A stretch of DNA of 64,000 bases from Candidatus Hydrothermarchaeum profundi (GCA_002011125.2 MTMF02000009.1:96001-160000), one strand, 5' to 3'. Positions 1 to 64,000 are shown, counted from the stretch's first letter. Notes: a model not told the origin generated them from the sequence alone. A program made the numbers and translations.

Positions 1-27
1 GTTTCCACTTGGCAACTTTAGTCATTT

Positions 28-675
28 TCAACCACCAACTTTTACACTTGGACCCATAGTCGTGCTTAGGTAAACTGACTTTATATTATTATAGCCCTTT
101 TCAAGCTTTCTTTCGATAAATCCCAGAACAGCTTCAATATTTTCAACGATCTTTTTGTCTTCCATGTTCTCTGTACCTACCGGTACATGTATCACGGGGT
201 TTTCCTTAGTTCTAATCCTAACAGTTTTTCTAAGCCTGTCAACGAGAGGTTGCAATGGCGCACCAGGGGGTATAGGCTTAGGCATCTTACCCCTTGGACC
301 GAGGATTGGACCAAGAGATTTACCTACCAAAGCCATGAGATTGGTAGGTGAAATAAAAAAGTCCATCTCCTCCGCAAGCTTTCTAGCCTCTCTTTTTTTA
401 CCTGCCAGAGACTCCAGCTCTTCCTTCGTGATTACCTTGTCTGCAATTTTTTTAGCCTGCAAAGCGAGTTCATCTTCTCCAATGACACAAATCTTAACTT
501 GTTTGCCTCTGCCGTTCGGTAGGACAATTTCCTCGTTTATTCTATTTTCTGGCTTATTCAGATCCATATCTTTCAAATTAATGGCCAATTCAATGCTCTG
601 AGTGAAATTCCTTTTTTTGGATTTTTCTTTAACTTCTTTAACAGCTCTAGAAATATCTTCAATAGGTATCGCCAT
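28..675 (-). CDS. rpl1: 50S ribosomal protein uL1
   Basis: KKRNFTQSIELAINLKD and LGPRGKMP motifs; follows rpl11 in the conserved cluster. Confidence 0.97.
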   Translation of the reverse strand: MAIPIEDISRAVKEVKEKSKKRNFTQSIELAINLKDMDLNKPENRINEEIVLPNGRGKQVKICVIGEDELALQAKKIADKVITKEELESLAGKKREARKLAEEMDFFISPTNLMALVGKSLGPILGPRGKMPKPIPPGAPLQPLVDRLRKTVRIRTKENPVIHVPVGTENMEDKKIVENIEAVLGFIERKLEKGYNNIKSVYLSTTMGPSVKVGG

Positions 676-682
676 AGGACAC

Positions 683-1165
683 TTACTCCGCTAACTTATC
701 GTCATATAAACCTTGTGAAATCTCAGACTGAACTACCTTAGGAGATTTACCATCCACGGTAACTCCCATAGATAAACATGTACCTAAGACTTCCTTTACC
801 GCTGCTTTTAAATCTACTGCAAGCATGCTATCCTTCTTCATTTTTGCTATTTTTTTTAAGCTTTCAAAGCTTAGATTCCCTATCGGTTCAATAGCATCTC
901 CTGAACCTTTTTCAGCTCCAAGCTCCTTTAGTATCAAGGCGCTGGTCGGAGGACTACCAACTTCTATCTCAAACTCCTTGGAGGAAGTATCAACTATTAC
1001 CTTCACAGGGACTTTCATCCCTTGATAATCTTTAGTTTTTTCGTTAATAACGTCAACAACTTTACTTATGTTCACACCCAAAGGCCCTAAAGCGGGTCCT
1101 AATGGAGGTCCACTACTGGCCTTGCCACCTTCAACGAGCGCTTCAATCTCCTGCTTCACTTTCAT
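683..1165 (-). CDS. rpl11: 50S ribosomal protein uL11
   Basis: [18 protein letters not shown] and GTCLSMGV motifs. Confidence 0.97.
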
Positions 1166-1613
1166 GCTCCTCCTTTCTTATAACTTTAATGCTGTCACCT
1201 TGAACGGTGACAGGTATCGGAACAGTAGCTTCAAAAAGTTCTACAGTGATTTCTTCTTTTTTAAGGTCAACCCTCACTACCCTCGCTTTTTCTCCCTTGA
1301 AAGGACCGCTCACGAGTTCTACAATATCCCCTGCATCAACTTTAGTGACCATGGGCTTAGGTTCAAAGAATTTCTCAATCTCGGATAAATCTATTTCTCC
1401 CTCAACCACGCCTCTCGCATGAGACACCCCATGAAGCGATTTTTCAATTTCTGTCTTATTAACAGCCTCAACTAAAATATAGCCTCTTATATCATGCGGC
1501 ACGAGAACTGATTGAATCTCAAAATTTTCCTTCTCAGTTCTAGCGGTAATCATATCTGCTACGCTTCTTTCCCTACCAATGGTAGTTCTTACTGCATAAA
1601 TTTTCGTCTCCAT
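1143..1613 (-). CDS. spt5: Transcription elongation factor Spt5/NusG
   Basis: NGN domain ([17 protein letters not shown]) plus KOW motif ([18 protein letters not shown]); ATG at 1613 chosen, TTG at 1622 is the alternative. Confidence 0.95.
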
Positions 1614-1634
1614 CTTACTCAACCGGCTATAGTC

Positions 1635-1811
1635 TTACAATATTACCCCAGTTAATTGTATTGCTATACGGATTAGAAATCCTATTGCACCAATAATAAC
1701 TATCCCAAGTCCAGTAATTTTTGCAACCATAATGTACTCCGACTTAGTAGGCTTCCTAGAAAGCTTTATTACTCTATCCCACTCTCTTACCTTTTCCTTA
1801 ATCATTTTCAT
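1635..1811 (-). CDS. secE: Protein translocase subunit SecE/Sec61-gamma (58 aa, not in the ORF track)
   Basis: Hand translation [58 protein letters not shown]; RKP..EY motif plus one TM; canonical position between ftsZ and spt5; ATGA overlap with the ftsZ stop. Confidence 0.93.
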
Positions 1812-2926
1812 TCTAAGAAATCAATGCCCAACTCGCTCTTGAGATCCCTCTCCCTCTCCCGCCGGATAGGGGTCTCTTCTGCTCCAAGGATCTGTTTAGA
1901 TTTCACTCCAGTAATCACTAACATTACCCTCAGCAATCCTTTTAAATCTTCTTCTATTTGCGCACCCCATATTATGTTGGCCCTGGGATCTAGCCTTTCA
2001 GAAACGACCTGTACTACCTGCTCTGCTTCAGTTAATGTCAAATCTTCTCCACCAACCACGTTTATTAAAGCACCACTGGCTCCAGTTATATCAACGTTAA
2101 GTAATGGACTATTAACTGCTTTCTCTATCGCCTCCACAGCCCTATTCTCAGTATCGCTTTCACCCATACCAATCATCGCCACTCCGCCGCCTTCCATCAC
2201 TGCCCTAATATCAGCAAAATCTAAGTTAATTAAGCCCGGCTTAGTAATGAGTTCAGCAATACCTTTAACCGCCCTTACAAGTATCTCATCAGCTACTTTG
2301 AAGGCAGCTGGCAAAGGAAGATTTGGAGCAATTTCCAATAGCTTATCATTGGGTATAACTATAACTGTGTCAGCCTCTTTCCTAAGCTTCTCTAAACCCA
2401 TTTCCGCATTTCCTCTCCTTCTAAGACCCTCCATAGTGAATGGAAAAGTAACTATTGCAACAGTCAACGCTCCCAATTTCTGAGCGATATCTGCGATTAT
2501 AGGTGCACTTCCTGTTCCAGTACCTCCACCAAGACCACAGGTTATAAAAACTAGGTCTGCGCCTTGAACGACCTCTTTAATTTCTTTTTCACTCTCTTTG
2601 GCTGCTTCCTCTCCTATCTGCGGTACAGAACCCGCACCTAAACCCCCAGTAAGCTCTCTTCCAATCAACACCTTCCTGTGAGCAGAAGTGTACAAAAGAT
2701 CTTGAGCATCAGTGTTGATAGCTATAGTTTCAGCACCCTCAATGCCAACCTCCATTAGCCTGCTTATAGTATTACCCCCCGCTCCACCTGTGCCTATTAC
2801 AACTATCCTTGCTTTAGTGCGGGAGAGTATCTTCTCTAATTCTTCATCTATAGCCCCTCGAGGCCTCGGGGTACCAAATTTATCTTTAGCGGTATTTTTC
2901 AAAGCATCTTCAATAATAGAATCCAA
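1808..2926 (-). CDS. ftsZ: Cell division protein FtsZ (FtsZ1 type)
   Basis: GGGTGTG tubulin signature, [16 protein letters not shown]; conserved synteny. Confidence 0.97.
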
Positions 2927-2967
2927 TATAATGCCTCCTATGGAGATGAGTTACGATAAGAATTATA

Positions 2968-4209
2968 CTATATGTATTTAAATATTTCTTCATCTTTTAT
3001 TTTAATTCGCTTTTCTTTTACCTTTACGACCATCTCAGGAGTTATTTCCCTACCCTCTAGCTTAACTGAGTTTCCTCGAGCTAATTTCCCAAATAACGGT
3101 CCATCTTTTATCCCAAGCATCCTTGCCTTATCTGGATCAAACTTCATCTCTCTTAGGATAAGATATGTTCCATCTATCTTTATCTGATATTTCTTTTTTA
3201 ATATCTCAAAGCATGCCTTTATAACTCTTGAGCGGATATCTTCTTTTGCCTGGAATTTGTTTTTTAATTTGCCATCCTTATCTCTTATTACTACACCGCC
3301 TTTCTCTAAAATTAAAGACTCGATTTTTTTCCTATCGATCTTTTCTGCTTCCTTGAAAAATTCCTCTTCTATTTCAAATTCTGGAAGTACTGGCTTCTTT
3401 GCTAGATCTTTACCTCTCTTAAGTTCCAAACCTACCTCCTCAGCCAGCTTTTTGGCTCTTACCCTATGCTCTTTTTTCATTCCCTTCCAGTCTAGGAGTC
3501 CAAAAAGTGCTCCTGTTTTCTTTATTGCCTGCTGAAATACTTCTCTACGGATATCTAATACAGAGTAGCTTGGAATGATATGCCCAATAGCTACATCGCT
3601 TTCAAGCATAATTTTAGTATGAATTGGAGCATAGTGAGTCCCTCCAATACCAATAGCCCTCGGAAAATCTTGCCGGTTCCGTGCTGCATTCAATACAGCT
3701 CTAGCTACAGCTCTTATCGCTTTCTTATCCTCCCATTCCTCCACAGTACTCCCTACTTCAACAAACAAAAGAGGCTTTTGCAGGTCTGTAGGACCATGAT
3801 GCGTGGCCTCCATGGAAACCCTATATCCCAGTGCTAAGTCCTTATTCGCTTTATAGAGCTCTCTTAAAGCTACTTTCATAGCGGCAGGCTGGGGTATAGA
3901 TAATTTTTCTGGCCTACCCCCAACTTTAGCTTCCGAAGTTAGGTTTCCAGTTGCATGTACTGTCAGAGTCTTTTCTCCTGACTCACTCTTATGCCTCGAT
4001 GCAAAGACATAAAACTCGGGATCAAAGAATCCATCAAGATGCTCCGCCTGCGTTTGACTTTTTTCTGTAGAAATAAGCCAGATTTCTCCTTTTTCATATA
4101 TAGGCATTCCTTCAAATTCGCCTTTCTCCTTAAATCCGAAATTCTTAGCTAATTCATTATAAATGTTTTTACCAGCTATATCTCTGTGAGATGTTACTAT
4201 CAGCCGCAT
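2968..4209 (-). CDS. dtdA: D-aminoacyl-tRNA deacylase (DTD2) with C-terminal extension
   Basis: SRHKS, LTVH, EATHHGPT, FVEVGS and GGTHY motifs; usual position upstream of ftsZ. Confidence 0.92.
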   Translation of the reverse strand: MRLIVTSHRDIAGKNIYNELAKNFGFKEKGEFEGMPIYEKGEIWLISTEKSQTQAEHLDGFFDPEFYVFASRHKSESGEKTLTVHATGNLTSEAKVGGRPEKLSIPQPAAMKVALRELYKANKDLALGYRVSMEATHHGPTDLQKPLLFVEVGSTVEEWEDKKAIRAVARAVLNAARNRQDFPRAIGIGGTHYAPIHTKIMLESDVAIGHIIPSYSVLDIRREVFQQAIKKTGALFGLLDWKGMKKEHRVRAKKLAEEVGLELKRGKDLAKKPVLPEFEIEEEFFKEAEKIDRKKIESLILEKGGVVIRDKDGKLKNKFQAKEDIRSRVIKACFEILKKKYQIKIDGTYLILREMKFDPDKARMLGIKDGPLFGKLARGNSVKLEGREITPEMVVKVKEKRIKIKDEEIFKYI

Positions 4210-4226
4210 TACTCCCGCCTCATACT

Positions 4227-4811
4227 CTAGGCTTCCTTGCTTAATATAAGTGGAATCAATTCATCTATAGAGTCCACATAGAAATCTGCTTCTCCAATTA
4301 CATCCTCAGAAAACCTACTTCTTATTAGTCCAGTTGTAATTCCAACCGCTCTACCCGCATCGAGGTCATATCTATGATCTCCTACAAAGACCGCTTCATC
4401 TTTATTTAATTCTAAGTGATTTAAAACTAGCTCTAATTGTTTACCACTAGGCTTTGGCTCTCCGTCTTCCCTAGTTATAACTACATCAAAGTCAAGCCCA
4501 TGTTTTTTAGAAATAATCTCAACAGCCTTTTTATTATTTCTAGTAACTAGGGCCTTCTTGATACCCCTCTTAGTTAGTAGCTCAAAAAGTTCACTTACCC
4601 CCGGATTAAGCTCCGAATGTAGAGCGGCCTCACATTCATGTTCTATCAGTATTCTTTCAGCTTTTTTCCTTTTTTCTCCTTTTAACCTAGATATAATCTC
4701 CATTAAGCTCATCTCTATGTCCTCGCCAAGGATTTCCCTCTTTATCCCAGAGATGTCGAGATTGAATTTAGTTAAAGTCCCATCTAGATCAAATATAACC
4801 AGCTTAATCAT
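4227..4811 (-). CDS. HAD-superfamily hydrolase
   Basis: FDLDGTL motif I, KP motif, VGD...D motif IV. Confidence 0.88.
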   Translation of the reverse strand: MIKLVIFDLDGTLTKFNLDISGIKREILGEDIEMSLMEIISRLKGEKRKKAERILIEHECEAALHSELNPGVSELFELLTKRGIKKALVTRNNKKAVEIISKKHGLDFDVVITREDGEPKPSGKQLELVLNHLELNKDEAVFVGDHRYDLDAGRAVGITTGLIRSRFSEDVIGEADFYVDSIDELIPLILSKEA

Positions 4812-4833
4812 CGAGAAAAAAAAAGAAATTTAA

Positions 4834-5742
4834 CTATATAAATTCCTCTATCCTCAACTGTCCTTTTTTTCTAAGAGGCTCTGAGTAAAATCCCCTAGAT
4901 CTGAGTTCTTCCGAGAATTCCTCGCAAAAACCATGAATTGTATAAACTATCTGGGGGTCTACCTCTTCAACATAGTGAATGAGGTCATAAAAGTCCGAAT
5001 GATCACTAAGAGGGAAAGCACCCTCAATTCCCCTACGCGACTCAAAACGGAGAGCCCAACCCGTCACCACTCCTTTTCTGAAATTAGAGTCCATAGCCTT
5101 AGACCTTGGAGGAAGTATGACAACATAGTCATCATCTATTTCTCCATCTAATAAAGAGTATTCTCCAAGATAAACTCCTAACTTTTCATACTTTTTATTG
5201 TTCTTATATATAGTGGGGTGCACTTGTATCAAATAATCCTCTGCGAGATATCTAGTCAACTCTTGAGCTTTTCCAAAAGAATATGCCAGCAGACAAGGAG
5301 TTTTTCCCATAGAGTGCGTATCGTCTATCCAGTCCCTAATCTCTTTAACCACCTCTGCTCTCTCAGGAAACTTAAAGAAAGGACTGCCATATGTAGATTC
5401 AACTATGAGAACATCTGCCTTTACAATCTTTGCTTCTTCTGTCGTAACTCCCCCACGTAAATTGAAATCCCCCGAATAGATAACATTAAACCCATTTTTT
5501 ATGAGAAGTTGTCCTGAACCAAGCATATGGCCTGATTGAATTATTTGAAATCCTATCCCATTTACACAAATTTCTTCCACAAATCCTACGCTACTACAAC
5601 CTAAATTTGAAAGATACTTAGTCTGATGAGAAGTAATAACCATGCCTTCAATAGACCTAGGGATATGGTCTGAATGCGCATGGGAGATAAAAGCTAGGCC
5701 GCTGGCTTTTTTAGGATCAAGACATATCCTCACGTCATCCAT
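4834..5742 (-). CDS. Metallo-beta-lactamase / beta-CASP nuclease family protein
   Basis: SHAHSDH, GHMLGS, YSGD, ESTYG, LSDHSD and HG motifs; the true start may be upstream (see findings). Confidence 0.85.
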   Translation of the reverse strand: MDDVRICLDPKKASGLAFISHAHSDHIPRSIEGMVITSHQTKYLSNLGCSSVGFVEEICVNGIGFQIIQSGHMLGSGQLLIKNGFNVIYSGDFNLRGGVTTEEAKIVKADVLIVESTYGSPFFKFPERAEVVKEIRDWIDDTHSMGKTPCLLAYSFGKAQELTRYLAEDYLIQVHPTIYKNNKKYEKLGVYLGEYSLLDGEIDDDYVVILPPRSKAMDSNFRKGVVTGWALRFESRRGIEGAFPLSDHSDFYDLIHYVEEVDPQIVYTIHGFCEEFSEELRSRGFYSEPLRKKGQLRIEEFI

Positions 5743-5871
5743 GGATATTTCTATTCCATTTCCCAGGCAGATTATTTCTACTACCTCCTCACCAATTTCA
5801 GTTTTCCCGGAATATAAGGGTTCCGCTCTTTCACATATTTTTTATATTCCTGACTGTCAACAAGTGAAATT

Positions 5872-6489
5872 ATGAACATCTTTGCTATAGTGCCTGTGAA
5901 TAAATTATCGGAAGCAAAAAGTAGACTATCCCACGTGTTAACTCCGGTAGAGAGGAAGGCCCTCGTAATATGTATGCTAAAAGATGTATTAGACGCGTTG
6001 AAAAATCTAAAGATTATAATAATTAGTCCGGAGCCAAGTATAGGAAACCTTAAAGGTTATCGTTATGATTTCCTGCTAGAAAAGGAAAAAAAAGATTTAA
6101 ACGAAGCTGTTAAGGTTGCTACCAAATATGCAATTAAAAAAAAGGCAGAGGCTACCTTATTTGTACCTGCGGACATCCCTCTCATATCGCCATATATTAT
6201 TCAAGAAATACTTTCCCTTGGAAAAATTCATCCACTTATAATATCTCCTGCTAAAAGAAACGGAACAGGTATCCTATTTAGGCGTCCTCCTGATATTATT
6301 GAGGAAAAATTCACTTCAAACAGTTTTTTAGACCACCTAGAGGAAGCAAAATCTAAGAATATTACACCTTATATCTACGAGTCTCCTCGCATTTCCCTTG
6401 ACCTTGATACCCAAGAAGACCTAGAGGAATTCATCCAAATCGGTAGGGGTACAAGGACCTACGACTTTCTAGTAGAGAGGATCATTTAG
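5872..6489 (+). CDS. cofC: 2-phospho-L-lactate/PEP guanylyltransferase (F420 biosynthesis)
   Basis: IVPV...AKSRLS, ADIP, DLDTQEDL motifs. Confidence 0.88.
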   Translation: MNIFAIVPVNKLSEAKSRLSHVLTPVERKALVICMLKDVLDALKNLKIIIISPEPSIGNLKGYRYDFLLEKEKKDLNEAVKVATKYAIKKKAEATLFVPADIPLISPYIIQEILSLGKIHPLIISPAKRNGTGILFRRPPDIIEEKFTSNSFLDHLEEAKSKNITPYIYESPRISLDLDTQEDLEEFIQIGRGTRTYDFLVERII

Positions 6490-7624
6490 GCCTTTCTCCT
6501 AAAATCACTTCAGTAGTATATATTTCGCCCTCTCTCCAATATTTTATCTCTATTCTCTCCCCCACTTGCTTTTTAAATAATACTTCTATAAGATCGTCCA
6601 TACTACTTATCTTCTCGCCTGCTATCTCAACTATTACATCGCCCAAAATGAAATCTTCTTCAAACGGAGATGACTCAGTGCCCTTTAGACCCGCCTTATA
6701 TGCAGGGCCCCCAGGTTCAACTTCTATTACTAAAGCACCAGAAGTTATTGGGATACCTAACGTTTCTGAAAGTTCTTCAGTTAAGTCCCTTCCAGTTATG
6801 CCCAGCCATGGGCGTATTACTTTACCCCTCTCTATAAGCTCTTCTGCAACTTGCTTAGCTGTGTTTATTGGTATAGCGAAGCCGATTCCTTGGAATCCCC
6901 CTGAGACTGTGAAAATTGCACTCGTTATACCAATCACTTCACCCTTAGAATTTAAAAGAGGCCCCCCACTGTTACCGGGGTTGATTGCGGCATCCGTTTG
7001 AATGACTCCATAAATCTTATAACCATCATTTGAGAGTGTTCTATTTACTGCACTTATTACTCCCACTGTTATAGTATTTTCTAGCACATAAGGATTACCT
7101 ACTGCAATAGATATCTGACCAGGGACTATATTATCCGAATCTCCTAATATCACCGGCTTTAGATCATATGATGGATCTATCTTAAGAACCGCTGTGTCTG
7201 TTACCAGATCTGCTCCTATAACCTCTGCTTTCCATTCATCTCCGTTTGAAAGAATTACTCTAACTTCATCCGCATCTTCCACCACATGCTGGTTAGTTAG
7301 TATTAAACCAGAGGAGTCAATTATCATGCCTGAACCAGTCCGCTCACTTTTTTCTTTTATACCGAATATGTTTTCAAATTCCCCAACAGACACTATGTGG
7401 ACAACTGAATCTTTAACTTGTTCGAATATAGCTGATACAATAGCTTCCTGGGATAGCGATTCATTTACTAGTATAACTTTTTGCTCTAGGATAGGAGGAG
7501 TTTTTTCATATAACCGGTCACCCCACGTAAAAAAAATCCCGGCAGTGAGTAAGCTGCTCGCTACTCCAATTAGTATACCAAAGACAACTAGTTTCCAAAA
7601 ACCCTCACTTTTACTCATTTTCAA
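6482..7624 (-). CDS. HtrA/DegP-family membrane-anchored serine protease with PDZ domain
   Basis: N-terminal TM, TNQHVV, IQTDAAINPGNSGGPL, C-terminal PDZ. Confidence 0.93.
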   Translation of the reverse strand: MKMSKSEGFWKLVVFGILIGVASSLLTAGIFFTWGDRLYEKTPPILEQKVILVNESLSQEAIVSAIFEQVKDSVVHIVSVGEFENIFGIKEKSERTGSGMIIDSSGLILTNQHVVEDADEVRVILSNGDEWKAEVIGADLVTDTAVLKIDPSYDLKPVILGDSDNIVPGQISIAVGNPYVLENTITVGVISAVNRTLSNDGYKIYGVIQTDAAINPGNSGGPLLNSKGEVIGITSAIFTVSGGFQGIGFAIPINTAKQVAEELIERGKVIRPWLGITGRDLTEELSETLGIPITSGALVIEVEPGGPAYKAGLKGTESSPFEEDFILGDVIVEIAGEKISSMDDLIEVLFKKQVGERIEIKYWREGEIYTTEVILGERPK

Positions 7625-7701
7625 TGAACCTACTAGTACAAAATATTATATCTTCATAAATCTTTTAGTGAAAGATATCCAAATAAAAAAGGGGGTTTAC
7701 C

Positions 7702-8829
7702 ATGATACGCAGAGAAGAAATTCAAAAAATAGCGGGAGAATATGAGGATATAACAATTGGTATTTTTGGCTCTCACTCTGCTAAAGAGGTGGGAATGGCT
7801 GCAAAAGTGGCGGGCTTAAAAACTGTTATAATAGTTCAAGAAGGAAGAGATTGGTTCTATACCAAATACCATAAGCATCTATATGATGAAGTGATAAAAG
7901 TACCAAAATTTCGGGACATGTTAAATGAGGAAGTCCAGGAGAAACTTAGAGAGCTAAACACTATATTCATCCCAAATCGATCCTTCTCGGTTTATGTAGG
8001 ATATGACGGAATAGAAAACGATTTTATGGTCCCACTTTATGGGAATCGGTTTATTCTCCGGGCAGAGGATAGGGCAGATGAAAGAGGGCAGTATTATCTT
8101 ATGAAAAAAGCAGGTATTAGGGTTCCTAAAGAGTTTAAGAGTCCGGAAGAAATTGATAGACTTTGTATAGTTAAAGTCCAGCAGGCCCAAAATGTTCTAG
8201 AAAGAGCTTTTTTCTATGCTTCCTCGCCTGAGGATTACTATAAACAAGAAAAAGAGCTTCTCGAGAAAGGTGTTATAAGCGAGGAAACCCTGAAAAACAG
8301 ACGCATAGAGGAATATGTACTGGGAGCGAGGTTCAACGCTAATTTCCACGGATATGCGTTGGAAGATATTTTTGGGGACTTTGATCTTGTAGGATTCAGT
8401 GATCGCCGTCAAGTAAACCTTCAGGGATTTCTCAATTTACCTGCGAAAGATCAGCTTAAAATAAATGTGCCTGTGAAAAACGAGGAAATCGGGCACTTCG
8501 GAGTTACTATGCGGGAATCTAAACAGCCGCTAGTCTATGATGCGGCCTATCGTTTCAGACGGATAGTGGAGGAAGAGTATCCGCCAAAAATGATTGGACC
8601 CTTCGCACTACAAGGAGCGATAGGTTATAATCCTGATGGAAAACTTGAGTTCGTAGTTTTCGATGTAAGCCCTCGTGTACCTGGAGATCCTGTGATGGGG
8701 CCTACTTCACCTGAGATGAGGAACTTAACCCTTAAACATGGCAGAAAAATAGAGGACCCTATGGATCTAGTTATGATGGAGATTACTACCGCCAAAAAAG
8801 AAGAAAGGCTAGAAGAGGTCGTAACCTAA
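7702..8829 (+). CDS. PurP-like ATP-grasp formate ligase (paralogue 1)
   Basis: GSHSA, IPNRSF, LERAFF, GPFALQ and DVSPRVPG motifs of the PurP/DUF1246-DUF1297 family. Confidence 0.85.
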   Translation: MIRREEIQKIAGEYEDITIGIFGSHSAKEVGMAAKVAGLKTVIIVQEGRDWFYTKYHKHLYDEVIKVPKFRDMLNEEVQEKLRELNTIFIPNRSFSVYVGYDGIENDFMVPLYGNRFILRAEDRADERGQYYLMKKAGIRVPKEFKSPEEIDRLCIVKVQQAQNVLERAFFYASSPEDYYKQEKELLEKGVISEETLKNRRIEEYVLGARFNANFHGYALEDIFGDFDLVGFSDRRQVNLQGFLNLPAKDQLKINVPVKNEEIGHFGVTMRESKQPLVYDAAYRFRRIVEEEYPPKMIGPFALQGAIGYNPDGKLEFVVFDVSPRVPGDPVMGPTSPEMRNLTLKHGRKIEDPMDLVMMEITTAKKEERLEEVVT

Positions 8830-8890
8830 ATTTGAAACCTTAAATTATATATAAGACACCACAAAATATGAACTTCGCCGAGGATGACGC

Positions 8891-9976
8891 ATGATAGAAC
8901 CTTCAGAGATGCATGAAATATTTGAAGAATATGACAAGGATAATTTAACTATCGCTACCATAGGTAGCCATTCTGCGCTCCAGATACTTAAAGGCGGTAG
9001 AGAACTAGGGTTTAACACATTGGCCATATGCAAAAAGGGGAGAGAAGTAATATATGAAAGATTTGGAGTAGCCGATCACATTATCGTGGTTAAAGACTAT
9101 CTAGAACTTCTAAGAGACGAGATAATCAACGAACTCCGAAAGAGAAATTCAATAATAGTGCCTCATGGCTCTTTGATAGCGTATGTGGGGGTAGATGCTA
9201 TTGAAAACCGTCTTCCTGTCCCCCTATTTGGAAATAGAAAAATCTTAAGGTGGGAGTCTGACAGAAATCTAGAGCGGCAGTGGCTGAGTAAAGCAAATAT
9301 AAAGATGCCAAAAGAAACAAAGGACCCTAGAGAGATATCTTGCCTTTCTATAGTTAAGTTTCCTGGAGCAAAAGGTGGACGAGGCTATTTCCTAGTACAA
9401 AACTACGGAGAGTTTCTTAGGAAGTCTAGAGAGATGCTGAAAAAGAAGAGGATAACCAAAGAGGATTTGGATAACGTAACCATTCAAGAGTATGTAATGG
9501 GAGCAAATATGTATCTTTCATACTTTTATTCCCCTCTCAATGATACGGTAGAGCTTTTCGGTATTGATAGAAGATGGGAAGCAAATATCGATGGTTTAAC
9601 ACGGATCCCAGCGATAGATCAGAGTAACGTTTACATCGAACCTAGCTATGTAGTGGTGGGAAACGCTCCTGTAGTAGCCAGAGAGTCATTGCTCGCTAAG
9701 ATTTTTAGGATGGGAGACGATATAGTGGCCGTATCAAAAGAAATTGCTCCTCCTGGAATGCTTGGGCCTTTCTGCCTAGAAACAATGGTGACTCATCATC
9801 TCGAGTTTTTTGCTTTTGAAATCTCAGCTAGGATTGTTGCAGGTACTAACCCTTTCATGAATGGCTCCCCCTACAGCTATGTGCAGTACGGTTGTAATAT
9901 GAGCATGGGAAAGAGAATCGCCCTAGAGTTGAGGAATGCCCTTAAAGAAAAAAAAGAACATCTTCTTATAACTTAA
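8891..9976 (+). CDS. purP: Formate-dependent AICAR formyltransferase (FAICAR synthetase) PurP
   Basis: GSHSALQI, PHGS, GAKGGRGYF, FEISARIVAGTN motifs. Confidence 0.9.
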   Translation: MIEPSEMHEIFEEYDKDNLTIATIGSHSALQILKGGRELGFNTLAICKKGREVIYERFGVADHIIVVKDYLELLRDEIINELRKRNSIIVPHGSLIAYVGVDAIENRLPVPLFGNRKILRWESDRNLERQWLSKANIKMPKETKDPREISCLSIVKFPGAKGGRGYFLVQNYGEFLRKSREMLKKKRITKEDLDNVTIQEYVMGANMYLSYFYSPLNDTVELFGIDRRWEANIDGLTRIPAIDQSNVYIEPSYVVVGNAPVVARESLLAKIFRMGDDIVAVSKEIAPPGMLGPFCLETMVTHHLEFFAFEISARIVAGTNPFMNGSPYSYVQYGCNMSMGKRIALELRNALKEKKEHLLIT

Positions 9977-10261
9977 TCATTCTAAAGCCTTTATAAATTC
10001 CTCAATTGGAGTAGCCGGCAGAGTTTCTATTTTCATGGTACCGGTAGCTCCTATAAGCGCACTAGTCCTCATCGCCGTCTTATCATCCGGAGCCTCAATC
10101 ACACTTACCATATCATATTCCCCCAACGTTGCATATGTTTCCAGTATCCTTACTCCCTCCCTCTCTAAAACAGCGTTTGCCTCTTCATACATTCTTTTCA
10201 AGTTCCTAATGTTCTTAATCCCTTGTTCGGTAAAACTTATTAGTCTTACATAAAGAGGCAT
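9977..10261 (-). CDS. GYD-domain protein
   Basis: MPLYV.L..FTEQG, LGEYD motif, EAPDD. Confidence 0.85.
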   Translation of the reverse strand: MPLYVRLISFTEQGIKNIRNLKRMYEEANAVLEREGVRILETYATLGEYDMVSVIEAPDDKTAMRTSALIGATGTMKIETLPATPIEEFIKALE

Positions 10262-10265
10262 AGAT

Positions 10266-10583
10266 TCACCTCCCTATCTTTACTCTCTTAACCTTATCTT
10301 CCTTCCTCCTTGGCTTGTCTCGTCTATCATCTATTTTTAAGGTAGAGACTACTCTCCTAATGCCTTTATTTACAAGAGCCTGGTGAGCCCTCTCCACTGC
10401 CCTTAGAATATCCGATAAGTTCTCGGATTCTATTATCGTTCCCATGGGAGTGACTTCAATGTCCAGCCCTTCTTTCTCTAAAACCTTTATTGCTTCAGCG
10501 ACATAGTTACCTATACTAGTATCCCCCGTACCCACCGGGATAATTGAGAATTCAGCGATTACTGTGACTTTCTTCACAGACAA
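10266..10583 (-). CDS. MTH1187/YkoF-family thiamine-binding protein
   Basis: AEFSIIPVG, TPMGTIIE, RVVSTLKIDDRRDK. Confidence 0.88.
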   Translation of the reverse strand: MSVKKVTVIAEFSIIPVGTGDTSIGNYVAEAIKVLEKEGLDIEVTPMGTIIESENLSDILRAVERAHQALVNKGIRRVVSTLKIDDRRDKPRRKEDKVKRVKIGR

Positions 10584-10706
10584 GCCTCCTACTGTATATC
10601 TGCTCTTATCTCTTAATTAATTTTCCAATATACAATAAGGAAGTTGAGCATATCTTCTGCCTTTTAATACTGAAAATTAATTTATCTTTGAAATTAATAT
10701 AAATCT

Positions 10707-11564
10707 ATGGAGATATATCCAATCGCGGCTGATTCCCTTGGAACCAGATCTATGGCCACCTTAATTAAAACCAAGCAGTGTAGTATATTCATAGACCCAG
10801 GAGTAGCTCTTGGACCCAGAAGATATGGACTACCGCCACATCCTCTCGAACTAAAAAGAATGGAAGAGCACTGGGAAATTATACGGAAATTCGCCATGAA
10901 AGTTGATATCATTATTATAACCCATTACCACTACGATCACTACGAACCAGAAGCTCCAGAGTTATACAGAAACAAACGCCTATTTATAAAGCATCCTACA
11001 AAAAAAATCAACTACAGCCAAAAGGAAAGAGCACGATATTTTTTAGAGAAGATCGCAGGTTTGCCGGAGAGTATGGAATATTCAGATGGCAGAGAGTACA
11101 TCTTCAAGGATGTTAGATTGAAATTTAGTGATCCCGTTTTTCATGGTACAAATAAAAGGCTCGGATATGTAACGGAAGTTTCTGTAAATGATGGAGACCT
11201 ATGTTTCCTATTCACTTCAGATGTAGAGGGCCCGAGTATTGAAGACCAGATAAAGTTTATAGAAAACGAAAAGCCTGATATAGTTTATCTAGACGGTCCC
11301 ATGTCATATATGTTAGGATACCGCTATTCTAGGATAAGCCTTGAAGCAACAATCAAAAATATAATAAAATTGTTGAAAGATACAAATATGGGAGAACTAA
11401 TAGTAGACCATCATCTCCTAAGAGATTTACAGTGGAAAGAGAAAATACAGGACGTCCTAGAAGTAGCTAAAAAACTGGATAAGAAGATTGTAACAGCTGC
11501 AGGATACTTAGGGTTGGAGGATGATCCATTAGAAGCTAAAAGAAAAGAGCTATATGGTGGATAA
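10707..11564 (+). CDS. UPF0282-type MBL-fold metallohydrolase
   Basis: [34 protein letters not shown]. Confidence 0.85.
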
Positions 11565-11566
11565 AA

Positions 11567-11893
11567 ATGGGAACATGCTCATATTGTGGCGTTAAAGAAA
11601 CCATGCCTTTCAAATGCAAGTTCTGTGGAGAACAGTTCTGTGGAGAACACCGTCTACCAGAAAACCATGAATGCTATGGATTGCAAAGGTTTAAAGAAGA
11701 AAGAAGCAAAATGCCAGAGAAATGGATCTATGAGCCCTTCCACTCAAAAGAAAAAGCGGAAGTAGGAAGAAAAGTAGAGAAACCCCTAAATAAGAAGATT
11801 TATGAGAATATCCGAGGTATCGACTCTAGGAAGATATTATACGCTATACTAGCGATTATAATAGTGCTAACTGTTTCTCAGGTTTTAATCTGA
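11567..11893 (+). CDS. AN1-type zinc finger protein with C-terminal TM helix
   Basis: CxxC...CxxC...[13 protein letters not shown] pattern; hydrophobic C-terminus. Confidence 0.85.
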
Positions 11894-12717
11894 GCCTTGA
11901 GTTTGCCGAATGTAGTAACTCTCTCACAGTAGGAGTTGCTAGTGAAGAGGGTTCCCTCAGCTATGCATTTAGCAGAAACCCTCATTTCATCAGGCAGATC
12001 AAATTTCTCAACCGCTCTCGCTAAGATCTCCGAAACGACTGCGCTCGTAGACTTTGGAGAAGCGAGAGCCTTCCTCATAGCTGCCTTTTCTTCTTCTTCT
12101 GTTAAATAGCCATAAGATTTAGAACTCATCGATTCTTCTAAAATATTTATTATATCCTGTATCTTGACTATCCATGCCTTTGGAGTCTGAACAACTAAAG
12201 AAGCCCGAGCCTTCTGCGGACTGCCTATCATAGTCTTATCCCAATGAGGATGAAGTAAAATACCCCGTATCTCTGCTCCAACCTCCTTTTCAACACTAAT
12301 ATCCTTATTTCTATAAGCGTTTGCTCTAGCTATTATTTTAACAAACTCTTGTTCTTTCCGGTTAGACGGTGTCTTACCTATCACCATAAGCTCACTTTCC
12401 ATTTCTACCTCGCACTTACTAGCATAATCATGCCTCTTTAGAATTTCAAGCACTATATCTTCACAAAGCCCCTCTAGCTCATATACAGGTTTTTTAGTAA
12501 TCTCCTCAAGCAACTCGTTTATAGCCTCTAAATTTCTCGACATGTGCGTGCCTTTCTGTGAGGGAGGGAGATCCACGAAGCATTTAAGATCAGCAAGTAA
12601 AATAATCGGCCTCCTACCTCTAGTAGGTATTTCCAGCAACTTTCTTACCTTTGTTACCCCCACCCTACTCAAGGATATTCTGTACTCCGGCAGCCTCATT
12701 TGGACATCTGGCAACAT
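11878..12717 (-). CDS. GTP cyclohydrolase MptA/FolE2-family paralogue, apparently degenerate
   Basis: [23 protein letters not shown] present; the CPC, HxQR and ESIHxH motifs are not recognisable. Confidence 0.75.
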
Positions 12718-12813
12718 CTTTGAGTAAAGAAAGGTTACCGAAAGCAAAGAAAATCACATATGTAGGTATAAATAGTATTAATAAAGGTAAAACCAAATGA
12801 TTTATATAGAATA

Positions 12814-13323
12814 ATGAGTAAGCCTTTAAAAGAGGGGGTAAGAATGCCACCACCATTGACGGACGAAGAATTAGAGGAGTTGAGAATAAAGGCAGAAAAG
12901 TGGAGGCAGTATCTTTCTGAAAAGATTACTAGTGGACCCTCTAAAGAATTTCTAGCAGACTATGGCAGAGGGTATAGGTATTCAGATGTCTTGGATTCTC
13001 AATTAGCTGAAACTCATTTTATGGAGTATGGTAGGCTGCGTAGGATACTTAGAGATAGGGGAATAAGCGGAGAAGATGCTACCGAGTTGGATATGATAGC
13101 TAAAATACTCCATTTAGCTAGGAGCGAGATATCAATCGTGAATCTCTTCGTATCTGCTAAAATACATTTGAGACAGCTAAACAGGCTATTAAGTTTTCTG
13201 ACGGATTCTGGACTCTTGATAAAGAAGGATGATAGATATTCTATAACCAAGCGTGGAGCTGATTTCTTATTCCATTGGCAGAGAGCCTTAGTTCTTCTAA
13301 ATGGCGGAAAGGCTTTGCGATAA
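12814..13323 (+). CDS. Winged-helix DNA-binding protein with N-terminal extension
   Basis: C-terminal archaeal wHTH pattern (IAKIL...LSFLTDSGLL...YSITKRGADFL). Confidence 0.7.
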   Translation: MSKPLKEGVRMPPPLTDEELEELRIKAEKWRQYLSEKITSGPSKEFLADYGRGYRYSDVLDSQLAETHFMEYGRLRRILRDRGISGEDATELDMIAKILHLARSEISIVNLFVSAKIHLRQLNRLLSFLTDSGLLIKKDDRYSITKRGADFLFHWQRALVLLNGGKALR

Positions 13324-13347
13324 GGTAACTTATCCGCACCTTTTTTT
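13316..13347 (+). terminator. Hairpin plus T7 tract at the end of the wHTH gene
   Basis: TGCGATAAG-GTAA-CTTATCCGCA (one bulge) followed by CC and TTTTTTT. Confidence 0.55.
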
Positions 13348-13368
13348 ATATCTGCTATTTGTAGTCCA

Positions 13369-13404
13369 AAACATGTTTAACATGTTTACAGTAATTGTTA
13401 TATA
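13369..13404 (+). promoter_or_regulatory. Tandem palindromic operator plus TATA box upstream of the FAD-oxidoreductase operon
   Basis: AAACATGTTT (13369-13378) directly followed by AACATGTT (13379-13386); TTATATA at 13398-13404. Confidence 0.45.
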
Positions 13405-13452
13405 CCGATTTCAGAAAATTAATAGTTAATTCTTTAAAACTTGGACAATGGG

Positions 13453-14916
13453 ATGAAAATGGGATATGGAAAGCTATCACAGACTGACATTAAAAAGCTA
13501 ATTGATGTGGCGGGGGAGGAGAATGTTTTTACAAATAAGGAGGACTTGGTTCCATACGGTAGAGACAACTGCCCGTACAAATGGTCTGAGAAATTTAGAT
13601 TCATTCCAGACGTTGTTATAACTCCTATCTCCACTAGTCATGTCTCAGAGATCCTTAAGATAGCAAATGAGTTAAAAATCCCTGTTACTCAAAAAGGAGG
13701 AGGAACGGGCATGTCTGGTGGATGCGTGCCTAAATATGGCGGCATTCTTCTAGACATGAAAAAAATGGATAAAATACTAGAAGTAAACAAAGATAATCTC
13801 TATGTCGTAGTCCAGCCTGGAATTACCAATTTACGCTTAATTAAAGAACTGGAAAAACATGGGCTAATGGGTCCCCATGAGCCAGGAAGCTCTCCATCTT
13901 CTACTATTGGAGGCGCTCTTTCAACTTCAGGCGTGAATTATAGACAGGGAGTAATGGGCGCGCTTATCGACGAAATACTAGGATTAGAAGTCGTATTAGC
14001 TGATGGCGAAGTGATTAGAGCGGGTCGGAATTCAGCTATTACGAATCTGTCTAAAAATTCAGTGGGCTATGACCTCTGTCATTTATTTGTAGGAGACTTC
14101 GGCAGCCTTGGAGTAAAAACCGCTGCAACTTTGAAGACAATCCCAATCCCTGAGGTTGAGGAAATCCATGTTGTAACATTTCCAGATTTTGAAAGCACAC
14201 TTAAAGCCATATTAAAAATCCAGAGAGCCATGCTACCAGGGATATTTACGTATACTGCTTTCGACAGGGAATACATGGAAAAAGCAAGTCAAATCTATGG
14301 CTCAGAAGTATACGGCGGAGCGGTCTTAATAGGTTTCATGGGGGATAGAGAAGTAGTAGATTACACTAGAAAGAAAGCGGAGAAATTTTGGGAAGAGTAT
14401 GGCGGACAAGATATGGGGCCTGAGGAGGCTGATGCAGAATGGGAAAACCGCTTCGATGTTTACCCGAGGATGATAGCCACCGGTAAGCCTGCAGCAAGAT
14501 GGCACTATGAAGACCCGACGGTTAAAATGACTGATCTCGCTAAAGCTCTTAAAAAGTATCACCAAATCGTAGCCAAATATGGATTCGATGACTGGGGAGG
14601 GGAGGCATGGATTTACGATCAAACCTCAACGCTTTCCGCTATCATGTACGCTGTTGATGAGACCGACGAAGACAACTGGGATAAGTATATGAAGTGCGCT
14701 AATGAAATCGTTGAGGCCGCGATTAAGATGGGGGGCTCAATATCTAACTGCCTAGGATATGATAAGAGAGGAGTTGGGAGGCATGGGCTTTCTCTACTGA
14801 AGAAGGAATATTCTACTCCAGAGCTCCGTACTATTTATGAGATAAAAAAAGCTCTGGACCCTAATGGCATTTTAAATCCTGGAATTCTTAGTCTAGATGA
14901 AATGGAGGGAGTCTAA
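13453..14916 (+). CDS. FAD-linked oxidoreductase (GlcD/D-lactate dehydrogenase superfamily)
   Basis: GGGTGMSGG FAD loop, STIGG, GYDL..LFVG..G.LG, DPNGILNPG. Confidence 0.85.
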   Translation: MKMGYGKLSQTDIKKLIDVAGEENVFTNKEDLVPYGRDNCPYKWSEKFRFIPDVVITPISTSHVSEILKIANELKIPVTQKGGGTGMSGGCVPKYGGILLDMKKMDKILEVNKDNLYVVVQPGITNLRLIKELEKHGLMGPHEPGSSPSSTIGGALSTSGVNYRQGVMGALIDEILGLEVVLADGEVIRAGRNSAITNLSKNSVGYDLCHLFVGDFGSLGVKTAATLKTIPIPEVEEIHVVTFPDFESTLKAILKIQRAMLPGIFTYTAFDREYMEKASQIYGSEVYGGAVLIGFMGDREVVDYTRKKAEKFWEEYGGQDMGPEEADAEWENRFDVYPRMIATGKPAARWHYEDPTVKMTDLAKALKKYHQIVAKYGFDDWGGEAWIYDQTSTLSAIMYAVDETDEDNWDKYMKCANEIVEAAIKMGGSISNCLGYDKRGVGRHGLSLLKKEYSTPELRTIYEIKKALDPNGILNPGILSLDEMEGV

Positions 14917-16229
14917 TGGCTTTGAATCTTGATTACTTTGATAAAGATCTTCTGATTTGCAATACTTGTAGATGCGGATTTTGTAGAGATGAATGTCCTT
15001 GGTATATGGCGCGGAAGGTTGAAAGTGCTTCACCTAAAGGCGTAATGGAGGTAATACAGGCATATAGAGAAGGAGTGGTGAAACCTTCGCAACAACTTCT
15101 AGACAGGATATCCTGGTGCTTTGGATGCAGATATTGTAAGGAGAGATGTCCTCCAAGCAATCTTCCTGAAAAGTTTAATGCACGGGTAGACCCTGGAGGC
15201 GCAGTAAAAGTGCTCCGATATGAGCTTAGGAAAAAAGGATATACTATGGGGAAATCTGCTGAAACTGTGAATAATAATGTCAAAAAGACGGGTAACCCGT
15301 TCGGTGTTGCTAAAAAAGAAAGGGCAAAGTGGGCTGAAGGACTTGATCTAAAGAAGAAAGGTAAAAGGATTTTCTTTGCTTCGTGTATGAATCCTTTGAT
15401 GGGTTATGGAGAGACTATTCTCAAGATTTCAGATTCTCTAGAAAAGTTTGGGATGACTATGGAACGCCTATCAAAACTTACAGGCATACTCGAGGCAGTA
15501 AAACTCGATAGAGTATCGGCGAAGCTATTAAAAGGCACTTCAAAGAACAACGAAAAATACATTAATTCTTTGAGAAACTCTGCGAAAGTCTTGAAAAAAT
15601 TAGGTATCGAATTTGGATATTTAGGTGAGGATGAACCATGCTGTGGGTCCTCTTTTTATACTTATGGAGACTTCGACTCTTTTGAAAGCAATGCAAGAGA
15701 AGTTTATAAAAATCTAAAAGAAAGAGGAGTTGAAGAGATAATTACCCTTAACCCAATTTGTGGAGGAGTATTCAAAAACTATTATCCAGAGTTTATTCCA
15801 GGCTTCGATATAAAAGTAAAGCATTTCGTGGAAGTAGTAGCAGAAGAAGTTGATAGACAAGGAATAGAACTAAAGCTAGATAACGAAATGGATATCGCAT
15901 GGCATGATCCTTGCTACCTCGCGAGGTATATGGGTGTAACAAAAGAGGTTAGAACGCTCCTTAGAAGCATTAAGGGTCTCAACTTAAGAGAACCCGAAGC
16001 CACAGGTAATCTAACCAGATGCGATGGTGGAGGAGGACCAGAAATCATATGCCCTGATATCGCCAAAGGAGTTGCAGAATATAGAGTAAAAGAACTCATG
16101 GACACCGGAGCATCAGTTATAGCAACCTCATGCCCCGCATGCGTCATGATGCTAGAAATAGGAAAAGCAAAGAACTATCCCGATGTCAGTATTTTTGACA
16201 TTTCAGACATCATAAGCATGGCATTATAA
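14916..16229 (+). CDS. Fe-S/CCG-domain protein (GlcF/HdrD-like), partner subunit
   Basis: Two ferredoxin-like Cys clusters, EPCCG, HDPCYLAR, TSCPAC; overlaps the stop of the preceding gene. Confidence 0.85.
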   Translation: MALNLDYFDKDLLICNTCRCGFCRDECPWYMARKVESASPKGVMEVIQAYREGVVKPSQQLLDRISWCFGCRYCKERCPPSNLPEKFNARVDPGGAVKVLRYELRKKGYTMGKSAETVNNNVKKTGNPFGVAKKERAKWAEGLDLKKKGKRIFFASCMNPLMGYGETILKISDSLEKFGMTMERLSKLTGILEAVKLDRVSAKLLKGTSKNNEKYINSLRNSAKVLKKLGIEFGYLGEDEPCCGSSFYTYGDFDSFESNAREVYKNLKERGVEEIITLNPICGGVFKNYYPEFIPGFDIKVKHFVEVVAEEVDRQGIELKLDNEMDIAWHDPCYLARYMGVTKEVRTLLRSIKGLNLREPEATGNLTRCDGGGGPEIICPDIAKGVAEYRVKELMDTGASVIATSCPACVMMLEIGKAKNYPDVSIFDISDIISMAL

Positions 16230-16290
16230 ACTCTATAAGAAAAAAACTTCTACCGGGATTTCAATTATTTTCCAGAGAAACTCAGAGACG

Positions 16291-16755
16291 TCAACTTTTC
16301 TTCTTTATTTTGACAATGTCTCCAAGAGTTAACTCCTCTTTAGTCGCTTTCTGAGTTTTTATATCTTCTTCATGAGTTTCTTCAAATAACTTTATATTAA
16401 GGGCTTTTTCAAGCTTCTTAGCTAACTTTACATTTGGCTGCATTTTCTCAGTTTCTAACCTAGCTATAACTGATTCTTTAACACTTATCTTCTCACCTAG
16501 TTTCTCCCGTGTTAGACTCATAGCTTCTCTCGCCTTCCTTATAATCTCCCCATAGTTTTCAACAAACTCGGGTGCTTCTATTGGTTTTGTATAGGGTATC
16601 CAGGAACTCGATGCTCTCCTAGTTTTTCTTATAGAAGCCTTTTTCTCAGATGGAGATCCAAATCTAGCACAATGGCTGCAGACTTTCATTTCAGCCCCTT
16701 CAATTATTACAATATGGGGTTTTCCAATAGGTCGGCCACAAACCTCACATTCCAT
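16291..16755 (-). CDS. mbf1: Archaeal multiprotein bridging factor aMBF1
   Basis: CEVCG...VCSHC Zn ribbon, HTH, TLGD tail; divergent from pan. Confidence 0.92.
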   Translation of the reverse strand: MECEVCGRPIGKPHIVIIEGAEMKVCSHCARFGSPSEKKASIRKTRRASSSWIPYTKPIEAPEFVENYGEIIRKAREAMSLTREKLGEKISVKESVIARLETEKMQPNVKLAKKLEKALNIKLFEETHEEDIKTQKATKEELTLGDIVKIKKKS

Positions 16756-16819
16756 ATTATTTTAAATGGTAAGAAAGCTATATATAGCTAAGGGAAACGA
16801 GGGGTGATTAGAGATAGAA

Positions 16820-18061
16820 ATGGCTGAAGACAAAAATAGCGAAATGTCAAAGTATCTTCTTAATAGAGTCAGAGAGTTAGAAAAAGAATGCGTTCAATTA
16901 TCTAACGAGAATAATAGACTTAGAACGAGTTATGCGCAGAGAATAAAATGGCTTGAAGAAAAGAAACGCCAGCTAGAAAATGAGAAGATACAGATGGAGA
17001 GGGAAATCAGGCGGTTAAGAAGCGAGATAGAACGGATGCGGACAACTCCACTAATTATTGGAAATATCGTGGATATCCTTGAGAATGGAAAAGTTGTAGT
17101 TAAGAGTTCATCTGGGCCTCATTTCGTCGTAAATACCTCTCAGTTCATAGATAGGGAAAACCTTGTTGCAGGCGCAAGAGTCGCTCTTAACCAACAATCC
17201 TTAGCCGTAGTAGATATTCTCCCTGTAGAAAAAGACCCCGCGGTACTCGCTATGGAAATTGAGAAGAAGCCAAATGTAACCTATAATGATATAGGAGGAC
17301 TGCATGCCCAGATCGAAGAGATAAAAGAAACTGTTGAACTCCCACTGCTAAGACCCGACGCTTTCAAAAAAGTGGGGATAGAACCGCCTAAAGGTGTGTT
17401 ACTTTACGGTCCTCCAGGTACTGGAAAGACCCTTCTTGCTAAAGCTGTTGCTAGCGAGACCAACTCTGTTTTCATTAAACTCATAGGCTCAGAACTGGTG
17501 AGGAAGTATATAGGGGAAGGTGCAAGACTAGTTAGGGAACTATTTAAAATGGCACGTGAGCAGGCTCCGAGTATTATCTTTGTTGATGAGCTGGACGCTA
17601 TAGGAGCCAAGCGTTTGGACTCCGCTACCAGCGGAGATCGGGAAGTACAGCGCACTTTAATGCAGTTCCTAGCAGAAATGGATGGTTTTGATCCTAGAGG
17701 TGACGTGAAGATAATAGGTGCAACGAACAGGCCGGATATACTCGACCCAGCCATACTGAGACCGGGGAGATTTGACAGATTAATTGAGATACCCCTCCCA
17801 GACAAAGAAAGTAGAAAAGAGATATTCAAGATCCATACTCGAGCAATGAATCTTACAGACGATATCGACATAGATGCTTTAGCGGTGCGGACCGAAGGGT
17901 CTTCAGGAGCTGATATAAAGGCAATTTGCACCGAAGCGGGTATGTTCGCTATAAGAGAAGGAAGGGAGGAAGTATCCTTCTTTGATTTTGAGAGAGCTGT
18001 AATGAAAGTTCTGAGCAAATACGAAGAGGGTAAGAGAGAAGCCGGTGTAATGTATACCTGA
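16820..18061 (+). CDS. pan: Proteasome-activating nucleotidase
   Basis: Coiled coil, [23 protein letters not shown]-terminal HbYX (MYT). Confidence 0.96.
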
Positions 18062-18063
18062 AA

Positions 18064-19158
18064 CTATTTTCTAGAGATTATAGATATTATATCTCCATCC
18101 TCGACTACATGATCCAGTCCCACTCTCTGTCCACTAAATCTACTCGAGTTTCCCCAGACTTTTGCATACCTAAAATTCTTCTTTAGATTCTTATGGATTC
18201 TTTCACATATATCACCGACTGTTGCCCCTCGAACTACTATCATAGGCTCTTCCAGATCTGCTTTTCTTCCCTGCGGTTTCATATAAACTCTTATAAAGTT
18301 GAGCTTTTCGTATATGCATCGCTTTAACCTCTCAATGTTTGTGCCATTCTTTGCAGATATTGGAATATACTCCCGCATTAGCTCTTTCTCGATTTCTCTA
18401 AGATATTCCTCTCTTACAAGATCAATCTTATTTAGTACTAATATTGAAGGCAGATAGACCCTATTGCCCGCTAACGCATCTATAAATCTCTCTAATGTTA
18501 AGTCTTCTCTTATCACAACATCAGCGTTGTGGATTTTGAATTCCATCAAGGCCCCCTTAATTTCTCTTTCACTTATTTTTGTGAGTTTAACTGTTGAACT
18601 GATGGTGATCCCACCCCTATCTTTTTTGATAAGCTTAATAAGGGGCGGTTTTTCATCTAATCTTACACCCGCCTCCCATAGCTCCTTCTTTATTATTTTA
18701 TACTGATGAAGATTAAATACATCGATTAGTATCATAAGAAGGTCTGCGTTTCTAACAATAGAGAGTATCTCTTTACCTCTCCCTCTTCCCAAAGATGCAC
18801 CTTGAATTATTCCAGGAAGATCCAAAATCTGTATTTTTGCTCCATTATAAACCATCAGGCCAGGGATAACTTCAAGGGTCGTGAAATCATACACCCCTAC
18901 CTCGGAATGCACATTTGTAAGCTTATTAATCAGGGTAGATTTACCCACTGATGGGAACCCGACTAAAACAACTGTAGCGTCTCCTGTTTTCTTTATAGAG
19001 AACCCGCTTCCACCTTTTTTTTCGCTCCTTTTTGAAGCTTCCTCTTTAAGCCTCGCTAACTTAGCCTTTAGCTTGCCGATATGATGTTGAGTCGCTTTAT
19101 TATAGGGAGTCTTCCTTATCTCTTCTTCAATCTCCTTTATCCTTTCCTCTATGTCCAT
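18064..19158 (-). CDS. DRG-family GTPase with TGS domain
   Basis: TPYNKAT.HH, GFPSVGKST, DLPG, NKID, C-terminal TGS. Confidence 0.93.
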   Translation of the reverse strand: MDIEERIKEIEEEIRKTPYNKATQHHIGKLKAKLARLKEEASKRSEKKGGSGFSIKKTGDATVVLVGFPSVGKSTLINKLTNVHSEVGVYDFTTLEVIPGLMVYNGAKIQILDLPGIIQGASLGRGRGKEILSIVRNADLLMILIDVFNLHQYKIIKKELWEAGVRLDEKPPLIKLIKKDRGGITISSTVKLTKISEREIKGALMEFKIHNADVVIREDLTLERFIDALAGNRVYLPSILVLNKIDLVREEYLREIEKELMREYIPISAKNGTNIERLKRCIYEKLNFIRVYMKPQGRKADLEEPMIVVRGATVGDICERIHKNLKKNFRYAKVWGNSSRFSGQRVGLDHVVEDGDIISIISRK

Positions 19159-19730
19159 AGATTTGAAGAAGGGTTTCTAACGTTTATAAAATCGACTTCC
19201 TCCTTTGTGATACCGGCTTTTCTAATCTCTTTTTCAAAATCGGCTTCAGAATTTGACTTCCTCCTGATCTGCCTAATAGTCTCATAAACTTCCCAAGGGA
19301 ATATCACCCATTTTTTCGTTTCTTCAACATAAAAATCAGGCTGAAACTGCGAGTGAGGCTTTTTAACTAGAGTTACTACATACAACTTCCCAGATCCTCT
19401 TTCTTTAAGATGTCGTATGACTACTTCTAGGCTCCTACCAGTATCTGCTATATCGTCAACGAGCAATATTTTTTTCCCGGACACATTAAACTGCGTAGGG
19501 TGCAAGATGAGAGGCTTATCATCTGTCTCCCCGATCGACTTGTAAAACTTAACTCTGACTGTATATATCTCATCATTATCCAATAAGTCTGATAGTATCC
19601 TTGCGGGAACCCATCCTCCACGAGCGATCCCCACTATTATATCAAAATCTATATTTTTTTCCTTAATATGCCGGGCGATCTTCTTACAATCTTCAACAAT
19701 GTCATCCCATGAGAGTCTAACGTATTCCAT
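19149..19730 (-). CDS. Purine phosphoribosyltransferase
   Basis: IARGG, LLVDDIADTG PRPP loop, WVIFPWE. Confidence 0.9.
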   Translation of the reverse strand: MEYVRLSWDDIVEDCKKIARHIKEKNIDFDIIVGIARGGWVPARILSDLLDNDEIYTVRVKFYKSIGETDDKPLILHPTQFNVSGKKILLVDDIADTGRSLEVVIRHLKERGSGKLYVVTLVKKPHSQFQPDFYVEETKKWVIFPWEVYETIRQIRRKSNSEADFEKEIRKAGITKEEVDFINVRNPSSNLWT

Positions 19731-19794
19731 CCTATCAGCTTATTGCAAAAATAATCGATAAACATATATTAAAATTGTGCCGAAAAGTTTCTCC

Positions 19795-21072
19795 ATGCAA
19801 CCAATGGTAGTGGCCTCAACCCGGCCAGAAGTGATAAAGCTTTCTCCGGTTATAAGAGCTCTTGAGAGTTATGGAATAGAGTATTCCTTTGTTACTACCG
19901 GCCAACATTATGACTGGAACCTATTCAACGTGTTTATAAAAGAATTAGATCTGAAAGAGCCTGACTATAACATAAAAGTTGGCTCAGGAACTCAAGCATA
20001 CCAGACCTCACACGCAATGATAGAGTTAGAGAATTTGATGTTAAAAACGAGGCCAGACGTGGTTATTGTAGAGGGCGATACAAATTCCGTATTAAGCGCT
20101 TCTATCGCCGCCGTTAAAATACATATACCGGTAGCTCATGTGGAAGCTGGATTGAGAAGCTTTGATAGGACTATGCCTGAAGAAATAAATAGAATTCTAG
20201 CTGATCACTGCTCCGAAATATTATTTGCTCCCACAGAGAAGTCTGGACTGAACCTTCTTAACGAGGGGATACCTCCTAATAAAATACATATAGTGGGTAA
20301 CACGATTGTGGATGCAACACTTCAGAATCTCGAACTCGCCAAAAGAAAAAAATCGTCTCAGAAAAAAAGTGACAAAGAATATTTAGTCTTAACTCTACAT
20401 CGAGCTGAAAATGTTGACCAATATCGAAGGTTAAAGGGAATAATAGAAGCCCTAGAAAAAATAGAGCTACCTATAATATTCCCTGTACATCCTAGAACTA
20501 AAAAAAAGCTGAAAGAGTTCAAACTAAAGCTTGAAAATATCCGGATGATTGAACCTTTAGGATACCTAAATTTCCTTCTGCTTATGAACGGAGCTAAGCT
20601 CATATTGACCGATAGTGGAGGAATACAAGAGGAAGCAATAACCTTACATATCCCTTGTATTACCCTACGGACTACAACTGAGAGACCAGAAACAGTAGCG
20701 GCTGGTGGGAATATCCTCGCGGGAGTTACTCCTGAAAGGATAATTGATAAAATTAACTCAGTGCTTAAAAATAAGGAATTATATTCTAAGATGAAAAAAA
20801 CAAAGAACCCTTTCGGTGATGGCACTACAGGCGAAAAGATAGTATCAATCCTGTCAGATATCTATGAAAGAGGAGAACTTAAAGTAAGTTCCCAAGATTT
20901 TACACAGGGATTTTGGGAAAGAAAACTTATAGCTGTTGACTCTACATTAGCTGGGAAAAAAATAGAGGAGTTGGACTTCGCTGTTATTAAAGTAATCGAA
21001 AAAGGAAAAGAAAAATTTCCATACCCGGATCTTGAATTAAAGGAAGGGCAAATGATTGAAACATTACATTAA
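19795..21072 (+). CDS. wecB: UDP-N-acetylglucosamine 2-epimerase (non-hydrolysing) with C-terminal extension
   Basis: TRPEVIK, TGQHYD, HVEAGLRS, TDSGGIQEE, ERPE, NPFGDG. Confidence 0.93.
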   Translation: MQPMVVASTRPEVIKLSPVIRALESYGIEYSFVTTGQHYDWNLFNVFIKELDLKEPDYNIKVGSGTQAYQTSHAMIELENLMLKTRPDVVIVEGDTNSVLSASIAAVKIHIPVAHVEAGLRSFDRTMPEEINRILADHCSEILFAPTEKSGLNLLNEGIPPNKIHIVGNTIVDATLQNLELAKRKKSSQKKSDKEYLVLTLHRAENVDQYRRLKGIIEALEKIELPIIFPVHPRTKKKLKEFKLKLENIRMIEPLGYLNFLLLMNGAKLILTDSGGIQEEAITLHIPCITLRTTTERPETVAAGGNILAGVTPERIIDKINSVLKNKELYSKMKKTKNPFGDGTTGEKIVSILSDIYERGELKVSSQDFTQGFWERKLIAVDSTLAGKKIEELDFAVIKVIEKGKEKFPYPDLELKEGQMIETLH

Positions 21073-22263
21073 GCTCTCTACATCTAAAAATCTTTGAATA
21101 ACTTCAACTACTCTATCTTTTTTTAATATCTCAGCTACAAATTCTGAGGGCCTATCTGTATCCCTATACTTTACCATAAGGTCGCTTATTTTCTCTTCTA
21201 TCGCTACCTCAAAGAGTACATCTAAATCGTCATCACTCATAGAGTCAAAAAGTTTCCTCAGGGAAGCATGAACTTTTAACTCATGCCCAATCTCATCCTT
21301 CCACTTGCGCTCATATTCCCTGCGTAGAAAATTCTCGGAATAGTTTTCATTTTCAAGTGCCTTTACACATGCATTACCCGCTATTTTAGCAGCTATCCCC
21401 CCAGTAATCACTCCCCCCCCAGTAGTAGCTTTTGTATGCCCTGCCGCATCGCCCACTAGTAATACCCTGTCCCTAACTGTTTGAACTGGATAATCAACAG
21501 GTATAGCGCCCAAGTTAACCTCTAATATGCTGCTACTCTGAATCTTATTTTTTGCTATCGGATGGTTTTTTATGAAATTATTCAGATATTCTATAGGCCC
21601 TCTACCATCAGCTCTCCCTACACCCACTCCTACTTCATAAACATCCCCCTTAGGTAATATCCACCCGTAGAACTCTGGAGCATATGCCCTACCAAAATAA
21701 ACCTCAGCGATATCATTCTCAATATCAACATCATCTACTTCAATCTGCGCTGCAGCAACAATCTTCGATGGAGTTTTTATACCGTTCCATCTTGCGACAT
21801 TTGACTTCACCCCATCAGCACCTACCAGAAGTGAAGCCCTAAGGTCGGCTTCTCCTTCAACGCCTTTTACCCTTATATTAACGCCATCCCTAATACTCAT
21901 TCCCTTTGCCCTGGTTTTAAGTTTTATCTCAGCGCCTTTTCTCGCCGCTTCCCTAGCTAAGAACTTGTCAAACAATTTTCTTTCCACTACTCTAGCCCTT
22001 TCTACGTCAGAATAGGCTGTAATCTCTTTACCCGAGGGAGAATAGAATCTGCCTCCTCTAATCGTAGCGGATATTAAATGCGGCTCCAAGTTGAGACCGA
22101 GATATTCTAGTCCAGATACACTGAATAAACCAGAACACTTTGTAGGATACCCTATCTCTTGATGCTCCTCAATAACACATACTTCATATCCCGCACTAGC
22201 TACTTCTTTAGCTGTTATTAGCCCTGCAGGACCTCCGCCAACTATTATTACATCATAGTTCAT
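21064..22263 (-). CDS. Digeranylgeranylglycerophospholipid reductase (GGR family)
   Basis: GGGPAG, GADG, YGWILPKG, GDAAG...TGGG. Confidence 0.88.
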   Translation of the reverse strand: MNYDVIIVGGGPAGLITAKEVASAGYEVCVIEEHQEIGYPTKCSGLFSVSGLEYLGLNLEPHLISATIRGGRFYSPSGKEITAYSDVERARVVERKLFDKFLAREAARKGAEIKLKTRAKGMSIRDGVNIRVKGVEGEADLRASLLVGADGVKSNVARWNGIKTPSKIVAAAQIEVDDVDIENDIAEVYFGRAYAPEFYGWILPKGDVYEVGVGVGRADGRGPIEYLNNFIKNHPIAKNKIQSSSILEVNLGAIPVDYPVQTVRDRVLLVGDAAGHTKATTGGGVITGGIAAKIAGNACVKALENENYSENFLRREYERKWKDEIGHELKVHASLRKLFDSMSDDDLDVLFEVAIEEKISDLMVKYRDTDRPSEFVAEILKKDRVVEVIQRFLDVESLM

Positions 22264-22304
22264 AATGTGCCACCCAATGAGTTTTTAACAATAGTATATA
22301 AAAT

Positions 22305-23102
22305 TTACAGCATAAGTGAAGCTAATGTTAGAAATCCAAGGCCTATGCAAAAGCTTGAGAAATTTATTTTTTCAGCCACCTTCATAAAAGTATGTATTGT
22401 AAAATAGCCAAATGTAAAAGAAGCTACCATCGCCACAAGCATGCTAATATCTACCACTGTCTTTTTCAATATTAATAACGCCGCTTCTGCCATGAGTACT
22501 GCCGGTATACTCATTAAAAAGCTAAGCCTAAGAGCGGTTTTAGCATTAAATCCCCTAAGTAATAAGGCTGATATAGTTAATCCTGATCTGCTTAAGCCGG
22601 GAAATATCGCCAAAGCCTGTAGACTTCCAGCAAGTATCCCATCGCCAATAGTTGCATTAATCCTATGGCCCAGAAAATCTCTTGAGAATTTTTGAATAAG
22701 TCCTGTTATTATCAATAATACTCCTATTAGAGCTGTAGCATAATTTGAGGAAAACTCTACTTTTTCAATCCCAAAAATGAATATCGGCAACCCTAAAATG
22801 CCTGTAAAAAAAGTAGAAACAATAAGAAAGCTTATCAGCCTACTTTCTTCGGTAGGTGCTCCTCGTATATCATTCAAGTAATTTCCAGCACTACTTATAA
22901 GCCTTATAAGGTCACTCTTGAAGTATAGTGTAGCAGCTAAAAGCGTGCCCGTATGCAACCAAAGAGAAAATGTAACTGCCTCTGAAAACGGTTTTGAGAA
23001 AAAATTTATGAGAACTAATGATATCACTCCCTCACTACTAATAGGCAACCACTCGGTTATCCCTTGTATGACTCCCACTATAAGCGCTTCTAATAACTCC
23101 AT
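22305..23102 (-). CDS. uppP: Undecaprenyl-diphosphate phosphatase (BacA/UppP family)
   Basis: QGITEWLPISS and PGLSRSG motifs; multiple TM helices. Confidence 0.88.
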   Translation of the reverse strand: MELLEALIVGVIQGITEWLPISSEGVISLVLINFFSKPFSEAVTFSLWLHTGTLLAATLYFKSDLIRLISSAGNYLNDIRGAPTEESRLISFLIVSTFFTGILGLPIFIFGIEKVEFSSNYATALIGVLLIITGLIQKFSRDFLGHRINATIGDGILAGSLQALAIFPGLSRSGLTISALLLRGFNAKTALRLSFLMSIPAVLMAEAALLILKKTVVDISMLVAMVASFTFGYFTIHTFMKVAEKINFSSFCIGLGFLTLASLML

Positions 23103-23184
23103 GGGCTCCTTATAAATCCTGAGAATTAAAAAAACTATTGTAGGAAGTTAAATTATAAAAAGCAAGAACCTATAAGGCATACGT

Positions 23185-23781
23185 ATGGAGCTACTATATC
23201 TTCTTAGAATTCTCTTAGGCTTCTTTTTTGTCATGTTTATACCCGGATTTGTGCTAACTCTTGCATTATGGCCTATTACCAGGCGGGAGGTGTATGAAGA
23301 GATCCTGAAGATATTAGAAGAAAAAAACCCATCAGAAGTCTGTTTTATTGGAAGTCAAGAGGAATATGAGGACCTACTGGATATTGTAAAAAGTAAATAC
23401 AAATTGAAGATATATGACACAAGAAGTGAAAAAATTGAAACCTCGGTAGATGAAGTAGAGAGTGCTGACACACTAATTGTAACTGAAAAGTCATCAGAAG
23501 TTAAAATCACTCCTGATAAAACAATTATTGATTTAACTGGAGGCATCTCTAATGCGATATCAATAGAAGACTCTATAGATACCCTTGAAAGAATAACCTT
23601 AAGCTTTGGATTAAGTATTGCTCTAGTGCCTCTCATAGGGCTTATACTTAACTATACGCCCTTTGGCATACGTTTCAAAAGTGTTTTAGTATCTCTTATA
23701 TTAGTTATAGGTATCCTACTTGGAGTATACTATTATAGGAGGAAAGGATGGAGTACAAGCAAGTTATCGCAGTCAGACTAG
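23185..23781 (+). CDS. DUF1616-like membrane protein with inserted soluble segment
   Basis: FIPGF.LT.AL.P and ERITLSFGLSIALVP...LNYTP.GI motifs. Confidence 0.65.
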   Translation: MELLYLLRILLGFFFVMFIPGFVLTLALWPITRREVYEEILKILEEKNPSEVCFIGSQEEYEDLLDIVKSKYKLKIYDTRSEKIETSVDEVESADTLIVTEKSSEVKITPDKTIIDLTGGISNAISIEDSIDTLERITLSFGLSIALVPLIGLILNYTPFGIRFKSVLVSLILVIGILLGVYYYRRKGWSTSKLSQSD

Positions 23782-24104
23782 ATCTAAAAATGAGCAGGGG
23801 TAAAACTTGCTCTCAAGTAGCACATGCTTCTCTTGGAAGCGCAGAAATTGCGATGGAAAGAAAACAAGAGTGGTATAAAGCCTGGAAGAGAGAAGGCCAA
23901 AAGAAAGTTGTAGTAGAAGTTAAAGGGGAGAAGGAACTCTTTCAACTGTTGGAATCTTCGAGGGGATTAGATCTCCCCTGTTATTTAGTGGAAGATGCTG
24001 GATTAACAGAGCTTGAACCTGGCACAACTACTTCAATTGGGATAGGACCTGCCCCAAATGATCTTATCGATAAAGTAACAGGCCATCTAAGATTACTAAA
24101 ATGA
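23748..24104 (+). CDS. pth2: Peptidyl-tRNA hydrolase Pth2
   Basis: KQVI..R.DLKMS.GK...QVAHA, GQKKVV, DAGLTE..PGT.T..GIGP. Confidence 0.95.
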   Translation: MEYKQVIAVRLDLKMSRGKTCSQVAHASLGSAEIAMERKQEWYKAWKREGQKKVVVEVKGEKELFQLLESSRGLDLPCYLVEDAGLTELEPGTTTSIGIGPAPNDLIDKVTGHLRLLK

Positions 24105-25291
24105 AAAGTCCTTTCGTCCTTGATCAAGAAGTTGGTTTAGAATTTTTCATAACAGATACAAAAGGAATTGGAGGAAAATTAAGAACTATAGTTGAAGATT
24201 TCTGCGTAGAGGAAATTCCCAAAAAAATTGAAGAAGACACAAATGGAGAGTATACCTATTTTATTCTAGAGAAAAAAAACTGGGAAACCCATAGGGCAAT
24301 AAAAGCTATCTCTCGCGCTTTACGCGTTTCATATAAGCGCTTTGGTTTTGCCGGAACAAAAGATAAAAGAGCATTAAGTAGGCAGTGGGTGTCCGCATGG
24401 CGCATTGATATTAAGAAGCTAGAGGAAATCAACATCAAAGATATAAAACTATATAATTTTAAAAAAGCAAGAGGAAGAATAACTCTAGGAAATGCCTTTG
24501 GAAATCGTTTTATGATAACTATAAGAGATATAAATTTAAGTGGAGAAGAAGTTGATAAGAGACTGCGCGAAACCTCTGCCGAACTAACTGAGAAAGGTAT
24601 ACCAAATTACTTTGGCTATCAAAGATTTGGAATAATAAGACCAAATACCCATTTGGTCGGTAGAGAGATAGTTAAAGGAAATCTTAAAGAAGCTGTTATT
24701 AATTATCTTGGAAAACCATGCGAGGGGGAGAGGGAGGACGCATATCGCGCGAGACAATTTCTTGAAGATACCCTAGACTTTAAGAAGGCTCTTAAGCTAT
24801 TTCCAAAGCGGCTGGATTACGAAAGATCAATGTTAGATGCCCTTTTAAAGAATCCTAATGACTATGCAGGCGCACTAAGGAGACTTCCAAAAAAACTTAG
24901 ATGGATGCTCGTTCATGCCTATCAAAGCTATCTTTTTAACAAGATTTTAAGCAAAATAATAGAGAGAGGATTAAACATAAAAGAGCGAAAGATACCTCTC
25001 TTCGGGTATGAAAGCTCCTTTAGTGATGGAGAACAAGGAGAAATAGAAAAATCTGTGCTTAAAGAAGAAGATGTTAAACCAGGTGATTTTCTAATTAAAT
25101 CTCTTCCAGAACTTAGTTCTAAAGGAAGCTTAAGAGATGCTTGCATTAGTACTTCATCAAAGTTCTATGTAGGCGATGATGAAATAAATAAACAAAGACT
25201 TAAAGCAACCTTAGAATTCATGCTACCCCCTGGGTGTTATGCGACAGTAGTTTTAAGAGAATTCATGAAGATTGACCCAATAAATTACTGA
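24101..25291 (+). CDS. truD: tRNA pseudouridine(13) synthase TruD
   Basis: EDF.VEE, FAGTKDKRA, GNRF, PNYFGYQRFG, YAT..LRE. Confidence 0.95.
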   Translation: MKSPFVLDQEVGLEFFITDTKGIGGKLRTIVEDFCVEEIPKKIEEDTNGEYTYFILEKKNWETHRAIKAISRALRVSYKRFGFAGTKDKRALSRQWVSAWRIDIKKLEEINIKDIKLYNFKKARGRITLGNAFGNRFMITIRDINLSGEEVDKRLRETSAELTEKGIPNYFGYQRFGIIRPNTHLVGREIVKGNLKEAVINYLGKPCEGEREDAYRARQFLEDTLDFKKALKLFPKRLDYERSMLDALLKNPNDYAGALRRLPKKLRWMLVHAYQSYLFNKILSKIIERGLNIKERKIPLFGYESSFSDGEQGEIEKSVLKEEDVKPGDFLIKSLPELSSKGSLRDACISTSSKFYVGDDEINKQRLKATLEFMLPPGCYATVVLREFMKIDPINY

Positions 25292-26255
25292 TCTCCCTTT
25301 CTATTATCTCAAATGGGTCTTGAAGAGTATTAATAATAGAAGTTGCCTTATTTCTTATTTCATTTTTAGAATCCCAGAGGGATTCCACTAAACTCGCTAT
25401 TTCCTTTATTTCAGTAGAATGATAGAGGAGTCCCTTTTCAATCAAAAATCTATCAACACCAAGCAGATCCTGTGGATAGAAGGAAATCGTAGGCGTTCCC
25501 AACAAAGCCGATTCTCTGTTCATAGTACCTCCCCCACTTAGGACAACCCTCGAATAATAAATAAGGCTCAAAGTATCTATATTTCTAAGATTAAGTACTC
25601 CTTTATATTCAATGTCCCGGGGAATAACAACGACTTGCAAGCTTTTCTCTTGTAGAGTCTCTATAAGCTTCTCGGTAATCTTTCTACCGTAGAAATAGGA
25701 GGCTAAATAAGGCTCAGGCCTGATAAGCACATAATCATCAACTCCATACTTCTCAAGAATTTTTTCATCTGGCTTAAAATTCCTGATATGAGCCAGCTCA
25801 CAAAGCCCATTAAACTCTACAATATTCTCCGGGATAGCCCCCTGAGATATTAGCTTTTTTTTATCTACAGCAAATGGTACGACTATTTTATCGCACAAAG
25901 ACAAAGAAAGTCTGTTCTGCTTCTCCGCGTACTCATTGTCTACAACATGAATTGCAGGTACTCCTAAACCAAAGGCGACTCTAGGTAACTCTACGCTTTG
26001 CTTTGAAATCGCTGCTTTTATATTTTCCTTGGACACTATTTCAGCAAGTCCTGAGATTCTCTTAGCGCTCTCTATCAGTTTCTTCTTAGGATCATTCCCC
26101 CCATGAAACCCGATACATATATACTCGATGCCATGTGAATCAAGAAGATCTGTTAATGACCCAAATTCACGAGTAGTGACTAATACTTCATGCCTTTTAA
26201 TAAAATCCTTAAAGAAAAGAATATGCGGCTGATTTGTAATATCCACCCAAATCAT
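25263..26255 (-). CDS. DUF354-family glycosyltransferase-like protein
   Basis: IWVDI.N.PH, DNEYA, GGGTMNRESALLGTP. Confidence 0.82.
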   Translation of the reverse strand: MIWVDITNQPHILFFKDFIKRHEVLVTTREFGSLTDLLDSHGIEYICIGFHGGNDPKKKLIESAKRISGLAEIVSKENIKAAISKQSVELPRVAFGLGVPAIHVVDNEYAEKQNRLSLSLCDKIVVPFAVDKKKLISQGAIPENIVEFNGLCELAHIRNFKPDEKILEKYGVDDYVLIRPEPYLASYFYGRKITEKLIETLQEKSLQVVVIPRDIEYKGVLNLRNIDTLSLIYYSRVVLSGGGTMNRESALLGTPTISFYPQDLLGVDRFLIEKGLLYHSTEIKEIASLVESLWDSKNEIRNKATSIINTLQDPFEIIEREISNLLGQSS

Positions 26256-26309
26256 ATAACGCGAGTTGGTTCAGTATTAGATATAAATTTTCTCTCTTTA
26301 TGCTTTATT

Positions 26310-27557
26310 CTAAAAAATACCTTTTCTAGCAATATTTAGCATTTCAAAAGAAAAAATTAGCGCAGAAAGAAAGAAGACTAACGCAGAGGCTTTCATAATT
26401 GGTACAGAGATTAATGAGCCTAAAAAAAGTCCTACGATACCAATATTAGCTAGTATAAATATAACCCACGAAAGCCTCTCACTGTAAAGTTCTTTAAAGT
26501 TAGAAGGAAGAGACTTAACTTTCTTCTCGGCCATATTGGCCCAAGTCAACATCGGTATAAGGTGATACATTCCACCGAATATCGTCAAACTTACCCAGCC
26601 AAGCATCGCTAGATGAACATGTCCAAAGGATAGCTCTCTTAAAATATCTCGATTGAGAAGCATTACAAGACCTACTATTACGACTGCAAGGAAGTATAAT
26701 ATCGCCGCTTCAAGGAACTTCGCCTCTGTGGATGTAACCTTCATTTTCATTTTTGATTCTCCAGAGGCTGTTTTGTACATGAGATAGGTAAAAAGAAGCG
26801 TTCCTATTATTACTATAATGGCAAAGATAATTGTAGTTACTCCAAACCCTGTTGCTATAAGACTTAAAAAGAAACCTACTACTCCAGCGTTGAAGACCCA
26901 GAAGACCTGCCTTACTAGACGTTCACTATAAATATCCTTCATAACCACCATAGGAAGCATCCAAGACATAGCCCCAATAATGATAACTGATATCCAGCCG
27001 AGTGCACCAATATGAGCATGAGAAGCTATTAGCTTAGAACTTGAAGGTAATATTCTCCAAAGCTCAAGGATTTCCATCCTCATTAGCACTATTATTAACC
27101 CTAACGTGCTACCGAGAACTAAGTATACTACCGACATAACGTAAAACCAGAGAGTGAACGTCCATGCTCTCTTGTTTTTTACTGTGAGAAAAATATTAGC
27201 AGCAAAAGCGTAAACCGCTATAAGTAAAAAAAGAGAAAAAAGTAGGGTAAAAGGCTCAAACCCGTATGTTGTAATCCCAACTACAAAGCCTATTAGCCCC
27301 AGATTTAACATCCAGAAAGATATTTCTCCAAGAATCTTACTATAAAGATCAGCGCTCGTAAACGTCGGTACCTGCTGATACATTGTGCCGATTATAGTCG
27401 CTGAAACGAATCCAAGTAAGGCAATATGTGCATGAGATACAATAACATCTCTGGTAATAGGGAATACTTGAAAAAGCATCCCTATACCTAGCGTACACGC
27501 CGCTAAGAAATAGACTACAGCTGTAATTAGAAATCTGAGGCTAAGCTTTCTAGTCAT
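26310..27557 (-). CDS. Polytopic membrane protein with three H-x-H repeats (NnrS / haem-copper-oxidase-like), nor accessory
   Basis: About 12 TMs; repeats SHAHIALLG, SHAHIGALG, GHVHLAMLG each followed by G.M...P; last gene of the nor operon. Confidence 0.6.
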   Translation of the reverse strand: MTRKLSLRFLITAVVYFLAACTLGIGMLFQVFPITRDVIVSHAHIALLGFVSATIIGTMYQQVPTFTSADLYSKILGEISFWMLNLGLIGFVVGITTYGFEPFTLLFSLFLLIAVYAFAANIFLTVKNKRAWTFTLWFYVMSVVYLVLGSTLGLIIVLMRMEILELWRILPSSSKLIASHAHIGALGWISVIIIGAMSWMLPMVVMKDIYSERLVRQVFWVFNAGVVGFFLSLIATGFGVTTIIFAIIVIIGTLLFTYLMYKTASGESKMKMKVTSTEAKFLEAAILYFLAVVIVGLVMLLNRDILRELSFGHVHLAMLGWVSLTIFGGMYHLIPMLTWANMAEKKVKSLPSNFKELYSERLSWVIFILANIGIVGLFLGSLISVPIMKASALVFFLSALIFSFEMLNIARKGIF

Positions 27558-27570
27558 ATTTTACTCCTAT

Positions 27571-27687
27571 TCACCCATGTATGAACATTGGCAAACATCG
27601 GACACAAACATAGTCTTCTTTACCCTTATAGTAGAATTTAAGGATTTTTACTTCATCATCCGTTCTCTTACAGTTTGAACATTCCAT
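27571..27687 (-). CDS. 38-aa CxxC/CxxC microprotein (not in the ORF track)
   Basis: MECSNCKRTDDEVKILKFYYKGKEDYVCVRCLPMFIHG; AGGAGG SD upstream; fills the gap inside the operon. Confidence 0.7.
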   Translation of the reverse strand: MECSNCKRTDDEVKILKFYYKGKEDYVCVRCLPMFIHG

Positions 27688-27706
27688 TTCATATCCTCCT
27701 TTTTGT

Positions 27707-28021
27707 TTATATTGGTGGAGCAATACCCACCAGTACCTTCATCCTCGTTTTAGCTCTAATACCGTGTGGTTCACTTACAGGGGATACAAGAAGAGAGCCC
27801 CTCTTGGCGGGTATATCCTTTTCCCCACCAATAAAAGAGCCTTCGCCTTCTAGTACGCAGAGAAATACTTCTGAATCCACATCGTGAGAGTGCACCGGAA
27901 GCTCTTGCCCTGGCTCGAAACAAAATAGGATAAGTCTCATATTGTAGGAGTCATGGACAAAGTCCAGCCAATACTTATCCTTTTTGAATTTTGCTACTTC
28001 TTCGAGTTCTATTTTTTTCAT
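27707..28021 (-). CDS. Cupin-domain protein
   Basis: PGQELPVHSH...E...VLEGEG...PHGI. Confidence 0.88.
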   Translation of the reverse strand: MKKIELEEVAKFKKDKYWLDFVHDSYNMRLILFCFEPGQELPVHSHDVDSEVFLCVLEGEGSFIGGEKDIPAKRGSLLVSPVSEPHGIRAKTRMKVLVGIAPPI

Positions 28022-28034
28022 TAAATCACCTGCA

Positions 28035-29390
28035 TTACATCTTGGGTCTTAACGTCAGTAGGTCTGTCACAGTTCTCAAGACTCCTATAAAGAACACTAT
28101 CCCTATGCCTATGACGGCCTTGAACCAGAACTGCATCTGAGCTTGTGCTGTCATATATCCAAGTCCTAGCACTCTTTCAAGGTAAGTCTGTAAAATGCCC
28201 GCTCCACTGAAAGCTAGTCCTATTCCAGTCATGCTGAATATCATTATCCAAAAGCCTAGTTTACCTCTACTATCATCGTAGATTCTGTATCCTTTAATCT
28301 CCGGTATAGCGAAGTAGAAGAACATCAAATTAAACAAAGCATATGCCCCAAAGAAAGCCAAGTGCCCATGTGCTACCGTAACTTGGCTACCGTGAGTATA
28401 GTAGTTAATCTGAGGTAAAGTATGCATGAAACCCCAAATACCTGCTCCAATGAAGTGGTATAAAGCTCCACCTCCCATGTAGGTCCAAGCTAGAGGGTTG
28501 ACAAGCTCCATCTTCCTCTCTCTAGTCCACTTAAATACATCGATCACCATAAGCAGAATTGGCAAAGGCTCCAATGCGCTGAAGACTCCTCCAACATATA
28601 GCCAGTACCGAGGGGCTCCAAGCCAATAGTAGTGATGACCCGTTCCTGCAATACCTGTAAATAAGAATAAACCGATCTCTATGTAGAGCCATTTTTCAAC
28701 AACCTCTTTGTTAACTCCAGTCAACTTTATAAGCGCAAATGCCGTGAGTGATGCCACCACAAGCTCCCAAGCGCCTTCAACCCATAGATGGATTACCCAC
28801 CACCAGTAGTACCAGTCTATGGTTTCATTTTCATAAACAGGTATCCCGAAGAGATACAGTAAGGAAAGGGTAATCAGTCCGGTTAATAGCATTGCCTGGG
28901 TAACGGTCCAATGTTCGCCTTTTAAAATAGTCATCCCCACATTGAATAAGAAAATTAGTGCACCTACTACCACAAGTAAGTCTAGCCATCTAGGTATCTC
29001 AAGAAGAGGTCTACCCTGATTGAAATTGAACCAGGGATTATCAATGGTTATTCCCATGCCATTTATGAATATAGTTACTAATGCAGTTACGCCGACTAAT
29101 ACTAACGCTGCGAGTTGTATATACGCAAGCTTCTTACTATAGAGTTCTCTTTTCGATTCCTCTGGGATCATGTAGTATGTAGCACCCATAAAACCCAGAA
29201 GAGACCAGAGCACCAATAGATTAGTATGAAATGCTCTTGCGGTTGAGAATGGAAATACGTTCACTAGCCATTGAGGCAGAGTAAAGGCATAGTTTGTCGC
29301 TAGCCATAACCCCATTACCACTTGTAGAACGAACAATAATAAAGCGACAACAAAATAAGGATAGGCGATCTTTTGGCTTTCGTATTTCAT
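28035..29390 (-). CDS. norB: Nitric oxide reductase large subunit (cNOR type)
   Basis: RAFHTN, WWVIHLWVEGAWE (Glu in place of the oxidase cross-link Tyr), GTGHHYYW, LEPLP, HGHLAFFG; 451 aa, no qNOR N-terminal domain. Confidence 0.93.
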   Translation of the reverse strand: MKYESQKIAYPYFVVALLLFVLQVVMGLWLATNYAFTLPQWLVNVFPFSTARAFHTNLLVLWSLLGFMGATYYMIPEESKRELYSKKLAYIQLAALVLVGVTALVTIFINGMGITIDNPWFNFNQGRPLLEIPRWLDLLVVVGALIFLFNVGMTILKGEHWTVTQAMLLTGLITLSLLYLFGIPVYENETIDWYYWWWVIHLWVEGAWELVVASLTAFALIKLTGVNKEVVEKWLYIEIGLFLFTGIAGTGHHYYWLGAPRYWLYVGGVFSALEPLPILLMVIDVFKWTRERKMELVNPLAWTYMGGGALYHFIGAGIWGFMHTLPQINYYTHGSQVTVAHGHLAFFGAYALFNLMFFYFAIPEIKGYRIYDDSRGKLGFWIMIFSMTGIGLAFSGAGILQTYLERVLGLGYMTAQAQMQFWFKAVIGIGIVFFIGVLRTVTDLLTLRPKM

Positions 29391-30085
29391 TTCCTACCCT
29401 CCTTTAAATTTGCAATATATTCAGCTATGGCTTCTGCCTCTTCTTCCGAGACTCTTTGTGCTGGCATAGTTGCATCGGGATTAATCGATCTTGGGTCAAG
29501 TATATAGTTCTTAATGTAATCTTTATCTCGCTTCACTTGCTCAAACTCTGGTCCCTGTAGTCCTCCTACACCTCCTAGAGAATGGCATGCTAAGCATCCA
29601 GCTTCCTTTATAAGAGCTGCTCCTTTGCTCATTCCTACTCCGGCTACAAGAATATTTACCCCTGGCTTATATTTTTGGTCTTGGGGTGGCCAATTATTGT
29701 TTTCAATCTCGCTTACCCATTTCAAAAAGGCTATTAGATTCTTCACCTCTTCCTCTGTTAGGTCATATTTCGGCATTTTTCTCATCGAGTTAGCAAAGAC
29801 CTTATCAGGACCTAAGACTCTAACTTTTATGCCCTCCGCTCCTAGTCTCCAATATGCTTTTGTCATGTCTGGAGCGTAATATCCTCCGAAACCAAGTATA
29901 GTATGGCAATCATTGCAGTTATACTTCTCCCATACAGCTTTTCCAGCAATGACTTGAGGAGTTAATTGGTCTGCGTGGGTTAATGCTGTAACTTGTCTAT
30001 GGGTATCTATAGTAAGACCTAAGAGTATCATTGCTGAAATCGAAGTTCCTATTATAAATATCCATTTAGCTGCTTTGAATTCCAT
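29387..30085 (-). CDS. norC: Nitric oxide reductase cytochrome c subunit, di-haem
   Basis: N-terminal TM, CNDCHTILG.G.YYAPD NorC motif, second haem motif CLACH; AGGAGG SD before ATG 30085. Confidence 0.9.
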   Translation of the reverse strand: MEFKAAKWIFIIGTSISAMILLGLTIDTHRQVTALTHADQLTPQVIAGKAVWEKYNCNDCHTILGFGGYYAPDMTKAYWRLGAEGIKVRVLGPDKVFANSMRKMPKYDLTEEEVKNLIAFLKWVSEIENNNWPPQDQKYKPGVNILVAGVGMSKGAALIKEAGCLACHSLGGVGGLQGPEFEQVKRDKDYIKNYILDPRSINPDATMPAQRVSEEEAEAIAEYIANLKEGRK

Positions 30086-30235
30086 AATATCCCTCCTTCT
30101 CATTCATATGTAATTTCCTGAAATTTATGACTAAAATACATCTCTAATATAAAAAAATTACTACTATATATTAAATATTAATTATAATAAAAAGCTTTAT
30201 TTTATAGATATTTACTAAATATTCTTAAAGTTAAT

Positions 30236-31291
30236 CTACCAGTGAAAGCGGACATTAGATCTAACATTTCTTACCCCTCCCATCAAACCATCAACATGTT
30301 TAATTGTAGATGGCAATCCAGTCTTTTCAAAGAACTTTTCCCATCCAATTCTAGCAATCCAATCCCCAATTCTTTCGTCTCTACGAGCATCTTCCACCCA
30401 CGTATCGATTATATTCTTAACCGCAGTTACTACCTCAGGCCACTGCGGAGGATTATTTGGGATATATGGTATGACCATTTTTGCCCATGCAGGACCTGCA
30501 CCCGTATTTCCAGCCTTTCCGCCCACGACGATTGCTACTCCCGCAGTTTCAGGCCTCATAGTTAGTGCCTCGCAAGTCATGGTACAGTATGCACAGTATA
30601 TACATCTTTCAGGATTAATTTCTATGCTGTATTTGCCTTTTGGTCTAATTGCAGCCGTAGGACAAACTCTTATAGTGGTGGGTCTTTCACAAGCTTTGAC
30701 CTTTTCTTCATTTATAACAGGCGGCTCTCTATACACTCCAACAACACCTATGTTTGAAGTAGAACCCTCGCCACATTGGTTAATGCAACCTGAAACCGAG
30801 ATTTTGAGCTTAGCAGGATACACTTCATCGTCTGCAACAAATTCTCCATAAAGAGCATCGGAAATAGCCTTAGCGATACTTGGAGAATCAGCGGCTGCCA
30901 ATTGACAATGTAACCATCCAGTACAACAAGTGGTCTGATGAAATCTTCTTCCAGTACCACCTACTGGCAAACCTAATTCGTTGAGTTTAGTTATTAATTC
31001 GCTAATTTTTTCTTTTTCTACGCCCACGAACTCCACATGATTTCTAGTGGTAACCCTGAAATAACCCTCTGAATATTCATCCGCAAGATCGCATATTTTA
31101 TAAAGAGTAGAAGTACTCACTCTAGCATTTGTTGGCATTCCTACTCTAACAGTATAACACTCTTCTCCACCCTTAGATACATGCTTATACACTCCCGCCT
31201 TAACAAATTCATGACCAACCCACTTTCCATAGTTACGCATTATAATAGGGGGTAATACTTCCTCAAATGGAGGTATCCCTACACCGGGCAT
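30236..31291 (-). CDS. dsrB: Dissimilatory-type sulfite reductase beta subunit (early-branching type)
   Basis: LPP.I.RNYGKW..HE, TTRNHVEF, CTGWLHC...SGCINQC, ferredoxin insert, ERIGDWI.RIGWEKFF. Confidence 0.88.
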   Translation of the reverse strand: MPGVGIPPFEEVLPPIIMRNYGKWVGHEFVKAGVYKHVSKGGEECYTVRVGMPTNARVSTSTLYKICDLADEYSEGYFRVTTRNHVEFVGVEKEKISELITKLNELGLPVGGTGRRFHQTTCCTGWLHCQLAAADSPSIAKAISDALYGEFVADDEVYPAKLKISVSGCINQCGEGSTSNIGVVGVYREPPVINEEKVKACERPTTIRVCPTAAIRPKGKYSIEINPERCIYCAYCTMTCEALTMRPETAGVAIVVGGKAGNTGAGPAWAKMVIPYIPNNPPQWPEVVTAVKNIIDTWVEDARRDERIGDWIARIGWEKFFEKTGLPSTIKHVDGLMGGVRNVRSNVRFHW

Positions 31292-31292
31292 A

Positions 31293-32435
31293 CTACATCA
31301 GCTCCTCTATCTTCCAATGATAAAAGAGGTTTTCTCTCGGAATAGTGAGTTCCCGTATATCAACTTCTACTCCAACCAATTTTATGAACTTGTCAAATCC
31401 AAATCTATGGAGAAACTCTCCCATACGTTCTTTAGGCATAGCATTCTCATCATAGACTTCTACAACTCTCTCTATAACATCCAAAATTTCCTTGAATTTA
31501 GGAGGAGAAGACTTAATGAACGGAACAAGGACCTTAGCCAATGTAGGGCCATATTTACTCCTGAACTTACCTCCAACCAGGATGGATGCCCCTCGATCTT
31601 CTCCAGGACTAATCGCAGGACACTGATTTATGCAATACATGCAATGAACACAGGCTTCTGAATCTATTGTAAGCTCATTTCCATCCCAACTCATAGCCCA
31701 GGTGGGGCACTTAGAGCAAATATAGTTAATGTCCCCGCCATTTTCAACCCAGCTCACTAATTTTTCCTGATCTACTAATGGCGCATCTCTAAAAGTTCCA
31801 CACACAAAGATCTCGCTTTTGTGGATTCCAAGCACACAATCATTTGGACAGCCCGCTGCTTTGGTTTTTATCTTATGAGGAAACCTAGGATACTGCATAT
31901 CATCTAACAAGTGCTTTGTGAATGCATTTCTAAATCCAATGGTATCGAACAACGCTACGTCACATCTCGCAGGACCAATACAAGCTTTAACCGTTCGAAG
32001 AGTGACATCCGTAGAGCCTACATCCAGACCAATTTTTTCCACTTCTTTTACGAGATCAGGAATCTTGTCATGCGGTACTTCGATAAGCTCTATATCGCTT
32101 GTAGTTGCAAATAGATGAATAAGGCTCCCACTATATTTTTCAGCGATTCTACATAGCTCTCGGCACATTTTCGTGGTGAAAAAAAGTCCTGGTGGAGGGA
32201 ATATGCGTACAACACTTGATTCCTTTATTATATCAGGTCTTTTGGATGCCCGGGCAATTATACCACTAGGTACTCCGAATATTGAAATGTACCCGCCTCC
32301 CCGCCACTGGCTAACTTTGTTCTGTAAGGCTTCTTCATACATCATTATAGAATACTGTGATTTCTTTAACTCCGATGCATGACTGGGCCATGGTCCTTTA
32401 CAAAGCTCGTCTACAAGAGGAGTATTTAATGTCAT
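31293..32435 (-). CDS. dsrA: Dissimilatory-type sulfite reductase alpha subunit (short, early-branching type)
   Basis: TPL.DEL.KGPWPS, CIGPARC...FPHKIKTK.AGCPNDC, CVHCMYCINQCP, ERMGE. Confidence 0.88.
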   Translation of the reverse strand: MTLNTPLVDELCKGPWPSHASELKKSQYSIMMYEEALQNKVSQWRGGGYISIFGVPSGIIARASKRPDIIKESSVVRIFPPPGLFFTTKMCRELCRIAEKYSGSLIHLFATTSDIELIEVPHDKIPDLVKEVEKIGLDVGSTDVTLRTVKACIGPARCDVALFDTIGFRNAFTKHLLDDMQYPRFPHKIKTKAAGCPNDCVLGIHKSEIFVCGTFRDAPLVDQEKLVSWVENGGDINYICSKCPTWAMSWDGNELTIDSEACVHCMYCINQCPAISPGEDRGASILVGGKFRSKYGPTLAKVLVPFIKSSPPKFKEILDVIERVVEVYDENAMPKERMGEFLHRFGFDKFIKLVGVEVDIRELTIPRENLFYHWKIEELM

Positions 32436-32590
32436 AATTCTTTCTCGACTTATTTACTCATTAATTTTTTAATAAAAATATATCTGCTTTAAATTAAATA
32501 TAAATAAAGTAAAATCGCTTTAAATTAAAATAGGTCTGTGCAGATTTTTTCACATCTGAATAAAAAGTAGCGTTTTTTAAACAGACTTTC

Positions 32591-33292
32591 TTATTTACCT
32601 CTAAAAAAAGCCTTATCTACATTGCAACTGATGATCTTAACCAGCTTTTTCATATCATCATCGCTTAAAACTCTCGAATTCCTAAGGCCCCTGTCCATAG
32701 CAAATCTCGGCTGGAATTTCTGTAATACGTAAAGTTTAGCTCCTTTTATATCCCTCGAAATTTGCTCTATGTCCCTAAAAGTATGTAAAGACGGAACTAC
32801 AGTCGTCCTAAACTCGTACTCTACTCCACTATTCTTTATTAAATTTACACTCTCTCTAATCTTATCAACTTCGCATCGCACTCCACTGACTTCAGAATAC
32901 TGCTCTTCATTTAAGGGAGCTTTTATGTCCATAGCAATATAGTCCACAAGGTCTTTTTCCAAAAGCCTTCTAACAACTGTAGGGTTAGTGCCATTCGTAT
33001 CGAGTTTTATCTTTATCCCCAGCTTCTTCACTCTCTCGCAAAACTTATCTAGTCCTTTTTGTAATGTTGGCTCACCGCCTGTAATACAAACTCCATCTAT
33101 AAAGTCATTATGCTTAGTGAGAAAATCAAAAATTTCCTCTTCTTTAACATCTTCATACTGCTCAGGGTTAAGAACTAACCCATGATTATGGCAAAAAGGA
33201 CATCGTAGGTTACATCCCGGAGTAAAGACTGTGCATGCTACCTTTCCATCCCAATCTAGGAAAGTTGTATCGATAAATCCTTTAATTTGCAT
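32591..33292 (-). CDS. nrdG: Anaerobic RNR activating enzyme (radical SAM)
   Basis: CNLRCPFCHN, TGGEPT, LDTNG, EFRTT. Confidence 0.92.
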   Translation of the reverse strand: MQIKGFIDTTFLDWDGKVACTVFTPGCNLRCPFCHNHGLVLNPEQYEDVKEEEIFDFLTKHNDFIDGVCITGGEPTLQKGLDKFCERVKKLGIKIKLDTNGTNPTVVRRLLEKDLVDYIAMDIKAPLNEEQYSEVSGVRCEVDKIRESVNLIKNSGVEYEFRTTVVPSLHTFRDIEQISRDIKGAKLYVLQKFQPRFAMDRGLRNSRVLSDDDMKKLVKIISCNVDKAFFRGK

Positions 33293-33528
33293 ATCTCATT
33301 CCTGTCCGGTATCTCTCCTCTCCAAGAGCGAAGCTCATTATCATCATCATCAACTATAATTGTAGTAGGAGTTGAAAGCACGCTATAAAATGCTGCTTCT
33401 GCCATTCCATCCACGTCTTCAATGTTAAAGTACTCAACCGCGATTCCATCTTTCTCTAAACTTTTACAGATTTCTTTCGTAGGGGGACATTTAGAGCAAT
33501 TTTCTTGCCAGAATAGCTTGACTTTCAT
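33256..33528 (-). CDS. nrdH: NrdH-like thioredoxin/glutaredoxin
   Basis: CSKC redox motif, cis-Pro motif STPT; lies between nrdD and nrdG. Confidence 0.8.
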   Translation of the reverse strand: MKVKLFWQENCSKCPPTKEICKSLEKDGIAVEYFNIEDVDGMAEAAFYSVLSTPTTIIVDDDDNELRSWRGEIPDRNEICKLKDLSIQLS

Positions 33529-33546
33529 TTCAGTTACCTCCGAACT

Positions 33547-33578
33547 AAAAAATTTGAGGGACCTCTCCTCCTCTCAAA
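33547..33578 (-). terminator. Hairpin plus U-tract inside the nrd operon
   Basis: Minus-strand RNA UUUGAGAGGA-GGAGAGG-UCCCUCAAA followed by UUUUUU. Confidence 0.5.
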
Positions 33579-33590
33579 ACGCGGGGTTAC

Positions 33591-33740
33591 TTAGTTGGCG
33601 AAATGCCATCTATCCCTCGCCATCCGGTCCCTCAGTTCTCCTATTTTTCCCTTATTCCAACCTTCTACTTTTGAGAAAAACCCTGTCACTCTCGTGATGT
33701 GTTCTACGTTTTCTGAGCCACAGCATGGACATCTATCCAT
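33591..33740 (-). CDS. Stand-alone glycyl-radical/Zn half-site peptide of class III RNR (49 aa)
   Basis: MDRCPCCGSENVEHITRVTGFFSKVEGWNKGKIGELRDR...; RVTGF glycyl-radical motif; perfect SD AGGAGGTGA at 33746-33754. Confidence 0.88.
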   Translation of the reverse strand: MDRCPCCGSENVEHITRVTGFFSKVEGWNKGKIGELRDRMARDRWHFAN

Positions 33741-33756
33741 CTTTTTCACCTCCTTT

Positions 33757-35697
33757 TTATAGTCCTCTTGTTGTACGCCCACAATCCAGGCAGCTTGTAA
33801 ACTCGGGGCTAAATGCGATTTGATCGTTTTGAGTATTTTTGAATGTTTTAACTACAAAACTCGCTATTCCGCCTGGATCAGGCCTCGCTTCACCAATCCA
33901 TATATGGGAGAGCGATCCTGCTTCTATTAATGGGTGAAACATTCCTTCTTTTTTAACTCTCTCAATCGGGCTTAGAGGCACTCCAACGTTAAGATAAGTC
34001 GAATTAGTATAATAAATTTCATTTTTTTCAACAATCCCTTTAACTACCGTAAGCGCTTCGTCTCTGTAATGCTCCAAATCTAGTTTGGCCATTCTATAAG
34101 CAGTACTTTCCGCGGGAGTTTGCTCTAGAACAAATCTAAGTCCATATTTCTCCCCAAGTCTTTCTGCCTCTTTTTTCATGAAAGCAATCACTCTTAGACC
34201 AAATTTCAAGGCTTGATTTGACTCATGCATCTCCTCTCCAGTATGGTATTGTACGAGCTCGTTTAAACCCACCATCCCAAAGAGGAAAGTTGCTCTGTGC
34301 AATCTATAATATGGTTCTCCATCTCTATTCATAGAGAGCAAGCTTAGGGGGCCCTGATTTTTCATGTCCAATAATTTCTTAATAAAGTTCCTCTTGTAGA
34401 CATGTGCTCTAGCCATAAGCTCCATTCTTTCAGTTATTATCTCGAAGAGCCTCTCATCACTTCCGCCCGCTTCATACGCCACTCTCGGGAGGTTGAGGGT
34501 TACATTTTGCATGGCTGAATAGCGCATCTTCCATGGAGTTTTTGCATCCTCAAAATCTGATTTCTCAAGCTTAAAGGAAAGCCGGCAGCACTCACTTATC
34601 TTTGCTGTTTCACCCCGGTCGAATACGTAATAAGTGTTACCTTTATCAGAAGAAACATCAGAGATTAGGTAAAGGAAATCCTCGTATCCTTCCGTTTTGA
34701 ATAATCTCTCTGTTATGTGTACCTGAGGTTTGGGGAAAAAGAAGGGTCTTCCAAGGCCATCACCTTCTTTGTATACTTTGAAAAGCGCTATAGCAAATTT
34801 CTGAGATTCTTCGATATAATCCTCATAGTTATTCCCCGTAAATTTTCCTCCAGGACCTATAGCAGGAACTCCAATAAAGTGTTTTGGTATTTCCCAATAT
34901 ATATTCAAATCAGAGAATATAGACTGCCCCCCACGAGCCACGCTTTGCTGAGCAAACTCAAAGATAAGCATCTGTGCTAACTGTTCTAGTTTCTCATTAT
35001 CCACTCCTACAAGATAAGGTGCAAAAAATAGGTTTACTGCGTCCCATCCGATAGCTCCCGCAAAATTGCCTTGAAGTGCTGCAGAAAACTTTATCATTTG
35101 CCCTATTAGAACTTCAGGATGTTTAGCTGGCTTTGATATAGATATTGCGTTAGGGAGGCTTAAACCAAACTTTTTTACATATTCTAGCGAGTTTCCAGAA
35201 CAGTATGGCCTATCTATCATTCCTAAATCATGTAAATGGAAATCCCCTTTCTCATGAGCTACAGCAATTTCTGGAGGAAATATTTTTAAAAGTGCATATT
35301 GCTTCTTTATTGACTCTGCCAAGGTTAGATTCGTAGCTTCAGGGCCATGAGGTACATTGGCGTTTTCTCTATTTCGTGATATAAGCATTTGATCTACATC
35401 ATATATTGGTAACCCTAACCGGGTATGCTGTTTTCTCTCCTCTTCCAATCCATATTCTATGAGTTTCCCATTTACAACTTCACGTATTAGAGGAGCCGTG
35501 ATAAACTTTATCTTAGATTTAATTATGGTTTCTTCGACTTCCTTACTTATTTTTTCAGCAAGTTCGGGGGATATGGTGGTTTCTCTAAGAAGTGCTTCCA
35601 CTATACTTTTTCTGTCCCATTTAACTACATCCTCTCTTGAAACCTTAACAAAGAGGGCAGCATCGGTTGAATCGTTTGAAACTATCATTCCAATCAC
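33757..35697 (-). CDS. nrdD: Class III (anaerobic) ribonucleoside-triphosphate reductase, catalytic barrel lacking the glycyl-radical tail
   Basis: ATP cone, HLHDL, RPYC, SECCRL finger loop, EQTPAESTAYR, YYTNS; ends at CLDCGRTTRGL-stop. Confidence 0.92.
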   Translation of the reverse strand: MIGMIVSNDSTDAALFVKVSREDVVKWDRKSIVEALLRETTISPELAEKISKEVEETIIKSKIKFITAPLIREVVNGKLIEYGLEEERKQHTRLGLPIYDVDQMLISRNRENANVPHGPEATNLTLAESIKKQYALLKIFPPEIAVAHEKGDFHLHDLGMIDRPYCSGNSLEYVKKFGLSLPNAISISKPAKHPEVLIGQMIKFSAALQGNFAGAIGWDAVNLFFAPYLVGVDNEKLEQLAQMLIFEFAQQSVARGGQSIFSDLNIYWEIPKHFIGVPAIGPGGKFTGNNYEDYIEESQKFAIALFKVYKEGDGLGRPFFFPKPQVHITERLFKTEGYEDFLYLISDVSSDKGNTYYVFDRGETAKISECCRLSFKLEKSDFEDAKTPWKMRYSAMQNVTLNLPRVAYEAGGSDERLFEIITERMELMARAHVYKRNFIKKLLDMKNQGPLSLLSMNRDGEPYYRLHRATFLFGMVGLNELVQYHTGEEMHESNQALKFGLRVIAFMKKEAERLGEKYGLRFVLEQTPAESTAYRMAKLDLEHYRDEALTVVKGIVEKNEIYYTNSTYLNVGVPLSPIERVKKEGMFHPLIEAGSLSHIWIGEARPDPGGIASFVVKTFKNTQNDQIAFSPEFTSCLDCGRTTRGL

Positions 35698-35904
35698 TTC
35701 GGTATTCTAACAAAATATCATTTATGTGTTAATGTAATAAACAAATTTTGATTATATAAGCTTTTCTATGTGATGATGTTAACATATTACTGCATATTTA
35801 TTTATAAAATTAACTAAATTTCCTTGGAAGTAAAATACTATTTTTAAAAATAGTTTGAAAGTCTAACATATGAGCTACCCAAAAACACATTTAATAAAAA
35901 ATTT

Positions 35905-36618
35905 TTATTCTCCTTCCAACTTATACTTCAAAAAAAGTTCTTTTAACCGAGGTATCAACTCACAATTCTTTTTAATGTACAATACATATCGGGGGTGATA
36001 GATATTTCTCTCTCTATCCCGCATTATAAAAGGTTCAAAAGGAAAAGTTAAATGGGCTTCTTTTACTTCTTTATCTTCGCCTATATCAATCATTTTAAAA
36101 GACACATCTTCTTTAATATCGCAATAAATAGGAGGAACTACTTTTTCTTTTCCCTTGGTGCTAGCAATTTTGGGGGCTGCTTCTTCATCCCAAGCTTTCT
36201 TAAACTCGGGCCTAAGTATAAAATAGATTTTTTTAGTCTTAGAACTCTCTATGGCTGGCTTTAAAAGTTTTTCATACATCTCAGGTCTCCTAAATCCAAG
36301 GGGAGTATTGAACCACCACATCTCCCCCCTATTTCTAAGAGCAAATTCTTCGCCTTCTTTCAGTAAATCTGATGGCCCAATCAGTTCAATTTCCAGCTCT
36401 TTGCCTAGTCGCTCTTCAATTCTTAACAATTTTTTAGATTCTTCTTCATCTCTTACAGCCTGATGAAGAGCATGCAATGCTAGTAATAGCAAGATAAGGG
36501 ATATAAGATATTTTTCAGGTAGCATTCCTACGTGATGTAGGATTATCCCTAAAAAACTAGCTGCCACTAAAATAAGTACATCCAGATTCTTTTCTAGATT
36601 AGAAAGCCATTTTATCAT
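35905..36618 (-). CDS. Hypothetical protein, two N-terminal TM helices plus soluble domain
   Basis: 237-aa ORF with host-like composition; no family recognised. Confidence 0.6.
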   Translation of the reverse strand: MIKWLSNLEKNLDVLILVAASFLGIILHHVGMLPEKYLISLILLLLALHALHQAVRDEEESKKLLRIEERLGKELEIELIGPSDLLKEGEEFALRNRGEMWWFNTPLGFRRPEMYEKLLKPAIESSKTKKIYFILRPEFKKAWDEEAAPKIASTKGKEKVVPPIYCDIKEDVSFKMIDIGEDKEVKEAHLTFPFEPFIMRDRERNIYHPRYVLYIKKNCELIPRLKELFLKYKLEGE

Positions 36619-36666
36619 ACTATGAGTATTGTTTCCCTTTACATAAATATGATTACATAAAATCCA

Positions 36667-37341
36667 CTAAAACATTAGGGACAACCATTTTGTAAAGAAG
36701 TCTGTGGAGCTTTCCTTTATATAAGTCAAATGCTCCGAGGTCTTAGATAGCCCTCTTACTCTAATTCCACTTTTATCACTCCAAGCATTTATCATCTCAT
36801 CTGTCATTTCTAAATGAAATTGAAGCGCATAAATGTTGCCTACCTTAAATGCCTGATTTTTATATAGAGTTGACGTTGCAAGCCGTATTGCTTTTTTAGG
36901 CAGATCAAAAGTATCACCGTGCCATTGAAATACTGGAAAACTTTGATGAAAACTACGAAAGAGAAAATCTTTTTGGCCTTCTTTCGTTAGTCTAACTCGA
37001 TACCACCCTATTTCTTTTTTATGCCCGGCATAGACTTTCGCCCCAAATGCTTTAGCAATAAGCTGGCACCCTAGACAAATACCAAGTAAAGGTTTACCTT
37101 GTAAAAAAGCTTCTTTAATTATCGAAATCTCTTCTTTCAAAAAAGGATATTTTTTATCATCATACACCCCCATAGGTCCCCCCAGAATGAGTATACCTCT
37201 ATAATTATCAAGAGAGGGGATCTTCTCTCCTTTGAATATTTTTACATAGCGATAATTAAAACCTTCATCTACTATTATGTCTTCCAGTATACCCAGAGTT
37301 TCTCCATTAGCATTTTGAAGAGCTAGAATCTTATAAGCCAC
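36667..37341 (-). CDS. Type 1 glutamine amidotransferase-like protein
   Basis: GGPM, GICLGCQ, WHGD, QFHLE. Confidence 0.88.
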   Translation of the reverse strand: MAYKILALQNANGETLGILEDIIVDEGFNYRYVKIFKGEKIPSLDNYRGILILGGPMGVYDDKKYPFLKEEISIIKEAFLQGKPLLGICLGCQLIAKAFGAKVYAGHKKEIGWYRVRLTKEGQKDFLFRSFHQSFPVFQWHGDTFDLPKKAIRLATSTLYKNQAFKVGNIYALQFHLEMTDEMINAWSDKSGIRVRGLSKTSEHLTYIKESSTDFFTKWLSLMF

Positions 37342-37403
37342 TTCTAACCCTCTATAACCTACAACTTGGAACCGTTTGCGGAAAAACAGCGGTATGAGTA
37401 AGC

Positions 37404-37685
37404 TTATTTCTTTTTTAACAGCTCGTTGAGTTGCTTTTCTTGGACATATCCTTCAACTTTTATATCGACGTTTTCTATACCTTTGATCTCTTTTATCTTC
37501 TCTTTAATAGCAAAAGCAAGCTGTGTACCCAACGGGCAGTAGGGGCTTGAGGGAATGAAAGTTAAACTGACATTACCATCTTTGACGGAGAGGTCCTTTA
37601 TTAATCCCATATCATAAACATTCATATTGGTATGTGGGTCCATAACCTTTTTGAGACTTTGAATAACTTCATCCTCAGAAACCAT
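37404..37685 (-). CDS. DUF59/SufT-like metal-sulfur cluster assembly factor
   Basis: LKKVMDP...NVYDMGLI, SPYCPL. Confidence 0.85.
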   Translation of the reverse strand: MVSEDEVIQSLKKVMDPHTNMNVYDMGLIKDLSVKDGNVSLTFIPSSPYCPLGTQLAFAIKEKIKEIKGIENVDIKVEGYVQEKQLNELLKKK

Positions 37686-37694
37686 ATTGTCACC

Positions 37695-37919
37695 TCACTT
37701 TTTTTTAAGTTCTTTTAACTTTTCTTCTCCTACGCATTTCTCTGCAAATGAGCACCACTGAACACATGAACTAAGATCCCGGTATACAACTCCCCCACAT
37801 TCACATTCAGCTTTTGTCTCGTCAGTAAAGATCTCAACATCCTTGCCGCATTTTGGACAAGGCAACAATTCTATAGTTGGCCTCAATACACCAGAACTGC
37901 CTGGACATCTCATCTCCAT
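37695..37919 (-). CDS. Small Cys-rich (Zn/Fe-S) protein
   Basis: CPG...CPKCG..VEIF.DE....C.CG...CVQWC..A..C; 8 Cys in 74 aa. Confidence 0.75.
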   Translation of the reverse strand: MEMRCPGSSGVLRPTIELLPCPKCGKDVEIFTDETKAECECGGVVYRDLSSCVQWCSFAEKCVGEEKLKELKKK

Positions 37920-38100
37920 TTTTATCCCCTATATTTATCCATTACTCCTAAGATTTATTTTTGGCTAAATAGATTTTTAATTAATAAGATTTAGTTAACA
38001 TATATAAAGTTAATTGCTATAAAATATAATGATTAATTAGATATGTATTTGTTTTAAAAGAAAAAGATTTATAAAGTAGAATAATATATAGGCTATAAAT

Positions 38101-38679
38101 ATGCTAAAAGAAAAACCTGATTTCGATAAAAAAGATAGACAAATATTATCGCTTTTTAGAGAGAATCCTGAAATTTCACAGAGCGAAATTGCCGAGAAAA
38201 TAGGTATTTCTCAGCCATCTGTAGGGGTTAGGTTGAAGAAATTAAGGAATAAGGGAGCTATTTCTCATGTTGTTGGGATGAATTTCAAACGAGTTGGGCT
38301 TTATTTAGCAAAAGTCGACCTTACAACAAAAGATACATCTAAAGTATTAAATTTCTTTAGAGACTGTCCTTATTTCCTAAATGGGCTAATAACCTCCGGA
38401 AAGTATAATTTATGCCTCTTTTTTATGAGCGAGGATATTATATCGCTGGAAGCAATAGTAGACGCTCATTTAAGGCAAAACCCAGATGTAACAGATATCG
38501 ACTTTAACATTGTTATAAGTCCTGTAAGTGACCTTGTATTTCCGGTAAGAATGAATTTTGAGAAAAAGTCTGTACCTCCCTGTGGTTATAAAAAAACCTG
38601 TGCAAAATGCTCATATTATACTCCTGAGCACTGCCTTGGTTGTCCAGTAACGGGCCATTATCGTGGGAAGTTGTGGTAA
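38101..38679 (+). CDS. Lrp/AsnC-family regulator with C-terminal four-Cys cluster motif
   Basis: DKKDRQIL...SQSEIAEKIGISQPSV HTH, RAM-like domain, tail C-x5-CxxC-x7-CLGCP. Confidence 0.85.
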   Translation: MLKEKPDFDKKDRQILSLFRENPEISQSEIAEKIGISQPSVGVRLKKLRNKGAISHVVGMNFKRVGLYLAKVDLTTKDTSKVLNFFRDCPYFLNGLITSGKYNLCLFFMSEDIISLEAIVDAHLRQNPDVTDIDFNIVISPVSDLVFPVRMNFEKKSVPPCGYKKTCAKCSYYTPEHCLGCPVTGHYRGKLW

Positions 38680-38736
38680 AAAAAGGGGAGAGGACTCCTC
38701 AAGGAAGGAGAGGAGGAGAGAATTTTCGGAGTCCCC
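38678..38736 (-). ncRNA. Candidate ~59-nt small RNA (stem with K-loop-like motif and pyrimidine-rich loop)
   Basis: TATATA box at 38761-38766, 24 nt upstream of GGGGACUCC; 9-bp stem with GGAGUCCUC; ends in U7; no credible ORF. Confidence 0.5.
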
Positions 38737-38870
38737 ATAATAAAACAATATTAGATAGCTTATATATTTTTCTGTTATAAAATATATGTAATATATCATA
38801 TTTGATTATAAAAAATTGTAAAATTGCCTAGAGAATTTATTTACTAAAATTTAGCATTATTAAAAAAGTT

Positions 38871-39392
38871 TTAAAACTCTATGCCCTCCTGAGCCTCAAT
38901 ACCTTTTTCATACGGATGCTTCACAAAACACATTTCTGTAACCAAATCAGCCTTCTCGATAAACTCTTTTGGTGCCCTTCTACCAGTTAACACTACGACA
39001 GTCTCCTCTGGGATTTCTTCAAGCAAGGCTAGAACCTCTTCTTTTTTAACGATATTAAAGTGGGCTGCGAGATTAATTTCATCTAATATCAAAAGTCTAG
39101 GTTTCATCTTCAGGATTTTTCTAGCAAATTTAAGTCCTTCCGAAGCAAGTTCAAAGTCTTTTGGTGACGGATTCCTAAAATCAATAAACTCCTTACGCCC
39201 AAACTGATAAATTTCGTATTCTGGAGCTAGTCTTTCTTTTATCTTATATTCACCTACAAATTTCCTACCTTTCATAAACTGGACTATTATGACTTTATAT
39301 CCATGCCCTACCGCCCTTAAGGCCATACCTAATGCATTGGTAGTTTTTCCTTCCCCTTCACCGGTATAAAGATAAATTAAGCCTCTTCTCAT
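38871..39392 (-). CDS. cobO: Cob(I)alamin adenosyltransferase (CobO/BtuR family)
   Basis: YTGEGEGKTT, QFMKG, ILDEI, VLTGR, ADLVTEM; directly downstream of nrdJ. Confidence 0.92.
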   Translation of the reverse strand: MRRGLIYLYTGEGEGKTTNALGMALRAVGHGYKVIIVQFMKGRKFVGEYKIKERLAPEYEIYQFGRKEFIDFRNPSPKDFELASEGLKFARKILKMKPRLLILDEINLAAHFNIVKKEEVLALLEEIPEETVVVLTGRRAPKEFIEKADLVTEMCFVKHPYEKGIEAQEGIEF

Positions 39393-39401
39393 ATTCAAGC
39401 C

Positions 39402-41486
39402 TCATAGTGGGCATTCCCCAGTAATGCAGCCACCAGAGAATTCAGAGTCCGCCACTATCCCCTCCCCCGTTTCTTTTTTTAGACCGCCAACTACTAACAC
39501 CTGTTTTTCTTTACTGCCATAGCGATATACTGTAATGCCCTTGCATTTCATCTTATAAGCCATCATAAAGATTTTCCTGATATCTTCTAAAGTAGCATTA
39601 GCAGGTAAATTAACAGTTTTAGAAACAGCATTATCTACATATTTTTGGAAGGCTGCCTGCATCTTAACATGCCACTCAGGCGCAACATCTAGAGAGGTAA
39701 CAAATACTCTTTTAATATCTTCAGGTATTCCTTGAATGCCTTGGATGGTTCCATAGCGAGAAATCTTTATCATTAGATCATTGCTGTAAAATCCCCTCTC
39801 TTTAGCCACTTCCTCGAATACTGGGTTCACCTCCAACAGCTGGGTTCCCATAACGTTTCTCATAAAGCTCAGTGCAAAGATGGGTTCAATACTGGATGTG
39901 GTGCCAGCAATTATGCTTATAGTCCCAGTCGGTGCAATGCTATTCACAGTCGCATTCCTCATTCCTTTATATTTCCCCTTCCAAATGCTTTTTTCAAAAT
40001 TGGGAAAAGATCCGCGCTCTTCAGCAAGCTCTAATGACTTTTTTCTGGACTCCTCGCTTATGAATTTCATTATCTTCTCAGCGGTCTTTAAAGCTTCCTT
40101 AGAGTCATAAGGGATAGAGAGCTTCGCCAGCATCTCAGCAAGCCCCATAACTCCTAGACCTATTTTCCGATTATTCTTAGTGGTTATCTCTATTTGTTTG
40201 ATGGGATACTTGTTCGCATCAATAACGTTATCCAGAAAATGAATTCCAAGCCTAATGGTTTCTCTTAGTTTCTCCCAATCTATCTCTCCATCCTTCACCA
40301 TCTTAGAGAGATTAACTGAACCTAGATTACATGACTCATAGGGTAAAAGGGGAACCTCCCCACAGGGGTTAGTGCTTTCTATAACACCAAGTTTTCTCAA
40401 TGGATGCCTCCGATTAATTTCATCCAAAAAAACTAAACCTGGGTCACCAGTGCGCCAAGCCATGGTCACTATTAGGTCAAAAACATCTCGCGCCCTCAAT
40501 TTTCCTACAGGCTTCCCAGTTCTAGGATTAATTAATTCATATTCCTCATCTTTTTTTACTGCCTCCATAAATACGTCAGTTACCCCCACCGATATGTTAA
40601 AGTTGTCCAAAAATCCTTCTTTCTCCTTAGCTGTTATAAACTCTATAATATCAGGGTGGTCCACTCTAAGAATACCCATATTAGCTCCTCTTCGTCTACC
40701 TCCCTGCTTTATCACCTCAGTTGCCTGATCAAATACACGCATAAATGAGACCGGTCCTGAAGCGACTCCTTTGGTTGTACGTACAATGTCTCCTCTAGGT
40801 CTTAGCCTAGAAAACGAAAAACCTGTTCCCCCACCAGACTGGTGTATTAGACTCATATCCCTCAATGTCTCAAATATGCTCTTCAAAGAATCTTCAATTG
40901 GGAGGACAAAACAAGCACTTAACTGCCCAAGATCCGTACCTGCATTCATGAGAGTCGGAGAATTTGGTAGAAAATTAAGAGATGCCATGGCATTATAGAA
41001 ACTCTCTTCAGACTTCTCTACGTCCCCACCATATCTCTTATCTATTGCTGCGATAGCCTTAGCTACCCTCCTAAACATCCCAGAAGGAGTTTCTATTATA
41101 TTTCCGTTTTCATCCTTTAAGAGATAACGCCTTTCCAGTACCCTAATCGCATTTAGGTTTAGCTTAAGTTCGTCTTTTTCAACTCCCAAAAGTTTTTTAG
41201 CTTCTCTTACCTCAGTTCGCTTTTGTCTATAAAGAATGTATGCCTTAGCTACTCTTGCATGGCCATTCTTAATTAATACCTCCTCAACTATGTCCTGAAC
41301 ATCCTCAACGCTGGGGATAGCATTCTTGAATCTCTCTTTGAGAATTTCAACTACTTGTTGAGACATCTCCCTAGCAAGGTCTCCATCCCTTTCTTTAACA
41401 GCTAGGATAGCTTTTTGTATTGCAATAGTTATCTTTTGCGAATCAAACGGGACTAGTCTTCCATCTCTCTTGCGTATTTTTTCCAT
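39402..41486 (-). CDS. nrdJ: Class II (adenosylcobalamin-dependent) ribonucleotide reductase with ATP cone
   Basis: IRKRDG ATP cone, [33 protein letters not shown]-terminal Cys pair CITGEC; no intein seen. Confidence 0.94.
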
Positions 41487-41635
41487 TTTCAAGTCAACTT
41501 TAGGATTGTCATATTTTCTTTAAATATTTAATCCTTAAACTAATAAAAAAAAGAAATATTTATATATTATAAGATTTTTTATTTTTTCCTTATATATTAT
41601 AGTTGTTAATATTATAAATTTATTAGGGCAGACCT

Positions 41636-43165
41636 ATGAATGAGAAGATATGTCTCAGGGATTTTCCAGAATTCGTGAGGCTTGAGGTCTCTAGAGACTT
41701 ATCTTCAAAAATTTTTAATACCGTTTTAGAAAATATTAAAGAAGAAACTGTCGACGCTGATTGTTACGAAGAATGGCCCTCAAATTTCTTTTATGGTAAG
41801 ATTGGAGGAAAAATTTTAGAGGCTTTAAAACAAGGAACGCTAACAGGGCGGGAGATTATAGAAAAAACAGGGATATCAAAAAATACCTTTTACCATAAGA
41901 TAGCTGAACTTAAGAAGGAAGGGATAGTAAAAGGACGCTATGAAATAACTGGACTCAGACCAAAATTTTCTTATCTCTACAGCTTTGAAAGTCTTTCTCC
42001 CAACGAACGCCGGAGTAAAGGAATTTCAAAGGAAGATGTAATCATCGCTCTTTATCTATGGCCAAAGTACAAAGAGGCATGTTTAAAGGAGAGAATAAGT
42101 CCTAGCACTAACAGATACTCGGTTGGATACCGTGACCTCTTTAGCCTTGCACAGGCTATTAAGACATGGAAAAAAGGAGACCACATGATACCAAAGTGGG
42201 TTCTCATTGCTCTTGCTGAAGCTTCCAACCAATTAAATTTGGTAGAATCAGAAGGAGCTATACTAAGTTATTCTTTGCCTCCAGGTATAAAGGTTGCCCC
42301 CTACTATGAAGGTAAATATAAAATACCGATAGATGTAGGAGTGGAACTCGATATAGCCACAATCCAGTTTCTAGTTAAAGGCACAGAATCTAGGAGATAT
42401 AATCACAAGAATAAAGAACATTTCTTTGAAAAACTCTTTAAAACCTTTGGAGTGTTTCCACAGAATGATGGCAGAGTTCCAGGAGTGATATTGGAAATAA
42501 TAAAGAAACATTACAATGTTTGTATTTCTAAGGAAAATGCTAGGATACCAGAACTAATATTCAAAAAGCTAGAGGAACTAAAAGACCCTGAAAAAATGCA
42601 GAAAGAGATAGAATTATTAGAGGGAATATTAGAGTTAGGCAGCCATTCTAATGGATATGTAGAAATTACCTGTAGGTCAGAGAATTTTTTCAAAGATCTG
42701 TCACAGATAACTGAATCAGTAGGAATAGGAGAGCTAAATATTAGAAATAGAAGGGATAGACCGCATTTTAGAAGTGAGCTATCTATAAAAAAATTTGAGA
42801 ATGCAAAAAAAAGATTAGAACATATAAAAGAGATCTACGCTAAAATTGACCAAATATATCCCGACATTAGGGTATGGGAAAATATCCCTTTAAACAAAAT
42901 AAGAGAGAAGATAAGGACGATAGATGGGGATATCAAAAAGTTAGAAGAGATATGTAAAGAAGAACTTGCCACTCATTTAAACTCGGCTTTAGAGAGCATT
43001 TATAGAAACAAGCCGATTTATCGGAGGGTAGTCCAGTCCTCTTATCTCAAACAAGAGATGATGGAGTATTTCTGGACTAATAAGAAGATTCCCAGCACTA
43101 GGAATGTCCAAGAATTTTTATCAAATAAACTTGCAGAAACTCCATTTATCCATCGAGTTATTTAG
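41636..43165 (+). CDS. Hypothetical DNA-binding protein: wHTH plus degenerate LAGLIDADG-like region
   Basis: wHTH (KILEALKQG.LT.REIIEKTGISKNTFYHKI.EL...GIV); later KENARIPELIF...LLEGILELGS...VEITCRSENFFKDLSQITESVGI. Confidence 0.55.
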   Translation: MNEKICLRDFPEFVRLEVSRDLSSKIFNTVLENIKEETVDADCYEEWPSNFFYGKIGGKILEALKQGTLTGREIIEKTGISKNTFYHKIAELKKEGIVKGRYEITGLRPKFSYLYSFESLSPNERRSKGISKEDVIIALYLWPKYKEACLKERISPSTNRYSVGYRDLFSLAQAIKTWKKGDHMIPKWVLIALAEASNQLNLVESEGAILSYSLPPGIKVAPYYEGKYKIPIDVGVELDIATIQFLVKGTESRRYNHKNKEHFFEKLFKTFGVFPQNDGRVPGVILEIIKKHYNVCISKENARIPELIFKKLEELKDPEKMQKEIELLEGILELGSHSNGYVEITCRSENFFKDLSQITESVGIGELNIRNRRDRPHFRSELSIKKFENAKKRLEHIKEIYAKIDQIYPDIRVWENIPLNKIREKIRTIDGDIKKLEEICKEELATHLNSALESIYRNKPIYRRVVQSSYLKQEMMEYFWTNKKIPSTRNVQEFLSNKLAETPFIHRVI

Positions 43166-43221
43166 CGGCCCTCTGCTTTTGGATAAATTTTTAATTACTA
43201 AAAGATTCTTGGAGTAATAGG

Positions 43222-43995
43222 GTGAGCACTACGCATATCAGATTCAAGGTATATCGTAGCTCAGGCAAACAAAAAAAATATGACGTATATGAGCTAAAAG
43301 CAGAATCGGGGATGACTGTTCTCGACGCTCTTCTAAAAATAAAAGAGGAACAAGATGGAACCCTAGGCGTAAGATATTCTTGCCGGTGGTCGGTCTGTGG
43401 CTCTTGCGGGATGTTAATTAATAAGATTCCCCGTCTTGCATGTAGAACTATGGTTAGCGAGGTGGAAAATGAAACTGTGCTTAGAATTGAAGGCTGGGGG
43501 CCTATTGCTAAGCCCGTTTTCCGGAAAGCAAAAGGTGAGATATTGCTTGAGCCTTTGCCTAATCTCCCAGTAGTGAAGGACCTAATAGTTGACTGGCGGC
43601 CATTCTTCGAGAAATTAAAAAAAGTCGAACCATGGTTGGTAGGAGGAGAAGTTCAACCTGATAAAGAGCGGTTAATGAATAATGAAAGAAGTCTTGAACT
43701 TGGGGTATATGCAAACTGTATACTTTGTGCCGTATGCTATGGCTCTTGCCCTGTAGTGGAGAGAGATAGGGAATATCTTGGTCCAGCTGCATTATCCCAA
43801 GCTTGGAGATTCTTTAACGATCCTCGTCACATTGAAAAGAAAAAAATATTAGATCTAGTTGACTCACAGCAGGGCATCTGGGGATGTGACGGGGTTTATA
43901 ATTGCACTGAAGTCTGCCCTAAATCTGTTAAGCCAACTCAGGCAATCATGGCACTTAGGAGAAACGCATTTAAGTATAAATTAATGAGGAGATAA
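43222..43995 (+). CDS. sdhB: Succinate dehydrogenase/fumarate reductase Fe-S subunit
   Basis: SCRWSVCGSC...LAC [2Fe-2S], CILCAVCYGSCP, C.....CTEVCPK. Confidence 0.92.
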   Translation: MSTTHIRFKVYRSSGKQKKYDVYELKAESGMTVLDALLKIKEEQDGTLGVRYSCRWSVCGSCGMLINKIPRLACRTMVSEVENETVLRIEGWGPIAKPVFRKAKGEILLEPLPNLPVVKDLIVDWRPFFEKLKKVEPWLVGGEVQPDKERLMNNERSLELGVYANCILCAVCYGSCPVVERDREYLGPAALSQAWRFFNDPRHIEKKKILDLVDSQQGIWGCDGVYNCTEVCPKSVKPTQAIMALRRNAFKYKLMRR

Positions 43996-43996
43996 T

Positions 43997-44323
43997 ATGA
44001 GTCAAAAACCTGGAAACTCGGGTATGATAGCTTGGCTTCTTCAAAGAATCACTGGCTTATTACTCGTCGCTTACCTCGCCACGCATCTATGGGTAAATCA
44101 TTTTTCACATATCACAACCCCTCTAGACGACTTCTTTCTTTTTTTACTTGGAGATAAGTTTTTGCCTGTGCTACTTGCTCTACTCACTTATCATGCGTTA
44201 AATGGCTTCCGAGTTTTTGCTATCGATTTTGGGATAGGCGCCAGAGGTCAAAAACTGCTATTTTGGGGTCTTGTAGTGTTAGGGGGCGCAATTTTTTTCT
44301 TCTGGGTGTTTGACTTTGGCTAG
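43997..44323 (+). CDS. sdhC: Succinate dehydrogenase cytochrome b membrane anchor
   Basis: [16 protein letters not shown]; three TM helices. Confidence 0.8.
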
Positions 44324-44355
44324 ACATCAAAAATTGGGGAAGGAGATTTGATAAC

Positions 44356-46032
44356 TTGCTAAAACATGATATTGTAATTATAGGTGGAGGTCTCACAGGC
44401 CTTAGAGCAGCACTTGAAGCAAGCGGTAAGGCCAATGTAGCACTAATCTCAAAAGTTCATCCTCTCAGATCACATTCTGTAGCAGCTCAAGGAGGAATAA
44501 ACGCTGCACTAGGTCCGGAGGATAGTTGGGAGAAGCACGCCTTCGACACCATAAAAGGGAGCGACTATTTAGCTGATCAAGACGCTGTGGAAGTTCTATG
44601 CAAAGAAGCGCCACAGGCAGTGATAGAACTCGAACATCTCGGGGTTTTGTTTAGCAGAGATGAATATGATAAGATTGCTCTTCGCCCTTTTGGGGGAGGT
44701 ATGTATCCAAGGACGTGTTATGTTGGGGATATGACTGGACATGCCTTAATGCATACTCTATATCAACAGCTATTAAAAGAAGGAGTCAAAATCTATGAGG
44801 AATGGTTTATTACTTCCTTAGTGGTTTCGGATGGAAGATGCGTGGGATTAACCGCCTTGGAAATACCTACTGGGAAACTGCATGCAATTCAAGCTAAATC
44901 GGTTATTATAGCAACTGGTGGATATGGAAGAGTTTACGCTAACAGCACCAACGCTCATATAAATACAGGAGATGGAATTGCAATAGCCTATAGAGCTGGT
45001 GCTCCCTTAATGGATATGGAGTTTGTTCAGTTCCACCCTACTACGCTTTTCGGAAGCAATATTTTGATAACTGAGGGTGCTAGAGGGGAGGGTGCTTACT
45101 TGCTTAATAAAAAGGGCGAGAGGTTTATGAAACGGTATGCGCCTGATAAGATGGAGTTAGCTCCTAGAGATATAGTAGCACGCTCAATCGTCACAGAGAT
45201 AAAAGAAGGTAGAGCATATGAGGAAGGATACGTCTTGTTGGATATGCGGCATCTGGGTGGAAAGAAGATTAGGGAAAGGCTGCCGCAGGTGAGGGATATA
45301 ATAATAAATTTTTATGGCGCTGATCCAGAGACTGAACCTATAAAAGTGCAGCCTGGACAACATTACTCTATGGGTGGTATAAAAGTTGACGTCACTGCAG
45401 CTAGCCCAATTAAGGGGCTCTATGCCGCAGGAGAATGCGCATGTGTAAGCGTCCATGGTGCAAACCGTTTAGGAGGAAACTCCCTTTTAGAGACTATCGT
45501 ATTTGGCAAAATAGCTGCAAAAAGCTCTTTGAAATATATTGAAGAGATAGATTTTGTTGGAGAAGAAGTCCTCGCTTCTAAGTTTGAGGAAGAAAATAAA
45601 CGAATTAATGAAATAAAAGCAAGAAAAAGAGGTATTAGACATTCTAAGATTAGAAAAGAACTTAAAAATCTTATGATGAATAATGTTGGGATATTTAGAG
45701 AAAAGGAGAGTCTACAGAGAGCCTTAGATAGAATCTCAGAGCTAAAAAAGCTGTACAATAATATATTTTTAGACGATAAAGGGGATATATACAATCAAGA
45801 TTTAATAAATGCTTTTGAACTAGGCTTTCTCCTTGATATTGCAGAAACTATATGCATAGGTGCTCTTAGAAGGGAGGAGAGTAGAGGCTCCCATTATAGG
45901 GTTGACTTTCCGAAAAGAGATGACAAAAATTGGCTTAAACATTCCCTATTCTACTATACACCAGAAGGCCCTCGAGTAGAATATTGCGATGTCACTATAA
46001 CCCGATTCCCCCCCAAAGAGAGGGAATACTGA
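44356..46032 (+). CDS. sdhA: Succinate dehydrogenase/fumarate reductase flavoprotein
   Basis: [10 protein letters not shown] covalent-FAD His, [30 protein letters not shown]. Confidence 0.95.
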
Positions 46033-47268
46033 TCATCTCAATTTCTCAGGGGCCCACTTTTCTAAAGCTATTTTGAGTTCTCTATGATTTTCCGCATATT
46101 CTTTGAGAGATATTCCTTCTACTACTGCGCTAACTGCCTGCCGCATAGCGGTAGCACCAGCCCTCGTTCCTTCATCATGCCCATGGATCCCTCCGCCAGC
46201 CTGAATTACAACATTTATGCCAGATATTTTTATAAGATCGTCAACTATTCCTGGATGTAAGCCGCCTGAAGCAACACTCAACACCTTCCTCAATCCAATC
46301 TCTTCTTCTAGAACTGCTTTGTACTGTAAGTCCTCATCAGGCGAGCCCTTCATCTTTCCGACACCAAACGAGCCTATATGGAGCTGGTCTACTCCTATTA
46401 AACGAGCTATTTTTGCTATTACTTTCATCGATATACCATGCCGCTTATGTCTAGTTAAAGCCGCATGCCCTGCCCTATGGGCATGTATTACCCTATCAAG
46501 GCCTGCATTTCTAATTGTTTGAAGAGAGGCCCAGCCCGAGGTCAGGATATCGACCATTATGTATTCCCCGCCGTTTTCCTTAACCAGTCTGGCTCTTTCA
46601 AGCATCTCGAGAGTTTCAGCAGTTATGTTTGGCATATAGATCTTCTTTTCTCCTGTTTCCTCCTCAGCTTTATCTCTCATCCTTAGAGTTTCCTTAATTC
46701 TCTTCGAGAAGGGATTGAACTTCATATTAGCTAGGTTTTCATCATCTTTAACTATATCAACGCCCCCTACCCAAGCTTCATATGCAACCTTAGCATGCTC
46801 TTTCGCGTTTAATCCAAGCTTTGGTTTTATTATGGTTCCAATAAAAGGCCTATTTTTAATCCCAGTGAGATCTCGAATACCTTCAATCCCAAATTTAGGG
46901 CCTTTAAAAGATCTTACGATACCCTCTGGGAATATGACATCTAAAAGCCTAAGATGAGTCACTTCCTTAAGTCCAAAAATGTTTCCAGCTATTGAACTCA
47001 GTATCTGAGGCATATTGGCTTCTTCAAAAAGTACTTGAGGATATGCGATTTTGGCTGTTTTTGATTCAAGGTCATGATAAAATACCTTCGGGGCTAATTT
47101 CCTTTTTATTTCATCCTTCATCGTAGTAAGTGCAGTCCAAGTGCCTATAGAACTCTCCGCGGCAATCCTCTCGGCCGCCTCTAAATGGGGAATCCCTTCT
47201 ACTTCGTAATAAAACTCGCAAACTAAATCGCCAGACGAAGGAGTATAATTTAAGTCAAGATAGCTCAC
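46033..47268 (-). CDS. rbcL: Form III RuBisCO large subunit
   Basis: AAESSIGTW, GTIIKPKLGL, D..KDDE, HAHRAGH, GKM.G loop 6, SGGLHPG, GGG..GH; full catalytic set rather than an RLP. Confidence 0.92.
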   Translation of the reverse strand: MSYLDLNYTPSSGDLVCEFYYEVEGIPHLEAAERIAAESSIGTWTALTTMKDEIKRKLAPKVFYHDLESKTAKIAYPQVLFEEANMPQILSSIAGNIFGLKEVTHLRLLDVIFPEGIVRSFKGPKFGIEGIRDLTGIKNRPFIGTIIKPKLGLNAKEHAKVAYEAWVGGVDIVKDDENLANMKFNPFSKRIKETLRMRDKAEEETGEKKIYMPNITAETLEMLERARLVKENGGEYIMVDILTSGWASLQTIRNAGLDRVIHAHRAGHAALTRHKRHGISMKVIAKIARLIGVDQLHIGSFGVGKMKGSPDEDLQYKAVLEEEIGLRKVLSVASGGLHPGIVDDLIKISGINVVIQAGGGIHGHDEGTRAGATAMRQAVSAVVEGISLKEYAENHRELKIALEKWAPEKLR

Positions 47269-47327
47269 TAGAGCACCTCCCCAGAAATATTAGAGTGCAT
47301 GTTTAAAAATGTTATCCAGCTAATGAT

Positions 47328-47516
47328 TTATAACTTTTCAGCGTAGTGACACCATTCTACTCCTTCTATCCCATTTTCAAAACACGCTGGCTCAAGTTGA
47401 TATCTATTCTTTTTCTTTGGACAATTATGTTTTGCGCTACATACTGCAATTGCTTTATCTGCCGTGAAAGTGGATATCCGGCAACTGGGGTGCAAAAGTT
47501 GTAGTGCTTTCGTCAT
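47328..47516 (-). CDS. Small Cys-containing hypothetical protein (62 aa)
   Basis: AAGGTGA SD before the ATG; five Cys; no family recognised. Confidence 0.4.
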   Translation of the reverse strand: MTKALQLLHPSCRISTFTADKAIAVCSAKHNCPKKKNRYQLEPACFENGIEGVEWCHYAEKL

Positions 47517-47623
47517 TCCTATTCACCTTAGCCCATAATGCTCGAGTCTCATTTGAAAATATTATTATAATTTATAGGGTTTTTATGTTTAAATTAAAAA
47601 AAATAGTCATAAAATATTATAAT

Positions 47624-49024
47624 TTATTTCCTCCATCTCCATCTAGTACCCTCTGGAGTATCTTCTAAAATTATTCCTTTATCATAAAGCTCAGATCTAA
47701 TTTTATCGGCCTTCGCATAATCTTTCCTACCCCTAGCCATCTCTCGCTCTTTTATCAATTTTTTAAATTCTAATGGTAACTCTTTTTTTTCAAGTCTCAA
47801 TACTCCTAAAACCTCATTAAATTTAGACATAAGATTATAAACTTCTTCTAGATTTTCTTTAGAAACCCTGCCTTCTTTCATAACCCTATTCGTCTCTCTA
47901 ACCAATTCAAAAAGCGTCACTAAAGCCTTTCTAATATTAAGGTCATCATCCATGTACTCCTCAAATTTTTTCTCTGCCTCCTTTACCTTTTTATGAAACT
48001 CTTCATTCCAAACTCCCAAAGGATTGGCTTTTTCTAATCTATCCATAAAATCTTCTAGACTAAGAACTGTATTCTTAGCCATCTCAAGGCCCCTGAAAGT
48101 GAAATTCAACTTCTGCCTATAGTGGGTTGAAATGAGCAAATAGCGTATTGCCAGGGGATCATGCCCTCTCTCCAAGAGGTCCCTTAAGGTATAAAAATTA
48201 CCGAGAGACTTAGACATTTTCTTATTCTCCACCAAAAGATGCTCATTGTGCACCCAGTAATTCACAAATCTCCTACCGGTAGCTGCTTCAGACTGAGCGA
48301 TCTCATTCTGATGGTGGGGAAATATCAAGTCTACACCGCCCGCATGAATATCCAAGGTTTCCCCTAAGTATTTCATGCTCATGGCAGAGCATTCAAGATG
48401 CCATCCGGGCCGTCCTTTCCCTAGCTCAGTGTCCCAGTATACTTCTCCGTCCTCCTCAGTATATGCTTTCCATAAAGCAAAGTCTTTTGCCTCGTCCTTG
48501 CCATATTCATCCGAGCTAACTCTAGCTCCTTCTTTTAACTCTTTGAGTTTTATCTGTGCAAGTTTCCCGTAGTCTTTAAATTTTGATATATCAAAATAGA
48601 TAGAACCGTCTGAACCTCTATATGCATAACCCTTTTCTAACAGCTTTTTTACAAGAGCCACCATCTCAGGGATATGCTTGGTGGCCCTTGGATAGTACTC
48701 CACCCGCTCTATATTAAGAGTGTCAATATCCTCAAAAAAAGCCTTAATATAACGATCAGTAAATTCCTTTAAAGAAATCCCCTCTTCCCTAGACCTCTTT
48801 ATAGTCTTATCATCAACATCAGTAAGATTCATAACCTGCGTTACTTTGAAACCTTTATATTTGAGGTACCTTCTCAAAAGGTCTTGGAATACATAGGCCC
48901 TGAAGTTACCTATATGGGCATAGTCGTATACCGTTGGTCCACAGGTGTAGATTTTTACTCTGCCTTCCTCCAGTGGGACAAACTTTTCCTTTCTCCTCGA
49001 AAGAGTATTGTAGATCTTTAACAT
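47624..49024 (-). CDS. cysS: Cysteinyl-tRNA synthetase
   Basis: CGPTVY..HIGN, GRPGWHLECS, FPHHQNE, KMSKS. Confidence 0.97.
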   Translation of the reverse strand: MLKIYNTLSRRKEKFVPLEEGRVKIYTCGPTVYDYAHIGNFRAYVFQDLLRRYLKYKGFKVTQVMNLTDVDDKTIKRSREEGISLKEFTDRYIKAFFEDIDTLNIERVEYYPRATKHIPEMVALVKKLLEKGYAYRGSDGSIYFDISKFKDYGKLAQIKLKELKEGARVSSDEYGKDEAKDFALWKAYTEEDGEVYWDTELGKGRPGWHLECSAMSMKYLGETLDIHAGGVDLIFPHHQNEIAQSEAATGRRFVNYWVHNEHLLVENKKMSKSLGNFYTLRDLLERGHDPLAIRYLLISTHYRQKLNFTFRGLEMAKNTVLSLEDFMDRLEKANPLGVWNEEFHKKVKEAEKKFEEYMDDDLNIRKALVTLFELVRETNRVMKEGRVSKENLEEVYNLMSKFNEVLGVLRLEKKELPLEFKKLIKEREMARGRKDYAKADKIRSELYDKGIILEDTPEGTRWRWRK

Positions 49025-49045
49025 GAAAGTAAATCTTAAATTCCC

Positions 49046-49150
49046 TTAAAATTTGTTTTCCTCAATTTCCTTCTGTTTGTCAAATACCCATAAGATCCTT
49101 TGACTCCAATTCATCTTGTCCCAGTCTTTAGGCATTTTTACATTTTCCAT
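49046..49150 (-). CDS. Putative 34-aa leaderless microprotein
   Basis: MENVKMPKDWDKMNWSQRILWVFDKQKEIEENKF; GAAAGG-TTTATATA about 25 nt upstream of the ATG. Confidence 0.4.
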   Translation of the reverse strand: MENVKMPKDWDKMNWSQRILWVFDKQKEIEENKF

Positions 49151-49696
49151 AGTCTCAAGGCATAATAATAGTGCTTATATAAACCTTTCCAATTGACTAG
49201 TTTTATAGAACCATTAACCAAATAAAAGACTCCTTTTCTCATTCAAAATGAAAAGATTTTGATAATAAAAGCCTTAATGCTAAAACCCAGAATTATTTTA
49301 TATGACATTAAAAGCATGAAATCGGATATTATTAATGGAGTGTTTTTGATCTATTTATTCTAATTCTGCACCTAGCTTGTTATTATACCTTACTTTTTCA
49401 AGCTCAAAAAGTCTCTCAACCCCTTTCAACTTTGTATCATCTAACTCCAAGCTCTGAATCACTCCTAGCTTAATTGGAGCAAAAATAGCATATAAGCATG
49501 AAACCTTTAGCCTCCTTTTGGCGTGAAATATTTCATTTTTAGATTAAACTATATCGAAAGAAACCCAAGCTAAGATAAAATTAGAGAATACCTTTTAATA
49601 TTTCGTTTACCCTTTTTATTGGTTATATTTACCTAAGGATTATTTCTCCAAACCTCATATTTTTATATTTATTTACAAAAAAAAGAAGGGAGCACA

Positions 49697-51379
49697 ATGC
49701 CGGGAAAAAATAATAGCCAAAAAAAAGATGCTTGTAGAGAAATGTTTGAAGCCATAGTTGATAATATAAGTGAGGGTATTATGCTCATTGATACAGACTA
49801 TACTATTAGAGAGGTAAACCCTGCGACATGTAAGATGCTTGAGCGCTCTAAGGATGAAATAATAGGAGAACCATGTTACAAAGTAAGCCATGGATTAAGC
49901 CAGCCTTGCTCAGAGAGGTGCCCACTAAGGAAAGTATTGCAAACCGGCAAGTCAGCAAAAGTGATACATGAACATTTTACTAAGGAGGGTTTTAAAATAT
50001 ATGTAGAGATAATTGCTTCCCCGATAAAAGATAAAGAAGGCAAAGTTGCTCAAATAATACAGATTTCCAAAGATATAACAGAAGACATTGTAGTAAAACT
50101 AGAGTCTGATTTACTATCTAAGGTAAATGATCTGCTAGATGCAGGAGTAAAAAGAGAGAAAGTCTTCAATATTATCACTCAAGGACTGACTTCCCTATTT
50201 GGATATAAGTTAGCAGCAATAAATCTATTGAGCGAGGACAAAAATTCACTGGTATGTAAGAGTATTTCATTGGACCCATACATAGTCGCAGAGATAGAAA
50301 GATTGACAGGGTTAAAGGCTGTAGGCTATAAGATACCCTTATTGGAAGGAAGTCCTCTAGCAAAAGTTGTAAAAACAAAAGAAGCAGTAATCGTTGATGA
50401 TATTATTAAACTTATAAAGAGTCACACAAAGGAAAAGCACCTTAGAGCTCTTGCACCTATGATAAAGAAGCTTCTTGGAATAAAGTGGGGACTCGGAGTG
50501 CCTCTGCTTGCGGGAGACAAGCTAGTAGGAAGTATAGGCGTTGGAAGCGGATGGAAGCTTACCAAGCGAGATGCCGACCGCTTGGCCCGGTTTGGTAAAC
50601 AAGCGGGCTTAGCTGTAGAAAGGGCAATGTTATATGAAGACTTGGAAAAGGCTTATGAGGAGTTAAAAAGCTTGGACGAAATTAAAACCAATATTATTTC
50701 TAATGTGAGCCATGAACTCCGCACTCCACTCACAATTGCAAAAGGGGCTATAGAGATAGCTGAAGAGGAAAATAACGAGGAAGAACGTAAAAAACTTCTT
50801 GCAATGGCCAAAGCTGCACTCATTAGGCAGAATTCAGTTATAGGAGATTTAATGGACATCTCAAAAATTTCAAAAGGCTCTTTGAAACCTCAGATAAGAA
50901 AAGTTGATCTAAAGCTGGTAATTACTTCATCAGTAAAAGAGATGGAGCCTTTGGCTCTTAAAAAGAAAATAAAAATAAAGACCTCGCTGGAAGAGGGATT
51001 ACCTGAAGTCGCTGCAGACTTTAAAGAACTTCGCCATGTTCTTATTAATCTCCTTAGCAATGCGATAAAGTTTAATAAAGAAGGAGGAAAAGTTCTAATT
51101 GAAGCGGAGAGAAAAGGAGAATTCGTTGAAGTATGTATTGCAGATACCGGCATAGGAATACCTCAAAAATACCTACCAAAGATCTTTGACAGATTCTATC
51201 AGATAGATTCGGGTGTTACTAGAAAGTATGGAGGTACCGGCTTAGGCTTAGCTATAGTTAAAGAAATCATAGAACTTTATGGAGGTCAAGTTAAAGTTGA
51301 AAGCGAAGTTGGGAAGGGAAGTAAGTTTACATTTACAGTGCCGATGTGGAAGAAGGGGAATAGTACCATATGTAAGTAA
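49697..51379 (+). CDS. Cytoplasmic PAS-GAF sensor histidine kinase
   Basis: PAS (IIGEPCY), GAF, H-box SHELRTPL, N-box NLLSNAIKF, DTGIG, GGTGLGL. Confidence 0.93.
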   Translation: MPGKNNSQKKDACREMFEAIVDNISEGIMLIDTDYTIREVNPATCKMLERSKDEIIGEPCYKVSHGLSQPCSERCPLRKVLQTGKSAKVIHEHFTKEGFKIYVEIIASPIKDKEGKVAQIIQISKDITEDIVVKLESDLLSKVNDLLDAGVKREKVFNIITQGLTSLFGYKLAAINLLSEDKNSLVCKSISLDPYIVAEIERLTGLKAVGYKIPLLEGSPLAKVVKTKEAVIVDDIIKLIKSHTKEKHLRALAPMIKKLLGIKWGLGVPLLAGDKLVGSIGVGSGWKLTKRDADRLARFGKQAGLAVERAMLYEDLEKAYEELKSLDEIKTNIISNVSHELRTPLTIAKGAIEIAEEENNEEERKKLLAMAKAALIRQNSVIGDLMDISKISKGSLKPQIRKVDLKLVITSSVKEMEPLALKKKIKIKTSLEEGLPEVAADFKELRHVLINLLSNAIKFNKEGGKVLIEAERKGEFVEVCIADTGIGIPQKYLPKIFDRFYQIDSGVTRKYGGTGLGLAIVKEIIELYGGQVKVESEVGKGSKFTFTVPMWKKGNSTICK

Positions 51380-51431
51380 ATAGAAACAAAGATAACCTTA
51401 TTTGATTATAATTTTGGTTTTCGCTACTTCA

Positions 51432-51444
51432 AGCCGAGGAGGGG
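51432..51444. repeat. att core, distal copy (duplicated tRNA-Cys 3' end)
   Basis: AGCCGAGGAGGGG identical to 62068-62080. Confidence 0.88.
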
Positions 51445-51539
51445 CCGACCGTGGCCATGTCAGAAGCCTATGCTTTTCCTGTGTTTTCCTGGTATATAAA
51501 CGTTAGGCTTTAATACCTATAAACCTATCTATTCTTATC

Positions 51540-51692
51540 ATGGCTAAGGAAAAGACCTACACGGTTTATGAGAATAAGGGGCAGCTACGGGTGACTATAC
51601 CGAGGGTGCTTGCCGATGCCTTGGGGATAAAGAAGGGCGACCAGGTGAGGTGGATAGTCGACAGAGGCGACCTAATTTTGCGCAAGGTATAG
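51540..51692 (+). CDS. AbrB/MazE/SpoVT-family DNA-binding protein (50 aa, not in the track)
   Basis: MAKEKTYTVYENKGQLRVTIPRVLADALGIKKGDQVRWIVDRGDLILRKV; GQ.RVTIP....LGI..GD pattern. Confidence 0.85.
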   Translation: MAKEKTYTVYENKGQLRVTIPRVLADALGIKKGDQVRWIVDRGDLILRKV

Positions 51693-51866
51693 GTCATCTG
51701 AGATAAATGTCGAAGCCCTAAAGCCATTAAGATGATCAAACATACTAAAATATAGAATCTACTTTATTTCATTTAACTTATGAAGAGGGTTTAGGAATGA
51801 ATCTGGTAGTAATATCACTTTTTTCATGCTCTCGTTAAGTTTAAATATTAATATAGACTCATAAAA

Positions 51867-52526
51867 ATGACCGAGCCTATGACCCTTTTACAGAAAAAAA
51901 CCCGTGAAGAAGTTATATCTGATCGCTTGCTTTTTATCTATTTGATTGATCAGGCTACAAAAAAGGGAAAAATTGAAGGTCAAAAGAAATTATTGAAACT
52001 TATTTTTTACTCCGAATATTTTATGTTAACTAGAGGTCTTAAGGGATTTAATTATAATTTTTTTAAATATATGAACGGTCCTTTTAGTAAAGAAGTTTAT
52101 GCGGATAGAGATATATTGATTGAGAACGATGTTTTAGATGATCAAGAAGGCTTTAAATTAACTGAGAAAGGTAAAAAAATCCTCAAAGTTTTCAAACCTA
52201 TTATTGAAAATAATAAACCCTTTAAGGAATTAATCGACTCTGTTGTCAACGAATTTGGAAAATTGAAGCCATGGCAGATAGAAGACTCCGCATATGACGT
52301 AAAGATTAATGGTATAAAGATCAGAGATTTGCCTTTACATTACCCGTTACTCAATAAAATTCCTACACATCAAGCTAAGTTAATTTTTGATGTAGGCGAT
52401 GAAAATTTCAAAGAAACATTTGAAATAATGACTGACAAAGAAGATTATGAATCACTTAAACAATCGATAGAAAGTGCCAGGACTGGAAGATTTTTTACGT
52501 TTGAGGAGATTTTTAAGTGTGTATAA
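51867..52526 (+). CDS. Panacea/SocA (DUF4065)-like antitoxin with RelB-like C-terminal tail
   Basis: KKLLKLIFY...F.KY.NGPFS.EVY motif; tail ESLKQSIESARTGRFFTFEEIF. Confidence 0.72.
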   Translation: MTEPMTLLQKKTREEVISDRLLFIYLIDQATKKGKIEGQKKLLKLIFYSEYFMLTRGLKGFNYNFFKYMNGPFSKEVYADRDILIENDVLDDQEGFKLTEKGKKILKVFKPIIENNKPFKELIDSVVNEFGKLKPWQIEDSAYDVKINGIKIRDLPLHYPLLNKIPTHQAKLIFDVGDENFKETFEIMTDKEDYESLKQSIESARTGRFFTFEEIFKCV

Positions 52527-52848
52527 ACCATTCTTTACTGAATATTTTAACGAAAAAATTAAAAAATGGCTGAAGAAAGATAGAAACGCGGTAATAAAGG
52601 TTAAAAAGAAGATTGAGGATGATTTGTTTTTAAGTGACCCTCAAAGAAAAGCTATTTTAATAAAAGATCCTGACCTACTTGGAATGAGAAGGACAAAGTT
52701 CAGTAATATAAGACTTTCTTTTAATATCTGCAAAGAATGTAAGGAAACCGGGGAGAAGGAAATTTATAATTGTAATTTTTGTGATCAATTACCAGAGAAT
52801 GCAATAGTGATATTTGACTTTGATTATAGGAAGAGTTTTTATAAATAA
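52519..52848 (+). CDS. RelE/ParE-fold toxin with CxxC...CxxC insert
   Basis: GTG start after GAGGAG overlapping the antitoxin end; YKP.FTE.F, GMRR.K..NIRL.F, final D.R...YK; CKEC and CNFC insert. Confidence 0.68.
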   Translation: MYKPFFTEYFNEKIKKWLKKDRNAVIKVKKKIEDDLFLSDPQRKAILIKDPDLLGMRRTKFSNIRLSFNICKECKETGEKEIYNCNFCDQLPENAIVIFDFDYRKSFYK

Positions 52849-52873
52849 TGATACAAAAGATAATAGAAAGAAT

Positions 52874-53464
52874 ATGAACTTTATAACGCTTGATATTGAA
52901 GTCGTACCAATTGATTTTGAAGATAAAATGGTCATAGATTATCTAATATCAAAGCAATTTACTGTAGGATTAAATCCACTTTTTGCTAAAATCATCGTTA
53001 TTGGATTAAAAGAGAATAAACAAGATCCTATATGTTACTACGGAGACAATGAGAAAGAGATCCTGCAAAAGTTTTGGGACTATTATTATGAAAAAAAACC
53101 CGAAAAAATAGTAACTTTCAACGGATATAAATTCGATGTTCCTTTTATTTATGTAAGATCGGCAATCAACGGATTGAAAAAGAAACCACTTATTGGGATT
53201 AATAGAAACAAATGGTATATGGAGGGTTCTAATCATTTTGACTGTATGTTGTTTCTTTCTGGAATGGAGAATTTCCAATGGGTTGCGAAAGATATTGCTT
53301 GTAAAATGTTAGGAATCTCCGTACCTGAAAATAGGTTAACCATAGATGAATTGTTACTAAATTACAGGAAGGGAAATTGGGATCCCATTATCCAATATAA
53401 CAAAGAAGATTTGACAATGACAGAACAATTGTATGAAAAATTATTGTATTTCGACATGAAATGA
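52874..53464 (+). CDS. DEDD-type 3'-5' exonuclease (PolB-exo/RNase H-like)
   Basis: Exo I LDIE, Exo II TFNG..FD.PF, Exo III YNKED. Confidence 0.82.
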   Translation: MNFITLDIEVVPIDFEDKMVIDYLISKQFTVGLNPLFAKIIVIGLKENKQDPICYYGDNEKEILQKFWDYYYEKKPEKIVTFNGYKFDVPFIYVRSAINGLKKKPLIGINRNKWYMEGSNHFDCMLFLSGMENFQWVAKDIACKMLGISVPENRLTIDELLLNYRKGNWDPIIQYNKEDLTMTEQLYEKLLYFDMK

Positions 53465-53722
53465 TGAACATGCCGAATCTTTTTATTGAATTTTTAAAAG
53501 ATTTTTTTAAGCCTCCTTAAATATTTCGAAAAACGTGTAGGCGAATTTTATCCGAATTTCAAAAACAAGATAAGCTTTCACCGTTTAACATTTGGGGTAT
53601 GAGATGTCCAAGGCATCCCCGGGTAAGCCTCTTGGTCAAGCTCTAGCTTTTCTTAGGCCTCGGCCACCTAGAAAGCGGCGAGGTTATTATACACTGCGGA
53701 GCTAAGAGAAGATAAAGGGGAA

Positions 53723-54016
53723 TTACTGAATCTCTTTGTACCAGGTAGAGGCCTTGTTAGGGTCTTCCTTCTCTTCCTGGCTTAGAACCTCGTCTAGGGC
53801 CCGGTATAGCTTGGCCGCCTCCCTCGGAGTCATGTGTATCCTTAATGGAGGAGGGCACAAAATCAGGCCGGATTTCATCTCTATTGAGGCAAGCTTCAAT
53901 ATGATCGTTCCCAGGTCTGAAGTCTCGTCCCTCTCAGCCTTTGCGTCCTCCACTTCTACAAAGATCATTTGCTCCACCATGTTACCTTCTCCTTGTACTT
54001 CATTATCTATTATCAA
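53723..54016 (-). CDS. Hypothetical protein
   Basis: GGAGGTGA SD before TTG 54016; C-terminal RIHMTPREAAKLYRAL helix, weakly DUF3467-like. Confidence 0.5.
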   Translation of the reverse strand: MIIDNEVQGEGNMVEQMIFVEVEDAKAERDETSDLGTIILKLASIEMKSGLILCPPPLRIHMTPREAAKLYRALDEVLSQEEKEDPNKASTWYKEIQ

Positions 54017-54041
54017 TTTCCTCACCTCCACTAATATCTTT

Positions 54042-54071
54042 CTACTTTATTATAAACTAATAATAAAGTAG
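54042..54071. promoter_or_regulatory. Perfect 11-bp inverted repeat operator between divergent genes
   Basis: CTACTTTATTA-N8-TAATAAAGTAG. Confidence 0.6.
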
Positions 54072-54118
54072 TAAATTATTTAAATGTTTCTATCTAAAAA
54101 CTAAGAAAGGTGATAGAA

Positions 54119-54286
54119 ATGGGGAAGAAAGAAGTAAAGAAAATCATGGTAACACTAGACATGGAGCAATACAAGCTCCTGCAAAGGCTCAAAGGCTTCG
54201 GGGTCAAGGACGCTGAAAAGCTGCGTAACGTGTTTATCGCATATCTATCTGAGAAGAGCTACCTCAAAGAGGCAAGCAAAAAATAA
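54119..54286 (+). CDS. CopG/ribbon-helix-helix regulator (55 aa, not in the track)
   Basis: MGKKEVKKIMVTLDMEQYKLLQRLKGFGVKDAEKLRNVFIAYLSEKSYLKEASKK; AGGTGA SD. Confidence 0.78.
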   Translation: MGKKEVKKIMVTLDMEQYKLLQRLKGFGVKDAEKLRNVFIAYLSEKSYLKEASKK

Positions 54287-54315
54287 AAAAAGAATCACCA
54301 CTAAAACCGATTCCT

Positions 54316-54486
54316 ATGTTTGGGAAGATACCCTCCAAGATACTCGGCCTAATACTTTCAACAATGGGCCTAGGCGTGATCCTACTTGTCCTTGCGCCAG
54401 AGATCTATGGAGAAATGGCCGACCTTGTAACAGGCATTATTGGAATAATCATCTTGCTTATAGGAATCTTCAAACTACTAAAATAA
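54316..54486 (+). CDS. Two-TM microprotein (56 aa, not in the track)
   Basis: MFGKIPSKILGLILSTMGLGVILLVLAPEIYGEMADLVTGIIGIIILLIGIFKLLK. Confidence 0.6.
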   Translation: MFGKIPSKILGLILSTMGLGVILLVLAPEIYGEMADLVTGIIGIIILLIGIFKLLK

Positions 54487-54779
54487 AGTTCCTTTTTTAC
54501 AATAATGTTTATAAAGCTATATATATTAATTAAAAAATATTTGTAAAAGGCTGTATTATGTCAAGAATAATGTAGGATAAAATTACAGAACTATAGGAAT
54601 TTGCTGGTAACAGGCTAACAGCTGAAAACCCTACTATAATATAAATATATAGTGGGCTATGGGTTCCTGCATGCTAACAAGATAAAACAATTCTATAATA
54701 TTTTGTTAACCAATGTGCCCTAGTATTTTACAAAATGGTTAACGGATAAGGCTCTTACCGTTCACTCTGGTTATTTCTT

Positions 54780-54923
54780 CTAACTTGTTAACTTGTGGAT
54801 GTAGCGTTTAACCGTGCTTGGCGAGACACCCGCCTTACGGGCGGTCGAGTGGAAGCCATAGCCCCTGCTATAGTACCTGAGGATCTCCACAAGCTGCTTG
54901 GCCGTTATGGGATGGTTGGGCAA
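54780..54923 (-). CDS. 47-aa helix-turn-helix protein (not in the track)
   Basis: MPNHPITAKQLVEILRYYSRGYGFHSTARKAGVSPSTVKRYIHKLTS; ARKAGVSPSTV recognition helix; AGGTGG SD, TTG start. Confidence 0.7.
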   Translation of the reverse strand: MPNHPITAKQLVEILRYYSRGYGFHSTARKAGVSPSTVKRYIHKLTS

Positions 54924-55051
54924 GGCTTCCCACCTTTCTTAGCCCGGCATAGCTCAGGAAACCCGATGCAATGTTTAACTCCTCCTCTGGGTGGCGTGAG
55001 CATGCAGCCCCTGCAATGGCTTGGTATCAGGCTTGGCTCACAAATCTCCAA
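54905..55051 (-). CDS. 48-aa Cys-rich microprotein
   Basis: GGTGGTGA SD then TTG; MEICEPSLIPSHCRGCMLTPPRGGVKHCIGFPELCRAKKGGKPCPTIP (6 Cys). Confidence 0.5.
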   Translation of the reverse strand: MEICEPSLIPSHCRGCMLTPPRGGVKHCIGFPELCRAKKGGKPCPTIP

Positions 55052-55058
55052 GGATATT

Positions 55059-55310
55059 TCACCACCATGCCCTAGAATGCACCAGGAAGCTAACGAGCCC
55101 TGGAGCCATGATGATCCTAGGAAGCCGTTTAAGCCGGTAACCAGTCGGCCCAGGCATGACAAGAGCAACCAGGCTTGGAGCCAGCAAGTAGTAGCATGAC
55201 AGCAGGCCAAAGGGGAAAGAAAAAGGATAGGGTGAAAGCCAAGCGAAGAACAACGAGGCCGGAAGAAGAACCCGCTTGTGTGAATGAAGGGCTACCAGGA
55301 TCGTCTTCAT
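55059..55310 (-). CDS. Hydrophobic hypothetical protein (83 aa)
   Basis: GGAGG SD and ATGA overlap with the upstream ORF; atypical composition. Confidence 0.4.
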   Translation of the reverse strand: MKTILVALHSHKRVLLPASLFFAWLSPYPFSFPFGLLSCYYLLAPSLVALVMPGPTGYRLKRLPRIIMAPGLVSFLVHSRAWW

Positions 55311-55438
55311 ATCCTCCCCTCCTTCTTCAGCTCCTTGAGCCTGGCCTTTATCTCACGCCTATACGCCTCTATCTCCCTTTTCCTCTCCTCAAGGGTAGAC
55401 GGCTTACGCTTTCTCTTGAACAACCTTGGAATCTTCAA
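55307..55438 (-). CDS. 43-aa basic coiled-coil microprotein (not in the track)
   Basis: MKIPRLFKRKRKPSTLEERKREIEAYRREIKARLKELKKEGRI; GGAGGT SD; TTGA and ATGA overlaps on both sides. Confidence 0.6.
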   Translation of the reverse strand: MKIPRLFKRKRKPSTLEERKREIEAYRREIKARLKELKKEGRI

Positions 55439-55869
55439 TTTCTATCAACCTCCCTCTTGATAAGTCTTTCAAGCCATGAAGATATCGGCCTGTACTCTTG
55501 GATCCTAGTATAGGTCTCCCTGTCAACCCTGCAGGCTACCACGAAGGGCTTACTCCTAGCATTGGTGCAGCGGATGCAGTACTTGGCGTTACCATGTCTA
55601 TCGCTGATGTCTTCTCCACATCTCAGGCAGCGTCTAAAAGTCAGAGGTTTACCGTGATTTCTGGTAGGGGTTAATCTATTTCTATTCGCTTCCTCTAAAC
55701 CTTGCCTACAGTTGCCTGTAGCTGACGAAATTTGACCTGTAGATGCAGCTTCTTCATCTTCCACGAGACACTTTGACAGCGGCGGCCTTCTTTGATGCTT
55801 TGGTTGCCATAGTAGGCCGCATTTCCTACATCGCAGCCTATTATTATGCTCGGCGAAGTCATTCTCCAC
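55435..55869 (-). CDS. Zn-finger plus RHH-like DNA-binding protein
   Basis: AGGAGG SD before GTG 55869; CRKC, CLRC...CIRC, C-terminal VVACRVDRETY...ISSWLERLI. Confidence 0.55.
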   Translation of the reverse strand: MENDFAEHNNRLRCRKCGLLWQPKHQRRPPLSKCLVEDEEAASTGQISSATGNCRQGLEEANRNRLTPTRNHGKPLTFRRCLRCGEDISDRHGNAKYCIRCTNARSKPFVVACRVDRETYTRIQEYRPISSWLERLIKREVDRN

Positions 55870-55911
55870 GGGTACCAGCCTCCTTAAGCTCCTTCTCAAA
55901 ACAGTAAAGTC

Positions 55912-57861
55912 TCATACAGCCCTCCATGTATCCGGCCCTCTGGGATTGTAAAGCTCTCCTTGAGTTTTCAGATATTGCAGGTCTCTATCCAACTGCTCAG
56001 AGTCTACGCCTTTTTCCACGGCCCAGTCTAACAAGTCTTGGGTTGTGAGGTAGTCGATCTTCTGTTTTCTACACTCTGACTCAATGAATATTTTAATCGA
56101 CCTATGTCTTTCCAGAGCCTCCTCATCCAACAAGCTTAAATCAGGCTTGTTTTCATCTTTTACATCTTTTCTATTCGGTTTAACTCGGTTCCAAGTTTCA
56201 CCGCTTCCATCACCGCTATCAGAGGATGGTTTACCCCCTAATTCGATGTTCTCGTTTTCGGTTACCGGTGTATAGATATATTTTTTTAAATCTTCATAAG
56301 CTAGTCTTGGATTTGAAAAATTGTTATTCTCTACATAACCAACCGAAACCGAATAGATGCTATTCAGCCATTCCTTGAACTCCTTTTCTCCAAATCTCTC
56401 CGCTAAACTCTGAAACCGAATCAAACCGAATTCATTACCGTTGTTTTCAGATTTCGGACTTAATTCATAGATATTCCTCCTTCCCTCCTTATCAACGTAC
56501 AAATAACCCCAGTCAACAAGCAAGTTAAGTTTCCGGTAAACATTATCCTGGCCAAGTCTTAATCCCAGTTCATTTGCCTTCTTAGTTACCTCTTTAACCG
56601 TGCCCTCCCCCGATTCTTTAACAGCTTTCAATAGCGTTTCAAACTCCTCATCAAGGCCGGTTATAGTAGGCTTGATCGAGTTGAGTATTGCAGACCTCAC
56701 GATCCTATAGTCCGCGAAAGTAGCGACCAGGTACTCCTCTCCCTCAATCTCTATAATGGGCCTATTCCTCTGATGCAGCAAAGCACAGGCCTGTATCAAG
56801 GCGCCTATCTTCCGAAAGTCTCTTCTAATCCTAACGTCCTGCTTTGGTATAGTCTCCTTAAGGACCCCCATATAGGGCACGAGAACCCTGTAAGGCTTCA
56901 GCGATTTCAGGGCATAGCGGATAACCCTTAGCTCTTCATCACTATTATTAGATGAACCTGGGAACATAAAGTCTCTAGCCTCGAACTCCAGTATCCTCTC
57001 GGTTTGTTCTTTAGATTCATCTAGGGTTATCGTCCACACCCTAGTTTTGAGCTCAGGATCGATTTTTTTCTCCACCTGGGTTGTAATGAAAACAGGCTTG
57101 CCCACGGTCTCGATCTCTTGGGTCTCAAGCCTCCCGTCCTCTGTCTTAACATTTGTAAGCAGCCTCAGTTTGCCCTCGGATATCCATTGTCTTAGGATCT
57201 CCACAGCCTCTTTGGCTCCCACTCCCTCACCAATCCACAGAATTTTACCGGTGATATCCTTGCCGATCCTATCAAGTGCCTTTTCTGTCACCCTAGTGTA
57301 GTATAAAACATCTTCTTCGAAGAGGCACTTGATATTGTTTACAAGATATGATTTGCCTGTACTGCTTTGAGCCAACAGGAAGCACGCCTGCGGATCAGTA
57401 TTCTTGGTTAAAAAGATAAGAAACAGCAGCAGCTTATTTTGGTCTTCTCCGACTATCTTTTTATCCAAGTACTCCTTGATTTCTCTTAGAATATAGGGAT
57501 CGTCTAGCAGTTCTTCGGCTTTGGCTTCGATCCAGTCGTCAACGTCCTCACTTTCTCCGGTGCTCTTGTTTTTTGTTTTGAATATCTGATTATACTCTGC
57601 AATTATTTCCCTTGCAATTCTTTCAGCCTCTTTTCCTCCTTCACGGCCTTTGAGGTCGAAAAGACTTTTTAAAATCTTCCGGAATTTATCTTGTACTGAG
57701 GGACGGGAGATATCGCCTAGGACGGTTTCGCCATGGACGATTTTATCCTCTTCGCCTCGGGTTACTTCGAAGGTGAACTTACCGTTGCTGTTCCAGTACC
57801 AAACTGAAAAATCTCCAAAGCTATACTCGGCTGCACCCCTATATCTTTCGCTAAGCGTCAT
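55912..57861 (-). CDS. MCM-like AAA+ replicative helicase / replication protein
   Basis: Walker A-like AQSSTGKS, Walker B-like ILWIGE, ELKTR Arg finger, RIRRD sensor-2-like, internal wHTH, MCM-type C-terminal WH (LKTQGELYNPR). Confidence 0.72.
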   Translation of the reverse strand: MTLSERYRGAAEYSFGDFSVWYWNSNGKFTFEVTRGEEDKIVHGETVLGDISRPSVQDKFRKILKSLFDLKGREGGKEAERIAREIIAEYNQIFKTKNKSTGESEDVDDWIEAKAEELLDDPYILREIKEYLDKKIVGEDQNKLLLFLIFLTKNTDPQACFLLAQSSTGKSYLVNNIKCLFEEDVLYYTRVTEKALDRIGKDITGKILWIGEGVGAKEAVEILRQWISEGKLRLLTNVKTEDGRLETQEIETVGKPVFITTQVEKKIDPELKTRVWTITLDESKEQTERILEFEARDFMFPGSSNNSDEELRVIRYALKSLKPYRVLVPYMGVLKETIPKQDVRIRRDFRKIGALIQACALLHQRNRPIIEIEGEEYLVATFADYRIVRSAILNSIKPTITGLDEEFETLLKAVKESGEGTVKEVTKKANELGLRLGQDNVYRKLNLLVDWGYLYVDKEGRRNIYELSPKSENNGNEFGLIRFQSLAERFGEKEFKEWLNSIYSVSVGYVENNNFSNPRLAYEDLKKYIYTPVTENENIELGGKPSSDSGDGSGETWNRVKPNRKDVKDENKPDLSLLDEEALERHRSIKIFIESECRKQKIDYLTTQDLLDWAVEKGVDSEQLDRDLQYLKTQGELYNPRGPDTWRAV

Positions 57862-58119
57862 TTCCCCTCTCCTCCTATGATCCGTATGCCGTGAAAAGGC
57901 ACGATCTCAATCAGCCCGGCCTCTTCAAGCTCCCTCAACAGTCTTTTGGCATCCGCCTTAGGTAAGTGATACTTCCATGCTAGCAAGCGAAAAACCTCAG
58001 GGAACCGGACTATGCCACCGCTAGTGCGGGGCAGCTTTTTAAGGTCCTCGAGAATCCGGTAGTGTAGAACTGTTAGGGGGTTTTCCTTCGTCTTTATGAG
58101 TTAGCAACGTGCTACACAT
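57858..58119 (-). pseudogene. Small wHTH protein interrupted by a +1 frameshift (pseudogene, assembly error or recoding)
   Basis: GGAGGTGA SD plus ATG 58119 gives 26 aa; the +1 frame after the C5 run gives LTVLHYRILEDL...LRELEEAGLIEIVPFHGIRI, whose TGA overlaps the helicase ATG. Confidence 0.65.
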
Positions 58120-58184
58120 TCTTGATCACCTCCTGAACCTCCTTCGCTCGGTGGTGCTGGCCCCTCCCCACTGGGGCCTCCTCT

Positions 58185-58373
58185 TCAGCTTCTCTGAGCC
58201 AGCTGGCTAGAAGTGACCTCACCCTTTCCACAGTCATCGCCCTCCCTAATCGGCTTAAGTGATACTAGATAAACCCCTCCTAAGTCAACCATTTCAAATA
58301 AGGCGAAGGGCACGTTTATGACCCGTTTATTCCCCATTTTTGCGATTTTTCCCTTGAATTTCACAGTCGTCAT
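58185..58373 (-). CDS. AbrB/SpoVT-like small DNA-binding protein
   Basis: FKGKIAKMGNKRVINVP swapped-hairpin pattern; first gene of the leftward operon. Confidence 0.65.
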   Translation of the reverse strand: MTTVKFKGKIAKMGNKRVINVPFALFEMVDLGGVYLVSLKPIREGDDCGKGEVTSSQLAQRS

Positions 58374-58457
58374 CTTTTACCACAACCTTTTATATGTTAA
58401 CTTTCTATTATACACGTATGGAATCATCTATGTATGTTTACCATTTAAATAAGTTTC

Positions 58458-58479
58458 CATTACGTATTCATTACGTATT
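58458..58479. promoter_or_regulatory. Tandem 11-bp direct repeat in the divergent promoter region
   Basis: CATTACGTATT twice, head to tail, each with a TACGTA palindromic core. Confidence 0.55.
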
Positions 58480-58504
58480 TAAAAATTAGGAGGAGAAGCA
58501 AGAC

Positions 58505-59311
58505 ATGGCTGGTTTAAGTGAAACCCGGAGAAAGATTCTCGAGCTAATATCCCAGGGAGAGGCTAAGAGGGTTAAAGACTTGGAGGAAGCCCTACAGATG
58601 ACCCGGCCAGCAGTTATCAGGCATTTAAACGAGTCAGAGGCCAAGGGCTGGATTGTTAGAGAGAAACACGGGAGGGAGACCTACTTGAGGGCCACGCCTG
58701 AGGGCCTTATCGCCTTGGGGATCCCACCTGAGGAGACATATAACGACCTGCTGAAGAAGCCCCACGCCAAGCTGGTTATACAGGAGCTGCTAATGGCTGC
58801 TAGGGTGATGACGCCAGAGGAGCTGGTGAAAAACGTCGTGGACAGGCATGGAGGCGTCATAAAAGAGGAAGCAGTAAGAGGAGCCATTGAAGACCTAGAA
58901 AAGGAGAGGATAATAGTTAAGAGAGAAGACGGCAAATTGGATATAAGTTATCTTGGCTTAGTGCTTATATCCAAGGAAGAGAACGGTTATAGCAGCCTCT
59001 TATCCATGTATTTTAAAAGACTCCTAGCTGAGGGATTCAAGTTTTACCAGGACCTGCTTAAGGGAATTATACCTCTGACTGAGAAGGCACTGGTTGTCAG
59101 CCCTGTGGATATAGTGGATGTTTTGAAAAACATGGATAAGGACCTGGCCTTATTCTTACGGAAACACGAAGCAACTATAAGCGCAGTCAAGGCCGATGAC
59201 AGTCTCTTTAACAAGCTAGAAGAGTCATTAAAGGAGTCCTTGTTCAAAAACCTATTAACCCTAGCTATCAAGAAACTACCCTCAGAGCTTCTTAAACGTG
59301 TCTGGAAATAG
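58505..59311 (+). CDS. Tandem winged-helix transcriptional regulator (putative element repressor)
   Basis: Two wHTH units (RRKILELI...MTRPAVIRHL...GWIVR; AVRGAIEDLEKERII); divergent from the replication operon. Confidence 0.75.
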   Translation: MAGLSETRRKILELISQGEAKRVKDLEEALQMTRPAVIRHLNESEAKGWIVREKHGRETYLRATPEGLIALGIPPEETYNDLLKKPHAKLVIQELLMAARVMTPEELVKNVVDRHGGVIKEEAVRGAIEDLEKERIIVKREDGKLDISYLGLVLISKEENGYSSLLSMYFKRLLAEGFKFYQDLLKGIIPLTEKALVVSPVDIVDVLKNMDKDLALFLRKHEATISAVKADDSLFNKLEESLKESLFKNLLTLAIKKLPSELLKRVWK

Positions 59312-59394
59312 ATCAAGCAAACCCTGACCCCTAGATATCTTAATAATAAGGGGTTCGAGGTCCCTATACGCTAACGTCTCAAAAAGAAGCTCTT

Positions 59395-59523
59395 TTAGGC
59401 TTTCCTTGGCGTCTTCTTCTTTACCACTGACTCAACCACCAGCGGCTCCGTGAACTCGACCTCCGTCCACTCCCCCGTGTCCGGCAACTCCTCCAAGCTC
59501 CTAGCCTTAACCTTCTTCATCAT
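59395..59523 (-). CDS. 42-aa hypothetical microprotein (not in the track)
   Basis: MMKKVKARSLEELPDTGEWTEVEFTEPLVVESVVKKKTPRKA; TTTATA box about 23 nt upstream. Confidence 0.45.
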   Translation of the reverse strand: MMKKVKARSLEELPDTGEWTEVEFTEPLVVESVVKKKTPRKA

Positions 59524-59645
59524 AATACTACTTCGCCCTCCTAACGTATAAATCCTCCTCAAAAAGAATTAGGAAGAGGCACACTAGAGAACTCCTTTGA
59601 CGGATAAGCTTTAAACGCTGAAAAAAACCACTTATTTTCTCGTAA

Positions 59646-59984
59646 ATGAAAGAAAAAAACTATAAGGATACGGTAAAAAAGAAACTGAAGAAATACCAGA
59701 AATCTGATATAATAATCACTAAACATGCAAAAATACAAGCCGAAAGGAGGGGGATTAGCTTAGAGGAGGTAATAGAGAATGTTACAAACCCCAAGAGGCT
59801 GGTCTTTGCTGGGAAACAAGTAGCAATGAGACCTAATGAAGAAAAATATGATTGCTATTTCGGTTATAGCAAAACCCAAGCACACCGATATATTTTAGTA
59901 TTAAGTGATAAGGTTATTATACCTACTGTGATAAAAATTAATAGAAGATGGCAACATAAGGTTGAGAAACATGCGAGATTTTGA
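59646..59984 (+). CDS. DUF4258-family putative toxin
   Basis: ITKHAKIQAERRGIS.EEV...V.NP pattern, IPTVI. Confidence 0.72.
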   Translation: MKEKNYKDTVKKKLKKYQKSDIIITKHAKIQAERRGISLEEVIENVTNPKRLVFAGKQVAMRPNEEKYDCYFGYSKTQAHRYILVLSDKVIIPTVIKINRRWQHKVEKHARF

Positions 59985-60333
59985 ATTTAGTTATGATGAA
60001 GAAAATGATGACCTTTTTTTATTTAGAAAAGATGTTAAATCTAAGGGTAGCATAGAATTCGGGAACCTAGTATTAGACTTTGACAATAAAAAGAACCTAG
60101 TAGGGATACAGATAATGGAGGCGACTGAGTTCATATGTGAAATAACCGGCTGTGATAAGAAACTGGCTAGGAATATATTGGTTAATTTGAAAAAGAGCCA
60201 AGTTGAGATAAAGCTGCATAGAAATATGATAATATTCAAGATCTTTCTTTTTAGTAAGTTCGAGGAGAAAATGCAGATCCCTATAACATTACCAAATATT
60301 ACCTCGCCAAGCCCTGCACTAATCTATACTTGA
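59971..60333 (+). CDS. DUF2283-family putative antitoxin
   Basis: YDEENDDLFL...LVLDFD....LVGIQI..A pattern; overlaps the toxin stop. Confidence 0.78.
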   Translation: MRDFEFSYDEENDDLFLFRKDVKSKGSIEFGNLVLDFDNKKNLVGIQIMEATEFICEITGCDKKLARNILVNLKKSQVEIKLHRNMIIFKIFLFSKFEEKMQIPITLPNITSPSPALIYT

Positions 60334-60387
60334 TTTTGGCGCTATTTCAAGAATTGCATAAAGCTTTATGGAGGTTAGGATTCCCCG

Positions 60388-60609
60388 ATGTCTAGCATGA
60401 GGTTTGACGTCGAGCTAACCCCCGAGCCGGAGGGCGGCTACACAGTCGTCTGTCCTCTAGTAAAAGGCGCTGTCTCCTACGGTAAAACCGTAGAGGAAGC
60501 CCTAGACATGATAAAAGACGCCATCGAAGGCATCCTAGAGGTCAGGGGCGAATTAGAGAAGTACGCCCCAATAGAGATAGGTGAATACAAGGTTAAAACC
60601 ACTGTCTAG
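60388..60609 (+). CDS. hicB: HicB-family antitoxin (short form)
   Basis: EGGYTVVCP...GAVSYGKTVEEAL.MIKDAI. Confidence 0.88.
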   Translation: MSSMRFDVELTPEPEGGYTVVCPLVKGAVSYGKTVEEALDMIKDAIEGILEVRGELEKYAPIEIGEYKVKTTV

Positions 60610-60818
60610 GGGTCGTGTTCAAGGAACTCTCTGACGCTTATCCCCGCCTCTCTTATTATCGCCTTGATCGTGCCCCTCGGTATCTCTCTATGATATGGCA
60701 CCGGCACTATCACGCCTCCTCTCCGCATGATGTAGTGCTTCCCTACCCTTGCTATCGTGAAGCCCAGCCGCCTGAGGGTTGCCACGATGTCCTTGCCTGA
60801 CTTGGATTTAAGTTTCAC
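60606..60818 (-). CDS. hicA: HicA-family mRNA interferase toxin
   Basis: SGKD.V..L.RLGF...R.G.H...VPVP.H.EI..GT..AI...AG; GTG start overlaps the integrase stop. Confidence 0.88.
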   Translation of the reverse strand: MKLKSKSGKDIVATLRRLGFTIARVGKHYIMRRGGVIVPVPYHREIPRGTIKAIIREAGISVREFLEHDP

Positions 60819-62008
60819 GTGAACAGCTCCCTAGCACCTTTCTCCTCGACAATCCTTCTAAACCTCTCCCTCACGCTTGGGAACTCCTCTGCAACTGCTT
60901 TGAGGAAGTCTATCATGAGCTCCTCGAACCTGTCCACATCAAACCCCGCCCTATCACCCAATGGCAACCCGCATTTTCTGCAAAACAAGCTGGCCGGGTC
61001 TGTCTTCTCCTTGCACCTTGGGCACTCCATTACCCTGATAACTGGATCCTGGGCCTCCTTGGCTTCCTTGTATCCGTAGACCGCAAGTAGGCTCCCGTCC
61101 ACGTCACGGCCGGATAGGTGCACGTATATGCTGGGCATCTCGCTGTCCCTTCCCCAGCCGAAGAACTCCCGCATCTCAGGCTCCTTCAAATGCCTAGCCA
61201 AAAACGTGGCCCGGGCATGCCGAAACGCATGAGGGTTAACCCTCTTCTTTACCCCTGCTTTAACAGCCAGCTCCCTCAACAGGCGACAGGTGAAGCCATA
61301 GGACAAGTGGTTGTTCTTCCACTTCGGGTTGTTCGGCGTGGGCGTCTTACACCAGAGGTAGGCGTCGGGGTCATCCTTCCGGGGGTGCTCCTCGATCCAC
61401 CTCTCCAAGGACAAGGAGCTGGCAACGAGCCTTACACGCCTGTCCCCCGTCTTACCGCTGACCCTGAGCACGGCCCCGTACCTGTCAAAGCTGACATGCC
61501 TTAGTCTAAGTGGGAGGAACTCGCCGATCCTGCAGCCAGACTCATAGAGAGCCAGCACCAGGGCCCTATCACGGGTAGTATAAGCAACAGCTGCCAGCTT
61601 CTTTATGTCTTCCTCGGTCAAGACCTCCTCAGGCGTGGTGCCGTTCTTAGGCTGCTTAACCTTGATCCAGTCAACCGCTTCGCCTTTGCCAAGCCAGCGC
61701 ATGTAGCGCCTGAGGATCACCTTGTGGTCGTGCTTGGTCCAGCCGCTGTAGCTGCTTCTCTCCAGGCCCGCCACGTATGCCTTAACGTCCTCCATCGTGA
61801 GATCCTTGAATGGCTTACCCAGCCTCCGGCTTATACTGCTTAGAGCTGAAACGTATTTCATTACCCTGCTTGTGCTGTAGCCCTCAGCCAGCAGGTCGTT
61901 GCAGAAGCGCTCAACGTCCCCTCTATCCTCGGGGTGCAGCCTGGATATACATCTCCCGGCATATTTCTCCAGGTTGTCATCTCTCTTATATAGGTCCTCG
62001 GAAGCCAT
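60815..62008 (-). CDS. int: Tyrosine recombinase/integrase with C-terminal Zn ribbon (SNJ2-like)
   Basis: ESGCRIGE (R), GKTG (K), HAFRH (HxxR), FFGW, YVHL (Y); CPRC...CRKC tail; adjacent to the target tRNA. Confidence 0.92.
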   Translation of the reverse strand: MASEDLYKRDDNLEKYAGRCISRLHPEDRGDVERFCNDLLAEGYSTSRVMKYVSALSSISRRLGKPFKDLTMEDVKAYVAGLERSSYSGWTKHDHKVILRRYMRWLGKGEAVDWIKVKQPKNGTTPEEVLTEEDIKKLAAVAYTTRDRALVLALYESGCRIGEFLPLRLRHVSFDRYGAVLRVSGKTGDRRVRLVASSLSLERWIEEHPRKDDPDAYLWCKTPTPNNPKWKNNHLSYGFTCRLLRELAVKAGVKKRVNPHAFRHARATFLARHLKEPEMREFFGWGRDSEMPSIYVHLSGRDVDGSLLAVYGYKEAKEAQDPVIRVMECPRCKEKTDPASLFCRKCGLPLGDRAGFDVDRFEELMIDFLKAVAEEFPSVRERFRRIVEEKGARELFT

Positions 62009-62061
62009 GTCTTAAACCTCCTTTTCAACGGCTAATAAATTCTAAGGCTTAAGACATGGCC
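62004..62061. repeat. Inverted repeat pair at the integrase 5' end / att arm
   Basis: GCCATGTCTTAAACCT (62004-62019) versus AGGCTTAAGACATGGC (62045-62060), 15/16 complementary; third copy at 51454-51469. Confidence 0.75.
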
Positions 62062-62067
62062 CCAGAC

Positions 62068-62138
62068 AGCCGAGGAGGGGAGTCGAACCCCTGTAAACCG
62101 ATCTGCAGTCGGTCACATAGCCTCTCTGTCACCTCGGC
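62068..62138 (-). tRNA. tRNA-Cys (GCA)
   Basis: GCCGAGG/CCTCGGC acceptor stem, ACCGA-CTGCAGA-TCGGT anticodon arm, AGGGG-TTCGACT-CCCCT T arm, U73 discriminator; no encoded CCA, no intron. Confidence 0.96.
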
Positions 62139-62326
62139 ATAATACTAATAAACTTTTAACATTGTTATACCAAATCCTCTTTTCAAAAGAATTTACTGCA
62201 AGAGAGAAAAAGACATTTACACTTGCATTCTTCAGAAAAGTAGAATCACGGCCTTATTTTTCATTGCTCTAATCCCAGCATAGCTCTAATGAAAATTTAT
62301 TATATAATGAAATTACAAGTTAAAGC

Positions 62327-62830
62327 ATGAGCGCAATATTATTGGAAGGACTTAAAACCGGAATAACAATCGAAGAGGATGGTATAAAATTTTATTCTAA
62401 TGCGGCTGAAAAAACCCAAGACCCGGCTGGAAAAAGGACTCTAGAGTTCTTGGCTAAAGAAGAGAAAAGGCATAAAGAATTTTTAGAATCCCTCTTGAAA
62501 TCCGTAGAAGATAAAGAAAACCCTGAGAAGATCATAGAGAAGCACATCGGCAAACCGAAAATATTCCCGAAAGAAGAAGAATTCTCTGAAAAAATAAAAG
62601 CTGGCAGACAGGACAAAGAAATCCTAGAAGAAGCCAAAAAAGTTGAAGAGAGGTCTATAAACTACTATGCAGGATTATCAAATAAAGTAGGAGAAAAAGA
62701 GAAGAAGATTTTTGAAATCTTAGTTGGTGAAGAAAGGAAGCATAAAGAATGGATCGAGTATATGGAGGAAGCCCTAGAAATCCACGGATACTGGCAAGGA
62801 GTAGAGAAGTACTTTGAACTAGAAGGTTAA
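62327..62830 (+). CDS. Rubrerythrin/ferritin-like di-iron protein
   Basis: Repeated E...FY...LA.EE.RH and E...YY...EE.KH units. Confidence 0.85.
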   Translation: MSAILLEGLKTGITIEEDGIKFYSNAAEKTQDPAGKRTLEFLAKEEKRHKEFLESLLKSVEDKENPEKIIEKHIGKPKIFPKEEEFSEKIKAGRQDKEILEEAKKVEERSINYYAGLSNKVGEKEKKIFEILVGEERKHKEWIEYMEEALEIHGYWQGVEKYFELEG

Positions 62831-62837
62831 AGGCAAA

Positions 62838-63068
62838 CTAATCCCTGAACTCACCAACAACCGGAAAGACTTCTAATCTATCCTCTCCATGTGGGGCGTC
62901 TTCAAATTCCTCTGTAAGGTCATGGCCAGCTAGATGGTCGCCCATATGAACACCAGTCTCCCACATAAGGCTGTCAGACACATCATATACCTTCCCTTTA
63001 TAGGCTACATAAGCAGGCTTATTTACACCATCGTATTCTTTTAGCTCTTCTTTAGTAAAAACCTTCAT
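62838..63068 (-). CDS. Cytochrome b5-like haem/steroid-binding domain protein
   Basis: FT.EEL..YDG...AYVAY.GKVYDVS...W..G.H...H.AG.DLT......PHG. Confidence 0.88.
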   Translation of the reverse strand: MKVFTKEELKEYDGVNKPAYVAYKGKVYDVSDSLMWETGVHMGDHLAGHDLTEEFEDAPHGEDRLEVFPVVGEFRD

Positions 63069-64000
63069 TTATCCTCACCTCTTATCATAGCCGCAATGTC
63101 TTCTCCAAATCTATAGCACTCTTCGATATCTTTTTTTCCAGGCGCATACTTCACTTCCAAGGTATCTATCACCTGAAATCTTCCTCTACTCAGCTCTTCC
63201 TTTATAGCTTTTACTGCTCCTCCGCCCCATCCATACGAGCTAAAAGCAAACCACATCTTGTTCCGTGGCCTTAGTCCTCTTATGTAATGCAGGAACCCAG
63301 CTACAGTCGGATACATTCCTGAGTTAAGAGCAGGAGAGCCTACTAAAACCGCCTTTGATTCCATAACCTCTTTTGCAATTTCAGTCCAGTCGGAATTCCT
63401 TAAGTTAAAAAGCCTAACTTGGATGTTATTCTTCTCCATGCCTCGGGAGATCAACTTCGCCATCTCTGCAGTACTAGACCACATAGTATCGTATATGATG
63501 ACCGCCTTATTTTCAGCCTCCCCACTTGCCCACTTTGCATATGCTTCTATTATCTTTTCAGGGGCTTTCCTCCATATCAGCCCGTGTGCTGGAGCAATAG
63601 CATTAATGCGTATACCCATATTTTTTATTTCTCCTATTTTTTTAAGTACCACGGCTGAATAGGGCATTACAATAGCCGCAAAATATCTTGCAGCATGCTC
63701 CATTAATTTCTCGCTTGGAATCTCGTCATCGAAGCGCTCACTGCTAGCAATATGTTGACCAAATGGATCATTAGAAAAAAGAATTCCCTCTTTCTCCGAG
63801 TATGTGCACATATTATCCGGCCAATGAAGCATTTGGGCCTTGATAAATGTTAGAGTCCTTTCGCCTATTTTCAATGCGTCCCCTGTGTCTACAGCCCTCG
63901 CAGGCCAAGCACCATAATATTTCAATAGGCTCTCTTTCCCCTTATCAGATATAACAATCTCTGCGTCTTTTGATTCTCTCATAACTTCAAGTAATGCGCC
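63065..64000 (-). CDS. fprA: Flavodiiron protein FprA (5' end beyond the window)
   Basis: LHWPD, LFSND.FGQH, IAPAHG, flavodoxin domain (YDTMWSST, SYGWGG); the frame stays open to the window edge. Confidence 0.9.
   Translation of the reverse strand, partial: GALLEVMRESKDAEIVISDKGKESLLKYYGAWPARAVDTGDALKIGERTLTFIKAQMLHWPDNMCTYSEKEGILFSNDPFGQHIASSERFDDEIPSEKLMEHAARYFAAIVMPYSAVVLKKIGEIKNMGIRINAIAPAHGLIWRKAPEKIIEAYAKWASGEAENKAVIIYDTMWSSTAEMAKLISRGMEKNNIQVRLFNLRNSDWTEIAKEVMESKAVLVGSPALNSGMYPTVAGFLHYIRGLRPRNKMWFAFSSYGWGGGAVKAIKEELSRGRFQVIDTLEVKYAPGKKDIEECYRFGEDIAAMIRGEDK

Follow-up and report, generated by a model that had tools for sequence, protein, structure and literature searches.

Transcripts that overlap at their 3' ends, giving cis-antisense RNA where genes converge, are widespread in archaeal transcriptomes. 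Small RNAs that pair with ribosome-binding sites through C-rich or CU-rich loops are represented by RsaE/RoxS and 6C RNA in Gram-positive bacteria and by sRNA41 and sRNA162 in Methanosarcina mazei. In the available text of PMC3884654, a K-loop is defined as a k-turn in which a terminal loop takes the place of the C helix, and L7Ae touches its G.A pairs and NC helix; the prediction of k-turns and K-loops is called problematic in the accessible part of PMC5539422, because their sequences vary widely.

The element described here lies on the minus strand between cobO, the last gene of nrdJ-cobO, and a converging gene for an Lrp/AsnC-type regulator, in a window of 64,000 nt (C9:96001-160000) taken from an assembly of 2,186,281 bases in 19 contigs with 39.1% G+C. 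It is read, tentatively, as a lineage-specific, stand-alone small RNA unit of about 55-59 nt that would most likely act in cis on the convergent Lrp transcript. Like the cis-antisense RNAs of converging gene ends, the candidate lies opposite its neighbour's 3' tail and would be perfectly complementary to it if the neighbour reads through; in contrast to them, it is structured and very short, and its end coincides exactly with the neighbour's stop codon, which would limit the overlap to untranslated sequence. It shares a terminal U7 with archaeal oligo-T intrinsic terminators, of which further T6 runs after cobO are also reminiscent, whereas a hairpin ahead of the T run is not typical in this genome. 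The likeness to RsaE/RoxS, 6C RNA, sRNA41 and sRNA162 consists in a short stand-alone RNA with a putative promoter and terminator of its own and in a pyrimidine stretch with an anti-SD core in the predicted loop, but the candidate has no sequence or Rfam relation to these RNAs, forms a single large loop instead of several small C-rich loops, and is without a conserved seed or a ranked target. With the K-loops of archaeal box C'/D' and H/ACA guide RNAs, as far as they are described in the available text of PMC3884654, it has in common the order of helix, GA...GA, which could form tandem sheared G.A pairs, and terminal loop, as well as an archaeal host with L7Ae-family genes; it differs from them in a plain C-G pair beside the putative G.A pairs, in the absence of C, D and ACA boxes, in being unconserved, and in a signature that is common by chance.

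Architecture of the intergenic unit

Every element quoted in an earlier reading of the window, made from the sequence alone (the sequence-only reading), was recovered at its position on the minus strand between the convergent cobO and Lrp/AsnC-type genes (Table 1). The promoter-like box ends 21 nt ahead of G38736, the first base of the stem, and its geometry predicts a transcript start at 38738-38736. The body of the unit is a 51% G+C island after a spacer of 86% A+T, a property without discriminating power (259 such islands, 42 of these tRNAs). The complement of the Lrp stop codon (38677-38679) extends into U7. U7 is longer than the run of at least five T on the transcribed strand by which an archaeal oligo-T terminator is recognised, and would, as in archaeal oligo-T termination, serve as the stop. 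Read on the plus strand, A5 of the box (38771-38767) is also the T5 run that comes first after the Lrp gene. Two T6 runs stand between the cobO stop codon and the box, and since they follow cobO so directly, read-through from cobO is a less likely source of the RNA.

The 211-nt intergenic region has no copies elsewhere in the genome and is therefore not a repeat or a mobile element. The Rfam/Infernal search that had been proposed as a check gave no family at or above the gathering threshold for the candidate unit: only a tRNA (62068-62138) was reported for the whole window, and the unit region, searched at E up to 10, matched only SNORA75 on the plus strand with 23.2 bits against a threshold of 80.

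Table 1. Positions of the intergenic unit and of the genes and sites discussed with it
Feature	Position	Strand	Remarks
nrdJ	39402-41492	minus	
cobO	38871-39398	minus	corrinoid adenosyltransferase; last gene of nrdJ-cobO
BRE/TATA-like promoter element	38758-38773	minus	AGAAAAATATATAAGC; 13.9 bits with tRNA-derived matrix
Stem, 5' arm	38728-38736	minus	GGGGACUCC
Loop, 29 nt	38699-38727	minus	GA, 25-nt A/U then C/U stretch (38725-38701) with CCUCCU, GA
Loop 13-mer	38708-38720	minus	
Stem, 3' arm	38690-38698	minus	GGAGUCCUC; 9-bp stem with one G.U pair
UCCCC and U7	38678-38689	minus	U7 at 38684-38678; putative oligo-U stop
Lrp/AsnC-type regulator gene	38101-38679	plus	convergent; Pfam HTH_24, HTH_AsnC-type, AsnC_trans_reg
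nrdD	33757-35697	minus	class III operon
Purine 13-mer in nrd spacer	33563-33575	minus	between NrdD C-terminal peptide gene and thioredoxin-like gene; 5' arm and loop of weak hairpin
Thioredoxin-like gene	33256-33528	minus	class III nrd operon
Activase gene	32591-33292	minus	class III nrd operon

The predicted start site coincides with an AUG (38738-38736) that is followed by an open frame of 26 codons, and a leaderless mRNA for such a peptide was considered. It is given next to no weight: the frame was rejected because U7 lies within it, it runs antisense into the Lrp gene, it has no relatives, and the other overlapping frame, of 62 aa, is without a Pfam match.

Promoter-like box

The box was scored with a 16-column BRE/TATA matrix trained on the 30 best of 45 upstream regions of tRNAs identified with ARAGORN; the candidate itself was left out of the training. 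With 13.9 bits, its box is on a par with the five best tRNA promoters. The tRNA promoters mostly end 20-25 nt ahead of the mature 5' end, and the box, which agrees with the organism's own consensus, stands at the right distance from the predicted start for an archaeal BRE/TATA promoter. Genome-wide, 44 sites reached at least 13.8 bits, 25 of them in the approximately 10% of the genome outside ORFs of at least 100 aa, a crude gene map by which 'non-coding' sequence also includes small genes; 12 of these 25 lie at most 200 nt upstream of such an ORF. In non-coding segments of at least 30 nt there were 23 such sites, whereas 20 dinucleotide shuffles gave 6.1 on average.

Since the spacer is 86% A+T, local shuffles were run. 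Among 5000 shuffles of the 134-nt spacer, a match arose anywhere on the minus strand with p = 0.0066 and 17-26 nt ahead of the hairpin with p = 0.0004. The A-run of the box doubles as the complement of the Lrp T5 run and was for this reason held fixed in a control, in which randomisation of the remainder completed the box with p = 0.00012. The promoter-like box is thus far above the expectation from composition. Some orphan matrix matches in the genome are complements of T-rich gene ends, or look like those of T-run terminators, and not promoters, and it is on this account that the box is called a probable, rather than a highly probable, active promoter. A separate minus-strand unit, as proposed in the sequence-only reading, is plausible in that a box matching the tRNA promoters is followed, at the correct distance, by a hairpin and U7.

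Hairpin fold

The 71-nt minus-strand stretch folds with -15.2 kcal/mol (z -1.27), and 27 of 200 shuffles folded as well. The 9-bp stem has an ensemble probability of approximately 0.35, against approximately 0.58 at 37 °C for a rival fold in which GGGGA pairs with UCCCC, and the CCUCCU of the loop with GAGGAG. This rival fold leaves neither the 3' GA nor one half of the 13-mer free, and is the minimum-energy structure from 60 °C upward; the mean unpaired probability of the 13-mer is 0.64 at 37 °C. The 63% G+C of the tRNAs points to a warm habitat. Of the two strands, the minus strand forms the better stem, because the G.U pair becomes an A.C mismatch on the plus strand, where the fold (z -0.16) does not use the stem. 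By the folding energy of the 55 nt ahead of it, U7 ranks 17th of 840 non-coding runs of at least six T (mean, -5.6 kcal/mol), so that most such runs in the genome are without a hairpin of this kind. The hairpin is ordinary as a fold and unusual for its place.

These results bear on a reading without any separate RNA, in which the hairpin and U7 are a transcript-end structure only, namely a back-up stop for nrdJ-cobO read-through and part of the Lrp mRNA 3' tail, and the box is idle A/T-rich terminator DNA. The position of the element exactly between converging genes, with U7 abutting the Lrp stop codon, agrees with this, as do the A-run's complementarity to the T5 run that comes first after the Lrp gene, the several other orphan matrix matches that are complements of T-rich gene ends, a fold not significant against shuffles, and the lack of conservation described below. 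However, the box is completed by chance with a probability of just 0.00012 when the A-run is fixed, cobO already has two T6 runs downstream, and most runs of at least six T are without a preceding hairpin, the candidate ranking near the top of the 840. To our knowledge, archaeal termination is generally held not to require a hairpin, which likewise speaks against a mere end structure. This reading, the main rival to a small RNA unit, is regarded as rather doubtful.

Complementarity to the nrd spacer

The sequence-only reading had connected the loop with the class III nrd operon. As it had noticed, the minus-strand word at 33575-33563 is exactly complementary to the 13-mer of the loop (38720-38708). 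The word forms the 5' arm and loop of a hairpin (about 33554-33578) that is weak (z -0.27), with 76 of 200 shuffles doing equally well. Since U6 (33547-33552) follows it, this hairpin could serve as a partial terminator that separates the radical-peptide gene from the thioredoxin-like and activase genes.

The exact 13-mer word occurs at only two places in the 2,186,281-base assembly, one per site, but complementarity of equal length is common for the loop. The uniqueness of the word is misleading, since the loop is a pure pyrimidine tract of 22 nt, as the earlier caveat about low complexity had held, in a genome rich in such tracts (2198 purine/pyrimidine tracts of at least 13 nt, 78 of them within the window). 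Among the G-rich tracts of at least 20 nt, 43 of 44 have a 13-mer in common with another genomic tract, and the tract of the loop has 16 such word matches. Among the maximal exact complements of the 29-nt loop across the genome, a length of 16 nt is reached once, 14 nt five times, 13 nt three times (the nrd site included), 12 nt 13 times and 11 nt 63 times.

An RNAduplex energy scan of 174,790 windows on both strands, which takes no account of target accessibility or of where transcripts begin and end, placed the nrd site (-28.3 kcal/mol) 154th. The trivial top duplex was the perfect antisense on the plus strand (-51.4 kcal/mol for the loop alone). As good as the nrd site or better were 129 distinct sites, approximately one per 17 kb and three in the window, so that one within 5 kb is to be expected often. 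One of these three, the purine-rich start region at 55290-55339 (minus strand; GGAGGGGAGGAUAUG), gave -31.3 kcal/mol with the loop. The 13-nt match to the nrd spacer was judged to be within chance, and with six longer exact complements and 129 equal or better duplex sites in the genome the proposed link to the class III nrd operon was given up.

Search for K-loop and box C/D features

The succession of stem, GA, loop, GA and stem, which had been taken for a K-loop, fits the definition in the available text of PMC3884654, but the signature is common, the rival fold is likelier, and the element is unconserved. GA...GA loop ends were found in 123 of the 15,375 hairpins in the genome with a stem of at least 9 bp and a loop of 10-40 nt (0.8%, or 3-4 per 64-kb window), and the 3' GA is paired with the loop in the rival fold. 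The genome has two L7Ae-family genes. For a comparison of the G.A letters, no related hairpin was found in 37 other genomes of the phylum, in 88 cobO/Lrp loci or in metagenomes. Neither box C (RUGAUGA) nor box D (CUGA), by the consensus in the accessible part of PMC5539422, occurs in 38678-38740; the nearest approach to a C box in the unit is AUGGGGA, without GA at box positions 3-4, and no ACA box precedes the stop signal. Support for a K-loop in this unit does not go beyond the four letters GA...GA.

An L7Ae-bound K-loop small RNA that would open the hairpin between the NrdD-peptide gene and the thioredoxin-like gene (nrdH), and thereby couple the class III activase to the choice of reductase, is accordingly very improbable. 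It would have in its favour the exact 13-nt complement with its word at two sites only, the location of both sites within 5.2 kb and beside the two reductase operons, the topology that agrees with the published K-loop definition as available, and the two L7Ae-family genes. Against these stand the longer complements and the many equal or better duplex sites, the frequency of GA...GA among hairpins, a second unit of the same build without GA...GA, the probability of only approximately 0.35 for the stem that would present the loop, and the absence of the spacer hairpin from the nrd loci, and of the small-RNA hairpin from all loci searched, in relatives. The 25-nt loop is, moreover, much longer than what we take to be the usual size of the K-loops of box C'/D' and H/ACA RNAs. 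A low-complexity match to the nrd spacer that recurs approximately once per 17 kb is the reason for not carrying this account forward.

Comparison with relatives

The relatives comprised 35 genomes of the order and 38 of the phylum. A similar hairpin was found neither 3' of cobO in five relatives' loci nor 3' of the Lrp homologue in 20 loci. The cobO-Lrp neighbourhood exists only in this genome: cobO or nrdJ was present in none of the 20 Lrp loci, and the Lrp gene in none of the 63 cobO loci, 37 of which retain nrdJ (species collection). A purine/pyrimidine tract occurs within 300 nt downstream in 18 of the 63 cobO loci; of six such tract-bearing loci inspected, three, titled Hydrothermarchaeota or Pyrohabitans, have the tract inside a converging coiled-coil gene.

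A covariance model of the 59-nt unit, built on one sequence (self score, 96.1 bits), gave no significant match in the 37 other phylum genomes (best 27.3 bits, inside a 630-aa ORF) and none with E below 0.1 in the 88 cobO/Lrp loci (best 17.4 bits). The nrd spacer hairpin was absent from all 25 of the relatives' nrd loci, where the peptide gene abuts, overlaps or is fused to the next gene. Covariation of the two sites, which the sequence-only reading had named as a check, is impossible, because neither hairpin is present in any relative examined. When 38400-39100 was searched at the DNA level in 40 relatives, matches were confined to the coding flanks and A/T-rich spacer, and a metagenome scan with the Lrp protein gave no relative; scanning metagenomes for both stem arms returned 35 stretches, mostly of high G+C, none with a pyrimidine loop and then a T run.

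Run X2, from a nearly identical strain, has no change across 37449-39013 and is identical over both sites, and thus gives no information on selection. Run X3, approximately 95-98% alike, is without a contig over 38372-38732 and does not cover the hairpin; in a single 4x contig of this run, indels were seen at 33546 and 33579, beside the nrd site.

Similar units and pairing with ribosome-binding sites

A second unit was found at C9:193063-193160 on the plus strand; its promoter-like box scores 11.2 bits, and it has a stem of 13 bp, a 31-nt loop and U7. The CACCUCCUCC in its loop is identical to the 16S rRNA 3' end, and it lies in a gene-poor stretch of approximately 900 nt; at the DNA level, only its A/T-rich upstream part was matched in the order. 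A third promoter-to-T-run unit (C9:704533-704635, plus strand) has a 10-bp stem, a single-stranded C-rich tail (CCCCCUCCCCCUCCAC) and U6, and abuts the stop codon of a converging gene.

The loop might act in trans as an anti-SD RNA, its CCUCCU mimicking the 3' end of 16S rRNA and pairing with the purine-rich ribosome-binding regions of many mRNAs. The 16S rRNA 3' end, located upstream of tRNA-Ala, reads ...GGAUCACCUCCU / CACCUCCU, and genes here use ribosome-binding sites of the GGAGG type; duplexes better than that of the nrd site include the start region at 55290-55339 (-31.3 kcal/mol), the loop of the second unit carries CACCUCCUCC, and CCUCC is present in three of the four structured non-tRNA promoter-to-T-run units. 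However, across the 43 non-tRNA units CCUCC occurs in eight and GGAGG in four, with approximately 4.5 expected, which is not significant, and the 2198 purine/pyrimidine tracts of at least 13 nt make such motifs very common. In addition, the motif is partly paired in the rival fold, neither unit is conserved, and no target is outstanding. Regulation of this kind is considered unlikely.

An extension of the same idea, held to be unlikelier still, is a small class of stand-alone hairpin RNAs that mimic the 16S rRNA 3' end and damp SD-led translation. The unit described here and that at C9:193063-193160 would each have their own BRE/TATA promoter, a long stem, a pyrimidine loop of 25-31 nt with the anti-SD core (CCUCCU and CACCUCCUCC, respectively), and U7; in the former, L7Ae bound to the GA...GA closure might help to keep the shape. 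Rfam catalogues no such class of riboregulator for archaea, and nothing specific on archaeal small RNAs with C-rich anti-SD loops was found in the literature as far as its text was available.

Proposed cis-antisense small RNA

In the preferred reading, a lineage-specific RNA acting in cis on the Lrp transcript, the BRE/TATA promoter at 38773-38758 would start a minus-strand RNA at approximately 38738-38736. The product, a non-coding RNA of about 55-59 nt, would fold into the hairpin with its large pyrimidine loop and end in U7 (38684-38678). Downstream of the Lrp gene the first T5 run is at 38767-38771, so that an mRNA read as far as this would be complementary, in its tail, to the whole of the small RNA. 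The 3' end or the stability of the Lrp transcript could then be affected through a duplex of the two RNAs or through convergent transcription. The Lrp 3' tail is the one partner that needs no further assumptions, and action in cis is for this reason favoured over action on the nrd operon.

The elements and their spacing are present in the DNA as described; that the unit is transcribed and has a function is what we infer from them. Counted for the unit were the score, spacing and shuffle controls of the promoter-like box, the G+C-rich body, the folding rank, the better stem on the minus strand, the T6 runs after cobO and a second unit of the same build at C9:193063-193160. Counted against it were the lack of the hairpin in relatives, the z value of -1.27 and the competition between two folds, the orphan matrix matches that look like terminator complements, as well as the assumption that the Lrp mRNA reaches the overlap. 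When all small-RNA readings are taken together, it is the promoter evidence that makes a real unit fairly probable. Such a unit, would be very young or fast-evolving, and its action in cis on the Lrp transcript is a tentative choice among these readings.

If transcribed, the unit would provide a small regulatory RNA for a phylum of uncultured subsurface archaea, near two reductase operons and a regulator gene; we know of no RNA biology described for this phylum. The main value of the analysis is negative, in that the L7Ae-bound reductase-switch RNA was found to rest on a low-complexity match. The analysis also provided a promoter matrix fit for use and a further candidate RNA of the same build, and with these a small-RNA survey of the lineage becomes directly testable.

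Neighbouring genes

The Lrp/AsnC-type gene has a promoter-like box of its own upstream and an apparently leaderless start. In an NCBIfam search, all matches of its protein were below the cut-offs. At its C-terminus the protein has an additional tail in which five cysteines are arranged as C..C..C and C..C, and this tail is conserved in 15 other genomes of the order, with 53-66% identity over the full length.

Further minus-strand genes lie between the Lrp/AsnC-type gene and the class III nrd operon. The class III reductase in this operon is split (33591-35697, minus strand): an ORF of 646 aa corresponds to positions 2-537 of the 581 in the NrdD model, and a separate gene of 49 codons, with its ATG at 33740 and AAGGAGGUGA ahead of it, corresponds to positions 541-579, the Cys-rich and glycyl-radical end. 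In relatives, this C-terminal end is a separate small frame, is fused to the thioredoxin-like protein, or is contained in a full-length NrdD of 595-772 aa.

The closest relatives of CobO (73-77% identity) are titled Helarchaeota and Methanosarcina, and those titled Hydrothermarchaeota are at 61-63%; cobO was not found in three genomes of the same family (62-82% complete). This pattern of similarity, together with the failure to find cobO within the family, hints at the acquisition of nrdJ-cobO by horizontal transfer. Pairing of the nrdJ-cobO mRNA tail with the operon's own ribosome-binding site was considered and rejected, as nrdJ is without an evident SD and cobO has only GAGG. Elsewhere on the contig, ARAGORN predicted a tRNA-Pyl at C9:1321583, with a strong promoter-like box of 14.4 bits upstream.
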